NCBI GenBank assembly: GCA_951801825.1
Contig: CATOOF010000001.1
Coordinates: 8,936-72,935 of the forward strand
Reading direction: 5' to 3'
Length of the DNA: 64,000 nucleotides
From: an uncultured Alphaproteobacteria bacterium
GTDB taxonomy: Bacteria > Pseudomonadota > Alphaproteobacteria > Rs-D84
Part shown: positions 1-64,000 of the stretch, piece after piece
How positions within the stretch are numbered: position 1 is the stretch's first letter
Layout: the number at the start of each line of letters is the position of its first letter
Position numbers and translations under genes: made by a program
The notes under the pieces: model-generated
The model's database searches: none
Told to the model about the DNA's origin: nothing
Seen by the model: the letters and a program-made list of their open reading frames with translations, nothing else

Positions 1-142
1 GACCTGCCTTGTCACCAACCACAACCAATGCCGAGAAGGACATGTTGCGGCCGCCCTTAACTGTTTTCGAGACGCGATTGATAGAAACCAGTTTATCTAC
101 CAAGTTATCCGTCTGCAATTTTTTATCATCAAAACGTGCCAT
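1..142 (-). CDS. rpsE: 30S ribosomal protein S5, 5' part (runs off window start)
   Basis: Minus-strand translation from ATG at 140-142 gives [47 protein letters not shown], the S5 N-terminal signature. It sits 25 nt downstream of rplR in the canonical spc order. Confidence 0.85.
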
Positions 143-167
143 TTTTTATGTACTCCGTATATTCCAA

Positions 168-542
168 TTAGATTCTGACGCCACCGGCGCGAATAGCTTC
201 GCACAGGGCCTTTACGCGACCGTGATAGCGATATCCGCCGCGGTCAAAATAACAGTTATCAGCAATATTAGCCTTTACTGCGCGTTCAGCAAATGTTTTG
301 CCAACCAGCTCAGCACCGGCAACATTCCAGCCCTGACCCTTAAAGTCTTTTTCCTTTGACGATGCGGCACAAACAGTGTGACCCTTTACATCATCAATCG
401 CCTGAATCTCAATATGACGCCCGGAACGAAAAACCGACAGACGGATTTTGCCAGGATTCTTTCTTTTCAACGCACCACGGTTTGCCAGTGTGCGTCTTTC
501 TTCTGTAGACAAATGTTTCAACATTTTGTTTCCTTTTTGCAT
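168..542 (-). CDS. rplR: 50S ribosomal protein L18
   Basis: ORF-track protein matches the L18 family (…FDRGGYRYHGRVKALCEAIRAGG) and sits at the expected operon position. Confidence 0.9.
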   Translation of the reverse strand: MQKGNKMLKHLSTEERRTLANRGALKRKNPGKIRLSVFRSGRHIEIQAIDDVKGHTVCAASSKEKDFKGQGWNVAGAELVGKTFAERAVKANIADNCYFDRGGYRYHGRVKALCEAIRAGGVRI

Positions 543-571
543 ATCCCCGTAACAGCGGGAATCACTATTTA

Positions 572-1123
572 TTATTTCTTTTTACCTTCCTTGCGGCGGA
601 TTTTTTCGCCCTTATAGAAGATGCCCTTACCCTTGTACGGATCTGCTTTGCGAACCTTGTGAATCTTGTCAGCAAACTGACCAACCAGGCACTTGTCAAC
701 ACCGCTTATGATAAATTCAGTTGGTGCATCGCCCATCTGGACAGACAATCCGGCCGGAATCGGCATAATAACATCATGTGAATAACCTGCAACCAATACC
801 AAATCGTTACCTTTTACAGATGCCTTGTAACCGACGCCTTTCATGTACATAGCTTTTTTAAAGCCTTCCGAAACGCCTTCAATAGCCGCACGTACATTGC
901 GTGCCATCGTACCCCACATTGCACGGGACGCTTTGTCTTCCGCGTCTTTGGGTGTAATTACAATATGACCGTCTTCAATTTTAATATCAACCAAACCTGC
1001 ATTTTTGGTATCCAACGGCAGTTTTACTTCGCCCTTTGGGCCCTTTACGACCAGAACCGCATCCGCCATTTCAACGGAAACACCGTCCTGGATTTTTACT
1101 GGATATTTTCCTGCACGAGACAT
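572..1123 (-). CDS. rplF: 50S ribosomal protein L6
   Basis: MSRAGKYPVKIQDGVSVE… matches L6 in length and sequence; spc operon order. Confidence 0.93.
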   Translation of the reverse strand: MSRAGKYPVKIQDGVSVEMADAVLVVKGPKGEVKLPLDTKNAGLVDIKIEDGHIVITPKDAEDKASRAMWGTMARNVRAAIEGVSEGFKKAMYMKGVGYKASVKGNDLVLVAGYSHDVIMPIPAGLSVQMGDAPTEFIISGVDKCLVGQFADKIHKVRKADPYKGKGIFYKGEKIRRKEGKKK

Positions 1124-1142
1124 AACTTGTTCCTCACTTCAA

Positions 1143-1541
1143 TTAGATAACCTTGCACAACACTTCGCCGCCGACATTCATCATGCGAGCCTTGTGGTCA
1201 GTCATTACGCCGTTGGGGGTTGATACAATTGCAATACCCAGACCATTTAATACTTTCGGCATTTTTGCACTGCCGGAATAAACACGACGGCCGGGTTTAG
1301 ATACTACGGAAATTTCCTGAATTGCACCGTTTCCGCCAACATACTTCAGCTCAACGATTAAATTTGAACGATGTTCGTCAATCTGTTCCTTGCGAAAATC
1401 AGTGATGAAACCTTCATCTTTCAGTACGGACAAAACCGCGGCGCGCAAATTGCTGGCCGGGACGGTAATGGTTTCCTTACCTGCATTCTGCCCGTTGCGA
1501 ATGCGGGTCACCATATCTCCTATTGGGTGTGATAATGACAT
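1143..1541 (-). CDS. rpsH: 30S ribosomal protein S8
   Basis: MSLSHPIGDMVTRIRNGQ… is the classic S8 N-terminus; 132 aa. Confidence 0.94.
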   Translation of the reverse strand: MSLSHPIGDMVTRIRNGQNAGKETITVPASNLRAAVLSVLKDEGFITDFRKEQIDEHRSNLIVELKYVGGNGAIQEISVVSKPGRRVYSGSAKMPKVLNGLGIAIVSTPNGVMTDHKARMMNVGGEVLCKVI

Positions 1542-1610
1542 CTTTTACTCCTATTATGCCGAATAATTTCGGCTCAAACAGCTGCATTGTCCACAGCTGC
1601 GATTGTTGTT

Positions 1611-1913
1611 TTACCAGCTCGACTTACGTACGCCCGGCAGTTTACCTTCGGACGCCATTGTACGAACCTGCTGACGGCACAGACCGAACATGCGGGAAAA
1701 ACCGCGTGAACGTCCCGTAACGCTACAACGATTGCGCAAACGTGTAGGATTTGCATTGCGTGGCAGTTTTGCCAGCTTTTTCATCGCCTCCATACGTTCA
1801 TCAGGCGTGGCATTGACGGACATCTTGGCCTTTATCGCATCATGCTTTTTAGCATACTGCGCGACCAGTTTTTCACGTCTTTTCTGTTTGTTTATCAACG
1901 CTAACTTAGCCAT
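1611..1913 (-). CDS. rpsN: 30S ribosomal protein S14
   Basis: 100 aa, ends …[41 protein letters not shown], the S14 signature. Confidence 0.93.
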
Positions 1914-1931
1914 TTTTTTTCCTTACTCTTA

Positions 1932-2477
1932 TTATTTCAAAACCAACGGCAGGCCGATTTTTGTCAGCAGTGCGCGGGCCTCTTCATCTGTCTTTGCGGT
2001 TGTGGCAATAACAATGTCCATACCGCGGATTGCATCAATCTTGTCAACGGAAATTTCAGGGAAAATCAAATGTTCCTTGATACCGAAGGCATAGTTTCCA
2101 CGGCCATCAAACTTGGATTTGGACAAACCGCGAAAGTCTTTTACGCGCGGCAATGCAACCGTAATCAACTTGTCCAGGAAATCATACATTCTTTTACCAC
2201 GCAAGGTTACTTTTGTACCAATAGGCTGGCCTTCGCGCAGACGGTATGTCGCAATTGATTTTTTCGCACGTGTAATAACAGATTTCTGAGCCGCAATCGC
2301 AGTCAAATCTGCCGCGGCAGAATCCAATTTCTTTTTGTCCGAAACAGCTTCACCGACACCCATGTTCAAAACAATCTTTGTCAATTTCGGAACGGCCAGC
2401 TCGTTCGTATAGCCGAATTCTTTTTTCAATTCAGGCACGATATTTTTTTCATAAATTTCACGCAATCTGCTTTGCAT
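1932..2477 (-). CDS. rplE: 50S ribosomal protein L5
   Basis: [25 protein letters not shown]…; 181 aa L5 family. Confidence 0.93.
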
Positions 2478-2525
2478 TTTTTTATTCCTTACATTTATTG
2501 TTCCCGTAACAGCGGGAAACCATTC

Positions 2526-2828
2526 TTATATCTGGGCCCCAGATTTTTTTGCAATGCGAACTTTCTTGCCCTCTTCCATTTTATAGCCAGCGCGTGTGGC
2601 CTTTTTGGTTTTCGGATCAATCAGCGCGACATTGGATACATGAACCGGTGCCTCGCGGTCAATGATATGACCAGGTTGTTCCTGAGTGGGTTTGATGTGC
2701 CATTTGCGGCGGTTCACACCCTCAACTACAACGCGGGATTCCGTCGGACGCGCTTCCAGCACTTTGCCTTTAACGCCCTTGTACTTCCCAGAGATAACTA
2801 CGACTTCGTCGCCTTTCTTTATTTTCAT
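2526..2828 (-). CDS. rplX: 50S ribosomal protein L24
   Basis: [23 protein letters not shown]… KOW-type L24. Confidence 0.92.
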
Positions 2829-2869
2829 TTTGCTCGCCTTTTATCTTTGATGTTACCTGTCGGCCAATA

Positions 2870-3244
2870 TTATATAACCTCTGGCGCCAAGGAGACAATC
2901 TTCTGAACGTCATACTTACGACGCACTTCACGGGCAATCGGCCCAAAGATACGCGTACCAATCGGATCAAAGTTGTTTTTGTTAATCAAAACAACCGCAT
3001 TGTCGTCAAAGCGGATGATAGAGCCATCCGGACGCTTTACCGGGAATTTGGTGCGAACGATAATAGCGCGCTGAACCGTACCCTTTTGAACCTTACCGCG
3101 TGGAATTGCTTCCTTAATCGCGACGACAATTTTGTCACCAACCGTTGCATAGCGGCGATGAGAACCGCCCAGAACCTTGATGCACATTGCTTTCCGCGCA
3201 CCAGAGTTATCTGCAACTGTCATAACTGTTTCATTCTGAATCAT
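2870..3244 (-). CDS. rplN: 50S ribosomal protein L14
   Basis: [28 protein letters not shown]… L14 signature. Confidence 0.94.
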
Positions 3245-3362
3245 TTTTTTACCCTATATCCTGCAAACCGGGCAATCCCCGACTGCTTTGTTACGAGTTC
3301 CGACTGTCAGCACATTTCCATCCCAAATGTGTAACCTCAAAGAACCCTCGGCTTCGGCTTTA

Positions 3363-3629
3363 TTAAGCCACTTCAACCTCATCGTTCTTGGAAACGCCAA
3401 CGCGTCCCTTTACGACCCAAGATTTTGTCTTGGAAATCGGACGATGTTCCTCTATCGCAACAATGTCGCCAACTTTAAATTCGTTGTTTTCATCGTGCGC
3501 CTTGTATTTTTTATTCTGCTTCACGAACTTACCATACAGCGGATGACGGAAACGACGTTCCACTTCAACGACAACCGTTTTGTCGTTTGCTGTACTTTTA
3601 ACTGTTCCCTGCAGTATACGTCTTGGCAT
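3363..3629 (-). CDS. rpsQ: 30S ribosomal protein S17
   Basis: …[41 protein letters not shown]; S17 family. Confidence 0.92.
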
Positions 3630-3773
3630 AACTTATGTCCCTTACCTGTTTTAACCCCCAGTTTCCGGCGCATTTGGCACCGGACACGATGGTTAAGTTG
3701 CTTGTTTTTTCAACCAATTTCGGCATATGATATCTAAAAATTTAGAAATCTCAACAAAAATCGGCAATTTTTT

Positions 3774-3968
3774 TTATTTTTTTGCTGCATTCAGCTTTGT
3801 TTTGACGCGTGCAATTTCACGACGGGTCTGACGAATAACGTGTGTCTTCGGCAACTGACCCGCGACATGCTGGAAACGCTGGTTCATTTGTTCCTTGCTC
3901 AAATCAACCAATTTGCTCTGCAATGCTTCCACCGTCAAAGATTCTTTTTCAACTTTCTTGTCTGCCAT
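3774..3968 (-). CDS. rpmC: 50S ribosomal protein L29 (start uncertain: 3968 or 3989)
   Basis: MADKKVEKESLTVEALQSKLVDLSKEQMNQRFQ… fits L29 in length and pattern. The ORF extends further upstream but the canonical protein is about 64 aa. Confidence 0.8.
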   Translation of the reverse strand: MADKKVEKESLTVEALQSKLVDLSKEQMNQRFQHVAGQLPKTHVIRQTRREIARVKTKLNAAKK

Positions 3969-4022
3969 TTTAGCTACCTTTTTTTGCATCTGGCCCATAC
4001 ACGACCACATACAACCTTTTTA

Positions 4023-4436
4023 TTAGTTAACCTTGCGTTCAACAATCTTTGTCTTAACCGGCAATTTTGCAGCAGCCAATGCGAACGCTTCGTATGCTAC
4101 TTCCGGCTTTACACCGTCCAATTCGAACATGATACGGCCCGGCTTTACACGGCAAATCCAGTATTCAACCGCACCTTTACCTTTACCCATACGAACTTCG
4201 GCAGGTTTCTTTGTTACCGGAACATCCGGGAAAATACGAATCCACAATTTACCCATACGTTTCATATGACGCGTGATTGCGCGACGAGCCGCCTCTATCT
4301 GGCGTGCTGTAACGCGTTCCGGAGTCATGGCCTTCAGTCCAAAAGAACCAAATGCCAATTCGCTACCACCTTTGGTCGCACCATGGATGCGGCCTTTGTG
4401 CTGTTTGCGAAATTTTGTTTTTGTTGGCATCAACAT
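4023..4436 (-). CDS. rplP: 50S ribosomal protein L16
   Basis: [24 protein letters not shown]… L16 signature. Confidence 0.94.
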
Positions 4437-4504
4437 AATTAACTACCTTTTATTACTTGTTCTAATTTTTGTTTCCCCGGCGCCATATAGACGCCGGCAA
4501 AAAT

Positions 4505-5206
4505 TTACTTGCTTTTTCTTTCGCTGCTGCCGGCGTATTCGGCGGGTCTCGCCATTTCAGATGCCAGCTTTTCCTTGTTTACAACATCACCTGTGTAAAT
4601 CCAAACCTTTACACCGATAACGCCGTATGTTGTTTTCGCCTGGATAGACGCATAATCAATATCCGCACGCAGTGTATGCAACGGAATGCGTCCTTCGCGG
4701 ATTTGTTCGCTACGCGCGATTTCCGCACCGTTCAGTCGACCAGAGCACATAACCTTGATACCCTGTGCGCCCGCTTTCAGGGCATTCTGAACAGCCTTTT
4801 TCATGGCGCGCTTCGGCGATACACGGCCCTCAATCTGCTGTGCCATGTTCTGCGCGACCAACTGGGCATTCAAATCAGGACGGCGAACTTCATAAATGTT
4901 AACGACAACCTGATCATTTTTAACCAATTTCTTGATATCGTTACGCAGTGCTTCAATATCTGCACCGTTTTTGCCGATAATCATACCCGGGCGTGATGTA
5001 TGGATTGTAACAACCACTTTCTTGGCAAAGCGTTCAACAACAACCTTGGCCAAGCCCGCTTTCTTCAACTTCTTTTCAATAAATTTACGGATTTTAATAT
5101 CCTCGGCAACCAATGCGGCGTAATCTTTTTTACCCGCAATCCAGCGTGAGTCTGTAATCTTGTTAATACCCAGACGCTGTGAAATTGGCGATACTTTCTG
5201 TCCCAT
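4505..5206 (-). CDS. rpsC: 30S ribosomal protein S3
   Basis: MGQKVSPISQRLGINK… KH-domain S3, 233 aa. Confidence 0.94.
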   Translation of the reverse strand: MGQKVSPISQRLGINKITDSRWIAGKKDYAALVAEDIKIRKFIEKKLKKAGLAKVVVERFAKKVVVTIHTSRPGMIIGKNGADIEALRNDIKKLVKNDQVVVNIYEVRRPDLNAQLVAQNMAQQIEGRVSPKRAMKKAVQNALKAGAQGIKVMCSGRLNGAEIARSEQIREGRIPLHTLRADIDYASIQAKTTYGVIGVKVWIYTGDVVNKEKLASEMARPAEYAGSSERKSK

Positions 5207-5296
5207 TTTCTTTTTTCCTTGTTTTAAGGGCCTTGTGTTCTTGAAACCGTTATGGTTTTATTCAGGATTTCTCCATACCACCGGCCCCGGCTTTTA

Positions 5297-5701
5297 TTAT
5301 TTTGCTTTTGTTTCTTTTTTTGCCTTTTTGGACGGCGCAACGCCTGATTCCAAAACGATTGTCAGATTCGAGAAAGGTTTCAAAATCGGACGCGCACTAC
5401 CACGCGGACCGGCCATGATACGTTTCATCGTCAGTGCTTTTCCGCACCATATTTCCTTAACAAACAGTGTGTCCACCGGCAGATTCTTGTTGTGTTCCGC
5501 ATTCGCAACCGCAGACAGCAGAGTCTTTAAAACTTCGCCTGCAACGCGCTTTTTCGAAAACTTCAAGACATCAACCGCACGCTCTACCGGCAACCCGCGA
5601 ACCATATCGCACACCAGGTTCAATTTCTGGTGGCTGACGCGAATCATTTTATTAAAGGCGCGAACCTGATTCTCTTTAATTCCATATCTTGTCGTTGTCA
5701 T
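5297..5701 (-). CDS. rplV: 50S ribosomal protein L22 (with Lys-rich C-terminal tail)
   Basis: L22 family sequence, with an extra C-terminal …APSKKAKKETKAK tail. Confidence 0.9.
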   Translation of the reverse strand: MTTTRYGIKENQVRAFNKMIRVSHQKLNLVCDMVRGLPVERAVDVLKFSKKRVAGEVLKTLLSAVANAEHNKNLPVDTLFVKEIWCGKALTMKRIMAGPRGSARPILKPFSNLTIVLESGVAPSKKAKKETKAK

Positions 5702-5713
5702 AACTACTTACCT

Positions 5714-5998
5714 TTATTTCTTGGCGGCCGCGGCCTTTTTATTTGCAGCGTGACCCTTAAATGTACGCGTCGGGGCAAATTCACCCAACTTGTGCCCAAT
5801 CATATCTTCTACGATGGATACAGGAATAAATTTGTTACCATTGTGAACCTCAAAGGTCAGTCCAACCATCGGCGGAACAATTGTGCTGCCGCGGGACCAT
5901 GTTTTAATCGGCTTGTGGTCGTCTTTTTCAATCGCCGCAGCTGTCTTTTTCAAGACAGAGGGATGAACATACGGACCTTTCCAAACTGAACGAGACAT
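5714..5998 (-). CDS. rpsS: 30S ribosomal protein S19
   Basis: [18 protein letters not shown]… S19 signature. Confidence 0.94.
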
Positions 5999-6055
5999 TA
6001 ATAACTCCGTTTTTTATCTTTGGTCGGCCACCCATATAGATAGCCGACTTATTTA

Positions 6056-6889
6056 TTATTTCTTCTTTGCCAAATGTCTGCTGCGGATAATCATCTTAGC
6101 AGTGCGCTTGTTGCTACGTGTGCGGTAACCCTTGGCCGGAATACCTGTACGTGATACAGGCTCGTGACCCTTAGAGTGACCATTACCACCACCCATCGGG
6201 TGATCGTTCGGGTTCATCGCCATACCGCGTACGGACGGGCGAATACCCAACCAGCGTGCACGCCCAGCCTTACCCAGGTTTACATTGCGCTGATCCGGAT
6301 TTGAAACACTGCCAACCGTCGCCAGACAGTCAGAGTGAACCTTGCGCAGTTCGCCGCTGTTCATTTTAATCTGAGCATACACACCGTCCTTACCCATCAA
6401 CTGAGCATAGCAACCGGCACTGCGAGCCAGCTGGCCGCCTGCACCCGGTTTCAGTTCGACGTTGTGAACAATTGTACCAATCGGCATGTTCTTCAAGGGC
6501 ATTGCATTACCCGGCTTGATATCTTCGCGCTGGCCGGAAATAACAGTATCACCAACTTTCAAATCACGCGGCGCCAGGATATAGGAACGAACACCGTCCG
6601 TATATTCAATCAGTGCGATAAACGCAGTACGGTTCGGATCGTATTCCAGACGAACAACAGTTGCCGGAACACCGGTCTTTTTACGCTTAAAATCAATCAA
6701 ACGATATTTACGCTTGTGACCGCCGCCCTGATGCATGACGGTTACATGGCCCATATTGTTACGGCCACCTTTGGATTTCAAACCAACAGTCAGCGATTTT
6801 TCCGGTGCGCCGCGGTGCAGTTCACTGCGGTCGACCTGGGTCAGGCCACGCATACCCGGCGTATTCGGCTTATAATGCTTTAATGCCAT
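6056..6889 (-). CDS. rplB: 50S ribosomal protein L2
   Basis: 277 aa with the …[15 protein letters not shown]… and …[17 protein letters not shown] motifs of L2. Confidence 0.95.
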
Positions 6890-6963
6890 TTTTTCTTACC
6901 TTTGCTTTGTTCTGACACTAACGTCCAGTTACCCCGGATTCTCTGCCAGAACGGTTTATTTTA

Positions 6964-7296
6964 TTATATATTTGCGGACAGGTCCAGTTTTGCATCTGCC
7001 GGCAACGAAACGTATGCCTTTTTAACAGTGCGCTGTGTACCTGTGCTGCGGCCACGGAAAGTTTTAACTTTACCCTTGGTAACCACAATGTTAACCTTGG
7101 TCGGTTTTACATTGTAGATTGCCTGAACCGCACGTGCAACATCCTCTTTTGTGGCATCTGCCGCAACTTCGAATGCAACACCATTGTTTTCAGACAGTTT
7201 TGCTGCCTTTTCCGAGATTATCGGACGACGCAGTATACCATAAGTATCAGCGGTCGCAACGATTTTTTTCTCTGTACTAACTTTTTTTTCTGCCAT
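6964..7296 (-). CDS. rplW: 50S ribosomal protein L23
   Basis: 110 aa L23-like protein at the expected position between L4 and L2. Confidence 0.88.
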   Translation of the reverse strand: MAEKKVSTEKKIVATADTYGILRRPIISEKAAKLSENNGVAFEVAADATKEDVARAVQAIYNVKPTKVNIVVTKGKVKTFRGRSTGTQRTVKKAYVSLPADAKLDLSANI

Positions 7297-7314
7297 TTTA
7301 TTGACCTTTCTTTA

Positions 7315-7935
7315 TTATGCCAATCTTGCTTCTACCGCTTTGACCGCATCTTGCGTCAAAACCAATTTTTCATGTTTCAGGATGTCCAAAACGTTCAAGC
7401 CCATTGTCGGCAATGCATCAATGTTTGCAATGTTTGCCGCAGATTTTTTGAAGTTTTCATCCAGCGTTTCACCGCCAACAAACAAGGCCGACGTCAGTCC
7501 CAAGTTTTTCAGCTGTTTTGCAAACGCCCCTGTCTTGGCCGCCGACAGCTTTTCGGAATCAATCACAACCAGGCTACCATCTTTTACCTTGGACGACAAC
7601 GCCATTTTCAAGCCCAGACTGCGAATTTTCTTTGGCAAATCGATGCTGTGGTCACGGACAACCGGCCCATGAACAACACCACCGCCGCGCATATGAACAT
7701 TATATTTTTCACCCTGACGCGCATTACCAGTCTTTTTCTGCTTGAACGCCTTTTTACCGCTACCCTCGACATCAGATACGGTTTTAACCGCATGTGTGCC
7801 GGCACGCGACTTGGCACGCTGCCAAGTTACGACGCGATGCAAGATGTCCGCACGGGGTTCCAATCCGAATATCAGGTCCGACAATTCAACCTTGCCGACT
7901 GATTTCCCATCAAAATTTACGATATCTATTTGCAT
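7315..7935 (-). CDS. rplD: 50S ribosomal protein L4
   Basis: 206 aa L4 family protein (…VHMRGGGVVHGPVVRDHS…). Confidence 0.92.
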   Translation of the reverse strand: MQIDIVNFDGKSVGKVELSDLIFGLEPRADILHRVVTWQRAKSRAGTHAVKTVSDVEGSGKKAFKQKKTGNARQGEKYNVHMRGGGVVHGPVVRDHSIDLPKKIRSLGLKMALSSKVKDGSLVVIDSEKLSAAKTGAFAKQLKNLGLTSALFVGGETLDENFKKSAANIANIDALPTMGLNVLDILKHEKLVLTQDAVKAVEARLA

Positions 7936-7973
7936 TTTATTTCACCTTACTCTTGCTGTTACAATTTACTTTA

Positions 7974-8684
7974 TTATTCCGCAACAGCTTCTGTTTCGGT
8001 TGCTTTTACTGCTTCGGCCATTTTTGTCGGCATCGGCAGGTCTTTGTGTTCTTTCTTTACGGCATCCGTTACCAATACGAATGTACCGTTTGCACCCGGA
8101 ACTGCGCCTTCGACAAAAATCAAATTGTCTGCCGCATCTGTGCCGAATACTTTCAGGTTCTGAACCGTTACGGTTTCATTTCCCATCTGACCAGCCATTT
8201 TTTTGCCTTTCAAGACACGACCCGGCCATTCGCGCATACCCGTACCACCAATGGAACGATGCGCTTTCAAAACACCGTGTGTCGCTTCTTTACCGCCGAA
8301 ATTGTGACGCTTCATCGCGCCCTGGAATCCCTTACCCTTGCTTGTCGCCTGAACGTCAACAAATTGACCGGCAACAAAATGTTCCGCCGACAATGCAGTA
8401 CCCGCCGGGATAATGCAATCGTCAGATACGCGGAATTCAACAACCTTGCGGAATGGTTTTACACCCGCCTTTTCTGCTGCGACCGCTTGGGGTTTTGCAA
8501 TATGTTTTGCCTTGGCCTCGCGCATACCTACGATATTTGCGACATAACCGTTCTTGTCCGTCGTACGATTTCCGATAACTGTACAATCGCCGACCGCCAG
8601 GACCGTCACCGCATGGGCCGCCCCCGCGTCGTCATACAGACGCGTCATTCCTATTTTTGTTGTAATTAATCCGCTACGTTTCAT
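7974..8684 (-). CDS. rplC: 50S ribosomal protein L3
   Basis: MKRSGLITTKIGMTRLYDD… L3 signature. Confidence 0.94.
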   Translation of the reverse strand: MKRSGLITTKIGMTRLYDDAGAAHAVTVLAVGDCTVIGNRTTDKNGYVANIVGMREAKAKHIAKPQAVAAEKAGVKPFRKVVEFRVSDDCIIPAGTALSAEHFVAGQFVDVQATSKGKGFQGAMKRHNFGGKEATHGVLKAHRSIGGTGMREWPGRVLKGKKMAGQMGNETVTVQNLKVFGTDAADNLIFVEGAVPGANGTFVLVTDAVKKEHKDLPMPTKMAEAVKATETEAVAE

Positions 8685-8754
8685 TTTTGTTGCCTTTATT
8701 TATGTCAGAGGTTAGCGTGTTTTATTATTTGCATCCCACGCCAACCTAACAGCC

Positions 8755-9066
8755 TTACAATTTAATCTTTACGTCAACTCCGGACGCCAAATCCAACTTC
8801 ATCAAAGCATCAACAGTCTGAGGGGTTGGGTTAACAATGTCGATTACCGCCTTATGATTGCGGATTTCGAACTGCTCACGCGACTTTTTGTCCACGTGCG
8901 GCGAACGGTTCACCGTAAATTTCTGAATCAAAGTCGGCAAGCGAACGGGTCCAACGACATCCGCGCCAGTGCGCTTTGCAGTTTTGACAATTTCTTCCAC
9001 AGATTCCATCAAGACCCTGTGGTCAAATGCCGTCAACTTGATGCGAATTTTAGATGCAGGTACCAT
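8755..9066 (-). CDS. rpsJ: 30S ribosomal protein S10 (start taken at internal Met; ORF extends to 9105)
   Basis: [27 protein letters not shown]… matches the S10/NusE family. The 13-aa upstream extension is probably not translated. Confidence 0.88.
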
Positions 9067-9145
9067 TTGTTCGTTTTCCTTATGTTTATCCGGGCCGGTA
9101 ATCACTGGCGCTATTTCATCCAGTTACACCGGCCCGTTGGTTGTA

Positions 9146-10333
9146 TTATTTGATAATCTTCGATACAACACCGGCGCCAACCGTGCGACCGCCTTCGCGG
9201 ATAGCAAAGCGACGACCTTCGCTCATAGCAATCGGTGCAATCAGCTGCACTGTGATACGAACGTTGTCACCCGGCAGAACCATTTCTTTGTCAGCCGGCA
9301 ATGTGATTGTACCAGTTACGTCAGTTGTGCTGAAGTAGAACTGCGGACGATAGTTCGAGAAGAACGCCGTGTGACGACCACCCTCTTCTTTCGTCAAGAT
9401 ATAAACTTCAGCTTCGAATTCTGTGTGCGGTGTGATGGAACCCGGTTTGCAGATAATCTGACCACGTTCAACATCTTCTTTCTTTGTACCACGCAACAAC
9501 AGACCTACGTTGTCACCAGCTTCACCCTGATCCAGCAATTTGCGGAACATTTCAACACCGGTAACAGTTGTTTTCTGTGTCGGACGCAGACCAACGATTT
9601 CGCATTCGTCACCAACCTTGATAACACCGGATTCGATACGGCCTGTTACCACGGTACCACGACCTGTGATAGAGAATACGTCTTCAATCGGCATCAAGAA
9701 CGGCTTGTCAACCGGGCGTTCCGGCATCGGGATAAATTCATCGCAAGCCTTCAACAACGCGTCAATAGCTTCTTTGCCCAAACCGTCGTTTTTACCTTCC
9801 AGAGCGGAAATAGCAGAACCACGGATAATCGGAGCATTGTCACCGTCGAAATCGTTCGCAGACAACAGTTCGCGAATTTCCATTTCAACCAATTCCAACA
9901 GTTCCGGATCATTCGCCAAATCGCACTTGTTCAAGAATACAACGATTTTCGGAATACCTACCTGGCGCGCCAACAGAATGTGCTCGCGTGTCTGAGGCAT
10001 CGGACCGTCTGTCGCCGCAACTACCAAGATAGCACCGTCCATCTGCGCGGCACCGGTAATCATGTTTTTAACATAGTCCGCGTGTCCCGGGCAGTCTACG
10101 TGAGCATAGTGACGTGTTTCTGTTTCATATTCAACGTGAGCTGTGTTAATTGTTATACCACGTGCCTTTTCTTCCGGCGCGTTATCAATTTCGTTAACGC
10201 CCTTCGATTTGTCAGCACCAACACCATAACACTGTACAATAGCTGCAGTTGTTGTCGTTTTACCGTGGTCAACGTGACCAATGGTACCGATGTTAACATG
10301 CGGCTTGGTTCTTACATACTTTTCTTTTGCCAT
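9146..10333 (-). CDS. tuf: Elongation factor Tu
   Basis: 395 aa with [17 protein letters not shown] and NKCD GTPase motifs; between fusA and rpsJ as in the str operon. Confidence 0.97.
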
Positions 10334-10376
10334 AGTTTTCTCCTTAGGCTTTGCTTGTTTAGTTTAAAACTCTATT

Positions 10377-12458
10377 TTATTTTGTCAACTTTTTAATAAC
10401 TTCGTCTGCAACATTGGACGGCACTTCAGCATAGTGCGACAATTCCATGTACGGATTTGCGCGGCCCTGTGACAAAGAACGCAATGTCTTAACGTATCCG
10501 AACAGATTAGCCAGCGGTACGAACGCCGAAATCAGCTGGTTGCCGAACTGGGTTTCAATACCGTTAATCTGACCGCGGCGACTGTTCAGGTCCCCGATGA
10601 TGTCACCGACGTATTCTTCCGGAGTATTTACCGAAAGCTTCATAATCGGTTCCAACAACTTTGGCGAGGCCTTTTTCATCGCTTCGCGGAAACAGGCACG
10701 CGCCGCAATTTCAAAGCACAGAACATTGGAGTCAACTTCGTGATACTTACCGTCAACCAATGTTGCCTTGAAATCTACTGTGGGATAGCCAATCAGAACA
10801 CCTGTCTGCTGGGCTATCTTCAAACCCTTTTCAACGCCGGGGATGTATTCTTTCGGAATAGCACCACCAACAATCTTGTTATCAAACGAATATCCTTCGC
10901 CCGGTTCAACAGGTTCGAATTCAATCTTTACCTGAGCGTACTGACCCGAACCACCCGACTGTTTCTTGTGGGTATATTCTTCGGTAATCGCCTTGCGGAA
11001 GGTTTCACGATATGCAATGCGAGGTTCACCCACCGCAACGTCAACCTTAAATTCACGCAACAAACGGTCAACCAGAATTTCCAGATGCAGTTCGCCAACA
11101 CCCGCCAAAATTGTCTGGCCTGATTCTTCGTCAACGGATACACGGAAAGACGGATCTTCCTTAGCCAGCGCCTGCAGACCCAGGGACATCTTTTCAATGT
11201 CGGCCTTGGTCTTGGGCTCAACAGCGATGCTGATAACCGGTTCCGGAACGTGAATGTTTTCCAGAATAATCGGATTTGATTCGTCGCACAGCGTATCACC
11301 AGTAATGGTTTCTTTCATACCAACCAGCGTTACAATATCGCCCGCTGTTGCTTCTTTGATTTCTTCGCGGTTGTTCGCGTGCATCAGCAACATACGGCCA
11401 ACACGCTCACGCTTGTCGCGGTTGGAGTTATAAATATATGAACCAGATGTCAGCTTGCCCGAGTATACACGGATAAACATCAGGTTTCCAACAAACGGAT
11501 CATTTGCAACCTTAAACGCCAGGGCGCTGAACGGCTCATTTACGCTGGGCTTGCGCTCGGCCACGGTTTCACCGTCCATCTTGGTACCTTTAATAGCCGG
11601 AATATCCAACGGTGACGGCAGATAGTCAACAATAGCATCCAACAGCGGTTGTACACCCTTGTTCTTAAACGCCGAACCACACATTACCGGAACAAAATTC
11701 TGTGCAATTGTACCCTTGCGCAACAGCTTTTTGATTGTGTCATGGTCTGGTTCTGTGCCTTCCATATAGGCTTCCATTACCGCATCATCCAGTGTTACAA
11801 CTTCTTCAATCAAATGATTGTGCAGTTCTTCGGCCTTTGCCTTCAGCTCTTCTGGAATATCAACGATAATCGGGTTGCTGCCGTTTTCATCCTGCCATAC
11901 GATACCATTCATTTCCAGAACGTCAACAACGCCCTTAAAGTCGGATTCCGCACCAATCGGGAAATTCAAAACCAGCGGATTTGCACCCAAACGTTCACGA
12001 ATCATATCAACACAGCGGAAGAAGTTTCCACCGATACGATCCATCTTGTTAATAAAGCAGATACGCGGAACATTATAACGGTCAGCCTGGCGCCATACTG
12101 TTTCAGTCTGGGGCTGAACACCCGATACAGATTCAAATACAGCAACCGCACCGTCCAAAACGCGCAAAGAACGCTCTACTTCCATTGTAAAGTCAACGTG
12201 TCCCGGGGTATCAATCAGGTTGATACGATGATCACGCCAAAAGCATGTTGTCGCGGCAGATGTAATAGTAATACCGCGTTCCTGTTCCTGGGCCATCCAG
12301 TCCATTGTTGCGGCCCCGTCGTGCACTTCGCCGATTTTATAGCTTTTACCAGTATAGAACAAAATACGTTCCGACGTGGTGGTTTTACCAGCGTCAATAT
12401 GGGCCATAATGCCGATATTGCGGTACATATGTAAAGGAGCGGTTTTTCCAACAGACAT
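10377..12458 (-). CDS. fusA: Elongation factor G
   Basis: 693 aa with [17 protein letters not shown] and all EF-G domains. Confidence 0.97.
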
Positions 12459-12497
12459 GTGTCTTTCCTTAGTTTAAATTGTCTTTTATTTTTTATA

Positions 12498-12971
12498 TTA
12501 CCAGCGGAAATGTGCAAACGCCTTGTTCGCTTCAGCCATTTTATGTGTGTCAATCTTTTTCTTGAACGCACCACCCTGGCCGTTTAATGCATCACGCAGT
12601 TCACCGAATACACGGTCTTCCATTGTGCGCTCGCCGCGCTTACGCGAAAACATAACCAACCAACGGATAGCCATTGTCTGCTGACGTGCTGGACGAACCT
12701 CAACAGGAACCTGATAAGTTGCACCGCCAACACGACGACCCTTAACCTCAACCGACGGCTTCAGGGCATCAATCGCCTCAAGCAACGCGGCCAGTTCATC
12801 ACCGTCTTTTGCAATCTTTTTCAGTTTATCCATTGCGCCGTAAACGATATTTTCGGCAACTTCTTTTTTGCCGTCCCACATTACATTATTAATTAATTTT
12901 GCAACAACCAGATTGTTATACTTGGAATCTGGCAATATTTCACGTTTAGCTGCGCTTTTACGTCTTGACAT
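12498..12971 (-). CDS. rpsG: 30S ribosomal protein S7
   Basis: [18 protein letters not shown]… S7 signature. Confidence 0.95.
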
Positions 12972-13048
12972 TTTCTTTTCCTTTTATTCTTCACCCGGCC
13001 TTATTGTTTTCCGGATTACTCATGCGGCACCGCCACATGCAATTAGCA

Positions 13049-13420
13049 TTATTTCTTTATCTTTGCACCATATAATGAACGACCCTGCTTACGGCTATCA
13101 ACACCCTTGGTATCCAAGACACCACGAATGATGTGATATTTAACACCGGGCAAGTCCTTTACACGGCCGCCGCGGATCATAACAACGCTATGTTCCTGCA
13201 GGTTGTGGCCTTCGCCCGGGATGTAAGCGGTCACTTCGCGACCGTTCGCCAGTTTAACACGTGCAACTTTACGCTGCGCCGAGTTAGGTTTCTTAGGTGT
13301 AGTCGTATAAACACGCGTGCAAACACCACGCTTCTGCGGGCATTCAACCATGTCAGGCGCCGTAGATTTTACAACAACCTTTTTACGCGGTTTCCGAATC
13401 AGTTGGTTTACTGTTGGCAT
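13049..13420 (-). CDS. rpsL: 30S ribosomal protein S12
   Basis: [14 protein letters not shown]… with …[14 protein letters not shown]…; S12. Confidence 0.96.
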
Positions 13421-13568
13421 TCAAAATCTCTTTTTTTCCTTACAACTTTTGTACACACAAAAACCGCCCGCCAGACTTATCCCACCAGGAAAAACCAGGT
13501 GTTATAAATCCGTCAATCGTGCAGATTTCTGTATTTTTTCTTTCCTTGTTTACACGGAAAGCGAACAT

Positions 13569-13597
13569 ACTATAACCGCGCCCCCTAAGATTGTCAA
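13569..13597 (-). promoter_or_regulatory. sigma70-type promoter for the str/S10/spc super-operon
   Basis: On the minus strand: TTGACA (13592-13597), 17-nt spacer, TATAGT (13569-13574), about 150 nt upstream of the rpsL start. Confidence 0.6.
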
Positions 13598-13735
13598 GAA
13601 AAATCTAGGAAAAAATAATAAAGGAATAAATGTCAAACCCGCGAATTCTGGGGGATTTAACACACAGCACAATCATACAAAAAGTTATTTGGTATGTATA
13701 AAAAATTACACTATTTTCTTGTTTGTATAAACAGC

Positions 13736-13768
13736 CCCCGACATGATATCGGGGGCCGCTTTTTCATT
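13736..13768 (-). terminator. rho-independent terminator (bidirectional hairpin) downstream of the OMP gene
   Basis: GCCCCCGA-CATGATA-TCGGGGGC stem-loop flanked by T-runs; 10 nt beyond the stop of the 13779-14552 gene. Confidence 0.55.
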
Positions 13769-13778
13769 ATATATTAAT

Positions 13779-14552
13779 TTAGAAATCAATACCGAATTTA
13801 GCACCAAATGCAAATCCGTCCTGAACTTCCCATTTGCCTTCGGCTTCATGTGACATTTCCTTGCCGACATATGCACCGACAAACTTTGTTTCATCGATGT
13901 TATAGTTCACACCGACTTTACCCGTCCATACACCCGGTTTGTCATCCCAGTTATCAGTATTGGTTGTATATTCAACACCGGCCACCAGGTTCCATTCGCT
14001 GCTAATCAGCACCTGACCATCGAGCCCAAAGCGCAACTGATGCAGACCCTCGTCATCCCAGTTAAAGGATTCTGTGTTGGCATAGTCAAACGCGATATGT
14101 CCTGCAACCGTCCAGCCATTGTCAGACACATAACCCGCACGCGCCCCCAATGTCCAGATATAATCTGTCGTGTCTTCATCCAAGAATGATACATGATCAC
14201 CCCAAACCGGTGTTACCGCATAAGAACCGAACAGGTCGCCCTTCCAGTTACCCATATCAATTGCACGATAATTCAGACCAAAGGATGTCATCCCCCAGTC
14301 AGCCGTATCAAACCAGTCTGTCTGCGATACATTTGTGGCCAAAACCACCGCCAGGCGGTTTGTAACACCATATGCAAATTCTTCGTTCAAACCAACTGTT
14401 TTGGTATCATTTGTATCAGACCCAACCGTTGTAATACTGTAAAACCGACCCTGGTCCGGACGATACAATGGATTGCCATCAATAATATTTGCCGCATGTG
14501 CGCCAGAAACCGCAAACACAGCCATCAACGAAGTTAAAACTAATTTTTTCAT
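13779..14552 (-). CDS. Outer-membrane beta-barrel protein (porin-like), function unknown
   Basis: Signal peptide MKKLVLTSLMAVFAVSGAHA, alternating aromatic/hydrophilic beta-strands, and a C-terminal …FGAKFGIDF ending in Phe. Confidence 0.6.
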   Translation of the reverse strand: MKKLVLTSLMAVFAVSGAHAANIIDGNPLYRPDQGRFYSITTVGSDTNDTKTVGLNEEFAYGVTNRLAVVLATNVSQTDWFDTADWGMTSFGLNYRAIDMGNWKGDLFGSYAVTPVWGDHVSFLDEDTTDYIWTLGARAGYVSDNGWTVAGHIAFDYANTESFNWDDEGLHQLRFGLDGQVLISSEWNLVAGVEYTTNTDNWDDKPGVWTGKVGVNYNIDETKFVGAYVGKEMSHEAEGKWEVQDGFAFGAKFGIDF

Positions 14553-14720
14553 ATTCTATCCTTTCCTTAAGGTTAACAACTAGACATTGTTTTCTAGTTC
14601 TTAAGAATATTTTACTATCGCCCACAAGTCCCCCGCAAGGGAAAAGATTTTTGCAAAAACCCATAAAATATGTTATGCTAAGCCGGCTTTCGAATCGGAA
14701 AAACTTCCTAACTTACATCA

Positions 14721-14749
14721 AAAAATCCCTGGTTTTCAGGGACTTTTTA
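14721..14749 (-). terminator. rho-independent terminator downstream of mltG
   Basis: TCCCTG-GTTTT-CAGGGA hairpin with flanking A6/T5 runs. Confidence 0.55.
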
Positions 14750-14819
14750 CATTCACTAACAAAATTCGTTATAGAACACAATTATTAACAAATTTAACGT
14801 TTTTGACGATTACAACTGT

Positions 14820-15827
14820 TTAATTTCTACTTTTTTTTATCGCGCGCCAGTCGGCATGATGACGCATATGCTGTTCATAAGAATTAGAAAAATGATGCCC
14901 GCCGCGCCCATCTGCGACAAAAAACAGATAATTTGTATCAGCCGGCTTCAACACAGCGCGAATTGCCGCCTGGCCCACATTTGCAATCGGTGCCGGCGGC
15001 AGGCCACGATGCAGATATGTGTTGTACGGACTCTCTATCTTCAAATGTCCGCGCAACAACGGTTCGCCCCGCATATCCCCCACCCCCCCTGTCAAGGCAT
15101 ATACAACGGTCGGATCTGCCTGCAGTCGCATATTTTTATTCAACCGATTGACATAAACACTGGCCACCAGCGGCATTTCTGCCGCACGCGGCGTTTCTTT
15201 TTGTACAATTGATGCCAGCGTAAGAACATCATTCCAGCTGCTGAGCGGCGACGGCGCAATACGCCCCGCCCTGACCCATGCATCATGTATGGCATCCATT
15301 TTCTTGCGCGCCAAATCCAGCACCGCCAGCCGCGCCGTACCGCGTGCAACGCGATACGTGTCGGGAAAAATATCACCATCACGCAGATTGCAAACCGGCA
15401 AATCACTGGGCTTGTCACACTCTACCGCGCCAGACAAACCGCCGGCCTGCAACAGTAATTGCTTTGTCTGAATAATAGTAAGGCCTTCAGGTATTACAAC
15501 CGTGGTCGCCGCAACATCGCCTGTCGCCAACATGCGCGCCACGCGCCATGCGCTAACATGCGGCGGAAATTCATATTCACCGCTCTGCACACGGCCATCC
15601 GCCATGCGCACACACATTTTAAACAACCCAACCGAATCAATAACGCCGGCCGACACCAGCTGACGCGCCACGGCGGCAACACTGGCGCCACGCGGCACAC
15701 TTATTACGACACTTTTACGTAACGGGGAATAAAATCCGACCGTATACACCCCGGCAATCAACGCCGCCAGTAATGCCAGGCCGAAAAAAATCATAAACTT
15801 TTGTTGTTTAAAACTTCTGGGCTTCAT
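14820..15827 (-). CDS. mltG: Endolytic murein transglycosylase MltG (YceG family)
   Basis: N-terminal TM helix followed by a YceG-like domain (…VIPEGLTIIQ…, …YNTYLHRGLPPAPIANVG…). Confidence 0.8.
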   Translation of the reverse strand: MKPRSFKQQKFMIFFGLALLAALIAGVYTVGFYSPLRKSVVISVPRGASVAAVARQLVSAGVIDSVGLFKMCVRMADGRVQSGEYEFPPHVSAWRVARMLATGDVAATTVVIPEGLTIIQTKQLLLQAGGLSGAVECDKPSDLPVCNLRDGDIFPDTYRVARGTARLAVLDLARKKMDAIHDAWVRAGRIAPSPLSSWNDVLTLASIVQKETPRAAEMPLVASVYVNRLNKNMRLQADPTVVYALTGGVGDMRGEPLLRGHLKIESPYNTYLHRGLPPAPIANVGQAAIRAVLKPADTNYLFFVADGRGGHHFSNSYEQHMRHHADWRAIKKSRN

Positions 15828-15905
15828 AACCTGAATATTATTGCAGATAAAAAATATTTTGCAAACGCTAATAAGAAACCGCCCACAAAGGGGTGGTTAA
15901 ATTTT

Positions 15906-15983
15906 TGGTCGGAGTGACAGGATTCGAACCTACGACCTCTGCGACCCGAACGCAGCGCTCTACCAGACTGAGCTACACTCCGA
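15906..15983 (-). tRNA. tRNA-Pro (anticodon CGG)
   Basis: Reverse complement TCGGAGTGTAGCTCAGTCTGGTAGAGCGCTGCGTTCGGGTCGCAGAGGTCGTAGGTTCGAATCCTGTCACTCCGACCA folds as a cloverleaf: 7-bp acceptor stem, GTTCGAATC T-loop, encoded CCA, anticodon loop TTCGGGT. Confidence 0.85.
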
Positions 15984-16100
15984 TATGGCGGGATTATGCA
16001 CCTGTTTTTTATAAAATGCAACTATTTTTATTTATAATTTTCACTTGTAATTATCTTTTTATGCACCATATTTTAACCTGTATATAAATAAGGAATAAAT

Positions 16101-17780
16101 ATGTTCGCTTTAAAATTCTTGTCAAAATCCAAATTTGACAGCTATCAGGACTATAAACAAAACGCAGCCCCAACCGTTCCGGACAACTTTAATTTCGCAT
16201 ATGACGTGATCGATGCCCTGGCCATCGAAAGCCCGGACAAGGTCGCTCTGATTTGGAATGATGACGCGGGCGATAAAAAAATATTTACGTTCCGCGACCT
16301 AGCGCGTGCATCAAACGCGGCGGCAAATTTTCTAAGCGGACGCGGAATAAAAAAAGGCGACACTGTATTACTGTTTATGCGCCGGCGCTGGGAATACTGG
16401 GTTCTGATGATGGCGATGCATAAGCTGGGGGCGATTCCCATTCCGTCCACAAATCAGCTAAAGGCGGAGGATATTAAATACCGCATCCAAACCGCCGATG
16501 TAAAAAACATTATCGCATTTGATGACGGGTACATTGTCAATGAAATAAAAGCCGCAATTGGCGACGCCCCAATTCAGCTAATTTCTTGCGCAGATGTTGC
16601 CGACGGCATACAGCAGTCCCCTACAACATTCACACGCATCCCGAATGAAACCGGCGACACGATGGTTCTATATTTTACCAGCGGAACAACAGATTTGCCA
16701 AAAATGGTTGCACATAATTTTGCATACCCGCTGGGACATATAAATACCGCAATGTTCTGGCAGCGCCTGGGCGATGGCGATATTCATTTCACTTTGTCCG
16801 AATCGGGATGGGCAAAATGCTCATGGGGAAAAATGTACGGCCAGTGGCTGGCCGGGGCCGCAGTATTTGTTTTTGATTTTGCAGGCCGCTTTACCGCGCA
16901 CGATTTGTTAAAAGCCATATCCGAAAATCACGTAACGTCATTCTGCGCACCACCGACGGTTTACAAAATGTTACTGCATGCAGATTTAAGTAAATACGAC
17001 CTGTCTGCCCTGACCAAGGCCGACATTGCCGGCGAGGCATTAAATCCAGAGGTTTATGAAAGATTCCTGCGCGCCACAGGTATAAAAATGCGTGAAGGAT
17101 TCGGCCAAACAGAAACATGCGTTATGCTGTTCAACAACGAATGGATAGAACCCAAGCCCGGCAGTATGGGAATGCCTGCGGCCGGCTGGGACATAGAATT
17201 ACTAGACGAACGCGGCCGTCCGGTTCCCAACGGTACCGTCGGCGAAATTTGCGTAAACCTGAAAGACAGTCGTCCGGTTGGTCTGTTCCTGGGATATCAC
17301 AAAAACGAAAAACAAACCGCAGCGGTTTACCGCGACGGCTATTACCACACAGGCGACGTTGCATTCCGCGACAACGACGGATATTTTTGGTTTGTTGGGC
17401 GCAACGACGATTTGATAAAGAGCAGCGGATATCGCATCAGTCCGTTTGAAGTGGAAAGCGTTCTGTTAGAGCATCCCGCCGTACGCGAAGTGGCGGTTAC
17501 CGGAATTCCGGACCCGTCACGCGGCCAGGCGGTAAAGGCAACAGTTGTATTGAACAAGTATTTCCAGCCCGGCGATGTACTGGTACGCCAATTACAGGAC
17601 CACGTACGCACCCGCACCGCCGCATACAAGCACCCACGCGTGATTGAGTTCGTAGACAGCCTGCCTATGACAATCAGCGGCAAAATTCGCCGTGCGCTGA
17701 TACGAACACTTGACAGTGCAAAAACAACCATCATAGAGCCTGTAAAAGACACACTTGGGATAAACAAGGATGAAAAATAA
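16101..17780 (+). CDS. AMP-forming acyl-CoA synthetase/ligase (medium-chain type)
   Basis: 559 aa with YFTSGTTDLPK (AMP-binding box), …YHTGD…, …GYRISPFEVE… and C-terminal …ISGKIRR. Confidence 0.85.
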   Translation: MFALKFLSKSKFDSYQDYKQNAAPTVPDNFNFAYDVIDALAIESPDKVALIWNDDAGDKKIFTFRDLARASNAAANFLSGRGIKKGDTVLLFMRRRWEYWVLMMAMHKLGAIPIPSTNQLKAEDIKYRIQTADVKNIIAFDDGYIVNEIKAAIGDAPIQLISCADVADGIQQSPTTFTRIPNETGDTMVLYFTSGTTDLPKMVAHNFAYPLGHINTAMFWQRLGDGDIHFTLSESGWAKCSWGKMYGQWLAGAAVFVFDFAGRFTAHDLLKAISENHVTSFCAPPTVYKMLLHADLSKYDLSALTKADIAGEALNPEVYERFLRATGIKMREGFGQTETCVMLFNNEWIEPKPGSMGMPAAGWDIELLDERGRPVPNGTVGEICVNLKDSRPVGLFLGYHKNEKQTAAVYRDGYYHTGDVAFRDNDGYFWFVGRNDDLIKSSGYRISPFEVESVLLEHPAVREVAVTGIPDPSRGQAVKATVVLNKYFQPGDVLVRQLQDHVRTRTAAYKHPRVIEFVDSLPMTISGKIRRALIRTLDSAKTTIIEPVKDTLGINKDEK

Positions 17781-17784
17781 AAAT

Positions 17785-17810
17785 CCGGGGCGAAAACGTC
17801 CCGTTTTTTT
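17785..17810 (+). terminator. rho-independent terminator
   Basis: CGGGGCG-AAAA-CGTCCCG hairpin (one G·U pair) followed by T7. Confidence 0.5.
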
Positions 17811-18104
17811 ATTATTGTTTTAAACCCCCATATTTTTTATAATTGCCTTGAATCTACAGGGATGTGGGTTCTGGGACTTAAGAAATCCCATACAACATCG
17901 GTGTATAGATACATCGTAATCCGCATATATGCGGCGCATTTTTCTGCGTCCGCTATTGTAAAACCCCGCATAGCGTCGGGGAGCCGTCAGCCATACCACA
18001 GGTTTATCCAAAAGCTGGCGGGGTCATTATGTTGTATGATTTTCTTAACTCCCCGACCACCAAATCCTTGGTGGTTTTTTGTTTACCAAACAAGGAGTTA
18101 GAAA

Positions 18105-18908
18105 ATGAAAAAATTAACAACAGCGTTCGCTGCATTCATCCTGGCAACCGGGGCATGCCATGGGGCCGTGGACACCAACACATATTACTATGGCGGCATT
18201 TTTTCAGAATGCACATCAAAATACATAAATGTTTACGGCATAGAAAGCCTGAACTATCGTGACAACTACTGGCGCCTGGTAACAAAAAATGGCTGGGGCG
18301 GCAGCAACTGCGCATTAAATGTTACCGCAGCATGTCAGGCCACACTTATAAACGTAATGGGCCTGCAAGAATTTAACGACAACAGTATAATAGGCGTATT
18401 AAGCAATATAATATGCTCTTGCCAGTCCGACAGCGATTGCGTAAGTGGATTTGAGTGTCAAAAAAACATCAAGGCACCATATGGCCAGTGTATCCAAATT
18501 TCAAACTATTGCACAAACAACGACCAATGCGACAATGAAAAAGGCTATATATGCATAAGCGGAAAATGTACGCAAAAATGTTATATCGACACCAAACCAG
18601 AAAACATTTACTGGGAAACGGTAAAGAAAGATTCAACATATAACGTACCAATGATTGAAAAGGAAAGCATTTATACATGCGCATCTTCTGGCTGGACCCA
18701 GACAACCAATTATCGCTGTGCGGCACATTATTACGGCACCCCAACATCAGCCACATCAACCTGTAACAGATGTCCGGCCTATCCGGGGCCGGCAACTTCT
18801 GCGCCTGGCTCTACCCTGCAAACAGACTGCTATATACCCAAGGGTACGCAATACGGCGATCAGACAGGCAGTTTTACAATCGTAAACAATGACTGCCATC
18901 ATGATTAA
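18105..18908 (+). CDS. Secreted cysteine-rich protein, paralog family member A
   Basis: Signal peptide MKKLTTAFAAFILATGACHGA; more than 25 Cys. C-terminal module …CNRCPAYPG…TDCYIPKGTQYGDQTGSFTIVNNDC is shared with the 18939 and 37093 genes. Confidence 0.6.
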   Translation: MKKLTTAFAAFILATGACHGAVDTNTYYYGGIFSECTSKYINVYGIESLNYRDNYWRLVTKNGWGGSNCALNVTAACQATLINVMGLQEFNDNSIIGVLSNIICSCQSDSDCVSGFECQKNIKAPYGQCIQISNYCTNNDQCDNEKGYICISGKCTQKCYIDTKPENIYWETVKKDSTYNVPMIEKESIYTCASSGWTQTTNYRCAAHYYGTPTSATSTCNRCPAYPGPATSAPGSTLQTDCYIPKGTQYGDQTGSFTIVNNDCHHD

Positions 18909-18916
18909 AAAATGAA

Positions 18917-18942
18917 CCGGGGACGATTGTCCCCGGCTTTAT
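18917..18942. terminator. bidirectional terminator between convergent Cys-rich genes
   Basis: CCGGGGAC-GATT-GTCCCCGG perfect hairpin with flanking A/T runs. Confidence 0.6.
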
Positions 18943-19445
18943 TCCGAATAATAGCATGGCGGCGAAAAGACAAAATCCCCCGACGTGTCTTTCCCAGATA
19001 CAGAATAACACTCTGTTATCTTTTTCGCACCCACGTCGCTGGTTCCTTCTTCATCTAAAGCGCCTACGAAATAAGCATTGCCGGGACATGCCTGACAATT
19101 TTTACCAGACCCGTAAAAACCCGCCTTGCATCTATATTGACAATACGTAACATTACAACGGGTTTCGTACGATGGCAGCCTTACAATACCGTTAGGGGCG
19201 CCCCACTCTGTCAGCCCCTTACATTCGTCATCACATTCCAGGTTTGGTTCAAAACCGCCGCCGCCATCAAAACACAAATCATTGCATCCGGCCGGACATT
19301 TCAAACATGATTCTGCCGTAACAGGCTCATATATGCCGGTTACCTCGTTCTTTTTATAACAGCATTGTACCAGCACCCCACCCAGCGCAACATTTTCCCA
19401 ACATAACGCCGCAACAACCACAACCCCCAGAACTTTCTTGATCAT
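18939..19445 (-). CDS. Secreted cysteine-rich protein, paralog family member B (start at MIKKVL; ORF extends to 19523)
   Basis: Signal peptide MIKKVLGVVVVAALCWENVALG. Module …CKAGFYGSGKNCQACPGNAYF…TECYSVSGKDTSGDFVFSPPC is parallel to member A. Confidence 0.55.
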   Translation of the reverse strand: MIKKVLGVVVVAALCWENVALGGVLVQCCYKKNEVTGIYEPVTAESCLKCPAGCNDLCFDGGGGFEPNLECDDECKGLTEWGAPNGIVRLPSYETRCNVTYCQYRCKAGFYGSGKNCQACPGNAYFVGALDEEGTSDVGAKKITECYSVSGKDTSGDFVFSPPCYYSE

Positions 19446-19585
19446 AAAACCACCGTTTGTTTTCGGCATTTTTTGGGGTTGACATATGGCGAAAATCTTG
19501 GATAAAATTGTATAAAAATACAATATAGGAAAACGGTCCTTTTAAATAGGCACCGTTTTTTTCATTCTAACAGATTGTTTGTGCA

Positions 19586-19615
19586 TAAAAAAAGCCCCTA
19601 AACGGGGCTTTTTTA
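19586..19615. terminator. bidirectional rho-independent terminator (downstream of fabF)
   Basis: AAAAAAAGCCCC-TAAAC-GGGGCTTTTTT. Confidence 0.6.
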
Positions 19616-20869
19616 TTAATCGGTAACTTTCTTCAGAACCAATGATGCATTTGTTCCACCAAAACCAAAACTGTTACTGATTGCAACATCCAGCTTACGC
19701 TTTTTAGCCTTGTTCGGAACCAGGTCAAAACTGCCGACTTCGTCAACCGGATCTTCCAGATTGATTGTCGCCGGTGCAACACCGTCACGAATCGCCAACG
19801 TACAGAATATGGCCTCTACCGCGCCGGCCGCACCCAACAGATGCCCCGTCATTGATTTAGTAGACGACATAGAAACCGGCAGGTCGCCAAACAGTTCTTT
19901 TACGGCGGTTAATTCGCCAATATCGCCCAGCCCTGTCGATGTGCCATGCGCGTTGATATAGTCAACATCCGCCGGCGTCAGGTTTGCATCACGCAACGCG
20001 GCCTTCATCGCACGCAGGCCACCCTCGCCGCCTTCGGCCGGTGCCGTGATATGATACGCATCACCGGACATCCCGTATCCGGCAACCTCTGCATAAATTT
20101 TTGCACCACGCGCCTTTGCATGTTCATACTCTTCCAAAACCAAAATACCGGCGCCTTCGGCCATAATAAAGCCGTCACGGCCCTTGTCCCACGGGCGGGA
20201 TGCTTTTTCCGGTTCATCATTACGCGTAGACAGTGCCTTCATCGCAGAAAATCCTGCAACACCGATTTTACCAACCGCCGCCTCGGACCCGCCGGCCAGC
20301 ATAATATCTGCGTCGCCATGCTGAATCAGACGCGCCGCTTCGCCGATTGAATGCGCCGCAGATGCACACGCCGTCACAACGGACAAGTTTGGTCCCTTCA
20401 GTCCATAGCGAATGGATACATGTCCCGCCGTCATATTAATAATGCATTTCGGGATAAAGAACGGGCTGATTCGACGCGGACCGCCGGTATACAATTCAAC
20501 ACAATTGTCATAAATTGTATTCAATCCGCCAATGCCCATACCAATCGATACACCAATGCGTTCTTTGTCGCCGGCATAATCAATTAACCCGGCATCGCGC
20601 ATCGCCTCGTCTGCGGCAACAACACCGTAAACAATACCCTTGTCCATTTTGCGCTGGTCGCGCGGCTCAACCACGCTGTCGGGGTTGTACTGGCCGGGCT
20701 CTGTTCCCGCCACCGGCAAACCTGCAATCTGGGATGCACAATCAGACGCATCAAACGTGTCGATTTTACGAACGCCGGATTTACCCTCCAAAATATTTTT
20801 CCATGCATGTTCAACCCCGGTACCAACCGGCGATACAATGCCCATGCCTGTTATAACTACTCTTCTCAT
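19616..20869 (-). CDS. fabF: 3-oxoacyl-ACP synthase II
   Basis: 417 aa; MRRVVITGMGIVSPVG…; active-site Cys context …VVTACASAAHSIG…; His/His motifs …NAHGTSTG… and …KSMTGHLLGAAG. Confidence 0.93.
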   Translation of the reverse strand: MRRVVITGMGIVSPVGTGVEHAWKNILEGKSGVRKIDTFDASDCASQIAGLPVAGTEPGQYNPDSVVEPRDQRKMDKGIVYGVVAADEAMRDAGLIDYAGDKERIGVSIGMGIGGLNTIYDNCVELYTGGPRRISPFFIPKCIINMTAGHVSIRYGLKGPNLSVVTACASAAHSIGEAARLIQHGDADIMLAGGSEAAVGKIGVAGFSAMKALSTRNDEPEKASRPWDKGRDGFIMAEGAGILVLEEYEHAKARGAKIYAEVAGYGMSGDAYHITAPAEGGEGGLRAMKAALRDANLTPADVDYINAHGTSTGLGDIGELTAVKELFGDLPVSMSSTKSMTGHLLGAAGAVEAIFCTLAIRDGVAPATINLEDPVDEVGSFDLVPNKAKKRKLDVAISNSFGFGGTNASLVLKKVTD

Positions 20870-21007
20870 TTTCTATATTCCTTTTATACTTATCTGTCTG
20901 TGGCCATATAATAAACCTTTGGCCGCCGAAAATACAGAAAAAAATCCGCCGACAAAAATACATTGCGACGGATTTGTTTATCTCACGATAAAATACCCTA
21001 ACAAAAA

Positions 21008-21241
21008 TTATTTTTTGTGGGATTCGATGTATTTAACCGCATCGCCAACTGTTGCCAGTTTTGCAGCTTCTTCGTCAGGAATTGTGATATCAAATTCTTT
21101 TTCAACTTCCATAACGAATTCAACAACGTCCAAAGAATCAGCACCCAAATCGTTTACGAACGCAGCTGTTTCGGTGACTTTTGCTTCGTCAACGCCCAGC
21201 TTATCAGCTACGATTTTTTTTACTTTTTCAAAAGTTGTCAT
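21008..21241 (-). CDS. acpP: Acyl carrier protein
   Basis: 77 aa with the phosphopantetheine site …[11 protein letters not shown]…. Confidence 0.95.
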
Positions 21242-21368
21242 TTTTTTTCCTTTGTTTCAGTTAAATGTGTGGCCCTGCTCTGGGCGTGTCATAATCTAAC
21301 GCTATCATTTTATGACAATGGTGTCAAGAAATTATAACAAACAATAACAAAACTTGACAAAACGGATT

Positions 21369-22376
21369 TTATATGTTCAGGCTGTTTATTTCATCAACCA
21401 GGTCATTCATATTTGCACGCAAATCTTCGGGGGCCGATGCCCACACCAGGTGTCGCATCATAAACTTGTGCACATCATCCATGGTCAGGTTTGGAATACC
21501 GGCGGCGGCGGCAACACGATGCCAACTGGCACGCGGATCGGTAAGCTTCATGCGACCACGCACAGAAAACACCCAGTTCCCATCCTGAGGCAAATCTTGT
21601 AACAACACCACCGCGGCATCTGACAATGGACGCGCGCCCCACATGTAATGATTAAAGTCCAAATCGGACCAGCGCATAGAAAACACCTGTGACTTTGGTG
21701 CGAATCCATAAATCAGCATTAAAAACGCGGCACGTAAAACCGGCGACGGCTCGGCATTGATGGCCGCAATCAGCCGAACAATTCCGGATTTAGTAAGCGG
21801 GCGAACGCGCCTGTGCTGAACCACGCGCTCCATTTTGGCGACCGGATTTTCCTTTGCATAGCCAGTCTCGATGGCATATTTAAAAATACTCTGGACCAGT
21901 TCCTGCATACGTCGTGCAATTGCCGGCCCGGGAATATTTTCAATCACGGCACAAACGTCATCATACGATATATCCGAAACATATTTATCCCGCAACCCGA
22001 CCAAATGCCGCTCAATACCGCGACGCAACTTTACCATTCCGTCTTCACTGCGACGAACGCGTGCCGCCAGATACATATCCGTCAGCCGTCCCATCGTTAT
22101 TTTACTGCGGCGCACCTTTGGTTTTTCTGCGGCACGCATTAATACCTCTGATACGCGACCGCGGGCCTGCTCAATATCCACATCAGGATAATTGCCAATA
22201 ATGATGCGCCGGTCATGCCCGCCTATTCTTTTTCGAACAAAAAAAGTTTTTATGCCGCGACTGGTAACATACATCCGCAACCGTGGTTCCGATATATCCT
22301 GGACAACATCGAACCCCTTGTTCGGCGCCGGCAGATTATCCAGGATATAAGGGTTAAAGAAGAATTGATGCGCCAC
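21369..22376 (-). CDS. Tyrosine-recombinase (P4-type integrase)-like protein, probably degenerate
   Basis: N-terminus …NLPAPNKGFDVVQDISEPRLRMYVTSRGIKTFFVRKRIGGHDRRIIIGNYPDVDIEQARGRV… matches the arm-binding DUF4102 domain of P4-like integrases. The C-terminal region lacks a recognisable HxxR…Y catalytic box, and at 335 aa it is shorter than typical family members. Confidence 0.5.
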   Translation of the reverse strand: MAHQFFFNPYILDNLPAPNKGFDVVQDISEPRLRMYVTSRGIKTFFVRKRIGGHDRRIIIGNYPDVDIEQARGRVSEVLMRAAEKPKVRRSKITMGRLTDMYLAARVRRSEDGMVKLRRGIERHLVGLRDKYVSDISYDDVCAVIENIPGPAIARRMQELVQSIFKYAIETGYAKENPVAKMERVVQHRRVRPLTKSGIVRLIAAINAEPSPVLRAAFLMLIYGFAPKSQVFSMRWSDLDFNHYMWGARPLSDAAVVLLQDLPQDGNWVFSVRGRMKLTDPRASWHRVAAAAGIPNLTMDDVHKFMMRHLVWASAPEDLRANMNDLVDEINSLNI

Positions 22377-22393
22377 GGCCGCCCCCGTTTGCT

Positions 22394-22822
22394 TTACTTT
22401 GTGTTTGACTTGTCACGGCGCCAGAATGCACGACGATTGTTCTGTGCGGCCTCATATTCCTCAACAGCGGCGGCATATTCACAATTTGCCATATAATACG
22501 GACAATTTTTTTCAGCACACGGCGTAACTTTTCCGGTATCTTTTTCCTCTTTAAAATGAGGGCAATAATGTCTTACCTCATACAGTGTAACCCCACGGGA
22601 ATCAAACACGCTGTCTTGTGCAATGTTCTTGGGCACCTCCAGCAGTTTTGACCGGATACAGCGGCTCTGCGGCGCTGTGTCGTCCGCAAAATACAAATGC
22701 GTAATTTTTTTGCGCAGCCCTTCCAGTTTGCGCCATGCACAGCCTGCGGCATGCCGCAGCTTTTTATATTCGTCCCAGTCGGATTTGATAATATTCCATT
22801 TTTGTATGATTTTAGCGAACAT
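22394..22822 (-). CDS. Hypothetical Cys/His-rich small protein
   Basis: 142 aa ORF with a …HYCPHF…CAEKNCPYYMANCEY… cluster; no recognisable family. Confidence 0.35.
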   Translation of the reverse strand: MFAKIIQKWNIIKSDWDEYKKLRHAAGCAWRKLEGLRKKITHLYFADDTAPQSRCIRSKLLEVPKNIAQDSVFDSRGVTLYEVRHYCPHFKEEKDTGKVTPCAEKNCPYYMANCEYAAAVEEYEAAQNNRRAFWRRDKSNTK

Positions 22823-22836
22823 ATGCTTTTCCTTTT

Positions 22837-24627
22837 TTAGCTTACTTTCAGTGCGTTGATAAATGCGCTTTGCGGTATTTCAACACTGCCAAATGTGCGC
22901 ATGCGCTTTTTGCCTTCTTTTTGCTTTTCCAGCAGTTTGCGCTTACGCGTTATATCCCCGCCATAACATTTTGCGGTAACATCCTTGCGATATGCCGCAA
23001 TAGTTTCTCTCGCTATAATTTTTCCACCAATTGCCGCCTGCAACGGTATTTTAAACTGGTGCCGCGGAATCAGGTCTTTTAATTTTTCCACAATCTGGCG
23101 CCCTCGTTTTTCTGCAAAACTGCGATGGCACATAAACGACAACGGTTCCACATTTTCATCGTTTACCAGAATAGACACCTTTACCAAATCCGATGCCTGA
23201 TATCCCTGCAGAACATAATCAAACGACGCATATCCCGAAGATATAGACTTTACCCGGTCATAAAAATCAAATACGATTTCAGCCAGTGGTAACTGGTATA
23301 CCAAAACCGCGCGATTACCGACATAGGAAATATTTTCCTGAATGCCGCGCCGTTCCGAGCACAATGCCATAATCCCGCCCATGTATTTATCGGGCATCAT
23401 AATTGTTGCACGAACCCAGGGTTCTTCAATTCTTTCTATTTTTGTAGGCTCTGGCATATCGGCCGGGTTTTCCAAATCTACAACCTCGCCACTGCGCAGA
23501 TACAGTTTGTAAAGCACGCTGGGGACAGTGTTAATCAGGGTCAAATTAAACTCACGCGACAGGCGCTCGCTTATAATCTCCATATGCAACAGACCCAAAA
23601 ATCCGCAACGCAACCCAAATCCCAGCGCAGATGATTTTTCTGTCGTAAACATAAACGATGCATCATTCAGCGCCAGTTTTTCTGCACTCTCACGCAATGC
23701 GGGATAATCGTCGGCCTCTACCGGAAAGAACGAAGAAAACACGACCGGAATTGACGGCTTGAACCCGGGCAGCGCGTCCCCGCCACCGCGAACATCTAAG
23801 ATAGTGTCGCCAACCTTGCAGTCATGAATGGTTTTCATCCCGGTAATAATAAATCCTATTTCGCCGGTCTTTAATTCTTCTGTATTAACCATTTTTGGGG
23901 TAAAATATCCTATTTTATCAATAACATATTCAGCCCCGGTTGCCATAAATTTTATCTTTTGACCGCGTGATAATTTCCCGTCAACAACACGCACCAATAT
24001 AACAACGCCCAGATATGAATCATACCACGAATCAACCAACAGTGCCCGCGTCGATGCGTTTTCATCCCCCCGCGGACTGGGCAGCTTTTGAACAATCTCT
24101 TCCAGTAATTCCGGAACGCCGGCGCCGGTTTTTCCCGACACGCCCAACGCATCAGATGCATCCAGCCCAATAACATCTGCAATCTGTTCACGCGTGCCGA
24201 CAACATCACTTGACGGCAGGTCTATTTTATTCAGCACGGGCAACATTTCCAAATCATTATCCAGCGCCAAATAAGCATTGGCCAATGTCTGGGCCTGAAC
24301 ACCCTGGGTTGCATCAACCAGAACCAGCGCCCCCTCGCACGCGGCCAGCGAACGCGACACCTCATACGAAAAGTCGACGTGTCCGGGTGTGTCCATTAAA
24401 TTCAGCTGATAGGTTTGACCATCCTTTGCGGTATAATTCAGGCGAACCGTCTGGGCCTTGATTGTAATTCCCCGCTCGCGCTCTATATCCATGGAATCAA
24501 GAACCTGCGACTTCATCTCACGCGATTGCAGGCCCCCGGTATATTCAATCAATCTGTCTGATAAAGTAGATTTACCGTGGTCTATGTGTGCAACAATTGC
24601 AAAATTTCTGATATTTTTCTGGCTCAT
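22837..24627 (-). CDS. lepA: Elongation factor 4 (LepA)
   Basis: Start taken at [22 protein letters not shown]…; the full protein shows LepA GTPase and C-terminal domains. The upstream ORF extension is unlikely to be translated. Confidence 0.93.
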
Positions 24628-24698
24628 GCGGCAATGGTACACCAGTATATCCCAACTTGCAATCTGTTTTTTATAGGAAATATCGGTATGTATTATCG

Positions 24699-25139
24699 CT
24701 ACAGTTCTTTGGCATGCGTATACGTCATACCGCATGGTGCGTACCCGTGCTTGGCATAAAAGCTTTTGGCCTGACGGGTGGGCGCCGGCTGTACCAGCAC
24801 ACGGCACACACCCGCATTGCGGCAATGCGATTCGTATGCATTAATCAGACGGGTACCCAAACCGCGGCGGCCACAAACAGGATCAACAAACACCCAATCA
24901 ATCCGAGACTCTGGCCGGGCACCATCAGTTTCAATATGCCCCTTAATAAAACCGCGCAGCTGTTCACGCACAAAACAAGCAAACAATATATGCTTATGAA
25001 TATTTACATCACGCTGCATAAATCCATGAATCATTATCGCATTATTAGGACGCGACATATTCGCAATCCAAAAACATTCCAACAACAAATTATCCGTCAG
25101 ATCAGAAATTTTGGTAATTACAATATCATTATGATTCAT
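24699..25139 (-). CDS. GNAT-family N-acetyltransferase
   Basis: Start at [10 protein letters not shown]…; acetyl-CoA-binding motif …[16 protein letters not shown]…. Confidence 0.7.
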
Positions 25140-25488
25140 TTGCAATCTGCCCCAACAGTTCATCAATTCGCGATGCCCGCTCCAGAGTATCATCGTATTC
25201 AAAACGAATATCTGGTACATATTTTTGATTCATGCGCGCGGCCAGCTCGAACCGGACTGTTCGCGTGACCTCATCCAGACGGCGCTGAACGGCGGAAATA
25301 TCTTCGTTTCGCGAATAGTAATACAGTCGCACAAACTGTAATCCGCCATGTGCAACCGCCCCGACCAGCGACACACCGCCTAAAATTGCATCCTCGCCGT
25401 AATTGTCGCGTAAAATCTGTGCAACCAGCATTTGAACCTTGGCGGCAATACGATCGGGCCGATTTGAGTTTGTACGTTTTTTCTGCAT
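25129..25488 (-). CDS. rbfA: Ribosome-binding factor A
   Basis: 119 aa, …VSLVGAVAHGGLQFVRLYY…PDIRFEYDDTLERASRIDELL matches the RbfA pattern. Confidence 0.75.
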   Translation of the reverse strand: MQKKRTNSNRPDRIAAKVQMLVAQILRDNYGEDAILGGVSLVGAVAHGGLQFVRLYYYSRNEDISAVQRRLDEVTRTVRFELAARMNQKYVPDIRFEYDDTLERASRIDELLGQIANES

Positions 25489-25577
25489 ATTTTTATCTTT
25501 TTTTTATACTTATTAATTTGTAAATTAGACTAAATTTATGTACAATCAAGAAAATTTTTGACAAATCCGGGGGAAAA

Positions 25578-26150
25578 ATGAAACTTGTTGAATCAATTCT
25601 TAAAAAATCTGAACATCCGGCCTATGCATGGATAGTTTTTGTTTTAACAGTATGCGAATCGATATTCCTGTTTGTCCCGCCAGAGGTTTTTATGACCCCG
25701 CCTATTATTGCGAACCGCCGACGTGCGATTCCGATTACGATTGCGGCGGCGGCCGGTTCGCTGGTCGGCGGCGCAATTGCATATTTGATTGGATACTGGC
25801 TGTTTGACTCGGTCGGACTGTGGCTGATACAAAATTTTGCCACGATGGAAAAATTTGAAATGGCCCAGGCGTTATTTATAAAGCATGGTCTGTTTATAAT
25901 TGTCCTGACCGCGTTTACCCCTATTCCGTACAAGCTGATGGCAATATGCGCAGGATTCATGGGATTCCCGGCGGCATTGTTCTTAGGCGTATCGGCGGTA
26001 TTCCGCACGGCGCGTTTTGCCATCGTCGCAGCGTTACTGTGGCGTTTCCAGGAACAGGCAAACACCATCGTAAAAAAATATTTCTGGCCACTTACCATGT
26101 TTGCAATTATTGCGGCAGGACTGGGCATCGGCCTGATGATGCTGTTATAG
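25578..26150 (+). CDS. YqaA/DedA-superfamily (VTT-domain) inner-membrane protein
   Basis: 190 aa with 4-5 TM helices and an …FVPPEVFMTPP… motif. Confidence 0.55.
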   Translation: MKLVESILKKSEHPAYAWIVFVLTVCESIFLFVPPEVFMTPPIIANRRRAIPITIAAAAGSLVGGAIAYLIGYWLFDSVGLWLIQNFATMEKFEMAQALFIKHGLFIIVLTAFTPIPYKLMAICAGFMGFPAALFLGVSAVFRTARFAIVAALLWRFQEQANTIVKKYFWPLTMFAIIAAGLGIGLMMLL

Positions 26151-26171
26151 CCCCGGGCACGTGTCCCATAC

Positions 26172-26181
26172 TGGGGGGGGG
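26172..26181. repeat. homopolymeric G10 tract (intergenic, between convergent genes)
   Basis: tgggggggggg read directly; 22 nt after the stop of the 25578-26150 gene. Confidence 0.9.
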
Positions 26182-26321
26182 CGTCATTAATACAGCCATA
26201 CATTTGCTATATGTCTACATAACAGCATGCGTAAATAAAAATACAGCGACATTGTGTCGCTGTATTTTCTTCTCATAAAAGGCATGCGCCTTTCTCTCCC
26301 TATCATCCCTGTCGGGAAACT

Positions 26322-27560
26322 TTATTCAACCCATATGGTCGCGGTTGCAGTACCCGTGGTTCCCACCGGAATAACCCCCAGTTTTGCCACACCAATCGCA
26401 TCACGTGTTGCAGATACACCCGATACATTCACAGATGTACCACTTACCGTGGCCGATACACCATTTGAACCGCTGGCCGTATACGTTGTATTATTATCAG
26501 TTAACTCGATTGTTGCGGCGGTGGCCTGGTTCGCCGTAAAAGTACCCTTAACAGCCCCCCCCTGTTTAATAGTAAGCGTGGCGTTATTTACCGTCGGAAC
26601 ATTTATCGTTCCCTTTGTGACGGAAATTTTACCGTCTGTCTGGCTAACATTCGTAACGACATTACCCGTCGCGCTAGACTCTGCAACATCCAGTGCATTT
26701 ATCGCATTTGTAATATCACCCGGGGTCGCCGCGGTAACACCCTTTGTAACTGTAAGCGCACCGTTATTTGCCGTAATTGCCGAAACAACGTTTCCGGCAC
26801 CGGTTGTTGTCGCCGTTGTAACTGTATTTGTATCTGTTCCAGATACTGTTATAACCCCAGATGCATCCTTGGTCACAGTAACACTGCCGGAACCTTTAAT
26901 ATTACCATTACTGCCCGCGGTCAATGTATCCTGCTTGCCCGTGGCATAATTATTGTATTGGGTTACTTTGTCCGCCGTAATACCGGAATTAAGAGCGGCC
27001 TGCTGAGCAGAACTCATCGTGGTCCATGCACCATTGGGACCACCCATCTGGTAATTTGCAGTGGATTTAACCTGATACACATTCTTGGCGGCCGCAACGG
27101 CGGCATCCCCCATTGCGGCGGCAATTTCCTCTGCCACCTTTACAGAAGGAATACGCGCATCATTGTCTGTATGCAGGGTGTCATATGTATTAATCGTATC
27201 TATGTTAATCTTTGTCGGGGCAATTGCGGCAGATGCAGAAATATCCGCATTTACAATCGTGCCATCTGCTATATCCCCAGATGTCACAGAACTTTTACCC
27301 GCCAATGTACCTAATGCCGGCTTGTTCTTTATCTGTCCCATGCCGGATGTTGCGTTCCAGTCGGGCTGAACCTGTGCCGCTGGAATATCTGGCTTGTTCG
27401 TCAAATCATTATAAGAGCCAGACGTCGCCACCGGTGCCAAGTTACCTTCTGTGCCCAAACGTTTGTTTAACAGCGTGGTTGATACAACCTCTGCACGGGC
27501 CGGTATCACAGACACAATTGCGATAAAAGAAACTGCAAAAATACCAGCTATATTCCTCAT
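26322..27560 (-). CDS. Secreted surface-fibre protein with phage-tail-fibre-type repeats
   Basis: Signal peptide, then …SGSYNDLTNKPDIPAAQVQPDWNATSGMGQIKNKP… Thr/Gly/Ala-rich beta-rich body. Shares the …NDARIPSVKVAEEIA… motif with the neighbouring gene. Confidence 0.55.
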   Translation of the reverse strand: MRNIAGIFAVSFIAIVSVIPARAEVVSTTLLNKRLGTEGNLAPVATSGSYNDLTNKPDIPAAQVQPDWNATSGMGQIKNKPALGTLAGKSSVTSGDIADGTIVNADISASAAIAPTKINIDTINTYDTLHTDNDARIPSVKVAEEIAAAMGDAAVAAAKNVYQVKSTANYQMGGPNGAWTTMSSAQQAALNSGITADKVTQYNNYATGKQDTLTAGSNGNIKGSGSVTVTKDASGVITVSGTDTNTVTTATTTGAGNVVSAITANNGALTVTKGVTAATPGDITNAINALDVAESSATGNVVTNVSQTDGKISVTKGTINVPTVNNATLTIKQGGAVKGTFTANQATAATIELTDNNTTYTASGSNGVSATVSGTSVNVSGVSATRDAIGVAKLGVIPVGTTGTATATIWVE

Positions 27561-27672
27561 AACCTAAAAACTCTCTACCCGTCTTATATTATCACAAATC
27601 CCCACTTCAACACAAGGTCATATATGGCGTAACCATATCTTTTTTGAATTACGCCATATATTCCGCCCTATG

Positions 27673-28914
27673 TTAACGTCCAATCGTTTCCCAAACATAT
27701 GCGCCGTTGCGGAACAATAACGCACAGCCCGCTTCAGAAGTTTCACAATTCGTACCGGGTTTTGGAATTGCATTATTTGCCTTGGCCAGTGCGCTGTCCG
27801 CCGTATCCTGGGCATCTGACGCCGCAGTATTTGCCTGGGTGGCCGCGGCTTGCGCCGTGGTGGCCTTGCCGCCTACTTCCTTTATCGCGGCGACAACGGT
27901 TGTCGCGGTTGTTCCCATATTTGTCGCAGAAACATCTCCAACCTCTGCATCATAGGTTGCGGTTGGTAACTTAGTTCCCAGTCCAGATGTTGTGCTTTCA
28001 ATCGCCGTCTTGTTTGCATTCGCCGTTGCGGCCGCGGCCTGGACCGCCGCATCATTTGATGTTTTATATGTGTCTAAGGCCGCCGCGGCATCGGTTCCCG
28101 CCTTTTTGGCCGTAGCCACCGCCGCATCTGTCTCTGTTTTTGTATATGCGTCACCAATATTATAGCCCGCCAATGTAGTGGCTTTATCCGCCTTGCCTTC
28201 AACCGCGGTGTTTATTGCATCAACCGCAACCTTAATTTTATTATCAACACTGCCATCAACAGTATCTGCCGCATTCAAGGTTGCAATCGCATCGGTGTTT
28301 GTCTTGATTGCATCAATTTTTTCCTTTGTTGCACCAGAGACCATAACCGCACTGTTATTAATGGCAGTAATCGCGGACGTATTTTCTGCAATGTCCGCCT
28401 TTAGTTCTGTATCATCATATGTCGCGGCTGTTTTTGCATCATCAATTAACTCAACAACCGTCTTGTCTGCGGGTACGGTACCGATTGTCTTATTAATTGC
28501 ATTATCTGCCGCGGTACGCGCCGCTATCTCGTCATCAATTCTTGTGCCCAATGCGGTATCCGCAGATGTACGTGCCGCTGATTCTGCATCCATCTCTGCC
28601 TTGGTAAGACCTTTGTTACTGGCCGTCAATGGCGTAACAAAATCTTCCTTTTTTCTTGAATAGATATTTGCAGCCGCCGTTACCGCCGCATCAGCCGATG
28701 CACTGGCAATGTCTTCGGCAACTTTTACTGTTGGAATACGTTCATCATTATCAGCATTGCTGGTATTATAAGAAGACATGTTGTCAATTTTCAACGTATC
28801 CTGTTTTGTTTTGGCAATATCATCAACATACGTTGTTGATGCAATATCCGCACGTGCCGCACCAACCGCCAAAAACGCCGCCAGAGAAGCTACCAAAAAT
28901 CCTGCTCTTTTCAT
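27673..28914 (-). CDS. Secreted Ala/Thr-rich coiled-coil surface protein (paralog)
   Basis: Signal peptide MKRAGFLVASLAAFLAVGAARA, then DIASTTYVDDIA…, then …NDERIPTVKVAEDIA…; a long coiled-coil; C-terminal IPKPGTNCETSEAGCALLFRNGAYVWETIGR. Confidence 0.55.
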   Translation of the reverse strand: MKRAGFLVASLAAFLAVGAARADIASTTYVDDIAKTKQDTLKIDNMSSYNTSNADNDERIPTVKVAEDIASASADAAVTAAANIYSRKKEDFVTPLTASNKGLTKAEMDAESAARTSADTALGTRIDDEIAARTAADNAINKTIGTVPADKTVVELIDDAKTAATYDDTELKADIAENTSAITAINNSAVMVSGATKEKIDAIKTNTDAIATLNAADTVDGSVDNKIKVAVDAINTAVEGKADKATTLAGYNIGDAYTKTETDAAVATAKKAGTDAAAALDTYKTSNDAAVQAAAATANANKTAIESTTSGLGTKLPTATYDAEVGDVSATNMGTTATTVVAAIKEVGGKATTAQAAATQANTAASDAQDTADSALAKANNAIPKPGTNCETSEAGCALLFRNGAYVWETIGR

Positions 28915-29015
28915 AATATATGATACCTAAATAATTTTATCCGCTATGTGATGCGTTGCACGCATCTACTGTACCCGGCGGTCGTTTATCCAACCACCGG
29001 GATTTTTTTTATAAC

Positions 29016-29831
29016 TTAAACGCCCGGCGTCGGTGCTGGTGCTGGGTCTGCACGTTCAATTTGTTCCCATTTCAAGGTCGCAACATCGCCAAGGGTCTTG
29101 ATGGTTAAAACATATGTTCCATCTTCGCCTGTTGTCGTAACCTTTTTAATGGATTCGTTCAGCGCCTGTGTCGCATCAGCCTGGGCTTTTTCAACCGCCG
29201 TGTTCAATGCGGTATCTGCCGCTTTATACGCAGTGTCCAATGCACCAATCGCATCAGCGTTAGCTTTTTCTGCTGCTGTTGCACGGTCCGTTTCAACCTT
29301 TACCGCGTTGGCAATATCTGTTGCAACCTGTGTTTTATCCGCCTTGTCAGAAACAGCTGTATCAATAGCGTCTTTGATTGCACCCTCTTCCGCAGTAATA
29401 GAGTTTGTAATAATTGTTTTAACCTGGTCCTGTGTTACTTTGCTAGTATTCAATTCATTGATTGCCTCGGTCAGTGTTTTATTCGTTGTCCCCAGTTCGG
29501 CTGTTCCAACCGTCCCCTCCAACGCACTAATATCATCCTCGGCCGTATATAAGCGCGCATCAATATCCTTTAAATCCGCCGCCGAAGCCTTGGAATCCAA
29601 TGCCTTGGATATTTCCGATGTATCGCTGTTCAGTTCTTCTGTAATCCGATTGGTAATTGTTGTGTTAATACCGTCGCGAAATTCCGTAACAGTTGATTCC
29701 AACGTTGTGACGCTACCCTGTACTTTGCCAATTTCTTGATCAACATAGGCCCTGGATGTAACGGCCGCATTTGCATCGACTGCAACCAAGCCCAACAGAA
29801 CTGTAAAAATACCAGTTGTAAGTTTTTTCAT
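29016..29831 (-). CDS. Secreted coiled-coil surface protein (paralog)
   Basis: Signal peptide; N-terminal AAVTSRAYVDQEI motif; heptad-rich Thr/Ala/Asp body; Pro-rich C-terminus. Confidence 0.5.
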   Translation of the reverse strand: MKKLTTGIFTVLLGLVAVDANAAVTSRAYVDQEIGKVQGSVTTLESTVTEFRDGINTTITNRITEELNSDTSEISKALDSKASAADLKDIDARLYTAEDDISALEGTVGTAELGTTNKTLTEAINELNTSKVTQDQVKTIITNSITAEEGAIKDAIDTAVSDKADKTQVATDIANAVKVETDRATAAEKANADAIGALDTAYKAADTALNTAVEKAQADATQALNESIKKVTTTGEDGTYVLTIKTLGDVATLKWEQIERADPAPAPTPGV

Positions 29832-29868
29832 AATTTTTTCCTTTCCTTAAACTTTATTTATCTGAAGA

Positions 29869-30693
29869 TTAATCTGCCGGAGTAACCGTGCTTTCCAGCG
29901 GCGCCGTAACATCCAGCCACATCAGGCTATTACCGGCTGAATCGACCGACAGAACACAGCGTCCCGACTCTGCGGCACAGGACCCTGTCGGTTTCGGTAT
30001 CGCCAGGTCAATAATTTTAGCGTTTGCTTCTTCCTTTGTATAAACATCGGCTACGTTGGCCTTTTTATCCAGTTCAGTTTTTAACGTGCCAGATTCAACA
30101 GATTTATCAATTGCGTCGGTCACAACATCGCCATTGCTGACAATTGTGGTAATAATTTCTTTTACGGATTCATTTTGTTCCAATGCATTCGTAATCTTTT
30201 CCGTAACGGTTGCATTTGTTACCAAATCCGCCGCCGCCACAGTACCCGCGACATAATTACCGGTTGCATCAATTGTTGCGATATTGCCGGCCTTGATTGC
30301 TTCGCCCGTCAGCTTGTCTGCCTTGCCTGCGACATCCGTTTCCAGTTGTCCAACAGTTGTATTCAAATTATTAACAGTTGTGCTAATCTGGTTTACAGTC
30401 GATGTATCCGCCTTTGTGTCCAGTGCCTGGTCAATGGCTGTTTTCAGTTCACTGTTTTCAGACTGCAGTTCGTTTGTAATATTTGTTACGATAACATCCT
30501 GCAACTGCTCTGTTTTAGTATAATTGTTTTCAATTGTTGTCTGCAGTTCCTTAACATCTGTCGAAACCTTGTTATCAACATATTGTTTGCTTGCGATTTG
30601 AGGCGCCGCCGATGCACTGGCAATCCCAGCACTTACCATTATAGCCGCTGCAAATCCGGAAAAAGCGACATTCTTTACTTTCATTTTTTTCAC
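29869..30693 (-). CDS. Secreted coiled-coil surface protein (paralog)
   Basis: Signal peptide; …QIASKQYVDNKV… motif; DVYTK-type repeats; C-terminal …IPKPTGSCAAESGRCVLSVDSAGNSLMWLDV…. Confidence 0.5.
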   Translation of the reverse strand: MKKMKVKNVAFSGFAAAIMVSAGIASASAAPQIASKQYVDNKVSTDVKELQTTIENNYTKTEQLQDVIVTNITNELQSENSELKTAIDQALDTKADTSTVNQISTTVNNLNTTVGQLETDVAGKADKLTGEAIKAGNIATIDATGNYVAGTVAAADLVTNATVTEKITNALEQNESVKEIITTIVSNGDVVTDAIDKSVESGTLKTELDKKANVADVYTKEEANAKIIDLAIPKPTGSCAAESGRCVLSVDSAGNSLMWLDVTAPLESTVTPAD

Positions 30694-30741
30694 TTCCTTT
30701 TTTTACACTTGGCCCAAGGGCCGTTTATAATGATTTGACAG

Positions 30742-32592
30742 TTACTCTGTAACCACTTCAAACCAGCCCTTTTGACCATTGCTAATCGCCAGTACGAAAT
30801 CACCTTCTTCTGGTGCGCCTTCGACAGTAACCGCCTGGTCCGCCTTTGTCAGCGATGCCTGAACATCCGCCGCCAATTTCGTTTTTGCAATTGCCGCATC
30901 ATCTGCAACATCTGCATTTGTAATTGTGTCTTTTGCCGCCAATGTGCCCAAATCTTCTGTTTTGGCATATCCGCTTAAGTCTATATTGCCGGCCTCTACA
31001 ACCGCATCCTCAAGCGCTTTTTTAGTTGCAAACTTTTCATCAGCCGCTGATTTCGTATAAACATTTTCCGCATCAGCCTTTAACGCCAGCGACGTTGTTG
31101 CCGCATCAGCCGCCGTCTTGGCCGCATCGGCCTTATCGGATGCCGTTCCTGCCGCCGTCAATGCGGACGCCGCCACACCAGATGCCGCATCGGCCGCTGT
31201 TTTTGCGGCCCCGGCTGTTGATACCGCCAACGCCGCATCGGCAACCGCGCCGCTAACATCGACCGCCATTTCATCAACATCAGTCGCCAGTGTATTTACA
31301 CGCCCCTCCAGAGCGGTTACCGTTGCGCCTTTTGCATAATCGGCCAAATCGGTAACATTTGCCTTTTTCTCAAGCGCAGTGTTAACATCAGCCGTTTTGG
31401 CATATTCGGATAAAGCCGCACTCATGTCGCCTGCAACAATATCGGCAACTTTCTCGTCAACCTGGGTCTTTGTGTAAACATCTGCAGATTTTGCATAATC
31501 AGCCAGAGATTGGTGCTCTGTCAGATACTTTGCATCTGACTGGCCCTTTGTGTAAACATCCGAAACATTCGCCTTGTCCGCCAGCGCCGTATTAACCCAT
31601 GCCTTAGGTGCAAGATCCGCAGTTGCGTTTGTAATGCTTTCTTCTACCGCCGTTTTCGTGGCATACGCCGCCAGCTGTGTCTTGTCCGCCTTGTCAGACA
31701 ATGCATTGGCCATTTCGGTCGATGTAACATGCCCCGCATCCGCAATTGCTGTTTTAATCGCCTGATTCATTTGCTCTGTTGTGGAATACTTAGCGGAATC
31801 AAGGCCCTCGCCCGGGTCACCCTTGTCACCCTTTTCACCTTTCTCGCCCGCCGGGCCCTGGGGACCGGTTAAGCCTTGGGGCCCCTGGGGGCCGACCAGC
31901 TCACTAATTGCAATCAAATCCTGCCACTGGGTATCGCCGACATAGCGCCACTGAATATGGGTTGCATTCTTAGAAATCTCAACCTCGCGGCCATTTGCAC
32001 CAACAATGGTTTCCAGCCCGTCTTTCAGCGCATCTATATTCAGGAAAATTTCATCATCTTCTATTTCAATATAGCCATCGCCCGTCAACACATTTTGCTT
32101 GTCTGCAAAAAAACCGTCTATTTCATCATTTGTGTACAAAGCACCAACCTGGGATTCAAGTTCGCCAACACGGTCTGTCAATGCGCCGGCAATTCCTGGA
32201 TCCATGGAACCACCGCCACTGTTGCTAACGCCGCTGCCCGGTTTTTGATTTTTGATAGAACTGCCCCCACTGACAGATGTGCCGCCACCCAAATATTTGC
32301 CAATAGACAAACGTGGCGCGGTTGCAACACGGCCCGTCGTTGCCGTACCGCGATTTGAAGACCCAGACGCAGACGCCCCGCCAGCCGACGGCGCCACGCG
32401 CATTGATCCCGCGCGCACTGCGTTTATGGCCCCACTGGGGGCGCCGCCACCCGCGGCCGCAGATGATGCACTGGAATACGTTCCTGCCCCCCCTAACGAC
32501 CGCACCGACGCGGCCCCAAAAGCGCCCGATATCGCCGATGTGCACAAAACACAAACAACTGCCAATCGTGATATTTGAACTCTGTTTTTCAT
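30742..32592 (-). CDS. Secreted collagen-like-repeat surface-fibre protein (start at MKNRVQ; ORF extends to 32631)
   Basis: Signal peptide; Gly/Ser-rich linker; …IQWRYVGDTQWQDLIAISELVGPQGPQGLTGPQGPAGEKGEKGDKGDPGEG (10 GXY triplets); then about 300 aa of KADKTQL/DVYTK-type repeats. Confidence 0.6.
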   Translation of the reverse strand: MKNRVQISRLAVVCVLCTSAISGAFGAASVRSLGGAGTYSSASSAAAGGGAPSGAINAVRAGSMRVAPSAGGASASGSSNRGTATTGRVATAPRLSIGKYLGGGTSVSGGSSIKNQKPGSGVSNSGGGSMDPGIAGALTDRVGELESQVGALYTNDEIDGFFADKQNVLTGDGYIEIEDDEIFLNIDALKDGLETIVGANGREVEISKNATHIQWRYVGDTQWQDLIAISELVGPQGPQGLTGPQGPAGEKGEKGDKGDPGEGLDSAKYSTTEQMNQAIKTAIADAGHVTSTEMANALSDKADKTQLAAYATKTAVEESITNATADLAPKAWVNTALADKANVSDVYTKGQSDAKYLTEHQSLADYAKSADVYTKTQVDEKVADIVAGDMSAALSEYAKTADVNTALEKKANVTDLADYAKGATVTALEGRVNTLATDVDEMAVDVSGAVADAALAVSTAGAAKTAADAASGVAASALTAAGTASDKADAAKTAADAATTSLALKADAENVYTKSAADEKFATKKALEDAVVEAGNIDLSGYAKTEDLGTLAAKDTITNADVADDAAIAKTKLAADVQASLTKADQAVTVEGAPEEGDFVLAISNGQKGWFEVVTE

Positions 32593-32652
32593 AACTCTCT
32601 CTATACCTGTCAATGATATCAAATTACGCAAACCGCAACAACATTTTTCTGG

Positions 32653-33387
32653 TTAAAATTCATACCTGATACCAAAAGATACCGAATTATCCAAAATCAT
32701 GCCTGTTTTGCTTTTAAAGCCATATACATTGTCATCGGTGTCTTGGAAGCCCAGCTTTAATTCAGCCCCGGTCATACCGGCCAAACGATACCGCAAATCC
32801 AGCACCAGATTTTCATCCAGCTGATGCGTCCACCCCAGCATCAGTCCCGCCATCGGCGACAGTGCCGTTTTAGTCTTGTCATAGCCGTTGAAATAATCAC
32901 CGCTTATCTTATAATTGGACAACGCCGCACCAACACCCGCGCCGACATACAGCCCGTTCGTAAAGTCATAATATCCGTTCAGCATAACATACGGAATCGA
33001 CAGCGAAAATTTTGCAACCGCATCTTCGTCGCTGAAATAGCCCAAATATCCGCCTTCCAGTTCCGCGCGCCAGAAATAGTTAATTTTCTTACCCGCCGCA
33101 ATCGAGCCGCCGAACACAGGCTCAAACGAATATTTATCCTCGCTATGGCTTTCATCCGCGCTGAACCCCTCAGAAACACTGTATTCGTTCTTGAAATTCA
33201 GCAGGCTCAGTTCTGCACGCCCAGTTATATACCAGCCTGTTTTTGCTTTGTCCTTATAATTATATGTAACATCGTATCCACCGCGGCCGTCTCTTGAAAT
33301 ATGACTGGGCTGTGCGGTGCGCACCGCCGCAAAAGACGGCACGACAAATAATCCCATCAAAACACTTACTGACACTAATTTTTTCAT
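32653..33387 (-). CDS. Outer-membrane beta-barrel protein (OmpA-N/Opa-like small barrel)
   Basis: Start at MKKLVSVSVLMGLFVVPSFA signal; alternating beta-strand pattern; C-terminal …VSFGIRYEF. Confidence 0.6.
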   Translation of the reverse strand: MKKLVSVSVLMGLFVVPSFAAVRTAQPSHISRDGRGGYDVTYNYKDKAKTGWYITGRAELSLLNFKNEYSVSEGFSADESHSEDKYSFEPVFGGSIAAGKKINYFWRAELEGGYLGYFSDEDAVAKFSLSIPYVMLNGYYDFTNGLYVGAGVGAALSNYKISGDYFNGYDKTKTALSPMAGLMLGWTHQLDENLVLDLRYRLAGMTGAELKLGFQDTDDNVYGFKSKTGMILDNSVSFGIRYEF

Positions 33388-33524
33388 GAAAATACCCCTC
33401 CATTTATTCCTTAAGTATATCATAAAAAAGGATATGCTCCAACAACAAAAAACAGATATTGACCGTTTTCTCTTTTTCTGCTACGTTTTTAGCATACTAA
33501 TTGTACACGGAAAGAGGTAACAAC

Positions 33525-33929
33525 ATGAAAAACTGTTTGCTTTTATGCACTGCATTAACATTGGCGGCATGCAGTGGCGCGAAGATGCCATCCGACATAA
33601 ACGAAGAAAAAGTATTTTTTGCTTTTGACTCGGCCGATGTGACACAGGAAATGGCACGCAACCTGCAGGGCCAGTCGCTGTATATGAAAAAACACCCCGA
33701 CATCAATGTCACCATGGAAGGTCATTGCGACGAACGCGGTTCTACGGAATACAATCTGGCGCTGGGTGCACTGCGTGCCGGCAACGCCGCACACGTTTTA
33801 ATAAAAGACGGAATTGAACCGTCACGCGTAAAAACAATATCATACGGCAAGGAACGCCCCCAGTATTTTGGCACAGGCGAAAAGGTCTGGTCAAAAAACC
33901 GCAACACGACAACGCGCGTAGACAAATAA
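33525..33929 (+). CDS. pal: Peptidoglycan-associated lipoprotein (OmpA-family C-terminal domain)
   Basis: Lipobox LTLAAC; OmpA-like domain (…FFAFDSADV…GHCDERGSTEYNLALGALRAGNA…); ATG at 33525 preceded by GAAAGAGG. Confidence 0.85.
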   Translation: MKNCLLLCTALTLAACSGAKMPSDINEEKVFFAFDSADVTQEMARNLQGQSLYMKKHPDINVTMEGHCDERGSTEYNLALGALRAGNAAHVLIKDGIEPSRVKTISYGKERPQYFGTGEKVWSKNRNTTTRVDK

Positions 33930-33933
33930 TCAA

Positions 33934-33957
33934 GCGCCCCATCGGGGCGTTTTTTTC
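33934..33957 (+). terminator. rho-independent terminator after pal
   Basis: GCGCCCC-ATC-GGGGCGC followed by T7. Confidence 0.7.
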
Positions 33958-33965
33958 ATGTCCTC

Positions 33966-34787
33966 TTGACCCAAAAACAAATTTTTACTACCATCCGAAT
34001 CATGGAAGACAATACCGCTATATCTTTTGCAAACGTCGCCGCCCGTTACGAGGGGGGTGCAGACGTTTTAACCGACGTTTCTTTTAACATCAGCGCCGGG
34101 GCGTTCTACTTTCTGTCGGGCGCGTCCGGGGCCGGAAAAACGACACTGTTGCGCCTTATATATCAACTGCACACGCCGGCCGACGGCCAGATAAAACTGT
34201 TTGGAAAAACAACGGCCGACATATCACGCGACGAAATCGCCAACCTGCGCCAGAAAATGGCAATCGTTTTTCAGGAATATTCTCTTTTGTCACACCTGAC
34301 CGTGTTTGACAATGTTGCCCTGCCCCTGCGCGTGCGCGGCGTGCCAGAGGTAAAAATAAAAAAACTGGTGGCCAAGGTTTTAGACTGGGTCGGCCTGGGA
34401 AAATATGCCGCCACATTTCCGCGCGCACTCTCGGGCGGCCAGCAACAGCGCGTATCGGTCGCCCGCGCAATCATAGTACAGCCGACAATTCTGCTGGCCG
34501 ACGAACCGACAGGCAACCTTGACGATGAAAACGCATCGCGCCTGATGGAGCTGTTTATTCAAATGAACAAACTGTTTGGCACGACGATAATTTTGGCAAC
34601 CCACAACAAGAAACTGATGGATACATACAAGTTCCCTGTTCTGCATGTGGAAAATCATCGTGTGGGTTTCGTGGGCAAGGCCCCCGCCGCCGCAAAAACA
34701 GAAACAAAAAAAGTCTGGAAGGGCCCGAAACCGCAAAACTATTTTGCAGAATTATCAAAACAATTTGACGACATTGGAAACGCATAA
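33966..34787 (+). CDS. ftsE: Cell-division ABC transporter ATP-binding protein FtsE (with C-terminal extension)
   Basis: Walker [10 protein letters not shown], signature [14 protein letters not shown], Walker [13 protein letters not shown]; directly followed by ftsX. Confidence 0.85.
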
Positions 34788-35627
34788 ATGAAAAGACCTG
34801 TTGTATTTTCCCTGCTTCGCGAGCAATCCGTATTCATGACGGCAATTATGGCCCTGTTGACGTTTTTATCCGTAATTGCATTGGGGGTTGCCATTGCAAT
34901 CGGAACCGGCGTTGCACGCTGGAACACCCAATGGGACCTGATGGCAACGGTTCAGGTTATGCCGGGCCAAAACGGTGCCAGCGCACAAAAAATAATCGAT
35001 TCCAACAAGGATAAAATCGCATCCGTAAAAAAGGTATCTGCCGACGAAATGACAGAGCTTATGCGGCCGTGGATTTCCGGCGGCGGGGCGACTATGAAAA
35101 ATTACCTGCCGGAAATGTACGAAATAAAACTGAATCAAAAATCTGATATGAAGTTTTTTGCAGACCAGTTTGCCGGCAACGCCCGCTTTTTGCCCCATGC
35201 CGCGGCATTGGGGGCCGCAACGGGTGCCGGATGGCGCATGGTCGCAATTGCATCACTGATACTGGTCCTGACGCTGGGGGCGATTGGAGTATGCATTTCG
35301 TTTATTGCCCGCAACACGGCGCAACTACACCGACGCGAGCTGGAAATACTGAACCAGGTGGGGGCCCGGGACAGTTTTGTGGCCCACCAAATGCAAATTA
35401 TTGTCGGGAAAATTTCCATCGTTGCGGCGGCGGCCGGGTTTGTTGCAGCCATGCCAGTATTAATGCTGATTTTATCGGCCGCACGTCATGCACGCGTTGG
35501 CCTTATGGCGATGATGGGCCTGTCTGCGGGCGCATGGTTCGCACTGTTTCTGATGCCAATCGCAATCAGCATATTTGCAATATTTATAACCAAGCGCACC
35601 ACGTTGAAAATTCTTAAAAACAGCTGA
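34788..35627 (+). CDS. ftsX: Cell-division protein FtsX (permease-like)
   Basis: TM1, a periplasmic domain, then 3 C-terminal TM helices; start codon abuts the ftsE stop. Confidence 0.8.
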   Translation: MKRPVVFSLLREQSVFMTAIMALLTFLSVIALGVAIAIGTGVARWNTQWDLMATVQVMPGQNGASAQKIIDSNKDKIASVKKVSADEMTELMRPWISGGGATMKNYLPEMYEIKLNQKSDMKFFADQFAGNARFLPHAAALGAATGAGWRMVAIASLILVLTLGAIGVCISFIARNTAQLHRRELEILNQVGARDSFVAHQMQIIVGKISIVAAAAGFVAAMPVLMLILSAARHARVGLMAMMGLSAGAWFALFLMPIAISIFAIFITKRTTLKILKNS

Positions 35628-36136
35628 TGAAGTTTTTTACACCGTCTTTTTTAGCCTTTGCTTTATTCATCATGGGCGGAATGATGTTCAAGTCGATGAC
35701 GCCGCGCGTATGCGGGACTATTTTGCCTGATGACAGCATATTTGTACTGACCGGTGATGCACGACGCATTCCGTTTGCCATGCGCCAGCTTAGAAAATAT
35801 CCGGATGCAGACCTATACATCATCGGCGCAGGTGCCCAGGGTTCTTTTGAGATGGCAAAAAAAGTAACCGTTGAATCCGATTCGAAATCGACATATCAAA
35901 ACGCTGTTGCAATCCGCGCCATTGTACAAAAGACAGGACTGGATAGGATTGTTGTCGTAACAACCGAAGACCACATGAACCGGGCCCAGTATCTGATAAG
36001 CCGCGAACTGCCCGATATAGAGGTTGTTGCCTGCCCTGTTCGCCTGACGGACATGCCCGCAACAAAAAGACTTGAACGATGGGCCACGGAATATATAAAA
36101 TATATTGTCACAATGTTTGGAATCAAGGAAGGATAA
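35627..36136 (+). CDS. DUF218 (YdcF/ElyC-like) protein
   Basis: N-terminal TM then the …DSIFVLTGDARRIP…IIGAGAQGSFE…VVTTEDHMNRA… pattern of DUF218; ATGA overlap with ftsX. Confidence 0.6.
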   Translation: MKFFTPSFLAFALFIMGGMMFKSMTPRVCGTILPDDSIFVLTGDARRIPFAMRQLRKYPDADLYIIGAGAQGSFEMAKKVTVESDSKSTYQNAVAIRAIVQKTGLDRIVVVTTEDHMNRAQYLISRELPDIEVVACPVRLTDMPATKRLERWATEYIKYIVTMFGIKEG

Positions 36137-36142
36137 AGAAAC

Positions 36143-36850
36143 ATGTTACGTACAATTTTATTCAAAATTATTTTGGCGCTGTATTTTCTGTTATGGTCAC
36201 CGCTGTTGTTAATCGGATTGGTAAACAAGCGTTTAAATGACTTTTTCGTCGTCACGGATGCACGCGGTGTTCTGTTGCTGGCACGGTGGATTGCCGGAAT
36301 AAAATATCAGATACACTATCCCGCAACCGAAGAAAACGGTGTTCCGGTTAAACCGAACGAAAACATACGTCTGGACGGCAAGGCGATTATTGCGGCAAAA
36401 CACATGTCGATATTGGAAATTGCAATATTGTCGACAAACATCCCCAACTCTTTCTTTATAATAAAGCGGGAATTATTGTGGATACCAATATATGGCTGGG
36501 CATTTTGGCGCATGGGATTACAGCCTGTGAACCGTACACGCGGAAAAACAAACATGAACAAACTGGCCAATGCGGTTGCAAAGAAAATCATGAACGGCCA
36601 GGTATTAATTATTTTCCCAGAAGGCACGCGCGTAAAACCAGGCGCACGTCCGGCGTTAAAGCGCGGGCTGTTGTACCTGGCGCATCAGTTAAAACTGCCG
36701 ATTATGCCTGTGGGAACAGATGCGGGTGTATACTGGCCAAAGCATGGAAAAATGCGCCCCGGAACAGCGAATGTTTATTTCGAGCCACTGTTGCCCTGCA
36801 ATGCATCATTGGATGAAATTCGCGATGCAATCAACGCACACAGCGCATAA
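36143..36850 (+). CDS. plsC: Lysophospholipid (1-acyl-sn-glycerol-3-phosphate) acyltransferase, PlsC family
   Basis: Acyltransferase motif I as KHMSILE (HX4E rather than HX4D); motif III FPEGTR; N-terminal TM. Confidence 0.7.
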   Translation: MLRTILFKIILALYFLLWSPLLLIGLVNKRLNDFFVVTDARGVLLLARWIAGIKYQIHYPATEENGVPVKPNENIRLDGKAIIAAKHMSILEIAILSTNIPNSFFIIKRELLWIPIYGWAFWRMGLQPVNRTRGKTNMNKLANAVAKKIMNGQVLIIFPEGTRVKPGARPALKRGLLYLAHQLKLPIMPVGTDAGVYWPKHGKMRPGTANVYFEPLLPCNASLDEIRDAINAHSA

Positions 36851-36875
36851 TACATAACACAAAAAAATAAATATG

Positions 36876-36904
36876 AAAAAAGCCCCCTGTTTGGGGCTTT
36901 TTAT
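36876..36904 (+). terminator. rho-independent terminator
   Basis: AAAAAAGCCCC-CTGTTT-GGGGCTTTTT. Confidence 0.65.
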
Positions 36905-37092
36905 GTTGTTTTTACAATAAAAAAACCGACTGAATTCAGTGCCTAAAAAAAACGGTCAGTTATATCAAGCATATATTCTCGCACCGATTTTAGCGTCAAT
37001 CCTGGGGTTAAGTCAACGCAAAAATATGCCAGAAAAAGGACCGTTTTCCTGGCAATGCGGCGCATATATTTTCCATCAACAAGGGGACTTTT

Positions 37093-37839
37093 ATGGCGGC
37101 ACGACACAGATTTTATTTACTTATTGCGGGATTGGCCTCTTGCGCCATGATGAATAAAAGCCACGGAAAAGACATAGGCTACACAATCGGCGAAGTATTG
37201 TATTCCAGCCCATACTGCGCATCCCCGGCATCGGGGGATGGCGATACCCCATGCCAAGTTTGCGTCCCATCCAGAATAGCCTATGATAAATGCAACTATA
37301 GCACCAGTTGCATTGACAACTGGATAAACGACGAAAACATTTGCATTGATAACACATGCAGCAGCTACAACGGCACCAGCAACATACATTATGGGGGCGC
37401 ATACGGAAAAAATTCTGGCGGCGGATTTTATATTTGCGACGACTATAGCGGGTGGAAATATTCCGCAACCCAGCCTGACACAAATCCGGACAATTGCTCT
37501 AACCAATATGACGGCAACCACGGTCATCTTATAAATTGTTGTGATTTTGATCCGGATGCAGGCATCGGCGGTTCATGGTGCCCATCAGGATACGATCGTG
37601 AATACTGTGACAGCGGCTATTACGGCGGATTCAATAACTGCGCCCAATGCCCCAGTGGTCCAAACTATGTTACCGGCCCAATCAACGATTACTCCCCCCA
37701 GGGACCAATATCTGGAAAATCAAGCGAATCCGGAAACTATTCAAAAAACAAATGCTATATTCCGCCACTGGGCGGCTCTGAACACTACATGGACAGCACG
37801 GGCCAATATGTATTTACCAGCAACTGTTATTGGAGCTGA
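37093..37839 (+). CDS. Cysteine-rich lipoprotein, paralog family member C
   Basis: Lipobox-like LIAGLASC; module …CDSGYYGGFNNCAQCPSGPNYV…KNKCYIPPLGGSEHYMDSTGQYVFTSNC parallels members A and B. Confidence 0.55.
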   Translation: MAARHRFYLLIAGLASCAMMNKSHGKDIGYTIGEVLYSSPYCASPASGDGDTPCQVCVPSRIAYDKCNYSTSCIDNWINDENICIDNTCSSYNGTSNIHYGGAYGKNSGGGFYICDDYSGWKYSATQPDTNPDNCSNQYDGNHGHLINCCDFDPDAGIGGSWCPSGYDREYCDSGYYGGFNNCAQCPSGPNYVTGPINDYSPQGPISGKSSESGNYSKNKCYIPPLGGSEHYMDSTGQYVFTSNCYWS

Positions 37840-37939
37840 TAAGAGCGCCACGATTTGTCGGCATGTCTTTTGACGGGTTTTAAATTGCAAAACAGGAAAA
37901 ACCTGCTAAGATAGCCGACACATAGAAAGGTTCAATGTA

Positions 37940-38897
37940 ATGCAAACACAAAACACACCTGATCTGCTGTCATACATCTCGGAATTTTATCGCACGACGG
38001 ACACAAAACTGAACCATATCATACAATCAATAGAGACACTAAAAAAACACGTCACACGCCTTTATGCGCTGCGAACGGACATATCCGACATACCACCGGC
38101 ATCGGGCCATCTACTGTTAAAACAACAGGGATGCCTGAAACTGTTATCAATGATTGACCGGGTGTTAAAAGATGCCGGCATTGAATACTTTCTGGGATAC
38201 GGAACACTGTTGGGTGCGGCCCGCGGCGGCGGATTCATACCATGGGACGACGATATTGACATATGCCTGATGCGTGCAGATTTTGACCGCGCCGTGGACG
38301 TATTAACCCGGCATTTTAATCATGACCTGTTTTCAACCCGCTGGGGGCTAAGTGGCGGAATATTCAAAGTACTGTTCACAAAAAAAAATCTGTGTAGACC
38401 TGTTTCCATGGGATACATATCATACCCGAATGGAAACGGAAGACCAGCGCACAGAATTTGTAAACACATATATTCACGCAATGGATACCGCCCGCCAGAT
38501 GGAGGCAGACCAGCGCATGCTGGCCGAAAATCCCGGGGCGATTGTATCATCCACGCACCAAAATTATTGCCAGATTCGCGACGATATAATCATGAACGAC
38601 ATCGCCCCTGATTACGAGCATGGCGACATATTTGAAGGCATTGACTGGCAGACATTCCCGGAACGCATCGGCAGATTTTTCCATGCCAACCCGTTTCATC
38701 ATGAATGGATTTTCCCGCTGGGCCAGATAGAATTCTGTGGCCACATGTTCCCGGCCCCAAATAATGTAGACGCTGTTCTGACAACACGCTTCGGCGACTG
38801 GGGGACACTGCGTCCCGATTTTGCCCGCCACAACGGCAATCCGTTTTCTTATCAAGAACTGGAATCTGTTCGCAAATTTATCGGTACCGAACAATGA
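37940..38897 (+). CDS. licD: LicD-family phosphotransferase, split over two frames at an A9 tract
   Basis: Frame 1 (from 37940) carries …GTLLGAARGGGFIPWDDDIDICLMR… (LicD DxD motif). Frame 2 (from 38352) carries …KKICVDLFPWD… and the C-terminal half. The frames switch within aaaaaaaaa at 38380-38388. Confidence 0.65.
38380..38388 (+). repeat. homopolymeric A9 tract inside licD (frameshift site)
   Basis: cacaaaaaaaaatc read directly. Confidence 0.9.
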
Positions 38898-39280
38898 AGC
38901 GCGTCATAACATACGGAACATTCGACACTTTTCATTGGGGCCATATGGAATTGTTGCGCCGTGCCCGCGAAATGGGCGACTGGCTGGCGGTGGGATTGTC
39001 AACGGACGAATTCAACGCGATAAAGGGAAAGAAATCGCACCTGCCATATTCCCGACGCCTGGAAATATTACAGGCAATAAAATATGTCGACCTGGTATTT
39101 CCTGAAAACAACTGGGGGCAAAAGCGCGACGATATATTAAAATACAACATTGATACATTTGTAATGGGCGACGACTGGCGCGGCCGTTTTGACAATCTGG
39201 CCGACGTATGTAATGTGGTATACCTGGCACGGACAGCCAACATCAGCAGCACACTGATAAAACACTCGTTACAAAAGTAA
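38894..39280 (+). CDS. tagD: Glycerol-3-phosphate cytidylyltransferase (TagD-like)
   Basis: 128 aa, MKRVITYGTFDTFHWGHMELLRRA… is near-colinear with Bacillus TagD (MKKVITYGTFDLLHWGH…); ATGA overlap with licD. Confidence 0.8.
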   Translation: MKRVITYGTFDTFHWGHMELLRRAREMGDWLAVGLSTDEFNAIKGKKSHLPYSRRLEILQAIKYVDLVFPENNWGQKRDDILKYNIDTFVMGDDWRGRFDNLADVCNVVYLARTANISSTLIKHSLQK

Positions 39281-39291
39281 TAAATAAGAAT

Positions 39292-39702
39292 CTAGTCGCA
39301 CCATCCCATGCGATGTCCGCCCGCATATGGACGCCCCAGCTTTTCAGAAATCAATATTTCACCAACATCACGTCCGGCGGCATCTTTTACATATGCATCA
39401 ATACGCCCCAAATATTTGTCATCCTTGATTTTGGTCAGCTCAACCACACTGCCAACAGGTATTAACTGAGCCAATCTGTCGCGCGCCATATTTGCACGCG
39501 TAATCTCATATTCACATTCACCGTGCATTTCCGGCGTATCAACATTCATCAGCCTGACACGAACAGAAATACTGATACCGTCTTCCAAATTAACATATGC
39601 GGCAAACGTATCGCCGTCGAAAATATAATCAACTGTTGCCGGGACGGCGCGGGCCAGTGTCGGCAACAAAACAAGAAACAATACCGCTAATACTTTTTTC
39701 AT
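39292..39702 (-). CDS. Secreted thermonuclease (SNase-like)
   Basis: Signal peptide MKKVLAVLFLVLLPTLARA; …IFDGDTF…VRLMNVDTPE… staphylococcal-nuclease fold motifs. Confidence 0.7.
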   Translation of the reverse strand: MKKVLAVLFLVLLPTLARAVPATVDYIFDGDTFAAYVNLEDGISISVRVRLMNVDTPEMHGECEYEITRANMARDRLAQLIPVGSVVELTKIKDDKYLGRIDAYVKDAAGRDVGEILISEKLGRPYAGGHRMGWCD

Positions 39703-39716
39703 CCGCAATCAATGCA

Positions 39717-41030
39717 CTACGGTAGCTTGGGCGACCACGTCGGCTCCAGGCCGTTAACATCCTCTGGCAGCTCGATATCATATATATTCTGACCTGTGAT
39801 ATCAACACTGCGGATATGGCTTATACGCTCCATCCCATCCAGGGCTTTTTCCGTTTCGTAATATACCAGCCGCCGACTGCCCGGCGCCCAGGATGGCGCC
39901 TCCATAAACCAGCCCCCGGCCAAAATCTTTTCATTACGCCCGCGCGGATTCATAATACCGATAAAGAATGTATCATCGGCCATTTTAGTAAATGCAATAA
40001 ACTGGCCGTCCGGCGACCATGCCGGCGTCGCATATCGTCCGTTGCCGTACGTAATACGCTCTTCTACGCCCGTATCCAGGTCCAGAACATGAATCTGCTG
40101 GCGGCCCGACCGGTCGGAATTAAATGCCATCTTTTTACCGTCGGGCGAATAAGACGGACTGGTATTTAGCGAATTGCCAAACGTCAGCTGGCGCAGTGTC
40201 TTATCTTCCATATTATACTCGTATATATGAGTTATTCCGTTTTTGACCAACGACAACGCAATCTTTGTTCCATCCGGCGAGAATCGCGGCGCAAAATTCA
40301 TACCCCCAAACTGGCCCAGTCTGCGGGCGGCCCCAGTATCCAAATCCAGCGTCCAGACCATTGGGTCATCATCGCGATAGGATAAAAATACCACCGTCTG
40401 CATATTAGGCGAGAAATGCGGCGACATAACAAAGGTTTTATCATCCGATAGATATCGCATACCATATCCGTCCTGGTCCATTATGGCCATACGCTTTACG
40501 CGTGCGTCCACAGGACCGGATTCGGCAATAAACACAATCTGGGTATCGAAATATCCTATCTCGCCGGTCAGGCGCTCATATATTGCATCAGCCATTATAT
40601 GCGCCAAACGCCGTACGGATTTTTTAGACGCCACCAGCGACTGGGCCTCTATCTGCTCTTTGCCATTTACATCCCATACATAAAATTCCAGCTTGTATTT
40701 GCCATCCTCCAGCGCCAGCGTCGCCTGAACCAGCACCTGGGCCTTTATCGCCATCCAGGATTTAAAGTTAGGCATTTGGCCCATTTTAACATATTCCGGA
40801 AATGCGTCATGATTTACAATTCGAAACAGTCCGGTGGACTTTAAATCTTTCTCAACCACCTCACGTATCATGGCGGCATCTTTTGTGCTGGCGTTGCCAA
40901 TAACTTCAAACTTTTGAACAGCGACCGGTATCGGCGATGCCGCCCCGGCAACAATATCCACTTTTAGCTCGGCCCGTGCCGTGCCAACAGAAAAAATAAC
41001 CGCAAACGCAATCAGAATTTTTTTCAGCAT
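39717..41030 (-). CDS. tolB: Tol-Pal system beta-propeller protein TolB
   Basis: Signal peptide, N-terminal domain and repeated …FSPDG…/…WSPDG… propeller blades; 437 aa from MLKKILIAF. Confidence 0.9.
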   Translation of the reverse strand: MLKKILIAFAVIFSVGTARAELKVDIVAGAASPIPVAVQKFEVIGNASTKDAAMIREVVEKDLKSTGLFRIVNHDAFPEYVKMGQMPNFKSWMAIKAQVLVQATLALEDGKYKLEFYVWDVNGKEQIEAQSLVASKKSVRRLAHIMADAIYERLTGEIGYFDTQIVFIAESGPVDARVKRMAIMDQDGYGMRYLSDDKTFVMSPHFSPNMQTVVFLSYRDDDPMVWTLDLDTGAARRLGQFGGMNFAPRFSPDGTKIALSLVKNGITHIYEYNMEDKTLRQLTFGNSLNTSPSYSPDGKKMAFNSDRSGRQQIHVLDLDTGVEERITYGNGRYATPAWSPDGQFIAFTKMADDTFFIGIMNPRGRNEKILAGGWFMEAPSWAPGSRRLVYYETEKALDGMERISHIRSVDITGQNIYDIELPEDVNGLEPTWSPKLP

Positions 41031-41198
41031 AACGCCCCCTATTCCTTTCAAGACAATTACTTATAAAATATCGGGCTAATTTTATCCGCAATCGGAAAAA
41101 AAAGCAAGCACGCCCCACCCCGCCAAATAAAAAATCCGCGCCCCGCTAACAACACACCCGCCCTCACAACAGTAATTACAACTGCCTCTACATTTGTA

Positions 41199-41226
41199 TT
41201 GACAAGCGCCAATACAATGTTATAGT
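41199..41226 (+). promoter_or_regulatory. candidate sigma70 promoter for the BrnA-like gene
   Basis: TTGACA, 16 nt, TATAGT, 39 nt upstream of the ATG. Confidence 0.4.
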
Positions 41227-41265
41227 CAACTGTAAAGACGCAAGTATTGTAAACCGTATAGAGAA

Positions 41266-41496
41266 TTGCCTATGCCAAACGTTATGCAGCAACTGTTTAT
41301 CATGAACATCGAAAGCCTGTTAAAGGAATACGCCGCATACAAGGCATTTAACAAATCTGACTGCGTTATAAACATGCGCATCCCGCGCCCGATATTGGAT
41401 AAAATAAAAGAACTGGCCGAGGCCCAGCACGTCCCCTATCAGTCGCTGATATCATCCGTATTGTTTTCCCTGGCAAATATCGAGGAACAAAAATAG
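41266..41496 (+). CDS. BrnA-type (DUF4415-like) antitoxin-domain protein, orphan
   Basis: …VINMRIPRPILDKIKELAEAQHVPYQSLISSVL matches the BrnA C-terminal pattern (…iRld.d.l..lk..A...g.gYQtlin..L). No BrnT-like partner is adjacent. Confidence 0.45.
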   Translation: MPMPNVMQQLFIMNIESLLKEYAAYKAFNKSDCVINMRIPRPILDKIKELAEAQHVPYQSLISSVLFSLANIEEQK

Positions 41497-41512
41497 CCCG
41501 CAGAGAGCTTAT

Positions 41513-41538
41513 AAAAACAAATTAAAAAAAGCCCCGCA
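41513..41538. terminator. bidirectional terminator hairpin
   Basis: AAAAAAAGCCCCGC-ATT-GCGGGGC. Confidence 0.55.
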
Positions 41539-41565
41539 TTCGCGGGGCAATATTTCAGAGATTTT

Positions 41566-41913
41566 TTACCAGCCGGTTATAGCACAGCCCAGAACGCCCT
41601 GCTGTACACCCTGTGACATAAAGAACGTCAAAACAGCACCCAAGCCGAACAGCAGAACAAAACCTACCAGCATGCCGGTACCCTTTTTCTGCAGGTCGTC
41701 CATCTTAACCTCGCCTTTAGAGATATAGCCCCAGGCCCAACCGGCGATAACGAACGCCGCACCAACGAATGCCAATGTACGCAAAATATGAAACACGCCC
41801 TGCATCTGCTGAATCAGCTGGCACAGGCCATTCGTACTGGGCGCCGCCATAGCCGGCACCGACACCATTGCGGCGATAATCGCAACATTCAATTTCGTAA
41901 TAATTTTCTTCAT
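41566..41913 (-). CDS. Small secreted membrane protein, VirB2/TrbC-pilin-like (tentative)
   Basis: Start at MKKIITKL (ctcct RBS on + = AGGAG); signal peptide ending AMA; two hydrophobic helices separated by a short polar loop; 115 aa. This topology is characteristic of T4SS pilins. Confidence 0.35.
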   Translation of the reverse strand: MKKIITKLNVAIIAAMVSVPAMAAPSTNGLCQLIQQMQGVFHILRTLAFVGAAFVIAGWAWGYISKGEVKMDDLQKKGTGMLVGFVLLFGLGAVLTFFMSQGVQQGVLGCAITGW

Positions 41914-42025
41914 TAGAAATCTCCTTATATATTCTACTAACGGTTGAATTATATCACAAAAAAAGCCACGCTCCAAATAAAAAACAGGCGCATATCGCGC
42001 CTGCATAAAATTGTCCGGAAACAAA

Positions 42026-42403
42026 TTACATCGCCGAAACCAGAACATATTTACGAGATACGCTTGTCTGGCATGCATTGCAACGCGGCGCGGCATATAC
42101 AACCGGCGCGCTGTATGTAACCTCGCGCGCGGCCGGCGCCATGATAACGCGGTCGGCACGCGGCGCCTGGCCCGTCATATCACGGTTATACAAGTCCGCA
42201 CAACGTGTATTGCGATACACGATTTTTTTACCAGTATTCATATTGCGAATTTCATTGCTAAAATGATTGCCATATTCGCCTACGTAATAAATGCAGTCTT
42301 CGCCGTCCTGAGTATAGCGAACGTCACCCTTATAATAATCATAGTAAGACGCACACCCCGCCAGGCCCGCCAACGCTACAATAGAAACCAGTACTTTTTT
42401 CAT
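42026..42403 (-). CDS. Hypothetical lipoprotein
   Basis: Lipobox LAGC after MKKVLVSIVALAG; Tyr-rich mature region. Confidence 0.5.
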   Translation of the reverse strand: MKKVLVSIVALAGLAGCASYYDYYKGDVRYTQDGEDCIYYVGEYGNHFSNEIRNMNTGKKIVYRNTRCADLYNRDMTGQAPRADRVIMAPAAREVTYSAPVVYAAPRCNACQTSVSRKYVLVSAM

Positions 42404-42557
42404 ACCATTGTCCTTAGTCTAACAAACTTTTCTCTCGCACTCCGATTCGTTGATACAATTATTGCACAAAAACAAACATTGTCAACAGACAAACAAAAAT
42501 GTACACATCAAATAAATTGTGTTATACTTTTTATCACGTACTTAAAAAGGAAAGGTA

Positions 42558-43502
42558 ATGAACTACAAAGATTTTGGATTAGTTAATACCCGTGCGATGT
42601 TCGCCGACGCGATTGCGCGCCGTTATGCCGTACCGGCGTTTAACTTTTACAACATGGAAACATTGTCGGCAATTCTTGCCGCCGCCACCGAAACACGCAG
42701 CCCGGTTATCTTGGCCGTATCGGAATCGGCGATGAAATACATGGGCGACGATTTGCTGATGGGAATGATTTGGGGTAAAAAATTTAAGCCTGAAAACGGC
42801 GTTGCCCTGCATCTGGACCATGGCGGCAGCTTTGAGGCGTGCGAGCATGCGATAAAGCTGGGCTTTTCCTCTGTCATGATAGACGGCAGCAAACTGTCAT
42901 TCGCAGAAAACGCCGAACTGGCCCGCCGTGTTGCAGACCTGGCCCACAGCCACGATGTATCGGTAGAAGCCGAACTGGGCACCCTGGCCGGAATAGAAGA
43001 CGAAACCACATTCAGCGACACATCCAGCTATACCAACCCAGAAGATGTTATCAAGTTTGTTGGCGACACCGGCATTGATTCCCTGGCAATTGCAATCGGA
43101 ACCAGCCACGGCGCCTACAAACGCAAATCGGACGATGAAAAGCTGCGCTTTGACATTCTGGCGGAAATTGCGCAAAAGCTGCCCCAGTTCCCGCTGGTAC
43201 TGCATGGCGCGTCATCCATCCCCCAGAACTTTGTAAAAACAATAAATGAATTCGGTGGCGACATCGCAGGTGCACGCGGCATCGACCCGACCCAGCTGCG
43301 CCAGGCAACCGAAATGAACATCTGCAAGATAAACGTTGACAGCGATTCCCGCCTGGCGTTTACAGCGGGCGTTCGCAAAAACCTGGCTGAAAAGCCGGCC
43401 GGCTTTAATCCGCGCGACTATCTGGGCGCGGGGCGCAAGCTGATTGTCGAAAACTGTATCGATGAAATCAAAAACATCATGGGCAGCGACAACAAGCTGT
43501 AA
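42558..43502 (+). CDS. fba: Fructose-bisphosphate aldolase, class II
   Basis: …AVPAFNFYNMETL…HLDHGGSFE…LHGASSIP… class II aldolase motifs; 314 aa. Confidence 0.9.
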   Translation: MNYKDFGLVNTRAMFADAIARRYAVPAFNFYNMETLSAILAAATETRSPVILAVSESAMKYMGDDLLMGMIWGKKFKPENGVALHLDHGGSFEACEHAIKLGFSSVMIDGSKLSFAENAELARRVADLAHSHDVSVEAELGTLAGIEDETTFSDTSSYTNPEDVIKFVGDTGIDSLAIAIGTSHGAYKRKSDDEKLRFDILAEIAQKLPQFPLVLHGASSIPQNFVKTINEFGGDIAGARGIDPTQLRQATEMNICKINVDSDSRLAFTAGVRKNLAEKPAGFNPRDYLGAGRKLIVENCIDEIKNIMGSDNKL

Positions 43503-43508
43503 TATAAA

Positions 43509-43531
43509 CGCCCCAAACGGGGCGTTTTTTA
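43509..43531 (+). terminator. rho-independent terminator after fba
   Basis: CGCCCC-AAAC-GGGGCG followed by T6. Confidence 0.7.
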
Positions 43532-43849
43532 TTTTTCTTTCTTATCTGTTTTTTCCTTGCTATCTACGCTCCAATAAATTCCATCGGTCCAGTAATCCAA
43601 ACCAAACATAAATATTTTAAGCAAGAAAGTAGATGGCATTTTCAGCTCGCCCCGCTCGTACTTACGCAGGACCGCCCGCGATATCCCCATTTCTTCGGCC
43701 AGTATTTGCCGCGATACCCCCAACATCTGGCGCGCGCGATACAGCAGCACACTCGGCGGCAGATTACTCGAAAACCTTTTAGCAATAAATGGCGTAACAG
43801 ATATCCGACGCGCCGGATTCGGCGCACGCTTGTTTAGTTGAACATTCAT
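43529..43849 (-). CDS. XRE-family helix-turn-helix transcriptional regulator
   Basis: …LYRARQMLGVSRQILAEEMGISRAVLRKYERGE… HTH_3 motif. Confidence 0.65.
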   Translation of the reverse strand: MNVQLNKRAPNPARRISVTPFIAKRFSSNLPPSVLLYRARQMLGVSRQILAEEMGISRAVLRKYERGELKMPSTFLLKIFMFGLDYWTDGIYWSVDSKEKTDKKEK

Positions 43850-43866
43850 TTTTTCTCTCCATAGTT

Positions 43867-44125
43867 TTTAAGTTATTAAAAACACCGCCCGTGACGAATG
43901 GGCGGTTGGAGGTTCAAAACTATCATAACAATAGCGTTGCTTATTCAATGTATTCGCAACCCTCCAACCGGTTGTGGAGTAATAAAGTGTTATGAGAGGT
44001 TTTGAAGCCCCACACCGGATGTCACCCGATGCGTTATGAATTGTAGCATAAAACTTGGAAAAAGCAAATATTAACTATAACGCCGGCAACGTAGTGTACA
44101 AGACGTACATGAGTTGCCGGCGTTT
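43867..44125 (-). other. structured intergenic element / candidate sRNA or structured efp 3'UTR
   Basis: Minus-strand order: 12-bp perfect hairpin AACGCCGGCAAC…GTTGCCGGCGTT (44079-44125); long-range IR GGTTGGAGG (43894-43902) with CCTCCAACC (43962-43970); terminator CCGCCC-loop-GGGCGG followed by T5 (43867-43895). Confidence 0.35.
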
Positions 44126-44141
44126 GACATAGATGCGTTAT

Positions 44142-44711
44142 TTATTTAGCGCGCTCTACATACTCTAAGGTTTCTGTGTTAACAACGATTTTTTCACCGG
44201 CGTTAACAAACAGCGGCACCTGAACACGAACACCATTGTCAAGAACGGCCGGCTTGCCGCCGCTCGACGATGCCGTCTGACCCTTCAGTGCGGGCTCTGT
44301 TTCCTCTACCGTGGCAATAACCGTTTTAGGCAATGAAATAGACACCGGATGTCCTTCGACAAAGTTTGCCTTTACCGTCATTTCCGGGGCCAAAAACTTC
44401 ATCATATCCCCCAGGGAATCTACCGGCATCGTAAACTGCTCGTAATCGGACAGGTTCATGAAAAACGCATCGCTGCCGTCGGCATACAAATACTGGCAGT
44501 CAAAATCTTCGACCATCAGTTTTTCAACCTTATCCTCCGAGCGCCAGCGGTCCCCGCCCTTGTTGCCTGAATCGATATCACGCAGGTCGGCCTGAACAAA
44601 CGCGCCGCCCTTGCCCGGCTTTACCTTTGTAATCGATGTAACGGAATAGCGACGGCCGTTATGGGAAATAACCCAGCCAACACGCATATCATTTGCAACA
44701 TATGATGCCAT
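44142..44711 (-). CDS. efp: Elongation factor P
   Basis: 189 aa, …VKPGKGGAFVQADLRDIDSGNK… EF-P signature. Confidence 0.93.
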   Translation of the reverse strand: MASYVANDMRVGWVISHNGRRYSVTSITKVKPGKGGAFVQADLRDIDSGNKGGDRWRSEDKVEKLMVEDFDCQYLYADGSDAFFMNLSDYEQFTMPVDSLGDMMKFLAPEMTVKANFVEGHPVSISLPKTVIATVEETEPALKGQTASSSGGKPAVLDNGVRVQVPLFVNAGEKIVVNTETLEYVERAK

Positions 44712-44728
44712 AGTAGTACCTCTTGTTT

Positions 44729-45268
44729 TTAGTTTTTGCCATGGGCTTTGTTATAGCGCTCAATCGAGTCCATAATGATTTTATCTGCCGCATCACGGTC
44801 GGCCCAGCCTGCAATCTTCGACCAGGAATTAGGCTCCAAATCCTTGTAATGCTGAAAGAAATATTCAATCTTGTGCATCATGATTTTCGGCAGTTCGTTC
44901 ATATAAGACACGTTTTCATAATACGGGTCAATGCGGTCACGCGGAACGCAGATAATTTTTTCATCACCGCCCGCCTGGTCTTCCATCAGCAAGGCGCCAA
45001 TCGGATGAACATCAATCATAACACCCGGACGCAGCGGCGCATTACATACAACCACACAATCCAGCGGGTCACCATCATCGCCCAATGTTCCCGGAAAATA
45101 ACCATAGTTCGCAGGATACGCAACCGGCGTATGCAAGATACGGTCCACACGCAACAGGCCTGTTTCCTTGTCAATTTCATACTTTACATAACCGTTTTCC
45201 GGAACCTCGATAATCGCGGTCATTTTTTTCGGCGGCATTTTGCCCGGTTTCAATTCTTCTAACGACAT
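44729..45268 (-). CDS. ppa: Inorganic pyrophosphatase (family I)
   Basis: …AIIEVPENGYVKYEID…DGDPLDCVV… PPase motifs. Confidence 0.93.
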   Translation of the reverse strand: MSLEELKPGKMPPKKMTAIIEVPENGYVKYEIDKETGLLRVDRILHTPVAYPANYGYFPGTLGDDGDPLDCVVVCNAPLRPGVMIDVHPIGALLMEDQAGGDEKIICVPRDRIDPYYENVSYMNELPKIMMHKIEYFFQHYKDLEPNSWSKIAGWADRDAADKIIMDSIERYNKAHGKN

Positions 45269-45327
45269 ATATTTACCCTCTTTTTACCGCCGACAGCTTA
45301 GCATATTTTTTTGATTTTGCAATGTAT

Positions 45328-46295
45328 TTATTGCCCGCCGTCATTCTCTTTTTTCAAAAGCCTTGCATATTTATCCATTGAATTGTCGTATACGTCGTTA
45401 GTATCAAACTTATCAAAATCGGCGCGCGTGTATCGAACATAGCCACTCCCCCAGAATGCATCGCCCTTTGTATGTTTTTCCTGGGAATCCTGCCATGACT
45501 TGCATCGATAGTGATTTATACGGATTATATCCTGCGACAGGCCGGGGATAACATTGCTGGGGGTGACGGCGTGGCCGCGCTCGTCAACACTGCGCCAGAT
45601 TACGTCGAAAACGTGTGGCGACCGACACCCAACGACCATGCGCGGATTTACGATTATTTTGTTTGCCTCACCCGAATTATCCCGTTGACGATACTTATAG
45701 TTTTCAATAACCAACCCTGCGGGCCGCGTCACATGCCCCGCCGACCCATACAGGCACCACCTAATAAAAATCTGGGCCGTACGCTGTGGAATACGGCGCA
45801 GAAAATCTGGAATCGTACAATCTTTCACCGGCATTATAAACTCGTCCAAATCAATGACCGCCAGCCAACGCGCCTCGGCCGCGGCGCGACGAACAGCGGC
45901 ATAGTTTACCCGGTTTTGAACCCCCTCACCCCGGACATAATGATACTCGACCACCCCGGCGTCGATATAAGGTTTTAAAATCTCAAAGGTGTTGTCGGTT
46001 GACTCGTTGTCAAATATATAAAATTTTTCAACCCCGACCAGTCGATGATAATCTATCCATTCTTTAAAATAACGACCTTCGTTTCGCGCTACCGCGCTAA
46101 CTGTCAGAAAATACTTATTTTTACCCCCCCCCCCGCAACTATTGTCCGAGCGGCGGAAAATATGCCGAATTTTATTATATTGCGCACACGATTACGGATC
46201 ATGCGACATGGCACAATACCAGATACCATACCGGCGACAAATTTACGTCCCTTGGATATCTTTTTCTCGTTATGTGTTATGTCAATTTTAATCAT
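45328..46295 (-). CDS. Glycosyltransferase (GT2/GT92-like), split over two frames at a poly-G tract
   Basis: Frame A (GTG at 45954 and open upstream to 46191) encodes …KNKYFLTVSAVARNEGRYFKEWIDYHRLVGVEKFYIFDNESTDNTFEILKPYIDAG…IDLDEF… (GT-A fold, DxD). The only ATG-initiated N-terminus (46295) is in frame +1 and terminates 18 nt after the G11 tract. Confidence 0.65.
46124..46134 (-). repeat. homopolymeric G11 (C11 on + strand) tract in the 5' end of the glycosyltransferase gene
   Basis: ttacccccccccccgcaa read directly. Confidence 0.9.
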
Positions 46296-46356
46296 ATCAT
46301 ATATCCATATTAAAAAAATGCATCCCGCACATGGCGGGATTTTTTTCGCAACACTT

Positions 46357-47475
46357 TTACATGCGCATCGGCATCAAAATAAACAATGCGTCAGTATTCT
46401 TGTCCGTTGACTTGATAATTGTCGGCGACAACGGGTCCTGCATTTCCATTTGGAACTTTTCGCCTTCTACCTGGCCGGCGACATCCAACAGGAACTTTAC
46501 ATTAAATGTAACCGTAAATGATGCATCGCTGTTGTATTCGATATCCAATTCCTGGGTCGCGGTACCGGCATCGGGACTGGACGCGTTCACAACCAGCTTG
46601 TTCATAGAGTAAGTCAGCTGAACCGATTTTGTTTTATCAACACTCGCAACCGATACCAGGTCGACCGCGTTAACAAACTGCTTTCTGTCCAGAATTGCAA
46701 TCTTGTCATTGCCCTTTGGTATAACAACGCGATAATTCGGATACTGGGCATCGACCAACTTGCTGGTCAGGGTTGCAGCACCAACGGTAAAGCGTGCCTT
46801 GGTATCGGACAGTTCAACCATACAGTCGTCAACGGTCGCATCCTCCAACAATTTTGACAGTTCGCCAATAACGCGACGTGGCAAAATAACGGCCGGCATA
46901 TCCGCGCTGCCCTCTGGGGCGGGCATCGCACACAGTGCCATACGCTGCGCATCGGTCGCAACCGCCGTCAGCATTTTTTCCTTGCCCTCGTCCGAGATGT
47001 GGAAGTAAATACCCCCCAGATGATAGCGAACATCATCCGTCGGGATTGCAAATTTTGTCTGATTAATCAGATGCGCCAGGTCGCCCGTCGTCATCTGGAA
47101 CTTGGTCGTCAGATTGCTGCCCGCCATGGCCGGAAAGTTTTCCGCCGGCAATGTTGGCAAACGAAATACCGCACGTCCGCTGGATACGACCAACTGGTCG
47201 CCGGACTGTTTAAAGTTAATCTCTGCATCATCGGGCAACTTGCGAACAATATCATACAGCATCTGAACCGGAACAGTGATTTTTCCACCCAGTGTGATGT
47301 CGGCGGCCACATGCTCTACCAGTTCCAGGTCAACGTTTGTCGCAGACAGAACTAAATCATCCGCCACCTCCAGCTTTACATTCATCAATATCGGCAGGGT
47401 CGCACGCTTTTCCACAATGGACTGCATATGCCCCAGCGCACGTATCAAAACCTGACGAAATACCGAAAATTCCAT
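46357..47475 (-). CDS. dnaN: DNA polymerase III beta sliding clamp
   Basis: 372 aa, three-domain clamp; MEFSVFRQVLIRAL…. Confidence 0.9.
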   Translation of the reverse strand: MEFSVFRQVLIRALGHMQSIVEKRATLPILMNVKLEVADDLVLSATNVDLELVEHVAADITLGGKITVPVQMLYDIVRKLPDDAEINFKQSGDQLVVSSGRAVFRLPTLPAENFPAMAGSNLTTKFQMTTGDLAHLINQTKFAIPTDDVRYHLGGIYFHISDEGKEKMLTAVATDAQRMALCAMPAPEGSADMPAVILPRRVIGELSKLLEDATVDDCMVELSDTKARFTVGAATLTSKLVDAQYPNYRVVIPKGNDKIAILDRKQFVNAVDLVSVASVDKTKSVQLTYSMNKLVVNASSPDAGTATQELDIEYNSDASFTVTFNVKFLLDVAGQVEGEKFQMEMQDPLSPTIIKSTDKNTDALFILMPMRM

Positions 47476-47584
47476 ATTATGTGCTCCTGTATATTATAAT
47501 AAGATGCCTACATTCTTGAGACCTAGTTTATCAAAAAACACCGATTCGGTGCAAGACCAAATGCACACCACGTTGCCCCGACAT

Positions 47585-47611
47585 AAAAAGCCCCGCATTC
47601 GGGGCTTTTTC
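47585..47611. terminator. bidirectional terminator between cdaA and dnaN
   Basis: AAAAAGCCCC-GCATTC-GGGGCTTTTT. Confidence 0.65.
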
Positions 47612-48370
47612 CTATTTGTTAAGTACCTTTTCCAGCTTTGCTCGCAATTTTTTCATATCATCATACTTGGTAAACTTACCCTTTTCAGCGATTGATATGT
47701 CGCCCGATTCTTCTGATACGACCAAAACGGTGGCACTCGACTGCTCTGACAGCCCCAGCGCCGCACGATGACGCGTTCCATATTTCCAGTTCAGGTTGTT
47801 CTGTGACAGTGGCAAAATCCCGCCGGCCGACGCGATACGCCCATTTTCAATAATCACGGCCCCATCGTGCAACGGTGTCTTGTTAAAAAATATGGTCAAC
47901 AGTAATTCACTCGATATCACAGCGTCTATTGTCACGCCTTTTTTATCAATGGCGCTTTCGTCTAGCATGCTGGGGAATACAATCAATGCGCCGGTATGCT
48001 TTGCCGACATATATTCAACCGCCGATACTATCGCATCCAGTGAGCGCGTATCCTTTTGCCGCACGCCGCCGCGACGCAACAGGCGCCCCCATCCCTGGAC
48101 ATTGCCCAACAGCGCCATAAACTTGCGCAGTTCGGGCTGAAAAATAACAACCAACCCCAGCGACAGGAACAGCGCGGTCCAATGCAAAAACGCCCCCAGC
48201 AAATCAAGATGCGCCCACGACATCACAAAACTGGCAATCCACAGCACCGCCAGCCCCAGCAGTCCGCGGACCAGTTTTTCCGACTGCGTATTCTGTATAA
48301 AGCTTCGATAAAATAACAGCACCATCGCTGCAATTATAACAATCTGAATAAATCCAACCCAGTTAAACAT
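47612..48370 (-). CDS. cdaA: Diadenylate cyclase CdaA (c-di-AMP synthase)
   Basis: 3 N-terminal TM helices and a DAC domain with …LHDGAVII…, …GTRHRAALGLSEQSSATVLVVSEESGDISIA…. Confidence 0.85.
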   Translation of the reverse strand: MFNWVGFIQIVIIAAMVLLFYRSFIQNTQSEKLVRGLLGLAVLWIASFVMSWAHLDLLGAFLHWTALFLSLGLVVIFQPELRKFMALLGNVQGWGRLLRRGGVRQKDTRSLDAIVSAVEYMSAKHTGALIVFPSMLDESAIDKKGVTIDAVISSELLLTIFFNKTPLHDGAVIIENGRIASAGGILPLSQNNLNWKYGTRHRAALGLSEQSSATVLVVSEESGDISIAEKGKFTKYDDMKKLRAKLEKVLNK

Positions 48371-48387
48371 GTTTATCGCCCTCTTGT

Positions 48388-50481
48388 TTAGTTATCTATT
48401 ATGGTTTCAATTAAATCACCGATTGGCGCCCCCATCCATTCCGGATCGTCGCGCATATCGGGCGCACCACGGCTAAGCGCTGTTTTACACGGCTGGTCGT
48501 CCGCCAGCCAGTTTTCCAACAAATCGCCCGCCAACAGCCCCAGCCCGGCACCGGCCGCCAAACTGATACCACCCGTAAACGGCGCCAGCAGTAATCCAAT
48601 ACCGGTTGCCGATGCAACCTTGCCCGCAACCGCCGCGCCACTTATTCTTATATCAGGTTCTGCCAAATTGCCAGAAATTTCTACGGAATTCATAACATTT
48701 CCCGTCAGCGACAGTTTTAATCCGCGAACCGGCACCGTCGTCAGCGCCAGACGCATGCTTTCTTCTCCTAAATCCAGACTGCCCGCCAGACGCAGATTTA
48801 TAGCGTTCGTTTCAACCGCAACACCATTTTCAGTCTCTATTCGCCCATTTCGAATCTTGGCCGAAATGGCGGCACATGAAATCTTTATCTGGTTATGCTT
48901 TTTCTCGGACCGGAACAAATCCTGGATGCCGTGACGCAGGCTGGTCAGGAAATCCGTGCCATAAATATTTGCAACCAATGCCGAATGCGCATACCCCGAG
49001 CCATTCGAATAAATCTGAACAGGACCGGTCGCCGTCTGCATTAATTCCGATAAATCGGCCCCGCGCCCACGTAAATAAAACCGCAGTCCCACCGGCAGAT
49101 TAGATATCAAATCAGGGGCACGCACCTGGTCGAGTATCTTTCCAACCTGAATGTTTTCGCCCATACCCGCCGCAATGATATCCAATGTTCCGTCAGGCTC
49201 TATCACAACATCTGCCGCGGCCTCTGTGGTGCCCCCCCCAATTCCGGCATGCAGATCAATGCGTCCCTGGCCGCTGTTTATGCGCATGCTCAAATCAATA
49301 TCAGCCAGGGTCAAATCCCGATAAACAATCATCTTGTCAATCTCGGCACGCAGATTCATGTCAAATTTCAAAAATTCCTTGCCATACAGTGGAATGTCTT
49401 TGAACACGTTCAGTTCCCTGTCGGGACGACCGCGGCGCTTAGACGCATACAGTTCCGGGAACAGTTCCATCAAATTTATCCGACGCGATTCCAGATTAAG
49501 CGTAAACGTGGGCTTTTTCCGTGTCCAATTATAATCCCCGGAAAATGTTATCTCGTTCCCGCGTACCAATGCGGTTGATTTGCGAAATGTTATCTTGCGC
49601 CCATCAAATCCGCCGGCCACATTCACACTCATTGTCGGCATATATGCCAATTCCAGGTTCAGCATCGCCCCCAGTGCGGCAACATCTGGGATATCGCCGC
49701 TTAGCACGAAATCAATCGGCAAGCGGCTGGTGCCTTCCAGTGCGACATTCGCAATCAGCGCATTGCCGCCCGTAGATATTGCAACCCGCACGGGATAAAC
49801 TTTCCGCTCGGGGTTATATTCGGAATAAGAAACAATAAACGGATAAACTTTTTCAGTCGGCTTTATCCATCCGGCATATTCGCGGGCATCATCTTTTGGG
49901 ATGTATTTAATTTCAAACCCGGCCAGAGAATACGTTCCATCCAGCAAATGCAGTGTCAGATTTTTTACCTCAACCCCGCCCAGGCCCGGATCTGCAAATG
50001 GATATTTCGGCTGAACCGCCGCCACATCCGGGGCATCATCGGCATTAGCGGCCGTGTCTTTATCAGTTTCGTCGGCATGCGGCGATATGGAGTATTCACC
50101 CTTTTCGTTTCGCTCTATACAGACCGATGCGTCATTAATTTTTACGTTCTTTATCGTCGGCCGGTCACGCAACAGCGACACCAAATCCAGCGTAACATCG
50201 ATTGATTCTGCACTGAATGCGTATTCATGGCGCGCCCACTGCGCATTTCGAACGCGCACCTGGTGCAACTCTATGCGCGGACGCAATGAAAATTTCCACG
50301 ATACCGCGCCGTCAATTTCTATATCCACCCCTGTCGCACCGCGCAAAATACCCAATATATCGCCACGCAGTGTTTCAAGGTTAACCTGGCTTAGCGCGAT
50401 AACAACGGCCACCACCAGCCCCATAAAAAATATCGAGACTATGCGCGCAATTGTAAAAAACAAATTTTTTCGAAACAGCAT
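48388..50481 (-). CDS. AsmA-family outer-membrane assembly protein
   Basis: 697 aa; N-terminal TM anchor; long beta-rich AsmA-like body. Confidence 0.65.
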   Translation of the reverse strand: MLFRKNLFFTIARIVSIFFMGLVVAVVIALSQVNLETLRGDILGILRGATGVDIEIDGAVSWKFSLRPRIELHQVRVRNAQWARHEYAFSAESIDVTLDLVSLLRDRPTIKNVKINDASVCIERNEKGEYSISPHADETDKDTAANADDAPDVAAVQPKYPFADPGLGGVEVKNLTLHLLDGTYSLAGFEIKYIPKDDAREYAGWIKPTEKVYPFIVSYSEYNPERKVYPVRVAISTGGNALIANVALEGTSRLPIDFVLSGDIPDVAALGAMLNLELAYMPTMSVNVAGGFDGRKITFRKSTALVRGNEITFSGDYNWTRKKPTFTLNLESRRINLMELFPELYASKRRGRPDRELNVFKDIPLYGKEFLKFDMNLRAEIDKMIVYRDLTLADIDLSMRINSGQGRIDLHAGIGGGTTEAAADVVIEPDGTLDIIAAGMGENIQVGKILDQVRAPDLISNLPVGLRFYLRGRGADLSELMQTATGPVQIYSNGSGYAHSALVANIYGTDFLTSLRHGIQDLFRSEKKHNQIKISCAAISAKIRNGRIETENGVAVETNAINLRLAGSLDLGEESMRLALTTVPVRGLKLSLTGNVMNSVEISGNLAEPDIRISGAAVAGKVASATGIGLLLAPFTGGISLAAGAGLGLLAGDLLENWLADDQPCKTALSRGAPDMRDDPEWMGAPIGDLIETIIDN

Positions 50482-50487
50482 TTTTAT

Positions 50488-51453
50488 TTAAGGCAACTTC
50501 AGTTCCAACAGCCGAACCACCGGCTGCATAAATTCCGGCATTTGGGCGCGCAACGTTATCAGCCGGCCCGTTGACGGGTGCTGAAAGGTTATCTTATGCG
50601 CGAACAAAAACAAGTTTTTCGTATTCGTCAAAGAATCCAGCCCCGGCATCGCACCGCCGTTACCGTACAGTGCATCCCCAACAATGGGCGCATTTAATGA
50701 CACCGCACTGTGAACGCGCAACTGGTGCGTACGGCCCGTCTTTGGCGAAAACAATACCCATGACAGCATCCCCGCCGCCTGGGTCAAAACACTATATTCG
50801 GTAACAGCATGCTGTGGCCGCGGCCCCGTTCCGCCATCCAGACGCCGCGGCGAATCAAACACCTGACCTTTTAGCATATAATTATCTATGATTCCACGTT
50901 CAGGACTTACCCGGCCATTTAACAGCGCCAGATATTGTTTTTGTGCGGTTTTGTTTTGAAACTGTGCCGCCAGTTTTTGTGCCGCCGTCTGATTTTTTGC
51001 CACAACCAATATACCGCTGGTTTCGCGGTCCAAACGGTGGACTAATGCAATCTTGTCATACGGGAACAAGGCCGCCGCCATTTTATCCACAGATTTGCGA
51101 ATCCCCGTTCCGCCCTGAACTGCCAACCCCGCCGGCTTGTCAAACACAACTATATCATTGTCATCATGAATAATGCACTGGCGCAACGATTCCAAATCAG
51201 CCAGCGAAAATGCATCGCCGGCCTCTGACTTTTTAGGCGCATTCGCATATCCGGCAACCGTCGGCGGAATGCGCACCACGTCGCCCGCCCGCAAAATTTC
51301 GTTTCCAGAAACACGCGATGAATTCACACGAATCTGGCCGCCGCGACACAGCTTGTAAAACTGGCGCTGGGGCATTGCGGGGAAACGCCGCAAAAACCAC
51401 CGATGCAGACGCGCACCTTCTTCTACCTGGGAAACAGTTACCATATCCGCCAT
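50488..51453 (-). CDS. rluC: 23S rRNA pseudouridine synthase, RluC/RluD (RluA) family
   Basis: S4-like N-terminus and catalytic …HRLDRETSGILVVAKN… motif. Confidence 0.85.
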   Translation of the reverse strand: MADMVTVSQVEEGARLHRWFLRRFPAMPQRQFYKLCRGGQIRVNSSRVSGNEILRAGDVVRIPPTVAGYANAPKKSEAGDAFSLADLESLRQCIIHDDNDIVVFDKPAGLAVQGGTGIRKSVDKMAAALFPYDKIALVHRLDRETSGILVVAKNQTAAQKLAAQFQNKTAQKQYLALLNGRVSPERGIIDNYMLKGQVFDSPRRLDGGTGPRPQHAVTEYSVLTQAAGMLSWVLFSPKTGRTHQLRVHSAVSLNAPIVGDALYGNGGAMPGLDSLTNTKNLFLFAHKITFQHPSTGRLITLRAQMPEFMQPVVRLLELKLP

Positions 51454-51457
51454 AAAA

Positions 51458-51922
51458 CTATTCGCCGTATGTTATATAAACAGTGTTTTTGCCGTTTAAA
51501 TCGTTACAGTTGCCAGCGGCGCCGCCCTGGGTTCCGTTTGACATCTGGTAACCAATCGAATCAGACCATGCCTTGGTCACAAAATATTTACAGTCACCCT
51601 CCGACAGGCCCGTCACAGAAACAATGAACTGGTGCGAATTTGCCGGATTGACATTCAGCTCATACGATCCGCCATACGGGTTTTTATTAGACATCCCGAT
51701 TGCACCAAAAATTGTGGCGTTGTTTATATGCGAAAAATCGTCATATTCGCCCAACAACTGGCGCACGCCTGTTACCATCTGGATAACATCATCGTTGACA
51801 CTGTTGCGCTTTTGCGTGCGCATCGCGGTTGAAATCATGCCGATTGCGCCGACGGTAATAACCCCCATAATCGCCAGCACCCCCAGCATCTCTATCATAG
51901 AACGTCCGGATTCCTGATTCAT
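51458..51922 (-). CDS. Type IV pilin/pseudopilin-like protein
   Basis: Prepilin N-terminus SGRSMIEMLGVLAIMGVITV (Gly then Glu at +5); C-terminal Cys pair. Confidence 0.65.
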   Translation of the reverse strand: MNQESGRSMIEMLGVLAIMGVITVGAIGMISTAMRTQKRNSVNDDVIQMVTGVRQLLGEYDDFSHINNATIFGAIGMSNKNPYGGSYELNVNPANSHQFIVSVTGLSEGDCKYFVTKAWSDSIGYQMSNGTQGGAAGNCNDLNGKNTVYITYGE

Positions 51923-51976
51923 GACTTATTATTCCCCCATTTGCTATTTGTTTTTCAATATTATATCATATTTGGC

Positions 51977-53401
51977 ATGAGTATTCAATTTTCAGATTTG
52001 ATTGAAAATAGTCCCAGTGCCCCCGGCGTATATAAAATGTACGACGTGGACGGCACCCTGCTCTATGTGGGCAAGGCAAAAAACCTGTCGAACCGTCTAA
52101 AACAATATATGGACATAGGCAAACTGGAACTGCACAAACAGGTTATGCGAACGCTGGTAACGCGCGTAGAATGGGAAACCGTTCCGACGGAATCAGACGC
52201 GTTGCTGCGCGAACAGGAATTAATAAAAACACAAAAGCCCAAATATAACATCATGCTGACTGACGGCAAGATGTATCCCATGCTGGCGCTGACGCAGTCT
52301 GAATTTCCCCGCCTGCTCAAATTCCGCGGCAAGATATCACAGCGCCGCGACGTATACGGCCCGTACCCGTCGGTGGCGGCGCTGAACGAGACAATAAAAA
52401 CAATTCAAAAGGTATGCCAGCTGCGCACATGCACCGATACATTTATGAGAAACCGCGCGCGGCCCTGTCTGCTGCATCAAATCGGCCGATGCAGCGCCCC
52501 GTGCACATTACAACAGACCGACTATGCGTCGCGCGTATCACTGGCGCGCCGAATACTAACCGGCGACAGCGAACCCATCATCGCAGATTTATCGGCGGCG
52601 ATGCAAAAACATTCGGCAAACATGGAATTTGAATTGGCGGCCACATGCCGTGACAAAATAGCCGCATTAACACACACCGCAAACCGCGGTATGCGGCGCA
52701 CACGTGCACATAGCGCGAATTTAGACTGGCCGGAAACAGTTGCTCAATTACAGCAATGGCTGGGGATAAAAATAGAATGTGCGGGCGTGTTTGACAACTC
52801 GCACCTGTTTGGGCGAAACCCGGTTGGCGCCATGATAGCATTCGGACCGGACGGTTTTATCAAATCATCTTATCGCCACTTTAAATTAAACGATGCGGCG
52901 CGTGCCGGAAACGATATCGCAATGATGGCGGAATTCGTCGGGCGCGCCGTCGAACGCGGCCCTAAACTGGACCTGATTATCGTTGACGGCGGACGCGCCC
53001 AATGGAACATCGCACATAAAACCGCACCAAATATTCCCATCCTGGGGGTAACCAAGGGCGAAGTGCGCGACGGCGACGAGCACTTTATCCTGCCCGACGG
53101 GACCGAGTGTCACGACATGCCAAAAGATTCGAAACTGTTTTTATTACTGCGCGCCGTTCGCGACGAGGCACATCGTTTTGTAATCACATATCACCGCACG
53201 GTCCGTGCAAAAACAGTAACCGCATCGGTCCTGGACGAGATAGAGGGCATCGGCCCCACACGCAAAAAGGCATTATTGTTGCATTTCGGTTCCGCACGCG
53301 CGGTTGGCGATGCGGATTTGGCCGCACTAATGCGCGTGCCAGGCTTGGGAAAAAATGCCGCCGAAAAAATATATGCCTATTTTCATTCCAACGTGATATA
53401 A
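51977..53401 (+). CDS. uvrC: Excinuclease ABC subunit C (compact form)
   Basis: GIY-YIG (…GVYKMYDVDGTLLYVGKAKNL…), UvrBC-type helix and C-terminal (HhH)2 …EIEGIGPTRKKALLLHFGS…; start at MSIQFSD. Confidence 0.8.
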   Translation: MSIQFSDLIENSPSAPGVYKMYDVDGTLLYVGKAKNLSNRLKQYMDIGKLELHKQVMRTLVTRVEWETVPTESDALLREQELIKTQKPKYNIMLTDGKMYPMLALTQSEFPRLLKFRGKISQRRDVYGPYPSVAALNETIKTIQKVCQLRTCTDTFMRNRARPCLLHQIGRCSAPCTLQQTDYASRVSLARRILTGDSEPIIADLSAAMQKHSANMEFELAATCRDKIAALTHTANRGMRRTRAHSANLDWPETVAQLQQWLGIKIECAGVFDNSHLFGRNPVGAMIAFGPDGFIKSSYRHFKLNDAARAGNDIAMMAEFVGRAVERGPKLDLIIVDGGRAQWNIAHKTAPNIPILGVTKGEVRDGDEHFILPDGTECHDMPKDSKLFLLLRAVRDEAHRFVITYHRTVRAKTVTASVLDEIEGIGPTRKKALLLHFGSARAVGDADLAALMRVPGLGKNAAEKIYAYFHSNVI

Positions 53402-53430
53402 TAAGACTATTCATACAAAGGAGAAATTAT

Positions 53431-54030
53431 ATGAAATTTTTTGTAAACTTTTTATCGGCGTTCCGTATCGCGGCATCGTTTGCAATCATTCCGACACTGA
53501 TGTTCCAGTGGTACTGGGTATCGTTTATATTGTTCGCACTGGCGGCAATATCTGATTGGTTTGATGGTTTTCTGGCACGCAAATATAATGTATGCAGTAA
53601 AATCGGCGGCGTGATGGATCATATCGGGGATAAACTGCTGGTGGTAAATACACTGATTATGCTGACTGTTATGATGCCGACATGGTTCATTGTCGTACCT
53701 GTAATCATAATGATTGTACGCGAACTCTACATCAGTGGCCTGCGCGAATTTTTGGGCACCCAGAAAATAGAAATGCCGGTACCAAAGGCGCGCTTTTCCA
53801 TGGGCAAGATAAAAACCACACTGCAGATGATAACGATTGTGGCGTTTTTGGGATTGTTTGTAATGACGACAACCGTATCGCCGGCTGGAATCACGCGCAG
53901 CGGCCTTATCGCGATGAACATCATTTCCCAGATTGGCATATTTGGACTGTGGCTGTCGTTGCTGGCATCCGTTTGGAGCGCGACACAATACACATTCACA
54001 TTTGCCGAAAAAATAAAGAAAATAAAATAA
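53431..54030 (+). CDS. pgsA: CDP-diacylglycerol--glycerol-3-phosphate 3-phosphatidyltransferase
   Basis: CDP-alcohol phosphotransferase motif DWFDGFLARK…GGVMDHIGDK; the uvrC-pgsA adjacency is as in E. coli. Confidence 0.8.
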   Translation: MKFFVNFLSAFRIAASFAIIPTLMFQWYWVSFILFALAAISDWFDGFLARKYNVCSKIGGVMDHIGDKLLVVNTLIMLTVMMPTWFIVVPVIIMIVRELYISGLREFLGTQKIEMPVPKARFSMGKIKTTLQMITIVAFLGLFVMTTTVSPAGITRSGLIAMNIISQIGIFGLWLSLLASVWSATQYTFTFAEKIKKIK

Positions 54031-54065
54031 TAGAAAAACGCTCTATGTACATGAAATCCGCCCCG

Positions 54066-54098
54066 TTTACAGGGGCGGATGTTTTTTTGTCGGCATCA
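54066..54098 (+). terminator. rho-independent terminator after pgsA
   Basis: ATCCGCCCC-GTTTACA-GGGGCGGAT followed by T7. Confidence 0.7.
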
Positions 54099-54161
54099 AA
54101 AAACACAATTTCATTATATGTTTTTATTTAACAGGCTTAACACATCTGCCGGCTCAATTTA

Positions 54162-55295
54162 TTAAAACCATCCTTTTTTACCGGGCTTGGTCTCTGCAAA
54201 TTCTGCCAACAGCTTTTTCTGCTTGTCCGTCAGTTTGGTCGGAATCTGTATACCAATCTCTATATACATGTCGCCATAACTGCCCGCGCGTCGCCCCGGC
54301 ATTCCATGCCCGCGCACGCGCAGACGCTCGCCAACCTGGGTTCCGGCCGGAACCTTTACCGCCAATGTTTTATCATCAATTGTATTAACATCAATCTCGC
54401 CACCCAGGGCCAGTGTGGTAAACGCAATATCCATATGCATAATCAGATCAGACCCGACACGTTGGAAACGCTTGTCCGGGCGCACGCGCACATCCAGGTA
54501 AAAATCACCGGCCGGCCCACCGTTTGTACCGGCCTCGCCCTGGCCCGCCAAACGCAGACGCGCGCCATCCTCAACACCGGCCGGTATTTTTACCTCCAGC
54601 GTGCGGGATTTATGCACCGCCCCAACACCGTCACATGCATCGCATTTCTTTTCAATCTTGTGACCGATACCGTGGCATTCGGGACACGGGGCCTCCATCG
54701 CGAAAAATCCCTGTTGGGTGCGGACATATCCGCTGCCGCCACATTTTGGACAGCTGGGGGCGGGTTTGCCGTCGGCGGTGCCGTACCCGTGACATTTTTC
54801 GCATGTCGCGTTACTTGAAAACTTAACCGTATGGGTTTTGCCAAAATACGCGTCTTTTAAATCAATTACAACCTCGTCTAGCAAATCACGACCGCGCCGG
54901 TTTGCCGCACCACGTGACGCAGAGGCGCCGCCCCCGCCAAAATCACCAAATCCAAATCCGCGCATCGCCTCGCGCAGGATGTCCTCCATCCCGGCACCAC
55001 CCCCCATATTAAAATCAAATCCACCCGCGCCAAACGGATTTCCGCCCGCACCGGCCGACGCACCATTGCCGCCGGCGAACGCCGCGTTACCAAACCGGTC
55101 GTATGCCGCGCGTTTTTGCGGGTCTTTTAATATGTCAAAGGCGTTGTTTACCTCCTTAAACTTATCCTCTGCCGATTTATCCCCAGGATTGCGGTCCGGA
55201 TGATATTTCATAACCAGTTTATGATAAGCCTTTTTAATATCAGCGTCCGATGCATCGCGCGCCACGCCCAAAATTTCATATGGATTACTGTTCAT
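54162..55295 (-). CDS. dnaJ: Chaperone DnaJ
   Basis: J-domain (HPD), G/F region, four CxxCxGxG zinc-finger repeats. Confidence 0.93.
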   Translation of the reverse strand: MNSNPYEILGVARDASDADIKKAYHKLVMKYHPDRNPGDKSAEDKFKEVNNAFDILKDPQKRAAYDRFGNAAFAGGNGASAGAGGNPFGAGGFDFNMGGGAGMEDILREAMRGFGFGDFGGGGASASRGAANRRGRDLLDEVVIDLKDAYFGKTHTVKFSSNATCEKCHGYGTADGKPAPSCPKCGGSGYVRTQQGFFAMEAPCPECHGIGHKIEKKCDACDGVGAVHKSRTLEVKIPAGVEDGARLRLAGQGEAGTNGGPAGDFYLDVRVRPDKRFQRVGSDLIMHMDIAFTTLALGGEIDVNTIDDKTLAVKVPAGTQVGERLRVRGHGMPGRRAGSYGDMYIEIGIQIPTKLTDKQKKLLAEFAETKPGKKGWF

Positions 55296-55420
55296 TTTAT
55301 TTTTCCGTATTATTTTCCAAGAATATATAAGTCCATTATACTAAAAATCAAGCCAAATGAAAACCCAGGATAACAGAAATATGCCATCCTGGGAAATCAT
55401 ACCTACTACAATAATATAGT

Positions 55421-56023
55421 CTATCGGCGGTGCTGCAAATAATCTGCAAACGCATTCAGGTTAAAAAATGTGCGCTTGCCGCCGCAAATATTTAACAATT
55501 CTGACTCTTGGGATGATGCCCCCTTAATAAGAACCGGTATAATGCGCCACTTGGCCGGCCAGGTCATATCATTTACCTGGGTCCCCAGGATAAAGTTCAT
55601 CGACGCTTCGTCACGGCCCGTAGAACGGAACAAATAGTTACGGTTAGATACAAACGGGCTGTTTATCTCGTAATGCGCGGCGGCATTCATCGCAGGCGCA
55701 ATAGAGCGATACTGGGCTTCCAACGCCTTTGCATTTTCAGGAAAAGCCAGCTGACCGTAAAACTCTATCGTAACTTCGGGTTGAGCCGCAATCTTTTCCA
55801 GCGCCGCCAATACACCCGGGCGCAGCGTCGGATTCTGGGCACATTTATTCAGCACATATGCCATATCGGCCTTTAACATATTGCGCCCCAGACCATATCT
55901 GTATGCAATATTTAATGCCGTCGCCTTGGTTCGGCCATAATCCGCAATGGCAACATCAGAAAATTTTTTTTCAATCGGTTCAAAAACAATACCATTCAAA
56001 TCTATAATAATATTCTTACGCAT
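55421..56023 (-). CDS. Hypothetical protein (possible HAD-like fold)
   Basis: N-terminal IIDLNGIV resembles the HAD motif I DxDGT but with Asn at the second Asp position. Confidence 0.3.
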   Translation of the reverse strand: MRKNIIIDLNGIVFEPIEKKFSDVAIADYGRTKATALNIAYRYGLGRNMLKADMAYVLNKCAQNPTLRPGVLAALEKIAAQPEVTIEFYGQLAFPENAKALEAQYRSIAPAMNAAAHYEINSPFVSNRNYLFRSTGRDEASMNFILGTQVNDMTWPAKWRIIPVLIKGASSQESELLNICGGKRTFFNLNAFADYLQHRR

Positions 56024-56172
56024 AATATCCTCGCTGTGATGTAATTTCTCTAAATTTATACTAAAAAAATATTTTTGTCAAGACTTTTATGTAAGTATGT
56101 ATTCCCACCGCATATCGGATAATATTCTTTAGGCTTGCACAAAACGGAATAATGTTATAATAATTATATGCT

Positions 56173-58152
56173 ATGACAGACACATCTACACACACATACG
56201 ACGCATCAGATATTCAGGTATTAGAGGGGCTGGAGCCTGTTCGCCTGCGCCCGGGAATGTACATTGGCGGTACGGACGAAAAGGCGTGGCATCACCTGCC
56301 GGTGGAAATCATGGACAACTCGATTGATGAGGCGGTCGCCGGATTTGCCAAAAAGATTTCGGTTAACCTGATTGATTCCAAGACCATAGAAATCACTGAC
56401 GACGGCCGCGGTATCCCTGTGGACGAACATCCCAAATATCCCGGCAAATCCGCATTAGAGGTAATTTTAACCACCCTCCATTCTGGCGGCAAGTTTAATA
56501 ATAATGTATATAAAACCAGCGGTGGTCTCCATGGCGTGGGCAGTGCGGTTGTAAACGCCCTGTCATCGGAAATGATTGTTACGATATCGCGTGATGGATA
56601 TACATGGCGCCAAACTTTTGCCCGCGGCAAACCCACCAGCGCAATGATTCGCGGCGAGCCGACCAAGGCGCACGGAACACAAATCCGTTTCACAATCGAC
56701 GACCAGATATTCGGCGAAAACGCGGTATTTAAGCCTATAAAAATATATCGCATGGCCCGTGCCAAGGCATTTTTGTCAAAGGGTGTAAAAATAGACTGGC
56801 ACTGTAACCCGGCCCTGCTGACCGAGGATATGAACATCCCGGCCGACACGACGTTTTATTACCCCAACGGCCTGGCGGATTTCTTGGCCGAAAAAACAGA
56901 TAACAAACCGCGCATCCTGCCAAAAATATTCAGCGGCAGCGTCGATTTCCCCGACGACAGCGGACGCGTGGAATGGGCACTGACGTTTTTAACAGATGAA
57001 AACGGCGCCGCATCAGACGACGGGTTCTTTTCATCATACTGTAACACAATCGCGACAATTGATGGCGGCACGCATGAAACCGGCTTTAAATCAGCAATTA
57101 CCAAGGGGATAAAGGCATACGGCGAAAAAGTTAACAACAAATCTGCGGCAAATATAATCGGCGACGACGTATTTGATTCTGTTGCGGCAATTGTTTCCGT
57201 TTTTTATAAAACGCCGCAATTCTTGGGCCAGACCAAGGAAAAGTTATCTAACCCAGAGGTTGCCCGCTATACAGAGGCCGCCCTGCGCGACCCATGGGAA
57301 ATATTCCTGGCATCGGATCCGAAAACAGCCAACGCGGTACTGGATTTTGTAATAAATCTGGCGAATGCACGAATCAAAACAAAGCAAGTAAAAGATGTCG
57401 CCCGCAAGACCCCGACCAAGCGTATTCGCATGCCGGCCAAGCTGGCCGACTGCTCAAAGCACGGAATTGAGGGAACAGAGCTGTTCATAGTTGAGGGGGA
57501 ATCGGCCGGCGGTACGGCAAAACAGGCGCGCGACCGCGCGACCCAGGCGATTATGCCACTGCGCGGCAAGGTATTGAATGTTATATCCAATTCCGATGAA
57601 CGATTTGGAAACAACAAGGAACTAAACGAGCTTATTGATATCATCGGCGCCGGCACGGCCAAAAATTGGGACGATAGCAAACTGCGCTATGAAAAAATAA
57701 TCGTCATGACCGATGCCGACGTCGACGGCAGCCATATTGCATCGCTATTGATGGCATTCTTTTACCAACACATGCCCCAACTGATTTATGGGGGCCACCT
57801 ATATCTATCATGCCCTCCACTGTACAAGCTGACGCATGGCACAGAATCTATATATGTTGATACCGACGAACAGCTTGAAGAGCTTAAAAACGGCAAATAC
57901 AAAAACAAAAAAATCGAAATATCACGATTCAAGGGACTGGGCGAAATGATGCCGAATCAGCTAAAAGAAACAACCATGTCACCAAAGACACGCCGCCTGA
58001 TTCGCGTTGAACTGCCACCGCGTACCGACGACGGGGCCGAGGATACGGAAAAAACACGGACGATAGTATCCGAGCTTATGGGCAAAAAGCCTGAATTCCG
58101 TTTCAAATTTATTACTGAACACGCCCAGTTTGTAAAAGACCTGTTCGTATAA
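56173..58152 (+). CDS. parE: Type IIA topoisomerase B subunit, most likely topoisomerase IV ParE
   Basis: 659 aa with GHKL ATPase, Toprim (EGESAG, MTDADVDGSHI) and a short C-terminal domain lacking the ~170-aa GyrB insertion. Confidence 0.7.
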   Translation: MTDTSTHTYDASDIQVLEGLEPVRLRPGMYIGGTDEKAWHHLPVEIMDNSIDEAVAGFAKKISVNLIDSKTIEITDDGRGIPVDEHPKYPGKSALEVILTTLHSGGKFNNNVYKTSGGLHGVGSAVVNALSSEMIVTISRDGYTWRQTFARGKPTSAMIRGEPTKAHGTQIRFTIDDQIFGENAVFKPIKIYRMARAKAFLSKGVKIDWHCNPALLTEDMNIPADTTFYYPNGLADFLAEKTDNKPRILPKIFSGSVDFPDDSGRVEWALTFLTDENGAASDDGFFSSYCNTIATIDGGTHETGFKSAITKGIKAYGEKVNNKSAANIIGDDVFDSVAAIVSVFYKTPQFLGQTKEKLSNPEVARYTEAALRDPWEIFLASDPKTANAVLDFVINLANARIKTKQVKDVARKTPTKRIRMPAKLADCSKHGIEGTELFIVEGESAGGTAKQARDRATQAIMPLRGKVLNVISNSDERFGNNKELNELIDIIGAGTAKNWDDSKLRYEKIIVMTDADVDGSHIASLLMAFFYQHMPQLIYGGHLYLSCPPLYKLTHGTESIYVDTDEQLEELKNGKYKNKKIEISRFKGLGEMMPNQLKETTMSPKTRRLIRVELPPRTDDGAEDTEKTRTIVSELMGKKPEFRFKFITEHAQFVKDLFV

Positions 58153-58311
58153 TGTGTCAACGTTGCCCTATTCCATCCAACGCCCTGCATACAACGTCTC
58201 TGGGCGAAATGCGCATCCGACGCAAACTGCTAAAAAAACCAATTAAATATTGACAAAACAATTTAATGTACTATATTGTATTTTGTAAAAGTCAATAAAC
58301 AGGAGCTTTAC

Positions 58312-58785
58312 ATGACATTTCAATTCAATACTATAAAGCAGGATATTACCCAGCGCCCTATGGCACATACCCGAAAAAAGAAAAATACATATATCGTAAA
58401 CATAAGCCCTATTTCTGGCGCCATCCATTTCGCATTATGCAAAACAACACCTTTGCCAATCGTGATAAAAAACGGCCAAACCATGCAAAATACTACAGAC
58501 TGGATGACGGCAACACACTTTCCGAATCCGGGTGCACATCATTTGGTCGCAGACTATAACATGTTACAGCCGTTATTGGGCGATATTGCATCCACAGTGG
58601 TAGAATATCTGGACAAAGAAACAGGCAAGCCAGTGGCCTATCTTTACCCGACATCGCTGACAGTATGTGAAGGATTCGAAAACAACTATGAATCCCGCCT
58701 TAACAATCCAACGCGTAAAGATTTAAAATTTCAAATTGCCAAGCGCCAGCAACTGTTGGAAATAGCATATCAAAACACGAAATAA
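58312..58785 (+). CDS. Hypothetical protein
   Basis: 158 aa ORF starting at ATG 58312 with upstream AGGAG; no recognisable family. Confidence 0.35.
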   Translation: MTFQFNTIKQDITQRPMAHTRKKKNTYIVNISPISGAIHFALCKTTPLPIVIKNGQTMQNTTDWMTATHFPNPGAHHLVADYNMLQPLLGDIASTVVEYLDKETGKPVAYLYPTSLTVCEGFENNYESRLNNPTRKDLKFQIAKRQQLLEIAYQNTK

Positions 58786-58789
58786 AACA

Positions 58790-58818
58790 GCCGCCCCAAA
58801 CGGGGCGGATATTTTTTT
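58790..58818 (+). terminator. rho-independent terminator
   Basis: CCGCCCC-AAAC-GGGGCGG followed by ATATTTTTTT. Confidence 0.65.
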
Positions 58819-58829
58819 ATCATCCGGGT

Positions 58830-60341
58830 CTATTGAATACCCACCTGAAATTCGTCACCATATCCGGCGACCACCTGGCCGCGGATAGAGCATTTTATAT
58901 CTTCGAACCCGCCTTTGACCTGGTTCTTTTTTATTACATTACTGGTAATCAATCCGCCGGCCGTACCCAATACAACCCCTGCAACAGAATCCGACACCAG
59001 GCGCGATGTATTAAAGTTGCCTTCCTTATTCTTCCATACAGACGTATTTAAACCATCCTTCAGCCTGTTTAAATTGCTGACTATCGAGCTAATAAGCTGT
59101 TGTTGTGCCTGGGCGCTGATATCGCAGCGCATCGTTGTACGATTTAATTGCTTTTTTTCGTCATTACATCTGCATTCATCACCAACCATATGGGCATCGG
59201 GAATTTTATCGCACAGCTTTTCTTCCTCGCTGGGTTCCGGCGCCAATGCACAGTTTTGCGGATTCAGCCCCAGTAACGCCGTATACAACGACATAAATCC
59301 TTCTTGTGTTTTGTCCGCCGACGCACAGTATGTATCTATCTGGGCAATCTGCTGTATGATTTCACTGTTTTCAGCGCAGGCCACCTTCCAGTTTGCAATA
59401 GTAGCCATTATCGTTGCATCACACGTATAAACCGCGACTGGCTGGCCGGAGTCAGGATTCGGATTCGTTACCACTGGCGCAACGGCAACGGCAACAGCCG
59501 AAACAGCCTTTTTTACACATTTTGCGTAAAGACGCTTACCATCGTGTGTTTTCCAACCTTTATTTTCCTCTGCCGGGGAAAATGTGCTTTCGCATTCAAC
59601 AATCATTGTTGTTGAGCCCTGCTTATCGTAATGACACTTTCGATAACAGTTCTTGGCACCCATTTTTGTTTGAGAATCCAAACAAGATACATATGCATCC
59701 TTACAGCTTGAAGAAACACACTCTTTTTTCGCACTGTTATATTCACCGCTATTTCCGCATGTAATATACAGACAGGCATCCCCGCTTGCCACGATTACGC
59801 CGGATGCACCATCCAGAGACTTGCTTACAGTTGCTTTTATTTCCGCCTTTGTCCCCGTGGCCTGTTTATCTTGTATAGGGCTGTCACTGCAGATTGGCAG
59901 GCTGAACTTTTCCCACACGTCATCCGTGAAACCTGTACGACATTTAAAAACATCTGAGCCGTTTGTAACAATTGTCCCGTTTGGGCACTCATAATGCTCG
60001 CCTATTTGGTATGTGTCACACTCTAAACATTGATCTCCAAAATATAAGTATTCTTTCGCCTCATAAGAGACAGATATTTTTCCACCCAAATTGCTACCGA
60101 CAACATAACCGGCATAGCCGCCCATTATCATCCCACCCGGAATCGGAGAGACAAAACCCGCCAATGCACCCCGTCTGGCGCCAATTAACGCGGCCAAATT
60201 TTTTATAGACGATTTTGCACCGCATTTGCTGGTCAGATAGCAGGCGTTTGTAATATCGTCATTTGTTCCAGCCTTTGCGGCTATTGGTAATATAGTTGAC
60301 ACACAAAGAATACATACGCAAAGTGTCTGTTTTATATTCAT
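58830..60341 (-). CDS. Large secreted cysteine-rich protein
   Basis: Signal peptide MNIKQTLCVCILCVSTILPIAAKA; about 40 Cys; CxxC / ECPNGT-type motifs loosely related to the paralog family at 18105, 18939 and 37093. Confidence 0.5.
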   Translation of the reverse strand: MNIKQTLCVCILCVSTILPIAAKAGTNDDITNACYLTSKCGAKSSIKNLAALIGARRGALAGFVSPIPGGMIMGGYAGYVVGSNLGGKISVSYEAKEYLYFGDQCLECDTYQIGEHYECPNGTIVTNGSDVFKCRTGFTDDVWEKFSLPICSDSPIQDKQATGTKAEIKATVSKSLDGASGVIVASGDACLYITCGNSGEYNSAKKECVSSSCKDAYVSCLDSQTKMGAKNCYRKCHYDKQGSTTMIVECESTFSPAEENKGWKTHDGKRLYAKCVKKAVSAVAVAVAPVVTNPNPDSGQPVAVYTCDATIMATIANWKVACAENSEIIQQIAQIDTYCASADKTQEGFMSLYTALLGLNPQNCALAPEPSEEEKLCDKIPDAHMVGDECRCNDEKKQLNRTTMRCDISAQAQQQLISSIVSNLNRLKDGLNTSVWKNKEGNFNTSRLVSDSVAGVVLGTAGGLITSNVIKKNQVKGGFEDIKCSIRGQVVAGYGDEFQVGIQ

Positions 60342-60559
60342 TTTTCCCCCAAATTACCGCCGCCTGAAAAACGGTGGTTTAATTAGGCATATATCTATGC
60401 CTTGTTTTTAGACATTTTAGCATATTTTCAGCCCTTTTCCAAATTCAATTTTCTGCCTAAAAAAAAGGACCGTTTTCCTGATGCGGAAATGTTCTCTCAA
60501 CACGACGGCGCCCTAAATACAAATCAAGAAAAAACACACGCCCCATTTGGGGTGGTGGT

Positions 60560-61846
60560 TTATTTATATTCGGAAATCATCTGGGCAATCTGGGCGGCCA
60601 ATACCAGGTCTGTTTTCTTTGCCTTTTCAACCTGGGCAATCGCATACAAAACAGTGGCATGATTACGATCACCCACCAGGCGGCCTATTTCCGTCAGGGA
60701 CATTGTTGTCGCCCCCTTTAACACGGCCATCATTGTCTGACGCGCCATAACCAGCCCGCGTGCGCGACCCGTGCCGCATACCGCATCATAGGAAACGCCC
60801 AGCTTTTCGCACATGGATTTTACCATTGCAATCGGTGTTTTTGCTTTCTGCAGAGTATCCGCCAGCAAACGCTGTGCCACATCCATATCAACCGGCGCCC
60901 CCATTAATTCTGCATATGTCTTGATTTTGGTAACAACGCCCGCTACAACATGGCCATCAGATGCCATGCGCGGCAAAATAGCGTCTACAACATCTGCAGC
61001 AACACCGGCACGACGCAGCATTACGCGCTTTACATGCGCGTTTGGCGCCGCAATATCCGCCACCAGACCCGACGCCAGCACGGACTGTGCACGGCGGTCA
61101 AACCCGGTCAGATTATTCGGCGCACCGGACGCGGTCAGAACAACATTTTTGCCCGCCGCGCGCAAATCCATAACCAACTGCAGGAATTCATCCGTCGATG
61201 CACGCTTTCCGGACAAGGCCTGAACATCGTCCAAAATAAAAATATCACAATTGCGGCAGTAATCCTTGAATGCAAAAACACTTTTTTCATGCAGGCTGCG
61301 CGTGAATTCTGCAACGAACTGGCCGCCGGACATCAGAATTGCGCGCCCCGCCGACGCCGCCTTGATGCAACCCGCCAACATCGATTTTCCCGCGCCAGAC
61401 GCACCATAAATAAACAGCGGCGAAAAAGATACCGCGCCGGAGGCAACTTTCTTGCATGCGGACAAAACAAACGCGTTTTCATCACATGCCACAAATTCAT
61501 CAAACGCCGCCGCATTCTCTGCCGGTGCCGCCGCCGTCTGTGCCGCTGGTGCATATGCCGCCGCCGCATTGTCGTTTGCAATAATTGCCGCCGGTGCCGA
61601 TGTGCGAACACATACCTTTAATCCTAGGCCGAATTCGGCCGCAATGGCGGACAATACATTGGAATAAACACTGCTGATAAAATCGGCCGAGAACTGATTC
61701 TGGGCACCCAACACCAAATCGTTGCCGGAAATATCAAAATCAAGGGGCGCAATCCAGGATGTAAACGCGGCAGAATCTATTTTTGCGGCAATGGCCCCCT
61801 TGATTGTTTCCAAGTTTGTCATTTCTTTTTTTGCCGCTGTCTGCAT
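60560..61846 (-). CDS. dnaA: Chromosomal replication initiator DnaA (divergent)
   Basis: AAA+ core (GASGAGKSML, …ILDDVQ…) and C-terminal DNA-binding domain …ARQTMMAVLKGATTMSLTEIGRLVGDRNHATVLYA…. Confidence 0.75.
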   Translation of the reverse strand: MQTAAKKEMTNLETIKGAIAAKIDSAAFTSWIAPLDFDISGNDLVLGAQNQFSADFISSVYSNVLSAIAAEFGLGLKVCVRTSAPAAIIANDNAAAAYAPAAQTAAAPAENAAAFDEFVACDENAFVLSACKKVASGAVSFSPLFIYGASGAGKSMLAGCIKAASAGRAILMSGGQFVAEFTRSLHEKSVFAFKDYCRNCDIFILDDVQALSGKRASTDEFLQLVMDLRAAGKNVVLTASGAPNNLTGFDRRAQSVLASGLVADIAAPNAHVKRVMLRRAGVAADVVDAILPRMASDGHVVAGVVTKIKTYAELMGAPVDMDVAQRLLADTLQKAKTPIAMVKSMCEKLGVSYDAVCGTGRARGLVMARQTMMAVLKGATTMSLTEIGRLVGDRNHATVLYAIAQVEKAKKTDLVLAAQIAQMISEYK

Positions 61847-62165
61847 GCCGTTTCTCCTTTCCTTCCCTAAAAGAGTTTCCTGCCGCGCAAGAGTGTAAAA
61901 ATCACCTGCACATAAACGCTAAATTTTACTTGTCCCTATCTGGATTCATAAAAATTTAGTGTTTATGTCTGCCCTACTTCTACTCTCTCTCGCTGTTTGT
62001 TTTGATCGATTCTCTCAATCGTTGGATACGTCTGTTACGTTATAAGATAAAATTCTATTTGCAACTCAATAGTAAACAATTTTCGAACATTTATTTTTTG
62101 ACAACGATTCGTTTTTTTGCCAGATTTCTGCGCCTTGTATATACACTGTATATACAGGAATGGAA

Positions 62166-63179
62166 TCATGTACGAACGTATCCGCCGTCTGTTTTTCTAA
62201 CCAAACCCTGCAATTCCAAGATGACTAAATCACGCTTGATTTCCGAAATAGATTTTTTGACAACGTCTGCCAATACAGATTCGGATACCGCAATCGTGCC
62301 AATTGCGTTAAGCAGAATATTTTCTGGTGCGGATTTTTTTTCTTTTTCATTCTCATTTTGTTTCTGTGGGAAAAAATCCGATATACCACTGCATAATTTT
62401 GCCGCCCCGCGCGCAATCAGTGAATTGGGCCCGGCACTTCTGGAATCCGCCGGATGCGACGGAATTGCCCATATTTCACGCCCCAGTTCGGCGACGAATC
62501 GAGCGGTGCTCATACTGCCTGAATTTAAATCGGCCTCTCCCAGTATCAGTTTTTCGGCAATTCCCGCCACCAGGCGGTTGCGCTGTATAAAATTAGTGGC
62601 ATTTGGCACATAGCCTACCGGCATTTCGCTGACGACAACGCCGCGCTCTGTGATTCGACGATACAGCGATTCGTTTTCTATCGGCCATACATAATCCGCC
62701 CCACCGGCCAACACCGCAACCGTCTGGGCATTTCCCGGGGCCGCCAACGCGCCCAGGTGCGCCGCGGCATCGGTTCCCATCGCCATTCCTGAGACAACCG
62801 CAACACCGTGCGATGCGAATTCACATGCCATATCGCGCATAAACCCCATACCTGCCGCGGTTGCATGACGCGTGCCGACCATCGCAACCGCCCGACGCCC
62901 CAGCGCGGCCAAATTCCCACGCGCGCTAATAACAGGCGGATGATTTTTTACCGCACGCAGGCCGGCCGGATACATCGGGTCGTCATCACATATATAATAT
63001 ATGCCCTTGGACGCGGCGGCGTCCATTTCACGCAGCACCATGTCGCGATGGGACTGCCCCAAATTCATGGCGGCCGCGGCCGCGGCCGGCGAACCATGTT
63101 CCGCAACCAGCCTTGCATAGCGTACCGGTCCGATACGCGGCGCACGCAACACCAGCAATTTTTCAAATAAATCGTTCAT
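62166..63179 (-). CDS. dprA: DNA-processing protein DprA (Smf)
   Basis: Rossmann-like DprA domain …VVSGMAMGTDAAAH…, 337 aa. Confidence 0.8.
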   Translation of the reverse strand: MNDLFEKLLVLRAPRIGPVRYARLVAEHGSPAAAAAAMNLGQSHRDMVLREMDAAASKGIYYICDDDPMYPAGLRAVKNHPPVISARGNLAALGRRAVAMVGTRHATAAGMGFMRDMACEFASHGVAVVSGMAMGTDAAAHLGALAAPGNAQTVAVLAGGADYVWPIENESLYRRITERGVVVSEMPVGYVPNATNFIQRNRLVAGIAEKLILGEADLNSGSMSTARFVAELGREIWAIPSHPADSRSAGPNSLIARGAAKLCSGISDFFPQKQNENEKEKKSAPENILLNAIGTIAVSESVLADVVKKSISEIKRDLVILELQGLVRKTDGGYVRT

Positions 63180-63268
63180 AATATAAAAGTATAAAAAATT
63201 TTACCTATCCGCCGAAAGGAAAATATGCACCCCGGCCTAAAAAAAATCCCCCGTACAGGGGGGAGATT

Positions 63269-63988
63269 TTATAATGCGGAATCCAGCGACAACAAATAGT
63301 CATAATTTATTTCCGTACACTCTTTTGGCCGCTCTGCATCACCGCTGATTTTATCCCATGCCTCGCATGCTGACTTCAGGCTCTTTATCTGTTCCATAAT
63401 CTGGCCATATCTTGTCGAGTCGTTTTTCTTTAACACCGCCAGCTGGGAATACAGCAACTCGTTGTCCTTCAGCGCTTTTTGCCCCTGGACACTGCCGCCA
63501 ATCAGCTTGTTTCCAAACAGTTCCATGGCCCCCACGCCAAGTGCCGCACCACCAACCGCACCGCCAACGGTTCCCCATGTGCGCGCGGTTTTCTTGGCAT
63601 CAAGTATACGTTTTTCCAGCGATTTTTCATCCGCCCACGATCCGCATGTTATCGTCTGGCCCATTTCAAAATATTTTGCCGGAATGTCCGCAACACTTAC
63701 CTTTGCATCATCGGACTTCATCTCAACACGAACAAAACAAGTATTGTTTTCCGGTTCATCAACATCTTCGACCATGGATGCATAATTGTTGATATTGCTA
63801 TATCGCGACGCCCAGACAAAAGTATTGCCCACGCCTATATTATTATTAATGCAGGCCGCTTTTTCCTTTTCGCGCATATCCTTTTTTTCTTCTTCTGTCG
63901 GGATAGTTGCCTCTGGGGTGTCAACCTTTATACTGGGTTTGCTCACAGATGAGTCAGCCCCGACCGACATCGATGCCATTGACGCCAT
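63269..63988 (-). CDS. Hypothetical protein (N-terminus may lie beyond the window end)
   Basis: 239 aa ORF that is still open at 63988. Confidence 0.3.
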   Translation of the reverse strand: MASMASMSVGADSSVSKPSIKVDTPEATIPTEEEKKDMREKEKAACINNNIGVGNTFVWASRYSNINNYASMVEDVDEPENNTCFVRVEMKSDDAKVSVADIPAKYFEMGQTITCGSWADEKSLEKRILDAKKTARTWGTVGGAVGGAALGVGAMELFGNKLIGGSVQGQKALKDNELLYSQLAVLKKNDSTRYGQIMEQIKSLKSACEAWDKISGDAERPKECTEINYDYLLSLDSAL

Positions 63989-64000
63989 CGCATTAAGCTG

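Follow-up and report, generated by a model that had tools for sequence, protein, structure and literature searches.

Two prophage fibre proteins provide structural precedents for the short collagen-like tract described here. The hyaluronate lyase fibres HylP and HylP1 of S. pyogenes prophages (PDB 2C3F) are trimeric and contain KADK..VYTKAE and ATKAYVD beta-layers (PMC4786415), and HylP carries an optional (GXY)10 tract that is missing in HylP1 and HylP2 (PMC4585773). In trimeric coiled coils, among them that of HylP1 ('KADKETVYTKAES', 'ATKAYVDKAI'), motifs of the VYTK, ATK and KADK type give rise to beta-layers, and an alpha/beta coiled coil is recognized by hexad or nonad insertions, [hydrophobic]-[A/Y/V]-T-K-x-[D/E] or xxKADKAD, amid heptads (Hartmann et al. 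2016, PMC4786415). EPclA, from a prophage of E. coli O157:H7, has the organization PfN-PCoil-Col-PfC and is an experimentally established trimer in which coil and collagen melt independently of each other (PMC3368898).

Comparable fibres are also made by cells. The MAT fibres of Bdellovibrio bacteriovorus are chromosomally encoded, signal-peptide-bearing trimers that resemble phage tail fibres, with several paralogues per genome; after the signal peptide they have an invariant N-terminal domain, presumed to bind the cell surface, followed by variable stalks and tips (PMC10769870). NadA of Neisseria (PDB 4CJD) is a Sec-exported trimeric adhesin of a Gram-negative bacterium. Finally, the collagen-like surface proteins Scl1/Scl2, BclA, Legionella Lcl and Burkholderia Bucl resemble the protein described below in having charged GXY triplets without hydroxyproline beside a non-collagen trimerization domain, as well as a signal peptide and a variable number of triplets (PMC8968730).

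The window, that is, the whole stretch of 64,000 nt that was analysed, comes from the uncultured gut Alphaproteobacteria (Rs-D84 / Ca. Enterousia) to which the present protein family is restricted. On its minus strand, which also carries all other genes and protein segments located below, the list of open reading frames includes a mosaic fibre gene (30742..32592, stop codon 30742-30744) encoding a 616-aa protein. The ATG at 32592 is the start common to all homologues, M1 being invariant in alignment A1, and the exact protein is present on at least 24 contigs. Its modules follow the order signal peptide, N-module, helix, beta module, (GXY)10, Ala/Thr/Asp/Lys stalk and C-terminal tip. As read from the sequence, the N-terminus resembles a Sec-type signal peptide (aa 1-26, MKNRVQISRLAVVCVLCTSAISGAFG followed by AAS; 32515..32592). 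C14 and C17 in this region are invariant in the family alignment, and this unusually conserved segment may stay on the protein and anchor it in the membrane. A lipoprotein N-terminus was rejected, both cysteines lying outside the canonical lipobox.

The Gly/Ser/Arg-rich N-module that defines the family (aa 27-131; 32200..32514) was delimited from invariant columns in alignments A1 and A2. It contains the motifs SVRSLGGxGTY .. RxGSxRV .. GRVAxxPRLSIGxYLGG..SGGSS, of which RLSIG.Y is kept in 77/78 species loci, and is modelled as disordered (AF2 pLDDT ~30). The possibility that it forms an N-terminal transmembrane barrel, as in an 'inverted autotransporter', was set aside, as it contains two aromatic residues only and no clear alternating hydrophobic strands. 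It is linked to the beta module by a predicted helix (aa 132-168; 32089..32199; AF2 pLDDT 52-69), in which no significant heptad signal was found. The AF2 monomer as a whole has a pLDDT of 55 and a pTM of 0.29, and fold searching with it found nothing at E<=0.001 in either PDB or BFVD, given the poor quality of the model and the extended form of the fibre. Searching PDB chains with the single sequence returned only insignificant matches to collagen peptides and no homology outside the tract. In Pfam, the protein had no match at E<=0.01 other than a sub-threshold one to Collagen, and NCBIfam gave no match for any of the five proteins of the cluster to which it belongs.

The tract itself, GPQGPQGLTGPQGPAGEKGEKGDKGDPGEG, consists of ten unbroken Gly-X-Y triplets (aa 234-263; 31804..31893). 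The first-pass annotation had reported such a run in a fibre-type protein of this length, and direct reading of the minus strand confirms it; its limits of 31805-31898 took in two codons ahead of the tract, which runs exactly from nt 31893 to 31804, and were correct in other respects. The preceding IQWRYVGDTQWQDLIAISELV is present as that annotation had claimed. No other run of six or more GXY triplets exists in any of the window's six frames, and mononucleotide shuffling of the whole window, repeated 100 times, never produced more than five in a row. Seven independent assemblies of the source species (L001-L006, L092) are identical at the tract, which is thus not an assembly artefact. It scores 21.6 bits against Pfam Collagen (PF01391), below the gathering score of 27.2, and orthologues with longer tracts (P0004, P0005 and P0013) are annotated with this domain. 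AF2 models the tract with a pLDDT of only 40-49.

Immediately before the tract lies a small beta module (aa 172-233; 31894..32079; AF2 pLDDT 69-85), the core of which (aa 196-233, ..GREVEISKNATHIQWRYVGDTQWQDLIAISELV) is a repeat module of phage tail fibres and matches PHROG tail families. This core spans ~38 aa with the pattern G.E[VI]EL..[ST].THIQWR..G...W..L[IV].L..L, directly followed by GXY triplets. By tblastn it is 52-65% identical to Clostridium phiCp-D proteins, the Pseudomonas Epa19 fibre and the tail fibre of Erwinia S6, and these phage fibre proteins also have GXY triplets abutting the module. The coupling of the two elements is far from confined to this locus: 2359 representative protein clusters match the module at E<=1e-3, and among the best 150 of them, 541/741 module copies are followed by at least three GXY triplets and 141 proteins contain the junction. 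Together with the three fibre proteins, these counts bear out the earlier statement that an IQWRY..W..L motif commonly abuts collagen-like regions in phage tail fibres. None of the Pfam models in the searches made matches this 'IQWRY' module.

On its other side, the tract is followed by a stalk (aa 264-547; 30952..31803) composed of Ala (25%), Thr (11%), Asp (10%) and Lys (9%), with 14 beta-layer-type motif instances in aa 298-547 (VYTK, YATK, FATK, YAK and xxKAD/KAN). The family profile matches the trimeric stalk of NadA (4cjd_A, E=1.1e-6, profile positions 261-358), which makes the stalk homologous to those of trimeric autotransporter adhesins, and GCN4-fusion alpha/beta coiled-coil constructs (7oaa/7oac, E-values from 1e-4 to 2e-3), with further matches to 7oah, 7o9v and 5apz; NadA and the constructs are visible only to the profile and were missed by the single-sequence PDB search. 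A match to Lpp (1kfn) was very weak and insignificant (E=0.26). Both the motifs and the profile matches are those of an alpha/beta coiled coil. The helices predicted by AF2, which include residues 413-507, showed no significant 3.5-residue hydrophobicity signal by Fourier analysis, and the assignment as a coiled coil therefore rests on homology together with a weak self-similarity at lags 7/14/21/28 in aa 420-547; in aa 264-420 the lags are 13/26/39 (z ~2-3 throughout). Accordingly, the 14-15-residue Ala/Thr repeats once described over some 300 aa do not hold up: about 285 residues are indeed Ala/Thr-rich, but the repeats are irregular, and no DNA tandem repeat was found in the region encoding aa 264-547. 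The proposal of a trimeric stalk fares better, given the profile matches and the beta-layer motifs (PMC4786415), and we read the stalk as a probable trimeric alpha/beta coiled coil. As in other bacterial collagen-like proteins, the tract would then adjoin a trimerization domain, here recognized purely by homology. The protein ends in a tip (aa 548-616; 30745..30951) with a conserved helix, NADVADDAAIAKTKLAADVQ, and a beta hairpin, FVLAISNGQKGWFEVV (AF2 elements H559-588, E599-604 and E607-612; terminus ..FEVVTE); PHROG 2012, 'minor tail protein', matches aa 554-593.

The tract is conserved in register among homologues. It comprises at least five triplets in 117/120 of them, and in all 117 glycine is kept at every third position while X and Y vary; likewise, in 114/116 the distance that separates the invariant flanking residues W223 and T271 is divisible by 3. 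The X position is mostly E, P or D and the Y position mostly K, Q, P or A, the commonest triplets including GEK, GPQ and GDK, with GDP ranking third. Accordingly, KGE and KGD pairs are frequent; such pairs reportedly stabilize the collagen triple helix, a finding credited to Persikov et al. in 2005. From one species to another, tract length varies between zero and 26 triplets, and indels nearly always comprise whole triplets. A single interrupted variant was seen (P0142). Many homologues have only 4-6 triplets and some have none, so the tract must be dispensable for the core function of the family.

This bears on the suggestion that the tract is an in-frame hotspot of expansion and contraction. 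Gain and loss of whole triplets between species agree with it; within the source species, however, the comparison of repeat number that had been proposed revealed no difference among the seven assemblies. Strain-level variation was judged from these assemblies and from 90%-identity clusters only: in a sister-species cluster of 61 members all 15 variants listed have six triplets, and in another cluster one of six sequence variants differs, by one triplet. Metagenomes were also scanned for tract-length variants with two patterns, the flanks being exact in the first and degenerate in the second, and neither scan detected any. Tract lengths in Scl and Lcl vary between strains. The present tract does not behave as a strain-variable (VNTR or contingency) locus, with only 2.7 copies of a 9-nt unit detected by TRF at the DNA level and identity in all seven assemblies. 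It is a spacer that varies in length on an evolutionary scale.

In our opinion, the tract is probably a short collagen triple helix that serves as a rigid spacer in a self-exported homotrimeric fibre. Since the stalk and motif homologies point to a trimer, the tract most likely forms a short three-stranded rod, and homology lends good support to both the trimeric state and the triple helix. The signal peptide would carry each chain over the inner membrane. Three chains would be set in register by the phage-type beta module ahead of the tract and the alpha/beta coiled-coil stalk behind it, and the tract, presumably too short to trimerize alone, would zip up between these trimer-forming parts into a helix of ~8.7 nm (30 residues x ~0.29 nm), stabilized by proline at X and by Lys-Gly-Glu and Lys-Gly-Asp pairs instead of hydroxyproline. 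The N-module would fix the fibre to the cell envelope, possibly via the barrel protein encoded upstream, with the C-terminal tip pointing outward and binding a ligand on another cell, either of a host or of a partner. Gain or loss of whole triplets over evolution would alter the reach of the fibre and leave its register undisturbed. Passage across the outer membrane, surface exposure, anchoring by the barrel and an adhesive function are steps that we infer.

The described systems resemble this protein in part. The HylP tract has the same size and the same present-or-absent behaviour, a likeness of description. HylP, however, is a virion protein assembled in the cytoplasm and has a triple-stranded beta-helix lyase domain, whereas the present protein is a product of the chromosomal core genome, begins with a signal peptide and a lineage-specific N-module, and lacks any enzymatic domain. 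EPclA is similar in combining an Ala-rich, poorly periodic coiled coil with a collagen triple helix and a small C-terminal trimerizing tip, but coil and collagen follow each other in the opposite order, Col has 111 residues as compared with 30 here, and the protein is prophage-borne and lacks a signal peptide; PfN (PF08400) and PfC (PF06820) have no Pfam match in the 616-aa protein. NadA has the profile-homologous stalk and KADKTEL..ADVYTKAEVYTK motifs in common with it. In the present case, unlike in NadA, the conserved module is N-terminal and the barrel is encoded by a separate upstream gene. The YadA-like C-terminal anchor (PF03895) has no Pfam match at E<=0.01, the C-terminus being a helix plus one short hairpin; lacking a YadA-type membrane anchor, the protein is not a type Vc autotransporter. 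NadA is not known to contain a collagen tract. The layout of signal peptide, conserved N-module and fibre is also that of the MAT fibres, again by description and not by sequence. Their N-domain, however, is beta-rich and ~130 aa long, in contrast with the Gly/Ser/Arg-rich, modelled-disordered segment found here, and their stalks are beta-prisms or beta-helices, with collagen unmentioned (PMC10769870); the S74 chaperone-protease domain has no Pfam match in the 616-aa protein. As for the collagen-like surface proteins, Scl tracts have 50-79 triplets (PMC8968730), as compared with ten here, stable within the species, and the present protein has no LPXTG or other known anchor.

The gene belongs to a fibre cluster of five. 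Two paralogues of 271 aa lie at 29869..30684 (short-neck-type SKQYVDNKV at the mature N-terminus, C-terminal Cys pair and hairpin) and 29016..29831 (SRAYVDQEI after the signal peptide), and a third of 413 aa at 27673..28914 (STTYVDDIA after the signal peptide); the homologues of the latter include proteins with the phage tail-fibre domains PF12571, PF21882 or PF18454. The fifth protein, of 412 aa (26322..27560), is Thr/Gly/Val-rich and the most divergent, with PHROG 17509 at aa 40-147. All five have signal-peptide-like N-termini and share an Ala/Thr-rich stalk and tip modules, in agreement with the earlier reading of the region as a fibre cluster. A scan for promoters and terminators was uninformative, with counts that did not exceed those expected from shuffled sequence, and detected no terminator on the minus strand within the cluster. 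After the stop codon of the fibre gene there is a hairpin (30710-30723) that is followed, on the sense strand, by A-rich and not T-rich sequence. Upstream, at a distance of 60 nt, lies a gene for an outer-membrane beta-barrel identified by Pfam as OMP_b-brl (32653..33423; 244 aa from the ATG at 33387, ending ..RYEF). A barrel homologue is found directly upstream on the same strand in 71/75 species loci, which makes this protein a candidate partner or anchor of the fibre. The locus is flanked by FtsEX-Pal-OMP and DedA-RbfA-LepA, in the source and in other species, and belongs to the core genome, not to a prophage; gene number varies strongly between species, as do protein lengths (271 to 914 aa).

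Alternatively, the tract may be a flexible low-complexity linker that forms no triple helix, with a glycine periodicity inherited from a phage cassette and functionally unneeded. This would fit the shortness of the tract in most homologues (4-6 triplets), its absence from others that retain the beta module, the low AF2 confidence and the sub-threshold Pfam score. However, a neutral linker would be expected to gather glycine substitutions and out-of-register indels, whereas the flanking spacing departs from a multiple of 3 in only two of 116 cases and interruption is confined to one variant; moreover, the flanks bear motifs known from trimeric coiled coils (PMC4786415). We thus regard a plain linker as unlikely. 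Another explanation would make the five genes a tail-fibre remnant of a prophage or gene-transfer agent and their products virion parts instead of cell-surface proteins. Indeed, there are PHROG tail-fibre and tail-assembly matches as well as tblastn matches to phages, the 413-aa neighbour has homologues that bear the name 'phage tail protein', and an integrase-family gene lies 8 kb off. Yet all five proteins begin with signal-peptide-like sequences, whereas virion fibres fold in the cytoplasm; the annotated parts of the window contain no capsid, terminase, baseplate or tail-tube genes; the flanking genes are housekeeping ones; and the same synteny is found in at least 71 species, the integrase-like gene also being syntenic in another species. 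Such a remnant is accordingly very unlikely.

It is also conceivable, albeit quite unlikely, that the proteins are Lpp-like struts in the periplasm or spanning the envelope, which set or bridge envelope spacing beside the Tol-Pal and FtsEX genes. Genes for Pal, TolB, FtsEX and OMP do adjoin, the alanine-zipper lipoprotein domain PF11839 occurs in some homologues, and the weak profile match to Lpp would point in the same direction, were it significant. Furthermore, the Sec-type signal is the only export signal visible, and neither the protein nor its neighbours provide a recognizable outer-membrane secretion device (autotransporter barrel, TpsB, type I or II system). Against this, the predicted length of more than 50 nm (285 aa of coil x ~0.15 nm + 8.7 nm of collagen) exceeds a typical periplasm, the strong variation in gene number and length between species is what would be expected of exposed proteins, and the tip and beta modules are common to phage receptor-binding fibres. 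An exported fibre stiffened by a short triple helix is thus the reading that we retain.

Taken alone, a tail-fibre-like protein with a short collagen tract is nothing unusual, since GXY triplets are common beside this beta module and HylP and EPclA provide structural precedents; the protein family is an unstudied one, but its architecture is well known. Of broader interest is the 'IQWRY' module with its coupled GXY triplets, which is so widespread and yet has no matching Pfam model. The locus, however, is worth more than the tract, being among the few candidate cell-surface structures recognizable in this uncultured lineage. Rs-D84 / Enterousia are gut bacteria with small genomes (~0.75-1 Mb), metabolically dependent and without flagella, and may be free-living, episymbiotic or host-attached (PMC12306168). 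Attachment fibres are plausible in such bacteria. If the fibres are external, they would offer a plausible handle on the attachment partners, and on enrichment by means of antibodies or fibres. That a small barrel gene accompanies the fibre gene at nearly every locus suggests, in a form that can be tested, how trimeric fibres other than autotransporters may be retained on Gram-negative surfaces, a question shared with the MAT fibres of Bdellovibrio (PMC10769870). It is tempting to speculate, although we find it rather doubtful, that the barrel and the N-module fibre as a pair, followed by three to four signal-peptide fibres, constitute an Rs-D84/Enterousia attachment apparatus with a new mode of anchoring. 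Such an apparatus may have arisen from phage tail-fibre and autotransporter-stalk modules independently of Bdellovibrio MAT and type V secretion, and its N-module, with the PRLSIGxYLGG motif, may dock to or thread through the co-encoded barrel. If this were true, these small-genome gut bacteria would attach themselves to host or partner cells by fibres, the reach of which is tuned by the length of the collagen-like tract.

The collagen-like tract is genuine and not an assembly artefact. It comprises ten Gly-X-Y triplets (GPQGPQGLTGPQGPAGEKGEKGDKGDPGEG; nt 31893 to 31804, minus strand, aa 234–263), read directly from the sequence of an ORF (30742–32631, minus strand) whose in-frame ATG at 32592 yields a 616-aa protein; this start Met is common to the homologues and invariant in A1, one of our two alignments of them. 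No other run of at least six triplets occurs in the six frames of the whole window, and in 100 shuffles of the window the longest run never exceeded five. Moreover, the tract is identical in seven independent assemblies of the species, the 1851-nt gene showing no differences in six and two in the remaining one. Taken together, the shuffles and the assemblies exclude an artefact and confirm the first-pass annotation as to ten triplets on the minus strand; its coordinates were right to within two codons, but not exact.

The layout of the protein rests on the alignments A1 and A2, an AF2 monomer model (mean pLDDT 55, pTM 0.29) and family scans. A signal-peptide-like segment (aa 1–26, window 32515–32592, minus strand) precedes the family-defining Gly/Ser/Arg-rich N-module (aa 27–131), in which the motifs SVRSLGGxGTY, RxGSxRV and GRVAxxPRLSIGxYLGG..SGGSS are strongly conserved and which comes out disordered in the model (pLDDT ~30). 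Then follow a predicted helix (aa 132–168), a small beta module (aa 172–233), which is the best-modelled region (pLDDT up to 85), the tract, a mostly helical stalk rich in Ala, Thr, Asp and Lys (aa 264–547, with one long helix at 413–507) and a C-terminal part (aa 548–616) consisting of a conserved helix (NADVADDAAIAKTKLA) and a terminal hairpin. The first 26 residues are unusually conserved among homologues of ~45% identity (I7, S8, C14, V15 and C17 are invariant), and a canonical lipobox is absent around both C14 and C17. This N-terminus may stay on the protein as a membrane anchor, or a dedicated pathway may recognise it. Pfam gave only Collagen, below threshold (21.6 versus 27.2 bits), and the NCBIfam scan no match, while PHROGs tail-fibre, tail-assembly and minor-tail families matched aa 200–277 and 554–593.

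Within the beta module lies the repeat module GREVE..THIQWRY..W..L (window 31894–32007, minus strand, aa 196–233), which as a rule occurs together with GXY triplets. When aa 164–263 were searched against phage genomes with tblastn, the GXY part being masked by the low-complexity filter, they matched 14 phage records at 44–65% identity over the core ..GREVEISKNATHIQWRYVGDTQWQDLIAISELV. These include a Pseudomonas phage Epa19 fibre protein, an Erwinia phage S6 tail fibre and a Clostridium phage phiCp-D protein, in each of which the module is followed by three or four GXY-type triplets. When the 44-aa module alone was searched with HMMER against 1.84 billion representative proteins (E ≤ 1e-3), it was found in 2359 representative clusters, a single protein holding as many as 16 copies. 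For the 150 best-matching proteins of these 2359 clusters, at least three GXY triplets begin within eight residues after 541 of 741 module copies, and 141 of the 150 have at least one such junction. The earlier statement that the IQWRY..W..L motif abuts collagen-like regions in phage fibres therefore holds. A Pfam scan of ten of the 150 matched Collagen and a phage tail-tip domain; no Pfam model matched the beta module itself, either in these ten or in the 616-aa protein. Given the 2359 clusters and the frequency of the junction, the beta module plus GXY is a widespread composite cassette without a matching Pfam model in these searches.

Of the 120 best homologues, 117 have at least five triplets, and each of these 117 has Gly as every third residue, with variable residues at X and Y. 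From the invariant W223 to the invariant Y.T..M motif, 114 of 116 sequences have 27, 30, 33, 45, 48, 51 or 57 residues, all multiples of three. Across the homologues, Glu, Pro and Asp predominate at X, and Lys, Gln, Pro and Ala at Y; the commonest triplets are GEK, GPQ, GDP and GDK, so that Lys-Gly-Glu and Lys-Gly-Asp pairs are frequent. Such pairs stabilise hydroxyproline-free triple helices. Ten triplets, and more so the four to six found in the majority of homologues, do not suffice for trimerisation on their own; the tract, contributing ~8.7 nm (at ~0.29 nm per residue), would need flanking trimer-forming modules. This matches HylP, whose (GXY)10 is optional and missing from HylP1 and HylP2 (PMC4585773), and EPclA, a proven trimer in which the Ala-rich coil and the collagen domain melt independently (PMC3368898). 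The tract is probably a short collagen spacer of an already known kind within a mosaic, tail-fibre-like trimer.

The tract had also been proposed as an expansion hotspot. Its length does differ among species (none or one, 3–12, 18 in locus L037 and 26 in locus L041), and between the last two tracts the difference is a single unit of eight triplets, suggestive of unit duplication; in about half of 78 species only the N-module is kept and the downstream parts are different. However, length is stable within species, with no sign of a fast strain-level switch. All five protein variants of the species' 90% cluster have ten triplets, and in a sister cluster (61 members, ~40 variable positions) six triplets are found in each of the 15 variants listed; of the six variants in a third cluster, one has 13 rather than 14, and one carries a substitution at a Gly position. 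At the DNA level there are only 2.7 copies of a 9-nt unit, and two metagenome scans found no tract-length variants. A strain-level hotspot is therefore unsupported, and the tract is an evolutionarily length-variable spacer under selection for register.

The stalk had been described as 14–15-residue Ala/Thr repeats. Instead, self-similarity peaks at lags 13, 26 and 39 in aa 264–420 and at 28, 18, 7 and 14 in aa 420–547, where 21 is also raised (z ~2–3); a simple hydrophobic Fourier analysis gave no significant signal. Against all PDB chain sequences, the family profile matched the Neisseria adhesin NadA (4cjd, E=1.1e-6; ..KADKTEL..KANSADVYTKAEVYTKQESD..) and, with E from 1e-4 upward, the GCN4-fusion constructs 7oaa, 7oac, 7oah, 7o9v and 5apz. 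Beta-layers, in which three chains form a triangle within a trimeric coiled coil, arise from motifs such as MATKDD and IENKADKAD and, in the prophage fibre HylP1 (2C3F), from 'KADKETVYTKAES' and 'ATKAYVDKAI' (Hartmann et al., PMC4786415). Our stalk contains 14 motifs of this type (VYTK three times, YATK, FATK, YAK four times and xxKAD/KAN five times). From the profile matches, these motifs and the lag pattern, the stalk is best read as an alpha/beta coiled coil and not as regular repeats of 14–15 residues. The proposed trimeric collagen stalk is thus well supported by homology, short of proof.

The gene is the first of a five-gene run on the minus strand (26322–27560, 27673–28914, 29016–29831, 29869–30684 and 30742–32592), with gaps of 37–112 nt and signal-peptide-like N-termini on all five products. 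Stalk and tip modules recur among the five proteins (pairwise BLAST, E 1e-22 to 1e-4), as does a C-terminal hairpin motif, ..VL.....G...W.E[IV]. Right after the signal peptide, the four neighbours carry a short-neck type motif or variant (SRAYVDQEI, SKQYVDNKV, STTYVDDIA, STTLLNKRL), and some homologues of the 413-aa neighbour are named 'phage tail protein' or have tail-collar and Mtd_N domains. Two paralogues, of 413 and 271 aa, have a Cys pair just before the shared hairpin (PKPGTNCETSEAGCALLFRNGAYVWETI, window 27673–27760; PKPTGSCAAESGRCVLSVDSAGNSLMWLDV, 29869–29960; both minus strand). The pairs suggest that a disulphide staples the tip, which would accord with a location outside the cytoplasm.

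Despite these phage-like features, the fibre locus belongs to the core genome and not to a prophage. It is flanked on one side by an outer-membrane barrel gene, Pal, FtsE and FtsX and on the other by DedA, RbfA, an acetyltransferase and LepA; the remaining annotated ORFs of the window are housekeeping genes (EF-G, EF-Tu, ribosomal protein L2, YceG, FabF), with no phage structural genes among them. Synteny is kept in two more distant species, with three or four unannotated genes after the collagen-bearing one. A phage-integrase-family gene (21369–22376, minus strand) between LepA and the ACP/FabF genes has the same position in another species (L009) and so resembles a stably resident chromosomal gene more than the border of a mobile element.

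Two further window genes deserve mention. A LicD-family (phosphocholine transferase type) gene (37940–38897, plus strand), followed by a LicC-like CTP-transferase gene, is split by a homopolymer frameshift: its poly-A at 38381–38389 is A9, as against A8 in the same-species contig L002, where the protein is intact (318 aa) and 957 of 958 nt are otherwise identical. The short form recurs in L001 and the long form in L002, L003 and L005, all of this species. Either the gene is a candidate for phase-variable surface decoration, or the difference is a sequencing error in the homopolymer. A 194-aa ORF (18939–19523, minus strand) with a hydrophobic N-terminus, many Cys (CCYKK.., CLKCPAGCNDLC..) and no Pfam match may encode a small secreted Cys-rich protein.

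The identical protein occurs on at least 24 contigs (MAGs and public runs), and a scan of one genome per species gave 78 related loci. Nearly all are in MAGs named uncultured Alphaproteobacteria, uncultured proteobacterium, 'uncultured Rickettsiales' or Candidatus Enterousia, from human, chicken and ruminant gut. Contig L028 (CAVGNU010000018.1), which has the barrel and fibre genes together with Pal and FtsE, is assigned in the public record to a Bacteroides fragilis bin; it was probably misbinned or mislabelled. The uncultured order Rs-D84 includes Enterousia, whose members have genomes of ~0.75–1.0 Mb, lack flagella, the TCA cycle and respiration, and are thought to rely on other organisms (PMC12306168).

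Directly upstream of the fibre gene lies the OMP_b-brl barrel gene (244 aa, window 32653–33423, minus strand). Among the species-level loci (L011–L088), 71 of the 75 whose flanks are long enough have a barrel homologue in this position, on the same strand, even without adjoining Pal, which suggests that barrel and fibre may form a functional pair, the barrel being for example an anchor or assembly partner. The 616-aa protein has neither a YadA-type anchor nor an S74 domain, and no TpsB-type partner is found among the annotated neighbouring genes. Judged by layout, the nearest parallel in function is the Bdellovibrio MAT family, whose members have a signal peptide, an N-domain that does not vary and presumably attaches to the cell surface, a trimeric phage-like fibre and variable tips (PMC10769870). 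The pair of barrel and N-module genes is more conserved than the collagen tract and matters more: this conserved locus is a candidate for the structure by which an uncultured gut lineage with small genomes attaches.

What the first reader, a model, noticed from the sequence alone, without database searches (positions are those of the whole stretch)
37940..39280. licD-tagD operon with an A9 frameshift tract: phase-variable glycerol-phosphate (or phospho-alcohol) decoration of a surface glycan
A LicD-family phosphotransferase (DxD motif GFIPWDDDIDIC) is split across two frames exactly at aaaaaaaaa (38380-38388). The C-terminal half (KKICVDLFPWD…) continues in the +1 frame.

It overlaps by ATGA with a 128-aa protein that is near-colinear with Bacillus TagD (glycerol-3-phosphate cytidylyltransferase, the CDP-glycerol maker). 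By established enzymology, LicD-family enzymes (LicD, FKTN/FKRP) transfer phospho-alcohols from CDP-donors. A TagD + LicD pair therefore predicts glycerol-phosphate substitution of LPS or capsule in a diderm.

The homopolymer suggests ON/OFF switching, or alternatively a sequencing indel.
Basis: partly seen in the sequence, partly recalled or inferred. Interest (0 to 1): 0.7.

Follow-up and report, generated by a model that had tools for sequence, protein, structure and literature searches.

The report
Frameshifted licD next to tagD
An uncultured gut alphaproteobacterium carries an ordinary two-gene kit for adding glycerol-phosphate to a surface molecule; in this assembly one extra A in a run of eight breaks the transferase gene, and nothing shows this to be a dedicated on/off switch.

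Summary
The sequence facts hold. An A9 run at 38380-38388 splits a LicD-family gene, and its stop overlaps (ATGA) the start of a 128-aa TagD-like gene. The repair rule given was wrong. A8 or A11 restores the 318-aa ORF; A10 and A7 do not.

The repaired protein is a full LicD (Pfam 91 bits, pLDDT 89.5, best fold match FKRP). The downstream protein is colinear with solved TarD/TagD (E 1e-52 and 1e-49).

Thirteen independent assemblies of the same species all carry A8 and an intact gene. One of them is identical to the window over 60.1 kb except for this single A. No other tract of 8 or more A/T/C, nor the G9 tract, differs among assemblies; only the C tract at 46124-46134 varies.

The window allele is therefore a +1 slip of a normal A8 tract. 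It is probably real, because a product that only A9 can encode exists in another assembly, but a consensus error is not excluded. Evidence for a dedicated contingency locus is weak: A8/A9 lies below usual poly-A/T cut-offs, and the allele is seen in the window and at most one further assembly.

A poly-G tract in a GT92 glycosyltransferase 7 kb away (lengths 7, 10, 11) is the better phase-variation candidate. LicD enzymes using CDP-glycerol are already known, including in diderms.

The parts
36877..36902 (.). Bidirectional terminator-like hairpin after plsC; likely upstream boundary of the cassette's transcription unit
   Evidence: 10-pair stem with 5 GC pairs and T-runs on both strands. This is a consensus match only, and the number of terminator-like sites found equals the number expected from shuffles.
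37093..37839 (+). 248-aa Cys-rich secreted protein with an N-terminal signal peptide and no Pfam family. It is the conserved upstream neighbour of licD.
   Evidence: no Pfam hit; a Cys-rich ORF (13-29 Cys) sits directly upstream of licD in 8 of 9 orthologous loci. In most of them (window, L011, L012, L014, L016, L108; more loosely L110) it shares the C-terminal pattern C-x-GYY...C-x-x-CP...CY-I/V-P...TG-x-Y-x-F...CY. L013 fits poorly and L015 lacks the C-terminal end; the family is small and fast-evolving.
37940..38379 (+). licD N-terminal part in the native frame (residues 1-147, including the DDD-x-D metal motif at residues 103-107)
38380..38388 (+). A9 homopolymer, the frameshift site. It is A8 in 13 other assemblies of the species.
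   Evidence: In the AlphaFold model it encodes the T-K-K loop between strands 142-146 and 150-159.
38389..38897 (+). licD C-terminal part, in the +1 frame relative to the N-terminal part in this assembly (ICVDLFPWD... to the stop codon)
38609..38611 (+). Premature stop of the A9 allele. The product is 223 aa: 147 native residues, two in-tract lysines that match the intact protein, then a 74-residue out-of-frame tail.
38894..39280 (+). tagD/tarD-like glycerol-3-phosphate cytidylyltransferase, 128 aa. Its start overlaps the licD stop (ATGA), and there is no strong Shine-Dalgarno sequence upstream.
   Evidence: TIGR01518 163.5 bits against a 165.4 cut-off; 2b7l E 8e-52 and 1coz E 7e-49, colinear over residues 1-126; sequence at the overlap.

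Best explanation
The locus is a conserved cassette of three genes: a Cys-rich secreted protein, LicD and TagD. TagD makes CDP-glycerol from CTP and glycerol-3-phosphate. The cytoplasmic LicD-family transferase then moves glycerol-phosphate from CDP-glycerol onto an acceptor that has not been identified. The acceptor is most likely a lipid-linked glycan or glycolipid destined for the cell surface. In the normal allele the gene holds an A8 tract (ACA AAA AAA ATC, Thr-Lys-Lys-Ile) in a loop of the catalytic fold. In this assembly a +1 slip to A9 shifts the frame after residue 149 (the first out-of-frame residue is 150). The product is a 223-aa protein that lacks the C-terminal half of the enzyme. 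The shift also uncouples ribosomes from the ATGA-overlapped tagD start about 285 nt downstream, so the decoration is probably off or strongly reduced. This is best read as a sporadic, genuine slippage mutation at a modestly mutable tract, specific to one strain or sample. It is reversible in principle, and RNA-polymerase slippage on A9 could make it leaky. It is not a tract evolved for high-frequency switching. Shown here: the gene identities, the frameshift, A8 as the population norm, and conservation of the cassette. Inferred: the donor and the chemistry, the loss of function and the polar effect on tagD, and that the extra A is real.
For: Gene identities. The repaired LicD has pLDDT 89.5, and its best fold match is FKRP at E 6.5e-10. 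A8 restores the ORF. A8 is present in 13 independent assemblies. The window is identical to GCA_948743385.1 over 377-60481 with 0 mismatches and one gap, which is this A. The source assembly is therefore not generally prone to homopolymer errors. The 12 other A/T tracts of 8, the two C8 tracts and the G9 tract agree in every assembly that covers them. The 181-aa C-terminal ORF product, which can only arise from A9, exists in a separate Logan assembly (P0123). The 155-aa fragment is on an NCBI contig of 479,530 bp. An independent 1-bp deletion elsewhere in licD (window 38305/6) occurs in another sample (L091). Loss-of-function alleles of this gene therefore do circulate. LicD enzymes use CDP-polyols: A. 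pleuropneumoniae CpsC with CDP-glycerol (PMC11666461), and glycerol-phosphate or ribitol-phosphate transfer in lactococci and enterococci (PMC8327497). The adjacent donor gene switches between TagD and an IspD-type gene, followed in L015 by an SDR gene (L015 by Pfam, L016 and L108 by sequence), across orthologous loci.
Against: No reads are available, so a consensus error at the longest A/T run in the window cannot be excluded. The A9 allele is seen only in the window and in one other assembly, which may derive from the same sample. That contig could not be retrieved. The acceptor, the actual donor specificity and the off phenotype are untested. TagD scores 1.9 bits below the TIGR01518 equivalog cut-off.
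Confidence: 0.55

Rival explanations
1. Sequencing or assembly artefact. The organism really has A8 and an intact licD, and the extra A is a consensus error at a homopolymer.
For: The A tract is the only difference from GCA_948743385.1 in 60.1 kb. It sits in the longest A/T run of the window, where indel errors are most likely. All 13 other assemblies have A8.
Against: No other homopolymer in the window deviates: 12 A/T tracts of 8, two C8, G9 and C11 all match the near-identical assembly. An exact 181-aa product that only A9 can encode is recorded from a separate Logan assembly made with a different assembler. Real loss-of-function alleles of licD exist elsewhere (L091).
Confidence: 0.22
2. 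True contingency locus. The A tract is a selected, hypermutable switch giving frequent reversible on/off expression of the glycerol-phosphate decoration.
For: The change occurred on a background with 0 SNPs in 60 kb, so the tract mutates faster than the region accumulates base substitutions. The A8 tract is kept in the sister species L011 although flanking codons carry synonymous changes, and L013 has A7 at the same site. It is the only mid-gene A/T tract of 8 or more in 53.8 kb of coding sequence. A nearby glycosyltransferase has a clearly length-variable poly-G tract, so homopolymer-driven surface variation exists in this organism. Phase-variable lic loci are known in Haemophilus and proposed in Campylobacter (PMC539331).
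Against: Thirteen of 13 other assemblies are A8, whereas the poly-G tract shows three lengths among five other assemblies. A8/A9 is below the poly-A/T cut-off of 10 or more used for phasome prediction (PMC6321876). Most orthologues encode T-N-K or other residues at the site and have no tract. Four other genes carry invariant A8 tracts. The second loss-of-function allele (L091) is not at the tract.
Confidence: 0.18
3. Programmed recoding. The A9 arrangement is the designed state, and full-length LicD is made by transcriptional slippage or +1 ribosomal frameshifting on the A run.
For: Runs of 9 A or T are slippage-prone for bacterial RNA polymerases and are used for gene expression in some genes (PMC1088944). 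Some rescue of the A9 allele by transcripts one A shorter is plausible.
Against: The out-of-frame arrangement is not conserved. Every other assembly of the species and every orthologue examined is in frame.
Confidence: 0.03

Closest known systems
A. pleuropneumoniae CpsC, a LicD-family (PF04991) glycerol-phosphate transferase/polymerase using CDP-glycerol in a Gram-negative capsule pathway (PMC11666461)
   Same: It belongs to the same Pfam family and uses the CDP-polyol donor logic. It is also from a diderm host and acts in the cytoplasm on a lipid-linked acceptor.
   Different: [quoted passage not shown] Here there are no capsule genes nearby. The cassette is small, consisting of a Cys-rich protein, LicD and TagD, set among housekeeping genes. 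Whether one or many glycerol-phosphate units are added is unknown. Sequence similarity to CpsC was not measured here.
LicD-family enzymes in Lactococcus cwps types A/B (with TagD1-like cytidylyltransferase, glycerol-phosphate) and E. faecalis epa (ribitol-phosphate) (PMC8327497)
   Same: LicD is paired with a TagD-type gene or a CDP-ribitol synthase gene, and the polyol-phosphate serves as a decoration on a surface glycan.
   Different: Those are monoderm cell-wall polysaccharide loci with many glycosyltransferases, Wzx and Wzy. This organism is an alphaproteobacterial diderm and has none of those genes adjacent.
FKRP/fukutin (mammalian LicD-like ribitol-phosphate transferases; PDB 6kaj and 6kal)
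   Same: FKRP is the best structural and PDB-sequence match to the repaired protein, spanning the frameshift junction. It has the same DxD NTase fold and uses a CDP-polyol donor.
   Different: Identity is 18%. FKRP is a eukaryotic Golgi enzyme with an extra stem domain, and its acceptor is the O-mannosyl glycan of alpha-dystroglycan.
B. subtilis TagD / S. aureus TarD (glycerol-3-phosphate cytidylyltransferase; PDB 1coz and 2b7l)
   Same: The proteins are colinear over 126 of 128 residues at E 1e-49 to 1e-52. The HxGH motif is present (HWGH), and the RTEGISTT motif is recognisable as RTANISST.
   Different: The hosts of TagD/TarD are monoderms making teichoic acid. The window protein scores 163.5 bits against the TIGR01518 cut-off of 165.4.
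Phase-variable lic1 locus of Haemophilus influenzae (CAAT repeats in licA) and the poly-G tract in C. upsaliensis licA (PMC539331)
   Same: An intragenic repeat in a lic-type surface-decoration pathway can shift the reading frame.
   Different: Those repeats are long, hypervariable between isolates, and lie in the kinase gene licA. Here a short A8/A9 tract lies in licD and is invariant in 13 of 13 other assemblies. The decoration is a polyol-phosphate, not phosphocholine.

Membership tests
LicD family (PF04991) CDP-alcohol phosphotransferase | Match to the family HMM above the gathering score over the whole domain | tested here: met
   The A8-repaired ORF scores 91.4 bits against a 22.6 cut-off, covering model positions 2-227 of 227 and residues 77-285 across the tract.
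LicD family (PF04991) CDP-alcohol phosphotransferase | Acidic DxD metal-binding motif in an NTase fold | tested here: met
   D103, D104, D105 and D107 are invariant in 41 homologues. The AlphaFold model has pLDDT 89.5, and its best PDB match is FKRP at E 6.5e-10 over about 240 columns. phmmer against 6kaj gives E 7e-8.
LicD family (PF04991) CDP-alcohol phosphotransferase | Uninterrupted reading frame encoding both halves of the domain in this genome | tested here: not met
   A9 shifts the frame after residue 149 and gives a 223-aa product. The frame is intact in 13 other assemblies.
LicD family (PF04991) CDP-alcohol phosphotransferase | Transfer of a phospho-alcohol from a CDP-activated donor | not testable with these tools
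   This is inferred from the adjacent TagD gene and from its swap to an IspD-type gene (plus an SDR gene in L015) in orthologous loci.
Glycerol-3-phosphate cytidylyltransferase (TagD/TarD, TIGR01518) | Score at or above the equivalog cut-off | tested here: inconclusive
   163.5 bits against a 165.4 cut-off, 1.9 bits short, aligned over 1-124 of 125 model positions.
Glycerol-3-phosphate cytidylyltransferase (TagD/TarD, TIGR01518) | Colinearity with solved TagD/TarD, including the HxGH and RTxGISTT nucleotide-binding motifs | tested here: met
   2b7l at E 8.4e-52 and 1coz at E 7.2e-49 over residues 1-126. HWGH is present; the second motif reads RTANISST where TagD has RTEGISTT.
Glycerol-3-phosphate cytidylyltransferase (TagD/TarD, TIGR01518) | Specificity for glycerol-3-phosphate rather than another phospho-alcohol | not testable with these tools
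   The next-best PDB hits, ethanolamine-phosphate and choline-phosphate cytidylyltransferases, are far weaker at E 1e-17 and 3e-5.
SSR-mediated phase-variable (contingency) locus | Intragenic repeat whose length changes switch the reading frame | tested here: met
   A8 and A11 are in frame; A7, A9 and A10 are out of frame.
SSR-mediated phase-variable (contingency) locus | Tract length in the range shown to be hypermutable | tested here: not met
   The in-frame tract is A8 and the out-of-frame tract is A9. The PhasomeIt cut-off is poly-A/T of 10 or more, against poly-G/C of 7 or more (PMC6321876). Twelve other A/T tracts of 8 in the window are invariant.
SSR-mediated phase-variable (contingency) locus | Tract-length polymorphism among closely related genomes | tested here: inconclusive
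   The window has A9 and 13 other assemblies have A8. One further A9 assembly is inferred from an A9-only product. For contrast, the GT92 poly-G tract has lengths 7, 7, 10, 11, 11 and 11.
SSR-mediated phase-variable (contingency) locus | High-frequency reversible switching and within-population heterogeneity | not testable with these tools
   No reads or cultures are available.
Programmed transcriptional slippage / recoding site | Out-of-frame arrangement conserved among orthologues | tested here: not met
   All conspecific assemblies and all orthologues examined are in frame.

The most novel reading that the evidence does not exclude
licD-tagD may be the enzymatic half of a previously undescribed, conserved three-gene cassette in an uncultured, mostly gut-derived alphaproteobacterial lineage. 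The cassette would consist of a rapidly evolving Cys-rich secreted protein, a LicD transferase and an interchangeable CDP-polyol synthase (TagD for glycerol, or IspD plus SDR for ribitol). Under this reading the Cys-rich protein, or the glycan it carries or binds, is the target or partner of polyol-phosphate decoration. Homopolymer slippage (the A tract in licD, the poly-G tract in the nearby GT92 gene) would give this commensal a small phasome for varying its surface.
Probability: 0.2. Interest if true: 0.55.

Novelty: new member of a known kind. Interest (0 to 1): 0.25.

Why it matters
As it stands, this is a routine annotation point. The window holds a frameshifted allele of a normal licD, and the gene should be annotated as disrupted at a homopolymer rather than as two ORFs. 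The glycerol-phosphate pathway (TagD plus a LicD-family transferase) is already documented in both monoderms and diderms.

Two things add modest value:
- The cassette gives a first hint about surface chemistry in a MAG-only gut alphaproteobacterial lineage. Polyol-phosphate decoration appears linked to a fast-evolving Cys-rich secreted protein, with glycerol and ribitol donor genes swapping between lineages.
- The neighbouring GT92 poly-G tract shows that homopolymer-length variation in surface-glycan genes does occur in this organism. A read-level phasome survey in gut metagenomes would therefore be worthwhile.

Tried and rejected
- **JGI metagenome scans.** Two scans for the tract with its flanks returned nothing, although JGI contigs L004 and L006 contain an exact match. 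The scans are uninformative, not negative evidence.
- **The second A9 contig.** The contig carrying the A9-specific 181-aa product could not be retrieved. Whether it comes from an independent sample is unknown.
- **An apparent third licD disruption.** The 208-aa gene in L002/L098 is caused by a 100-N scaffold gap with duplicated ends, so it is an artefact and was rejected.
- **A failed look-up.** A look-up of a TTG-start ORF failed, probably because the start codon was translated literally.
- **The Cys-rich protein.** It has no Pfam family even at E = 1, and few homologues were found. No structure prediction was attempted because the permitted alignment would be too shallow.
- **Horizontally acquired island.** GC content across the cassette is typical of the flanks, and L011 and L012 share the plsC...tolB context. 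This reading was rejected.
- **Promoter and terminator scans.** They found no more sites than shuffled sequence gives.
- **A split but functional two-piece LicD.** Rejected. The tract lies between two core beta-strands, and no orthologue is split.

Full report
**Observation**

The window has nine A's at 38380-38388. This is the longest A/T homopolymer in the 64 kb.

- ORF 37940-38611 encodes 223 aa. It contains GFIPWDDDIDIC and reads ...FKVLFTKK before running out of frame.
- ORF 38352-38897 carries KKICVDLFPWD... in the +1 frame.
- The licD stop overlaps the start of a 128-aa ORF (38894-39280) as ATGA.

The frame arithmetic was not. A8 gives one 318-aa ORF and A11 gives 319 aa, while A7, A9 and A10 are all truncated. 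The suggested checks (+1 A, -2 A, "A10 uniformly") therefore target the wrong lengths.

**What the genes are**

LicD:
- The A8-repaired product matches Pfam LicD end to end: 91.4 bits against a 22.6 cut-off, model positions 2-227 of 227.
- It aligns to FKRP across the junction (6kaj, E 7e-8).
- It aligns without gaps at the junction to 41 full-length homologues. D103, D104, D105 and D107 are invariant in these.
- With that alignment AlphaFold gives pLDDT 89.5 and pTM 0.84. The tract encodes the T-K-K loop between strands 142-146 and 150-159.
- The best PDB fold match is FKRP, a CDP-ribitol-dependent ribitol-phosphate transferase (E 6.5e-10, about 240 columns).
- There is no signal peptide or transmembrane segment, so the enzyme is cytoplasmic or peripheral. 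This is my reading of the sequence.

TagD:
- The 128-aa protein is colinear with S. aureus TarD (2b7l, E 8e-52) and B. subtilis TagD (1coz, E 7e-49). It has HWGH and RTANISST motifs.
- It scores 163.5 bits on TIGR01518, 1.9 bits under the equivalog cut-off.
- Ethanolamine-phosphate and choline-phosphate cytidylyltransferases match far more weakly.

**Is the frameshift typical of the organism?**

It is not. Exact look-up of the TagD protein and of three other window proteins retrieved conspecific contigs from 13 independent assemblies. These are four NCBI MAGs, two JGI metagenomes and seven Logan runs. All of them carry A8 and an in-frame licD.

Four overlapping stretches of GCA_948743385.1 (contig CAPYVX010000001.1, 591 kb) cover window 377-60481. 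Across that span there are 0 mismatches and exactly one gap, which is this A.

Twelve other A/T tracts of 8, two C8 tracts and a G9 tract have the same length in every assembly that covers them. The window's assembly is therefore not generally prone to homopolymer errors. The licD tract is also not notably polymorphic in the population.

**Is the extra A real?**

Three points favour a real variant.
- The exact 181-aa product MAEYSKYCSQKKICVDL... is recorded from a Logan assembly (P0123, a 7.2-kb contig). Only an A9 tract can encode it. With A8 that frame stops after ...KKSV.
- The 155-aa C-terminal fragment is recorded on an NCBI contig of 479,530 bp, without the 136-aa N-terminal product that goes with the L091 allele. 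This fits an A9 allele there, and that contig is probably the window's source. This is inference.
- L091 (SRR22526877) has A8 but carries a separate 1-bp deletion at window 38305/6, which splits licD into 136 and 155 aa. Null alleles of this gene therefore do occur.

Two points stand against it.
- I could not retrieve the second A9 contig, so the two A9 records may share one sample.
- The error-prone position coincides with the longest A run in the window.

An apparent third disruption (L002/L098) is a 100-N scaffold gap and was discarded.

**Is it a contingency locus?**

The evidence is weak.
- The in-frame tract is A8. Phasome surveys use cut-offs of 10 or more for poly-A/T and 7 or more for poly-G/C, and note that even these include poorly mutable tracts (PMC6321876).
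- Most orthologues read T-N-K-I or otherwise lack a run. Only the sister species L011 (A8) and L013 (A7) have one.
- Lys codon usage is AAA 281 to AAG 224, so AAA-AAA pairs are unremarkable.
- A/T tracts of 8 or more are depleted in coding sequence: 5 in 53.8 kb coding against 8 in 6.3 kb non-coding. Four other genes nevertheless carry invariant A8 tracts, although licD's is the only mid-gene one.

For contrast, the C11 tract at 46124-46134 (poly-G on the coding strand) lies at the 5' end of a GT92 glycosyltransferase. It has lengths 7, 7, 10, 11 and 11 in five other assemblies. One of these is a contig with 0 mismatches to the window over 13.7 kb that differs only by C10 against C11. Those lengths change the called gene between 208, 268 and 269 aa. 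That tract behaves like a phase-variable repeat; the licD tract does not.

Programmed recoding is excluded as a design, because the out-of-frame state is not conserved. Adventitious rescue remains possible, since 9A runs are slippage-prone for RNA polymerase (PMC1088944).

**Mechanism**

TagD supplies CDP-glycerol. LicD transfers glycerol-phosphate to a cytoplasmic-face acceptor.

- LicD-family enzymes using CDP-glycerol are documented in a diderm: CpsC of A. pleuropneumoniae (PMC11666461).
- The family is also associated with glycerol-phosphate and ribitol-phosphate decoration in lactococci and enterococci (PMC8327497).
- Context supports the donor logic. In nine orthologous loci (LicD at 45% identity or more), the gene after licD is TagD-like in six (L011-L014, L110, L112). 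In three it is IspD-type (L015, L016, L108), followed in L015 by an SDR gene, an arrangement I take to encode a Bcs1-like CDP-ribitol synthase (own knowledge). L015 was confirmed by Pfam: IspD 126.8 bits and Epimerase 153.8 bits. L016 and L108 were assigned by sequence inspection.
- With A9, the product lacks the C-terminal half of the fold. Termination at 38609-38611 removes translational coupling to tagD, which has no evident Shine-Dalgarno sequence. Both steps are probably down; this is inferred.

**Beyond the finding**

In eight of those nine loci, and in the window, licD is directly preceded by a Cys-rich secreted protein of 197-325 aa with 13-29 Cys. Most of these share a C-terminal Cys/Gly/Tyr pattern. 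This holds across different genomic contexts.

The family has no Pfam model and is small and fast-evolving. It shows 66% identity between sister species, where the neighbouring genes show 80-98%. Only 11 representative clusters in 1.8 billion reach E of 1e-3 or better. A functional link to the polyol-phosphate decoration is plausible but untested.

**Verdict**

This is a real, ordinary licD-tagD polyol-phosphate cassette. The window carries a +1 A allele of an A8 tract, and it is probably genuine. Phase variation is not demonstrated here, and population data make it unlikely as a dedicated switch. I classify it as a new member of a known kind, of low to moderate interest.

Noticed in passing
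window 46124-46134 (C11; poly-G on the minus strand), gene about 45328-46295 minus strand: The poly-G tract lies at the 5' end of a GT92-family glycosyltransferase. Its length is 11 in the window and two other assemblies, 10 in a contig otherwise identical over 13.7 kb, and 7 in two more divergent strains. G6/9/12 would give a 320-322-aa ORF from an ATG. G7/10 give 268/269 aa from a TTG. G8/11 leave 63-aa and 208-aa fragments. This is a much better phase-variation candidate than the licD A tract.
   Followed up: partly
window 37093-37839 (+); L011-L016, L108 and L110 upstream of licD: A fast-evolving Cys-rich secreted protein with no Pfam family sits directly upstream of licD in 8 of 9 orthologous loci, regardless of genomic context. 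The only exception is L112, where the upstream gene is HlyIII. L012 and L014 also have a second small Cys-rich ORF downstream of tagD.
   Followed up: partly
L015 6921-8641, L016 6921-8638, L108 4912-5139: In three orthologous loci the TagD gene is replaced by an IspD-family cytidylyltransferase. In L015 (Pfam-confirmed) an SDR/epimerase-family gene follows it, and L016 has a 340-aa ORF with a near-identical N-terminus at the same position. This implies a swap from a CDP-glycerol to a CDP-ribitol-type donor for the same LicD clade.
   Followed up: partly
L091 4316-4317 (window 38305/38306): An independent 1-bp deletion (TTAAC to TTAC) in licD occurs in a Logan assembly of SRR22526877. It splits the gene into 136 and 155 aa while the A tract stays A8.
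   Followed up: yes
L002 5235-5334 (same contig as L098; window about 38227-38281): A 100-N scaffold gap with 55 bp duplicated on either side lies inside licD in GCA_949072245.1. Divergence from the window differs on the two sides (99.85% against 98.99%). This looks like a chimeric join of two strains and mimics a truncated gene.
   Followed up: yes
window 26322-32631, minus strand: A row of five secreted proteins of 412, 413, 271, 274 and 629 aa as ORFs (the last two gene-called as 271 and 616 aa) has no Pfam family on record in the precomputed gene-call annotation. They include two weakly paralogous pairs, and three of them (413, 271 and 274 aa) share an S-x-x-Y-V-D motif just after the signal peptide. 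This may be a surface-protein cluster next to OMP beta-barrel and OmpA genes.
   Followed up: no
window 26173-26181: A G9 tract lies between two convergent genes. Its length is invariant in five assemblies, so it is probably structural (for example part of a terminator) rather than variable.
   Followed up: partly
window 377-60481: The window is base-for-base identical to GCA_948743385.1 contig CAPYVX010000001.1 apart from the single A. Either the same clone was sampled twice, or two assemblies derive from closely related samples.
   Followed up: partly

Follow-up and report, generated by a model that had tools for sequence, protein, structure and literature searches.

The window, i.e. the whole 64-kb stretch of DNA that was analysed, carries on its minus strand a glycosyltransferase gene of family GT92 in the gene order asmA-cdaA-dnaN-GT92-ppa-efp-HTH-fba; the context is one of housekeeping genes, as an earlier note on this DNA had remarked. 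The features of the locus are collected in Table 1. The reading frame of the gene is interrupted at a homopolymer, and on the minus strand the site reads ATAGTTGC-G11-T-A5-TAAGTATTTTC, with GTTGC-G11-T-A5-TAAG as the local context (C11 on the plus strand). The tract lies 162 nt into the GT92 ORF, within the coding region. The earlier note had stated that two frames meet at this 11-nt poly-G, that the ATG-initiated frame enters the tract and stops 18 nt later, and that the other frame is open without any start codon 5′ of the tract. The coordinates and both frames were reproduced. The ATG-initiated frame yields a 63-aa ORF, a conserved N-terminal segment followed by six out-of-frame residues, and the first ATG, GTG or TTG codon of the downstream frame is GTG at 45954 (208 aa). 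Therefore, the frame of the glycosyltransferase domain has no initiation codon of its own at its N-terminus. The two frames share only 18 nt 3′ of the tract.

Table 1. Coordinates of the features at the GT92 locus and of poly-C tracts in related genes.
Feature	Position	Strand	Remarks
Whole GT92 gene, candidate phase-variable gene	45328..46295	-	OFF here (G11+A5); from frames, Pfam match and tract comparison
Upstream ORF, current OFF state, 63 aa	46104..46295	-	ATG at 46295, MIKID...TIVAGGGVKISIF
Downstream open frame, GT92 / GT-A catalytic domain	45328..46191	-	open from stop to stop
G11 homopolymer, presumed hypermutable tract	46124..46134	-	codes for Gly run at about residues 55-58
A5 run 3′ of G11-T	46118..46122	-	A6 in most of the species; sets the in-frame G lengths
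DxD motif, D149-L-D151 of IDLDEF (fused protein)	45844..45852	-	gat ttg gac; invariant in 22 homologues
dnaN terminator-like hairpin, 7-bp stem and T7 tail	46312..46340	-	about 17 nt 5′ of the GT92 ATG
Poly-C tract in GT92 homologue, gut Alphaproteobacteria MAG	L037:4715-4723
Poly-C tract in GT92 homologue, gut Alphaproteobacteria MAG	L051:4713-4722
Poly-C tract in GT92 homologue, gut Alphaproteobacteria MAG	L069:4721-4732

Editing of the tract in silico bore out the proposal that 12 or 9 G would fuse the frames into a protein of about 322 aa. In the A5 background, G9 gives a 321-aa and G12 a 322-aa protein, and G7, G8, G10, G11, G13 and G14 all end early, at 56–64 aa. In the A6 background the register is shifted, with G8, G11 and G14 in frame (ON) and G9, G10 and G12 OFF. 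Evidently, the G11 of the window is an OFF length since the window lineage has A5 and not A6. The earlier assignment of G11 as an OFF length thus holds for the window lineage but not for most of the species, where G11 with A6 is ON. The window has one G/C run of at least 11 nt, where a first-order Markov model of its sequence expects 0.02 in 64 kb; for runs of at least 8 nt the same model expects 1.5, and four were observed.

Between the dnaN terminator and the GT92 ATG, neither a convincing sigma-70 promoter nor a strong Shine-Dalgarno sequence was found. The T7 tail of the terminator (46312-46318; A7 on the plus strand) is T6 in other haplotypes, and with T6 the gene callers start the GT92 ORF 12 codons earlier, at an ATG in the loop of the terminator; the resulting ORF calls of 333/334 aa are probably an annotation artefact. 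Other ORF calls at the locus are one of 293 aa, which starts at an alternative ATG, and those of 269/270 aa, which start at a TTG just 5′ of the tract. The possibility that the OFF lengths are designed to give N-terminal isoforms was dismissed, as the 293-aa frame is open in one haplotype only (the window has ATG TCG CAT GAT CCG TAA) and the TTG just before the tract has no ribosome-binding site.

The best protein match among the scanned GTDB species-representative genomes is “MAG: Alphaproteobacteria bacterium RACS_032” with 97% amino acid identity, a MAG name of which no mention was found in the literature. The relatives are uncultured Alphaproteobacteria, one MAG name (single-wildmice) indicates mouse gut, and remoter homologues are found in Candidatus Enterousia and livestock-gut MAGs. 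The names of contigs and MAGs suggest rodent gut as the habitat. The species occurs widely in gut metagenomes, with its ppa protein indexed in 719 blocks of the collection.

The interval between dnaN and ppa differs among close relatives. The housekeeping flanks of this gap are 96.5–99% identical at the protein level in sister species (dnaN 96.5–98.9%) whereas GT92 is only 64–73% identical to that of the window species. Six sister contigs (L025, L026, L027, L028, L029 and L104) hold a two-gene GT2+GT92 cassette in the gap, GT2 first, to which L026 adds a downstream 215-aa Cys-rich ORF; the window species has GT92 only. From the conserved flanks, the divergent GT92 and the differing gene content, we regard the gap as a small, fast-evolving, variable glycosyltransferase island. 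The GT92 pathway could be incomplete in the window species since the GT2 partner of the sister species is absent. In L029, the G8 and C11 runs that precede the cassette were considered as a promoter tract and rejected; they are the arms of a long G:C hairpin (L029:2858-2889, G8-ACGGTGAACCGT-C11) followed by AATTTTT, i.e. a terminator-like structure.

Family and predicted fold of the enzyme

The fused translation, which the earlier note had taken for a glycosyltransferase, matches Pfam Glyco_transf_92 (PF01697) with E = 1.5e-19 and a score of 71 bits, the cut-off being 23, and it also matches Glyco_tranf_2_4. PF01697 was found in 120 out of 120 homologues among the matches listed. A scan of the fused protein against NCBIfam matched no family and no equivalog. 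Alignment of the 22 homologues revealed about 50 further invariant columns besides the DxD motif, and the N-terminal 55 residues are conserved in the orthologues (RKF..S..P.R..RNRVRNII.FG).

The AlphaFold2 model of the fused protein (pLDDT 87.8, pTM 0.88) has three N-terminal helices (15-53), a loop (54-60) that contains the glycines coded by the tract, and a Rossmann-like GT-A domain. The best PDB matches obtained with Foldseek are GT-A enzymes, namely SunS (E = 1.8e-8), SpsA, and heparosan and chondroitin synthases. As the glycines fall in the loop between the helices and the GT-A domain, the model suggests that the tract codes for part of a linker that tolerates changes of length, close to the 5′ end of the gene. 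Tracts for translational phase variation are usually found in this part of a gene.

No characterised bacterial GT92 enzyme was found in the literature. In CAZy, GT92 (PF01697) includes eukaryotic β-1,4-galactosyltransferases, such as the plant galactan synthase GALS1 and GALT-1 of C. elegans (PMC6646851). The present protein shares with them a Pfam match above the gathering score, the GT-A fold and the invariant DxD. In contrast to the eukaryotic enzymes, it is bacterial, about 320 aa long and predicted to be soluble or peripherally associated, and a short, basic helical segment at its N-terminus takes the place of their type-II membrane anchor. Since the characterised GT92 enzymes are β-1,4-galactosyltransferases, decoration of a surface glycan would be the role suggested by analogy. 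The neighbourhood of the gene holds no LPS, capsule or other glycan genes that would identify the acceptor.

Tract length in the window lineage and in the rest of the species

According to the earlier note, a tract of invariant length, together with a fused translation that hits no glycosyltransferase family, would argue for a pseudogene or an assembly error. In public assemblies, as distinct from raw reads, the length was found to vary from G8 through G9 and G10 to G11 on flanks without a single mismatch. Contigs with 0 mismatches to the window over 1.3–4.3 kb, in which the tract is the only gap, carry G11 (L011), G10 (L013, L015, L016 and L018), G9 (L019-21) and G8 (L022-23). These contigs come from independent samples, and the encoded protein is identical apart from the tract. 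By run, the 0-mismatch lineage is represented by SRR25844972 for G11, by SRR31373268, SRR22526856/874 and SRR29855667/683 for G10, by SRR24150594/596 and SRR32520754 for G9, and by SRR29855662/692 for G8. A5 is common to all of them regardless of the G length. Two further contigs of the window lineage, L012 (G11, 12 mismatches) and L017 (G10, 2 mismatches), also have A5, and a near-relative with 7 mismatches, L014, has G10+A6. Differing lengths were obtained even from adjacent run accessions, with G8 in SRR29855662/692 and G10 in SRR29855667/683. In the A5 lineage the products of G8, G10 and G11 stop after 57–63 aa. The G9 allele encodes an intact 321-aa protein (P0135) and is present in three contigs, so one of the two ON forms predicted earlier exists in nature; the other, G12+A5, was not found in the collection by exact look-up. 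The allele of the window itself, G11+A5 with its 63-aa and 208-aa products, recurs in nine contigs of other samples or sources, including a 591-kb NCBI contig.

For the rest of the species, the closest full-length protein is P0001 (322 aa, 98% identical), and its exact look-up gave ten contigs, all of them G11+A6, a biased result as such a search retrieves one exact protein only. It could be read as a deletion from A6 to A5 with an otherwise invariant G tract. This reading was ruled out by wider look-ups, which show the tract varying in every lineage. For these, the products expected at other tract lengths were looked up exactly, and the 90% cluster of P0001 with its 130 members was used. The ON products are the 322/334-aa protein with “...AGGGVKNK” (G11+A6; 24, 34 and 26 contigs) and the 333-aa protein with “...AGGVKNK” (G8+A6; 6 contigs). 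The OFF products are the 59-aa “...AGGGKK” (G9+A6; 41 and 6 contigs), the 57/69-aa “...AGGG” (G10; 15, 5 and 2 contigs) and the 60-aa “...AGGGGKK” (G12+A6; 12 contigs). The natural products thus agree with the ON/OFF predictions from the in silico edits.

The variation is again seen within haplotypes. Nine of the ten G12 contigs L115-L124 belong to the P0001 haplotype and share their ENA analysis series with the G11 contigs, and seven of the nine differ from the G11 contigs L001/L002 by one gap and 0 mismatches. The tenth, L119 (ERZ28436798 NODE_1751, 16.6 kb), ends at the G tract, and the rest of it shares only 83% identity with L001; here the homopolymer may mark a break in the assembly or a chimeric join. 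Outside the window lineage, two haplotypes of the species show G8 to G12, and G8, G10 and G11 were found in one gene haplotype with fewer than 8 coding differences (L105, L106, L107 and L109). When contigs were sampled through ppa, the 24 longest comprised 13 with G10 (OFF), 9 with G11 (ON) and 2 with G8 (ON), so that about half are ON; for 5 of these contigs the allele was read from the DNA, and the other 19 were assigned by the same neighbouring proteins. A scan of JGI metagenomes with a gapped pattern spanning the tract returned one contig only (G10+A6), too few for allele frequencies.

Some of the tract calls come from low-coverage metagenome contigs (2-6x in their names), in which homopolymer length is error-prone, and this raises the question of a sequencing or assembly artefact, i.e. 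that the true tract is in frame and the break is a miscall in the G11 or the A5/A6 run. Long G runs are error-prone in general, and many of the related contigs have 2-6x coverage. Control tracts were available in four sequences only and form a weak control: the G9 run at 26173 was read as G9 three times and once as G8, in a contig of 3x coverage, and the C8 at 26555 as C8 in 4/4. A miscall is, nevertheless, very improbable. The same G11+A5 allele would have to arise by error in nine contigs of other samples, the 591-kb one among them, and A5 is found in all 0-mismatch relatives at every G length. Lengths from G8 to G12 each recur in several samples, for which random errors of plus or minus one are insufficient. 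Moreover, in a 7-kb alignment with L001, which represents a strain of 94% identity, the tract site is the sole frame-breaking in-gene indel, from which we conclude that the assembly of the window is not indel-ridden. The other in-gene indel in that alignment is of 4 nt and lies at the asmA stop codon.

Maintenance of the gene and the putative switch

When the tract is normalised, 11 of the 11 alleles tested, five of them OFF, give an intact 969-nt ORF. Pairwise dN/dS between haplotypes, OFF alleles included, is about 0.03–0.18. The integrity of the OFF alleles together with these ratios argues against pseudogene decay. A sister species (GCA_011262095; dnaN 97% and GT92 73% identical to the window species) carries G9, in frame, at the corresponding codons (ATG GGG GGG GGC AAA AAA), and remoter orthologues have RARRER at the tract site with no repeat.

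A gene that is dead in the window lineage, with neutral drift of the tract, would be in keeping with three of the four lengths seen in that lineage being OFF, with the ON length (G9) in three contigs only, with the missing GT2 partner and with the want of an obvious promoter. Such decay is, however, improbable, if slightly less so than a miscall, because no OFF allele bears any lesion other than the tract at a dN/dS of 0.03–0.18, ON alleles stand on the same 0-mismatch background, about half of the contigs sampled species-wide are ON, and the tract is kept, in frame, in the sister species.

Taken together, the locus shows a slippable tract, a frame that depends on its length, length polymorphism on an identical background and a gene that is otherwise kept functional. 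As the tract changes with constant flanks, the ORF is clean and ON and OFF alleles share one background, these results speak against an error or a pseudogene and for an ON/OFF switch that is reversible and maintained. We consider it likely that the GT92 gene is a contingency locus, the expression of which is toggled by slipped-strand mispairing in the coding poly-G tract. The phase-variable glycosyltransferase architecture put forward in the earlier note finds strong support in the length polymorphism on identical flanks, the intact OFF alleles and the GT92 match.

In the proposed mechanism, replication slippage would add or remove single G residues in the tract. In the window lineage (A5), G9 or G12 would permit read-through to the 321/322-aa enzyme and the G11 of the window would leave the gene OFF; with A6, as elsewhere in the species, G8 and G11 would be ON and G9, G10 and G12 OFF. 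We infer that the length changes are frequent and reversible within a clone, the variation observed being between samples. Host immunity or phage in the gut would select for such ON/OFF heterogeneity.

Long homopolymers can also promote slippage of RNA polymerase. Transcriptional slippage on the G11/A5 site, or a programmed frameshift, would yield full-length enzyme from the OFF allele and make the OFF state leaky or constitutive. The shortness of the overlap between the frames, 18 nt beyond the tract, would be in keeping with it. Such recoding appears very unlikely, since neither a stimulatory structure nor a slippery heptamer was identified at the site, most of the species has in-frame DNA alleles, and length variation at the level of DNA already accounts for the data.

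For a switch at the level of DNA there are known counterparts. Glycosyltransferases for LOS, capsule and protein glycosylation are phase-variable through poly-G/C tracts in Campylobacter jejuni (wlaN, cgtA), Neisseria (lgtA, lgtC, lgtD, lgtG, pglA) and Helicobacter pylori (futA/B). Slipped-strand phase variation of such enzymes is characteristic of pathogens that are adapted to the mucosa of their hosts. The GT92 gene resembles those genes in its tract, a homopolymeric G/C run of 8-12 nt inside the 5′ part of a glycosyltransferase gene, in the toggling of the frame by plus or minus one nucleotide, in the differing lengths on otherwise identical sequence and in an ORF under purifying selection. 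It differs from them in several respects. The host is an uncultured rodent-gut commensal Alphaproteobacterium and not an epsilon-, beta- or gammaproteobacterial pathogen; the family is GT92 and not GT2, GT8, GT10, GT25 or GT42; the gene stands alone between dnaN and ppa and not within an LOS or capsule cluster; and here a second-site indel, A5/A6, moves the ON register between lineages. Phase-variable systems are covered in reviews (PMC5953494, PMC539331), and no report that combines GT92 with phase variation was found in the literature. The mechanism is textbook, and the host lineage and the GT92 family are new for such a switch, as no earlier report was found.

A closer parallel in lifestyle is provided by the sortase-dependent pili of Bifidobacterium breve, in which a G-tract ON/OFF switch by replication slippage was experimentally shown by deep sequencing (PMC9187656). 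Both are intragenic poly-G slippage switches in gut commensals that act on a surface structure, a putative one in the present case. The B. breve switch, however, acts on a pilus gene of an actinobacterium, while the one proposed here from sequence comparison would act on a glycosyltransferase.

If the switch is real, bet-hedging on surface glycans would extend to poorly known members of the gut microbiota as well, and bacterial GT92 would gain a natural ON/OFF experiment for its function. MAG annotations of a “frameshifted pseudogene” at this locus would then denote switch states and not gene loss. Public metagenome assemblies, through identical flanks and a variable tract, could by themselves be enough to validate a contingency locus.

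Further homopolymers in GT92 homologues and in the window

GT92 paralogues in Enterousia-like MAGs contain in-frame C9, C10 and C12 runs that encode PPP/PPPP (Table 1), and these fall at the conserved “IDQTNNPP” (“NPP”) site of the catalytic domain. Of two other GT92 genes (L052:3975-3983 and L048:1024-1031), one has G9 just 5′ of the start and one an in-frame G8. Each of these runs could be a contingency tract of its own within the GT92 family. The wider proposition that homopolymer contingency tracts are recurrent and independently evolved in GT92 genes of uncultured, reduced-genome gut Alphaproteobacteria is put forward tentatively, and we would sooner expect it to fail than to hold. If true, the lineage would make general use of stochastic glycan switching in its lifestyle, and the A5/A6 second-site indel would be a heritable “register shift” that alters the ON lengths.

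The second-longest G/C run of the window, G9 at 26173-26181, is intergenic and lies between the convergent genes 25578-26150 (+) and 26322-27560 (-). The latter and its neighbour 27673-28914 (-) are adjacent genes of 412 and 413 aa, apparent paralogues that share the motif DNDxRIPxVKVAExIA. Both have signal-peptide-like N-termini, are rich in Thr, Ala, Gly and Asn and have no Pfam hit on record; judging from these features, they may be surface proteins. The gene at 26322-27560 holds a G8 run (C8 at 26555-26562), which is invariant in four contigs. Another G8 (C8 at 49232-49239) lies in asmA on the minus strand and is also G8 in L001, and C7 runs are found at 15083-15089 and 32487-32493. These last three runs are situated in coding genes and encode GG or GGG.
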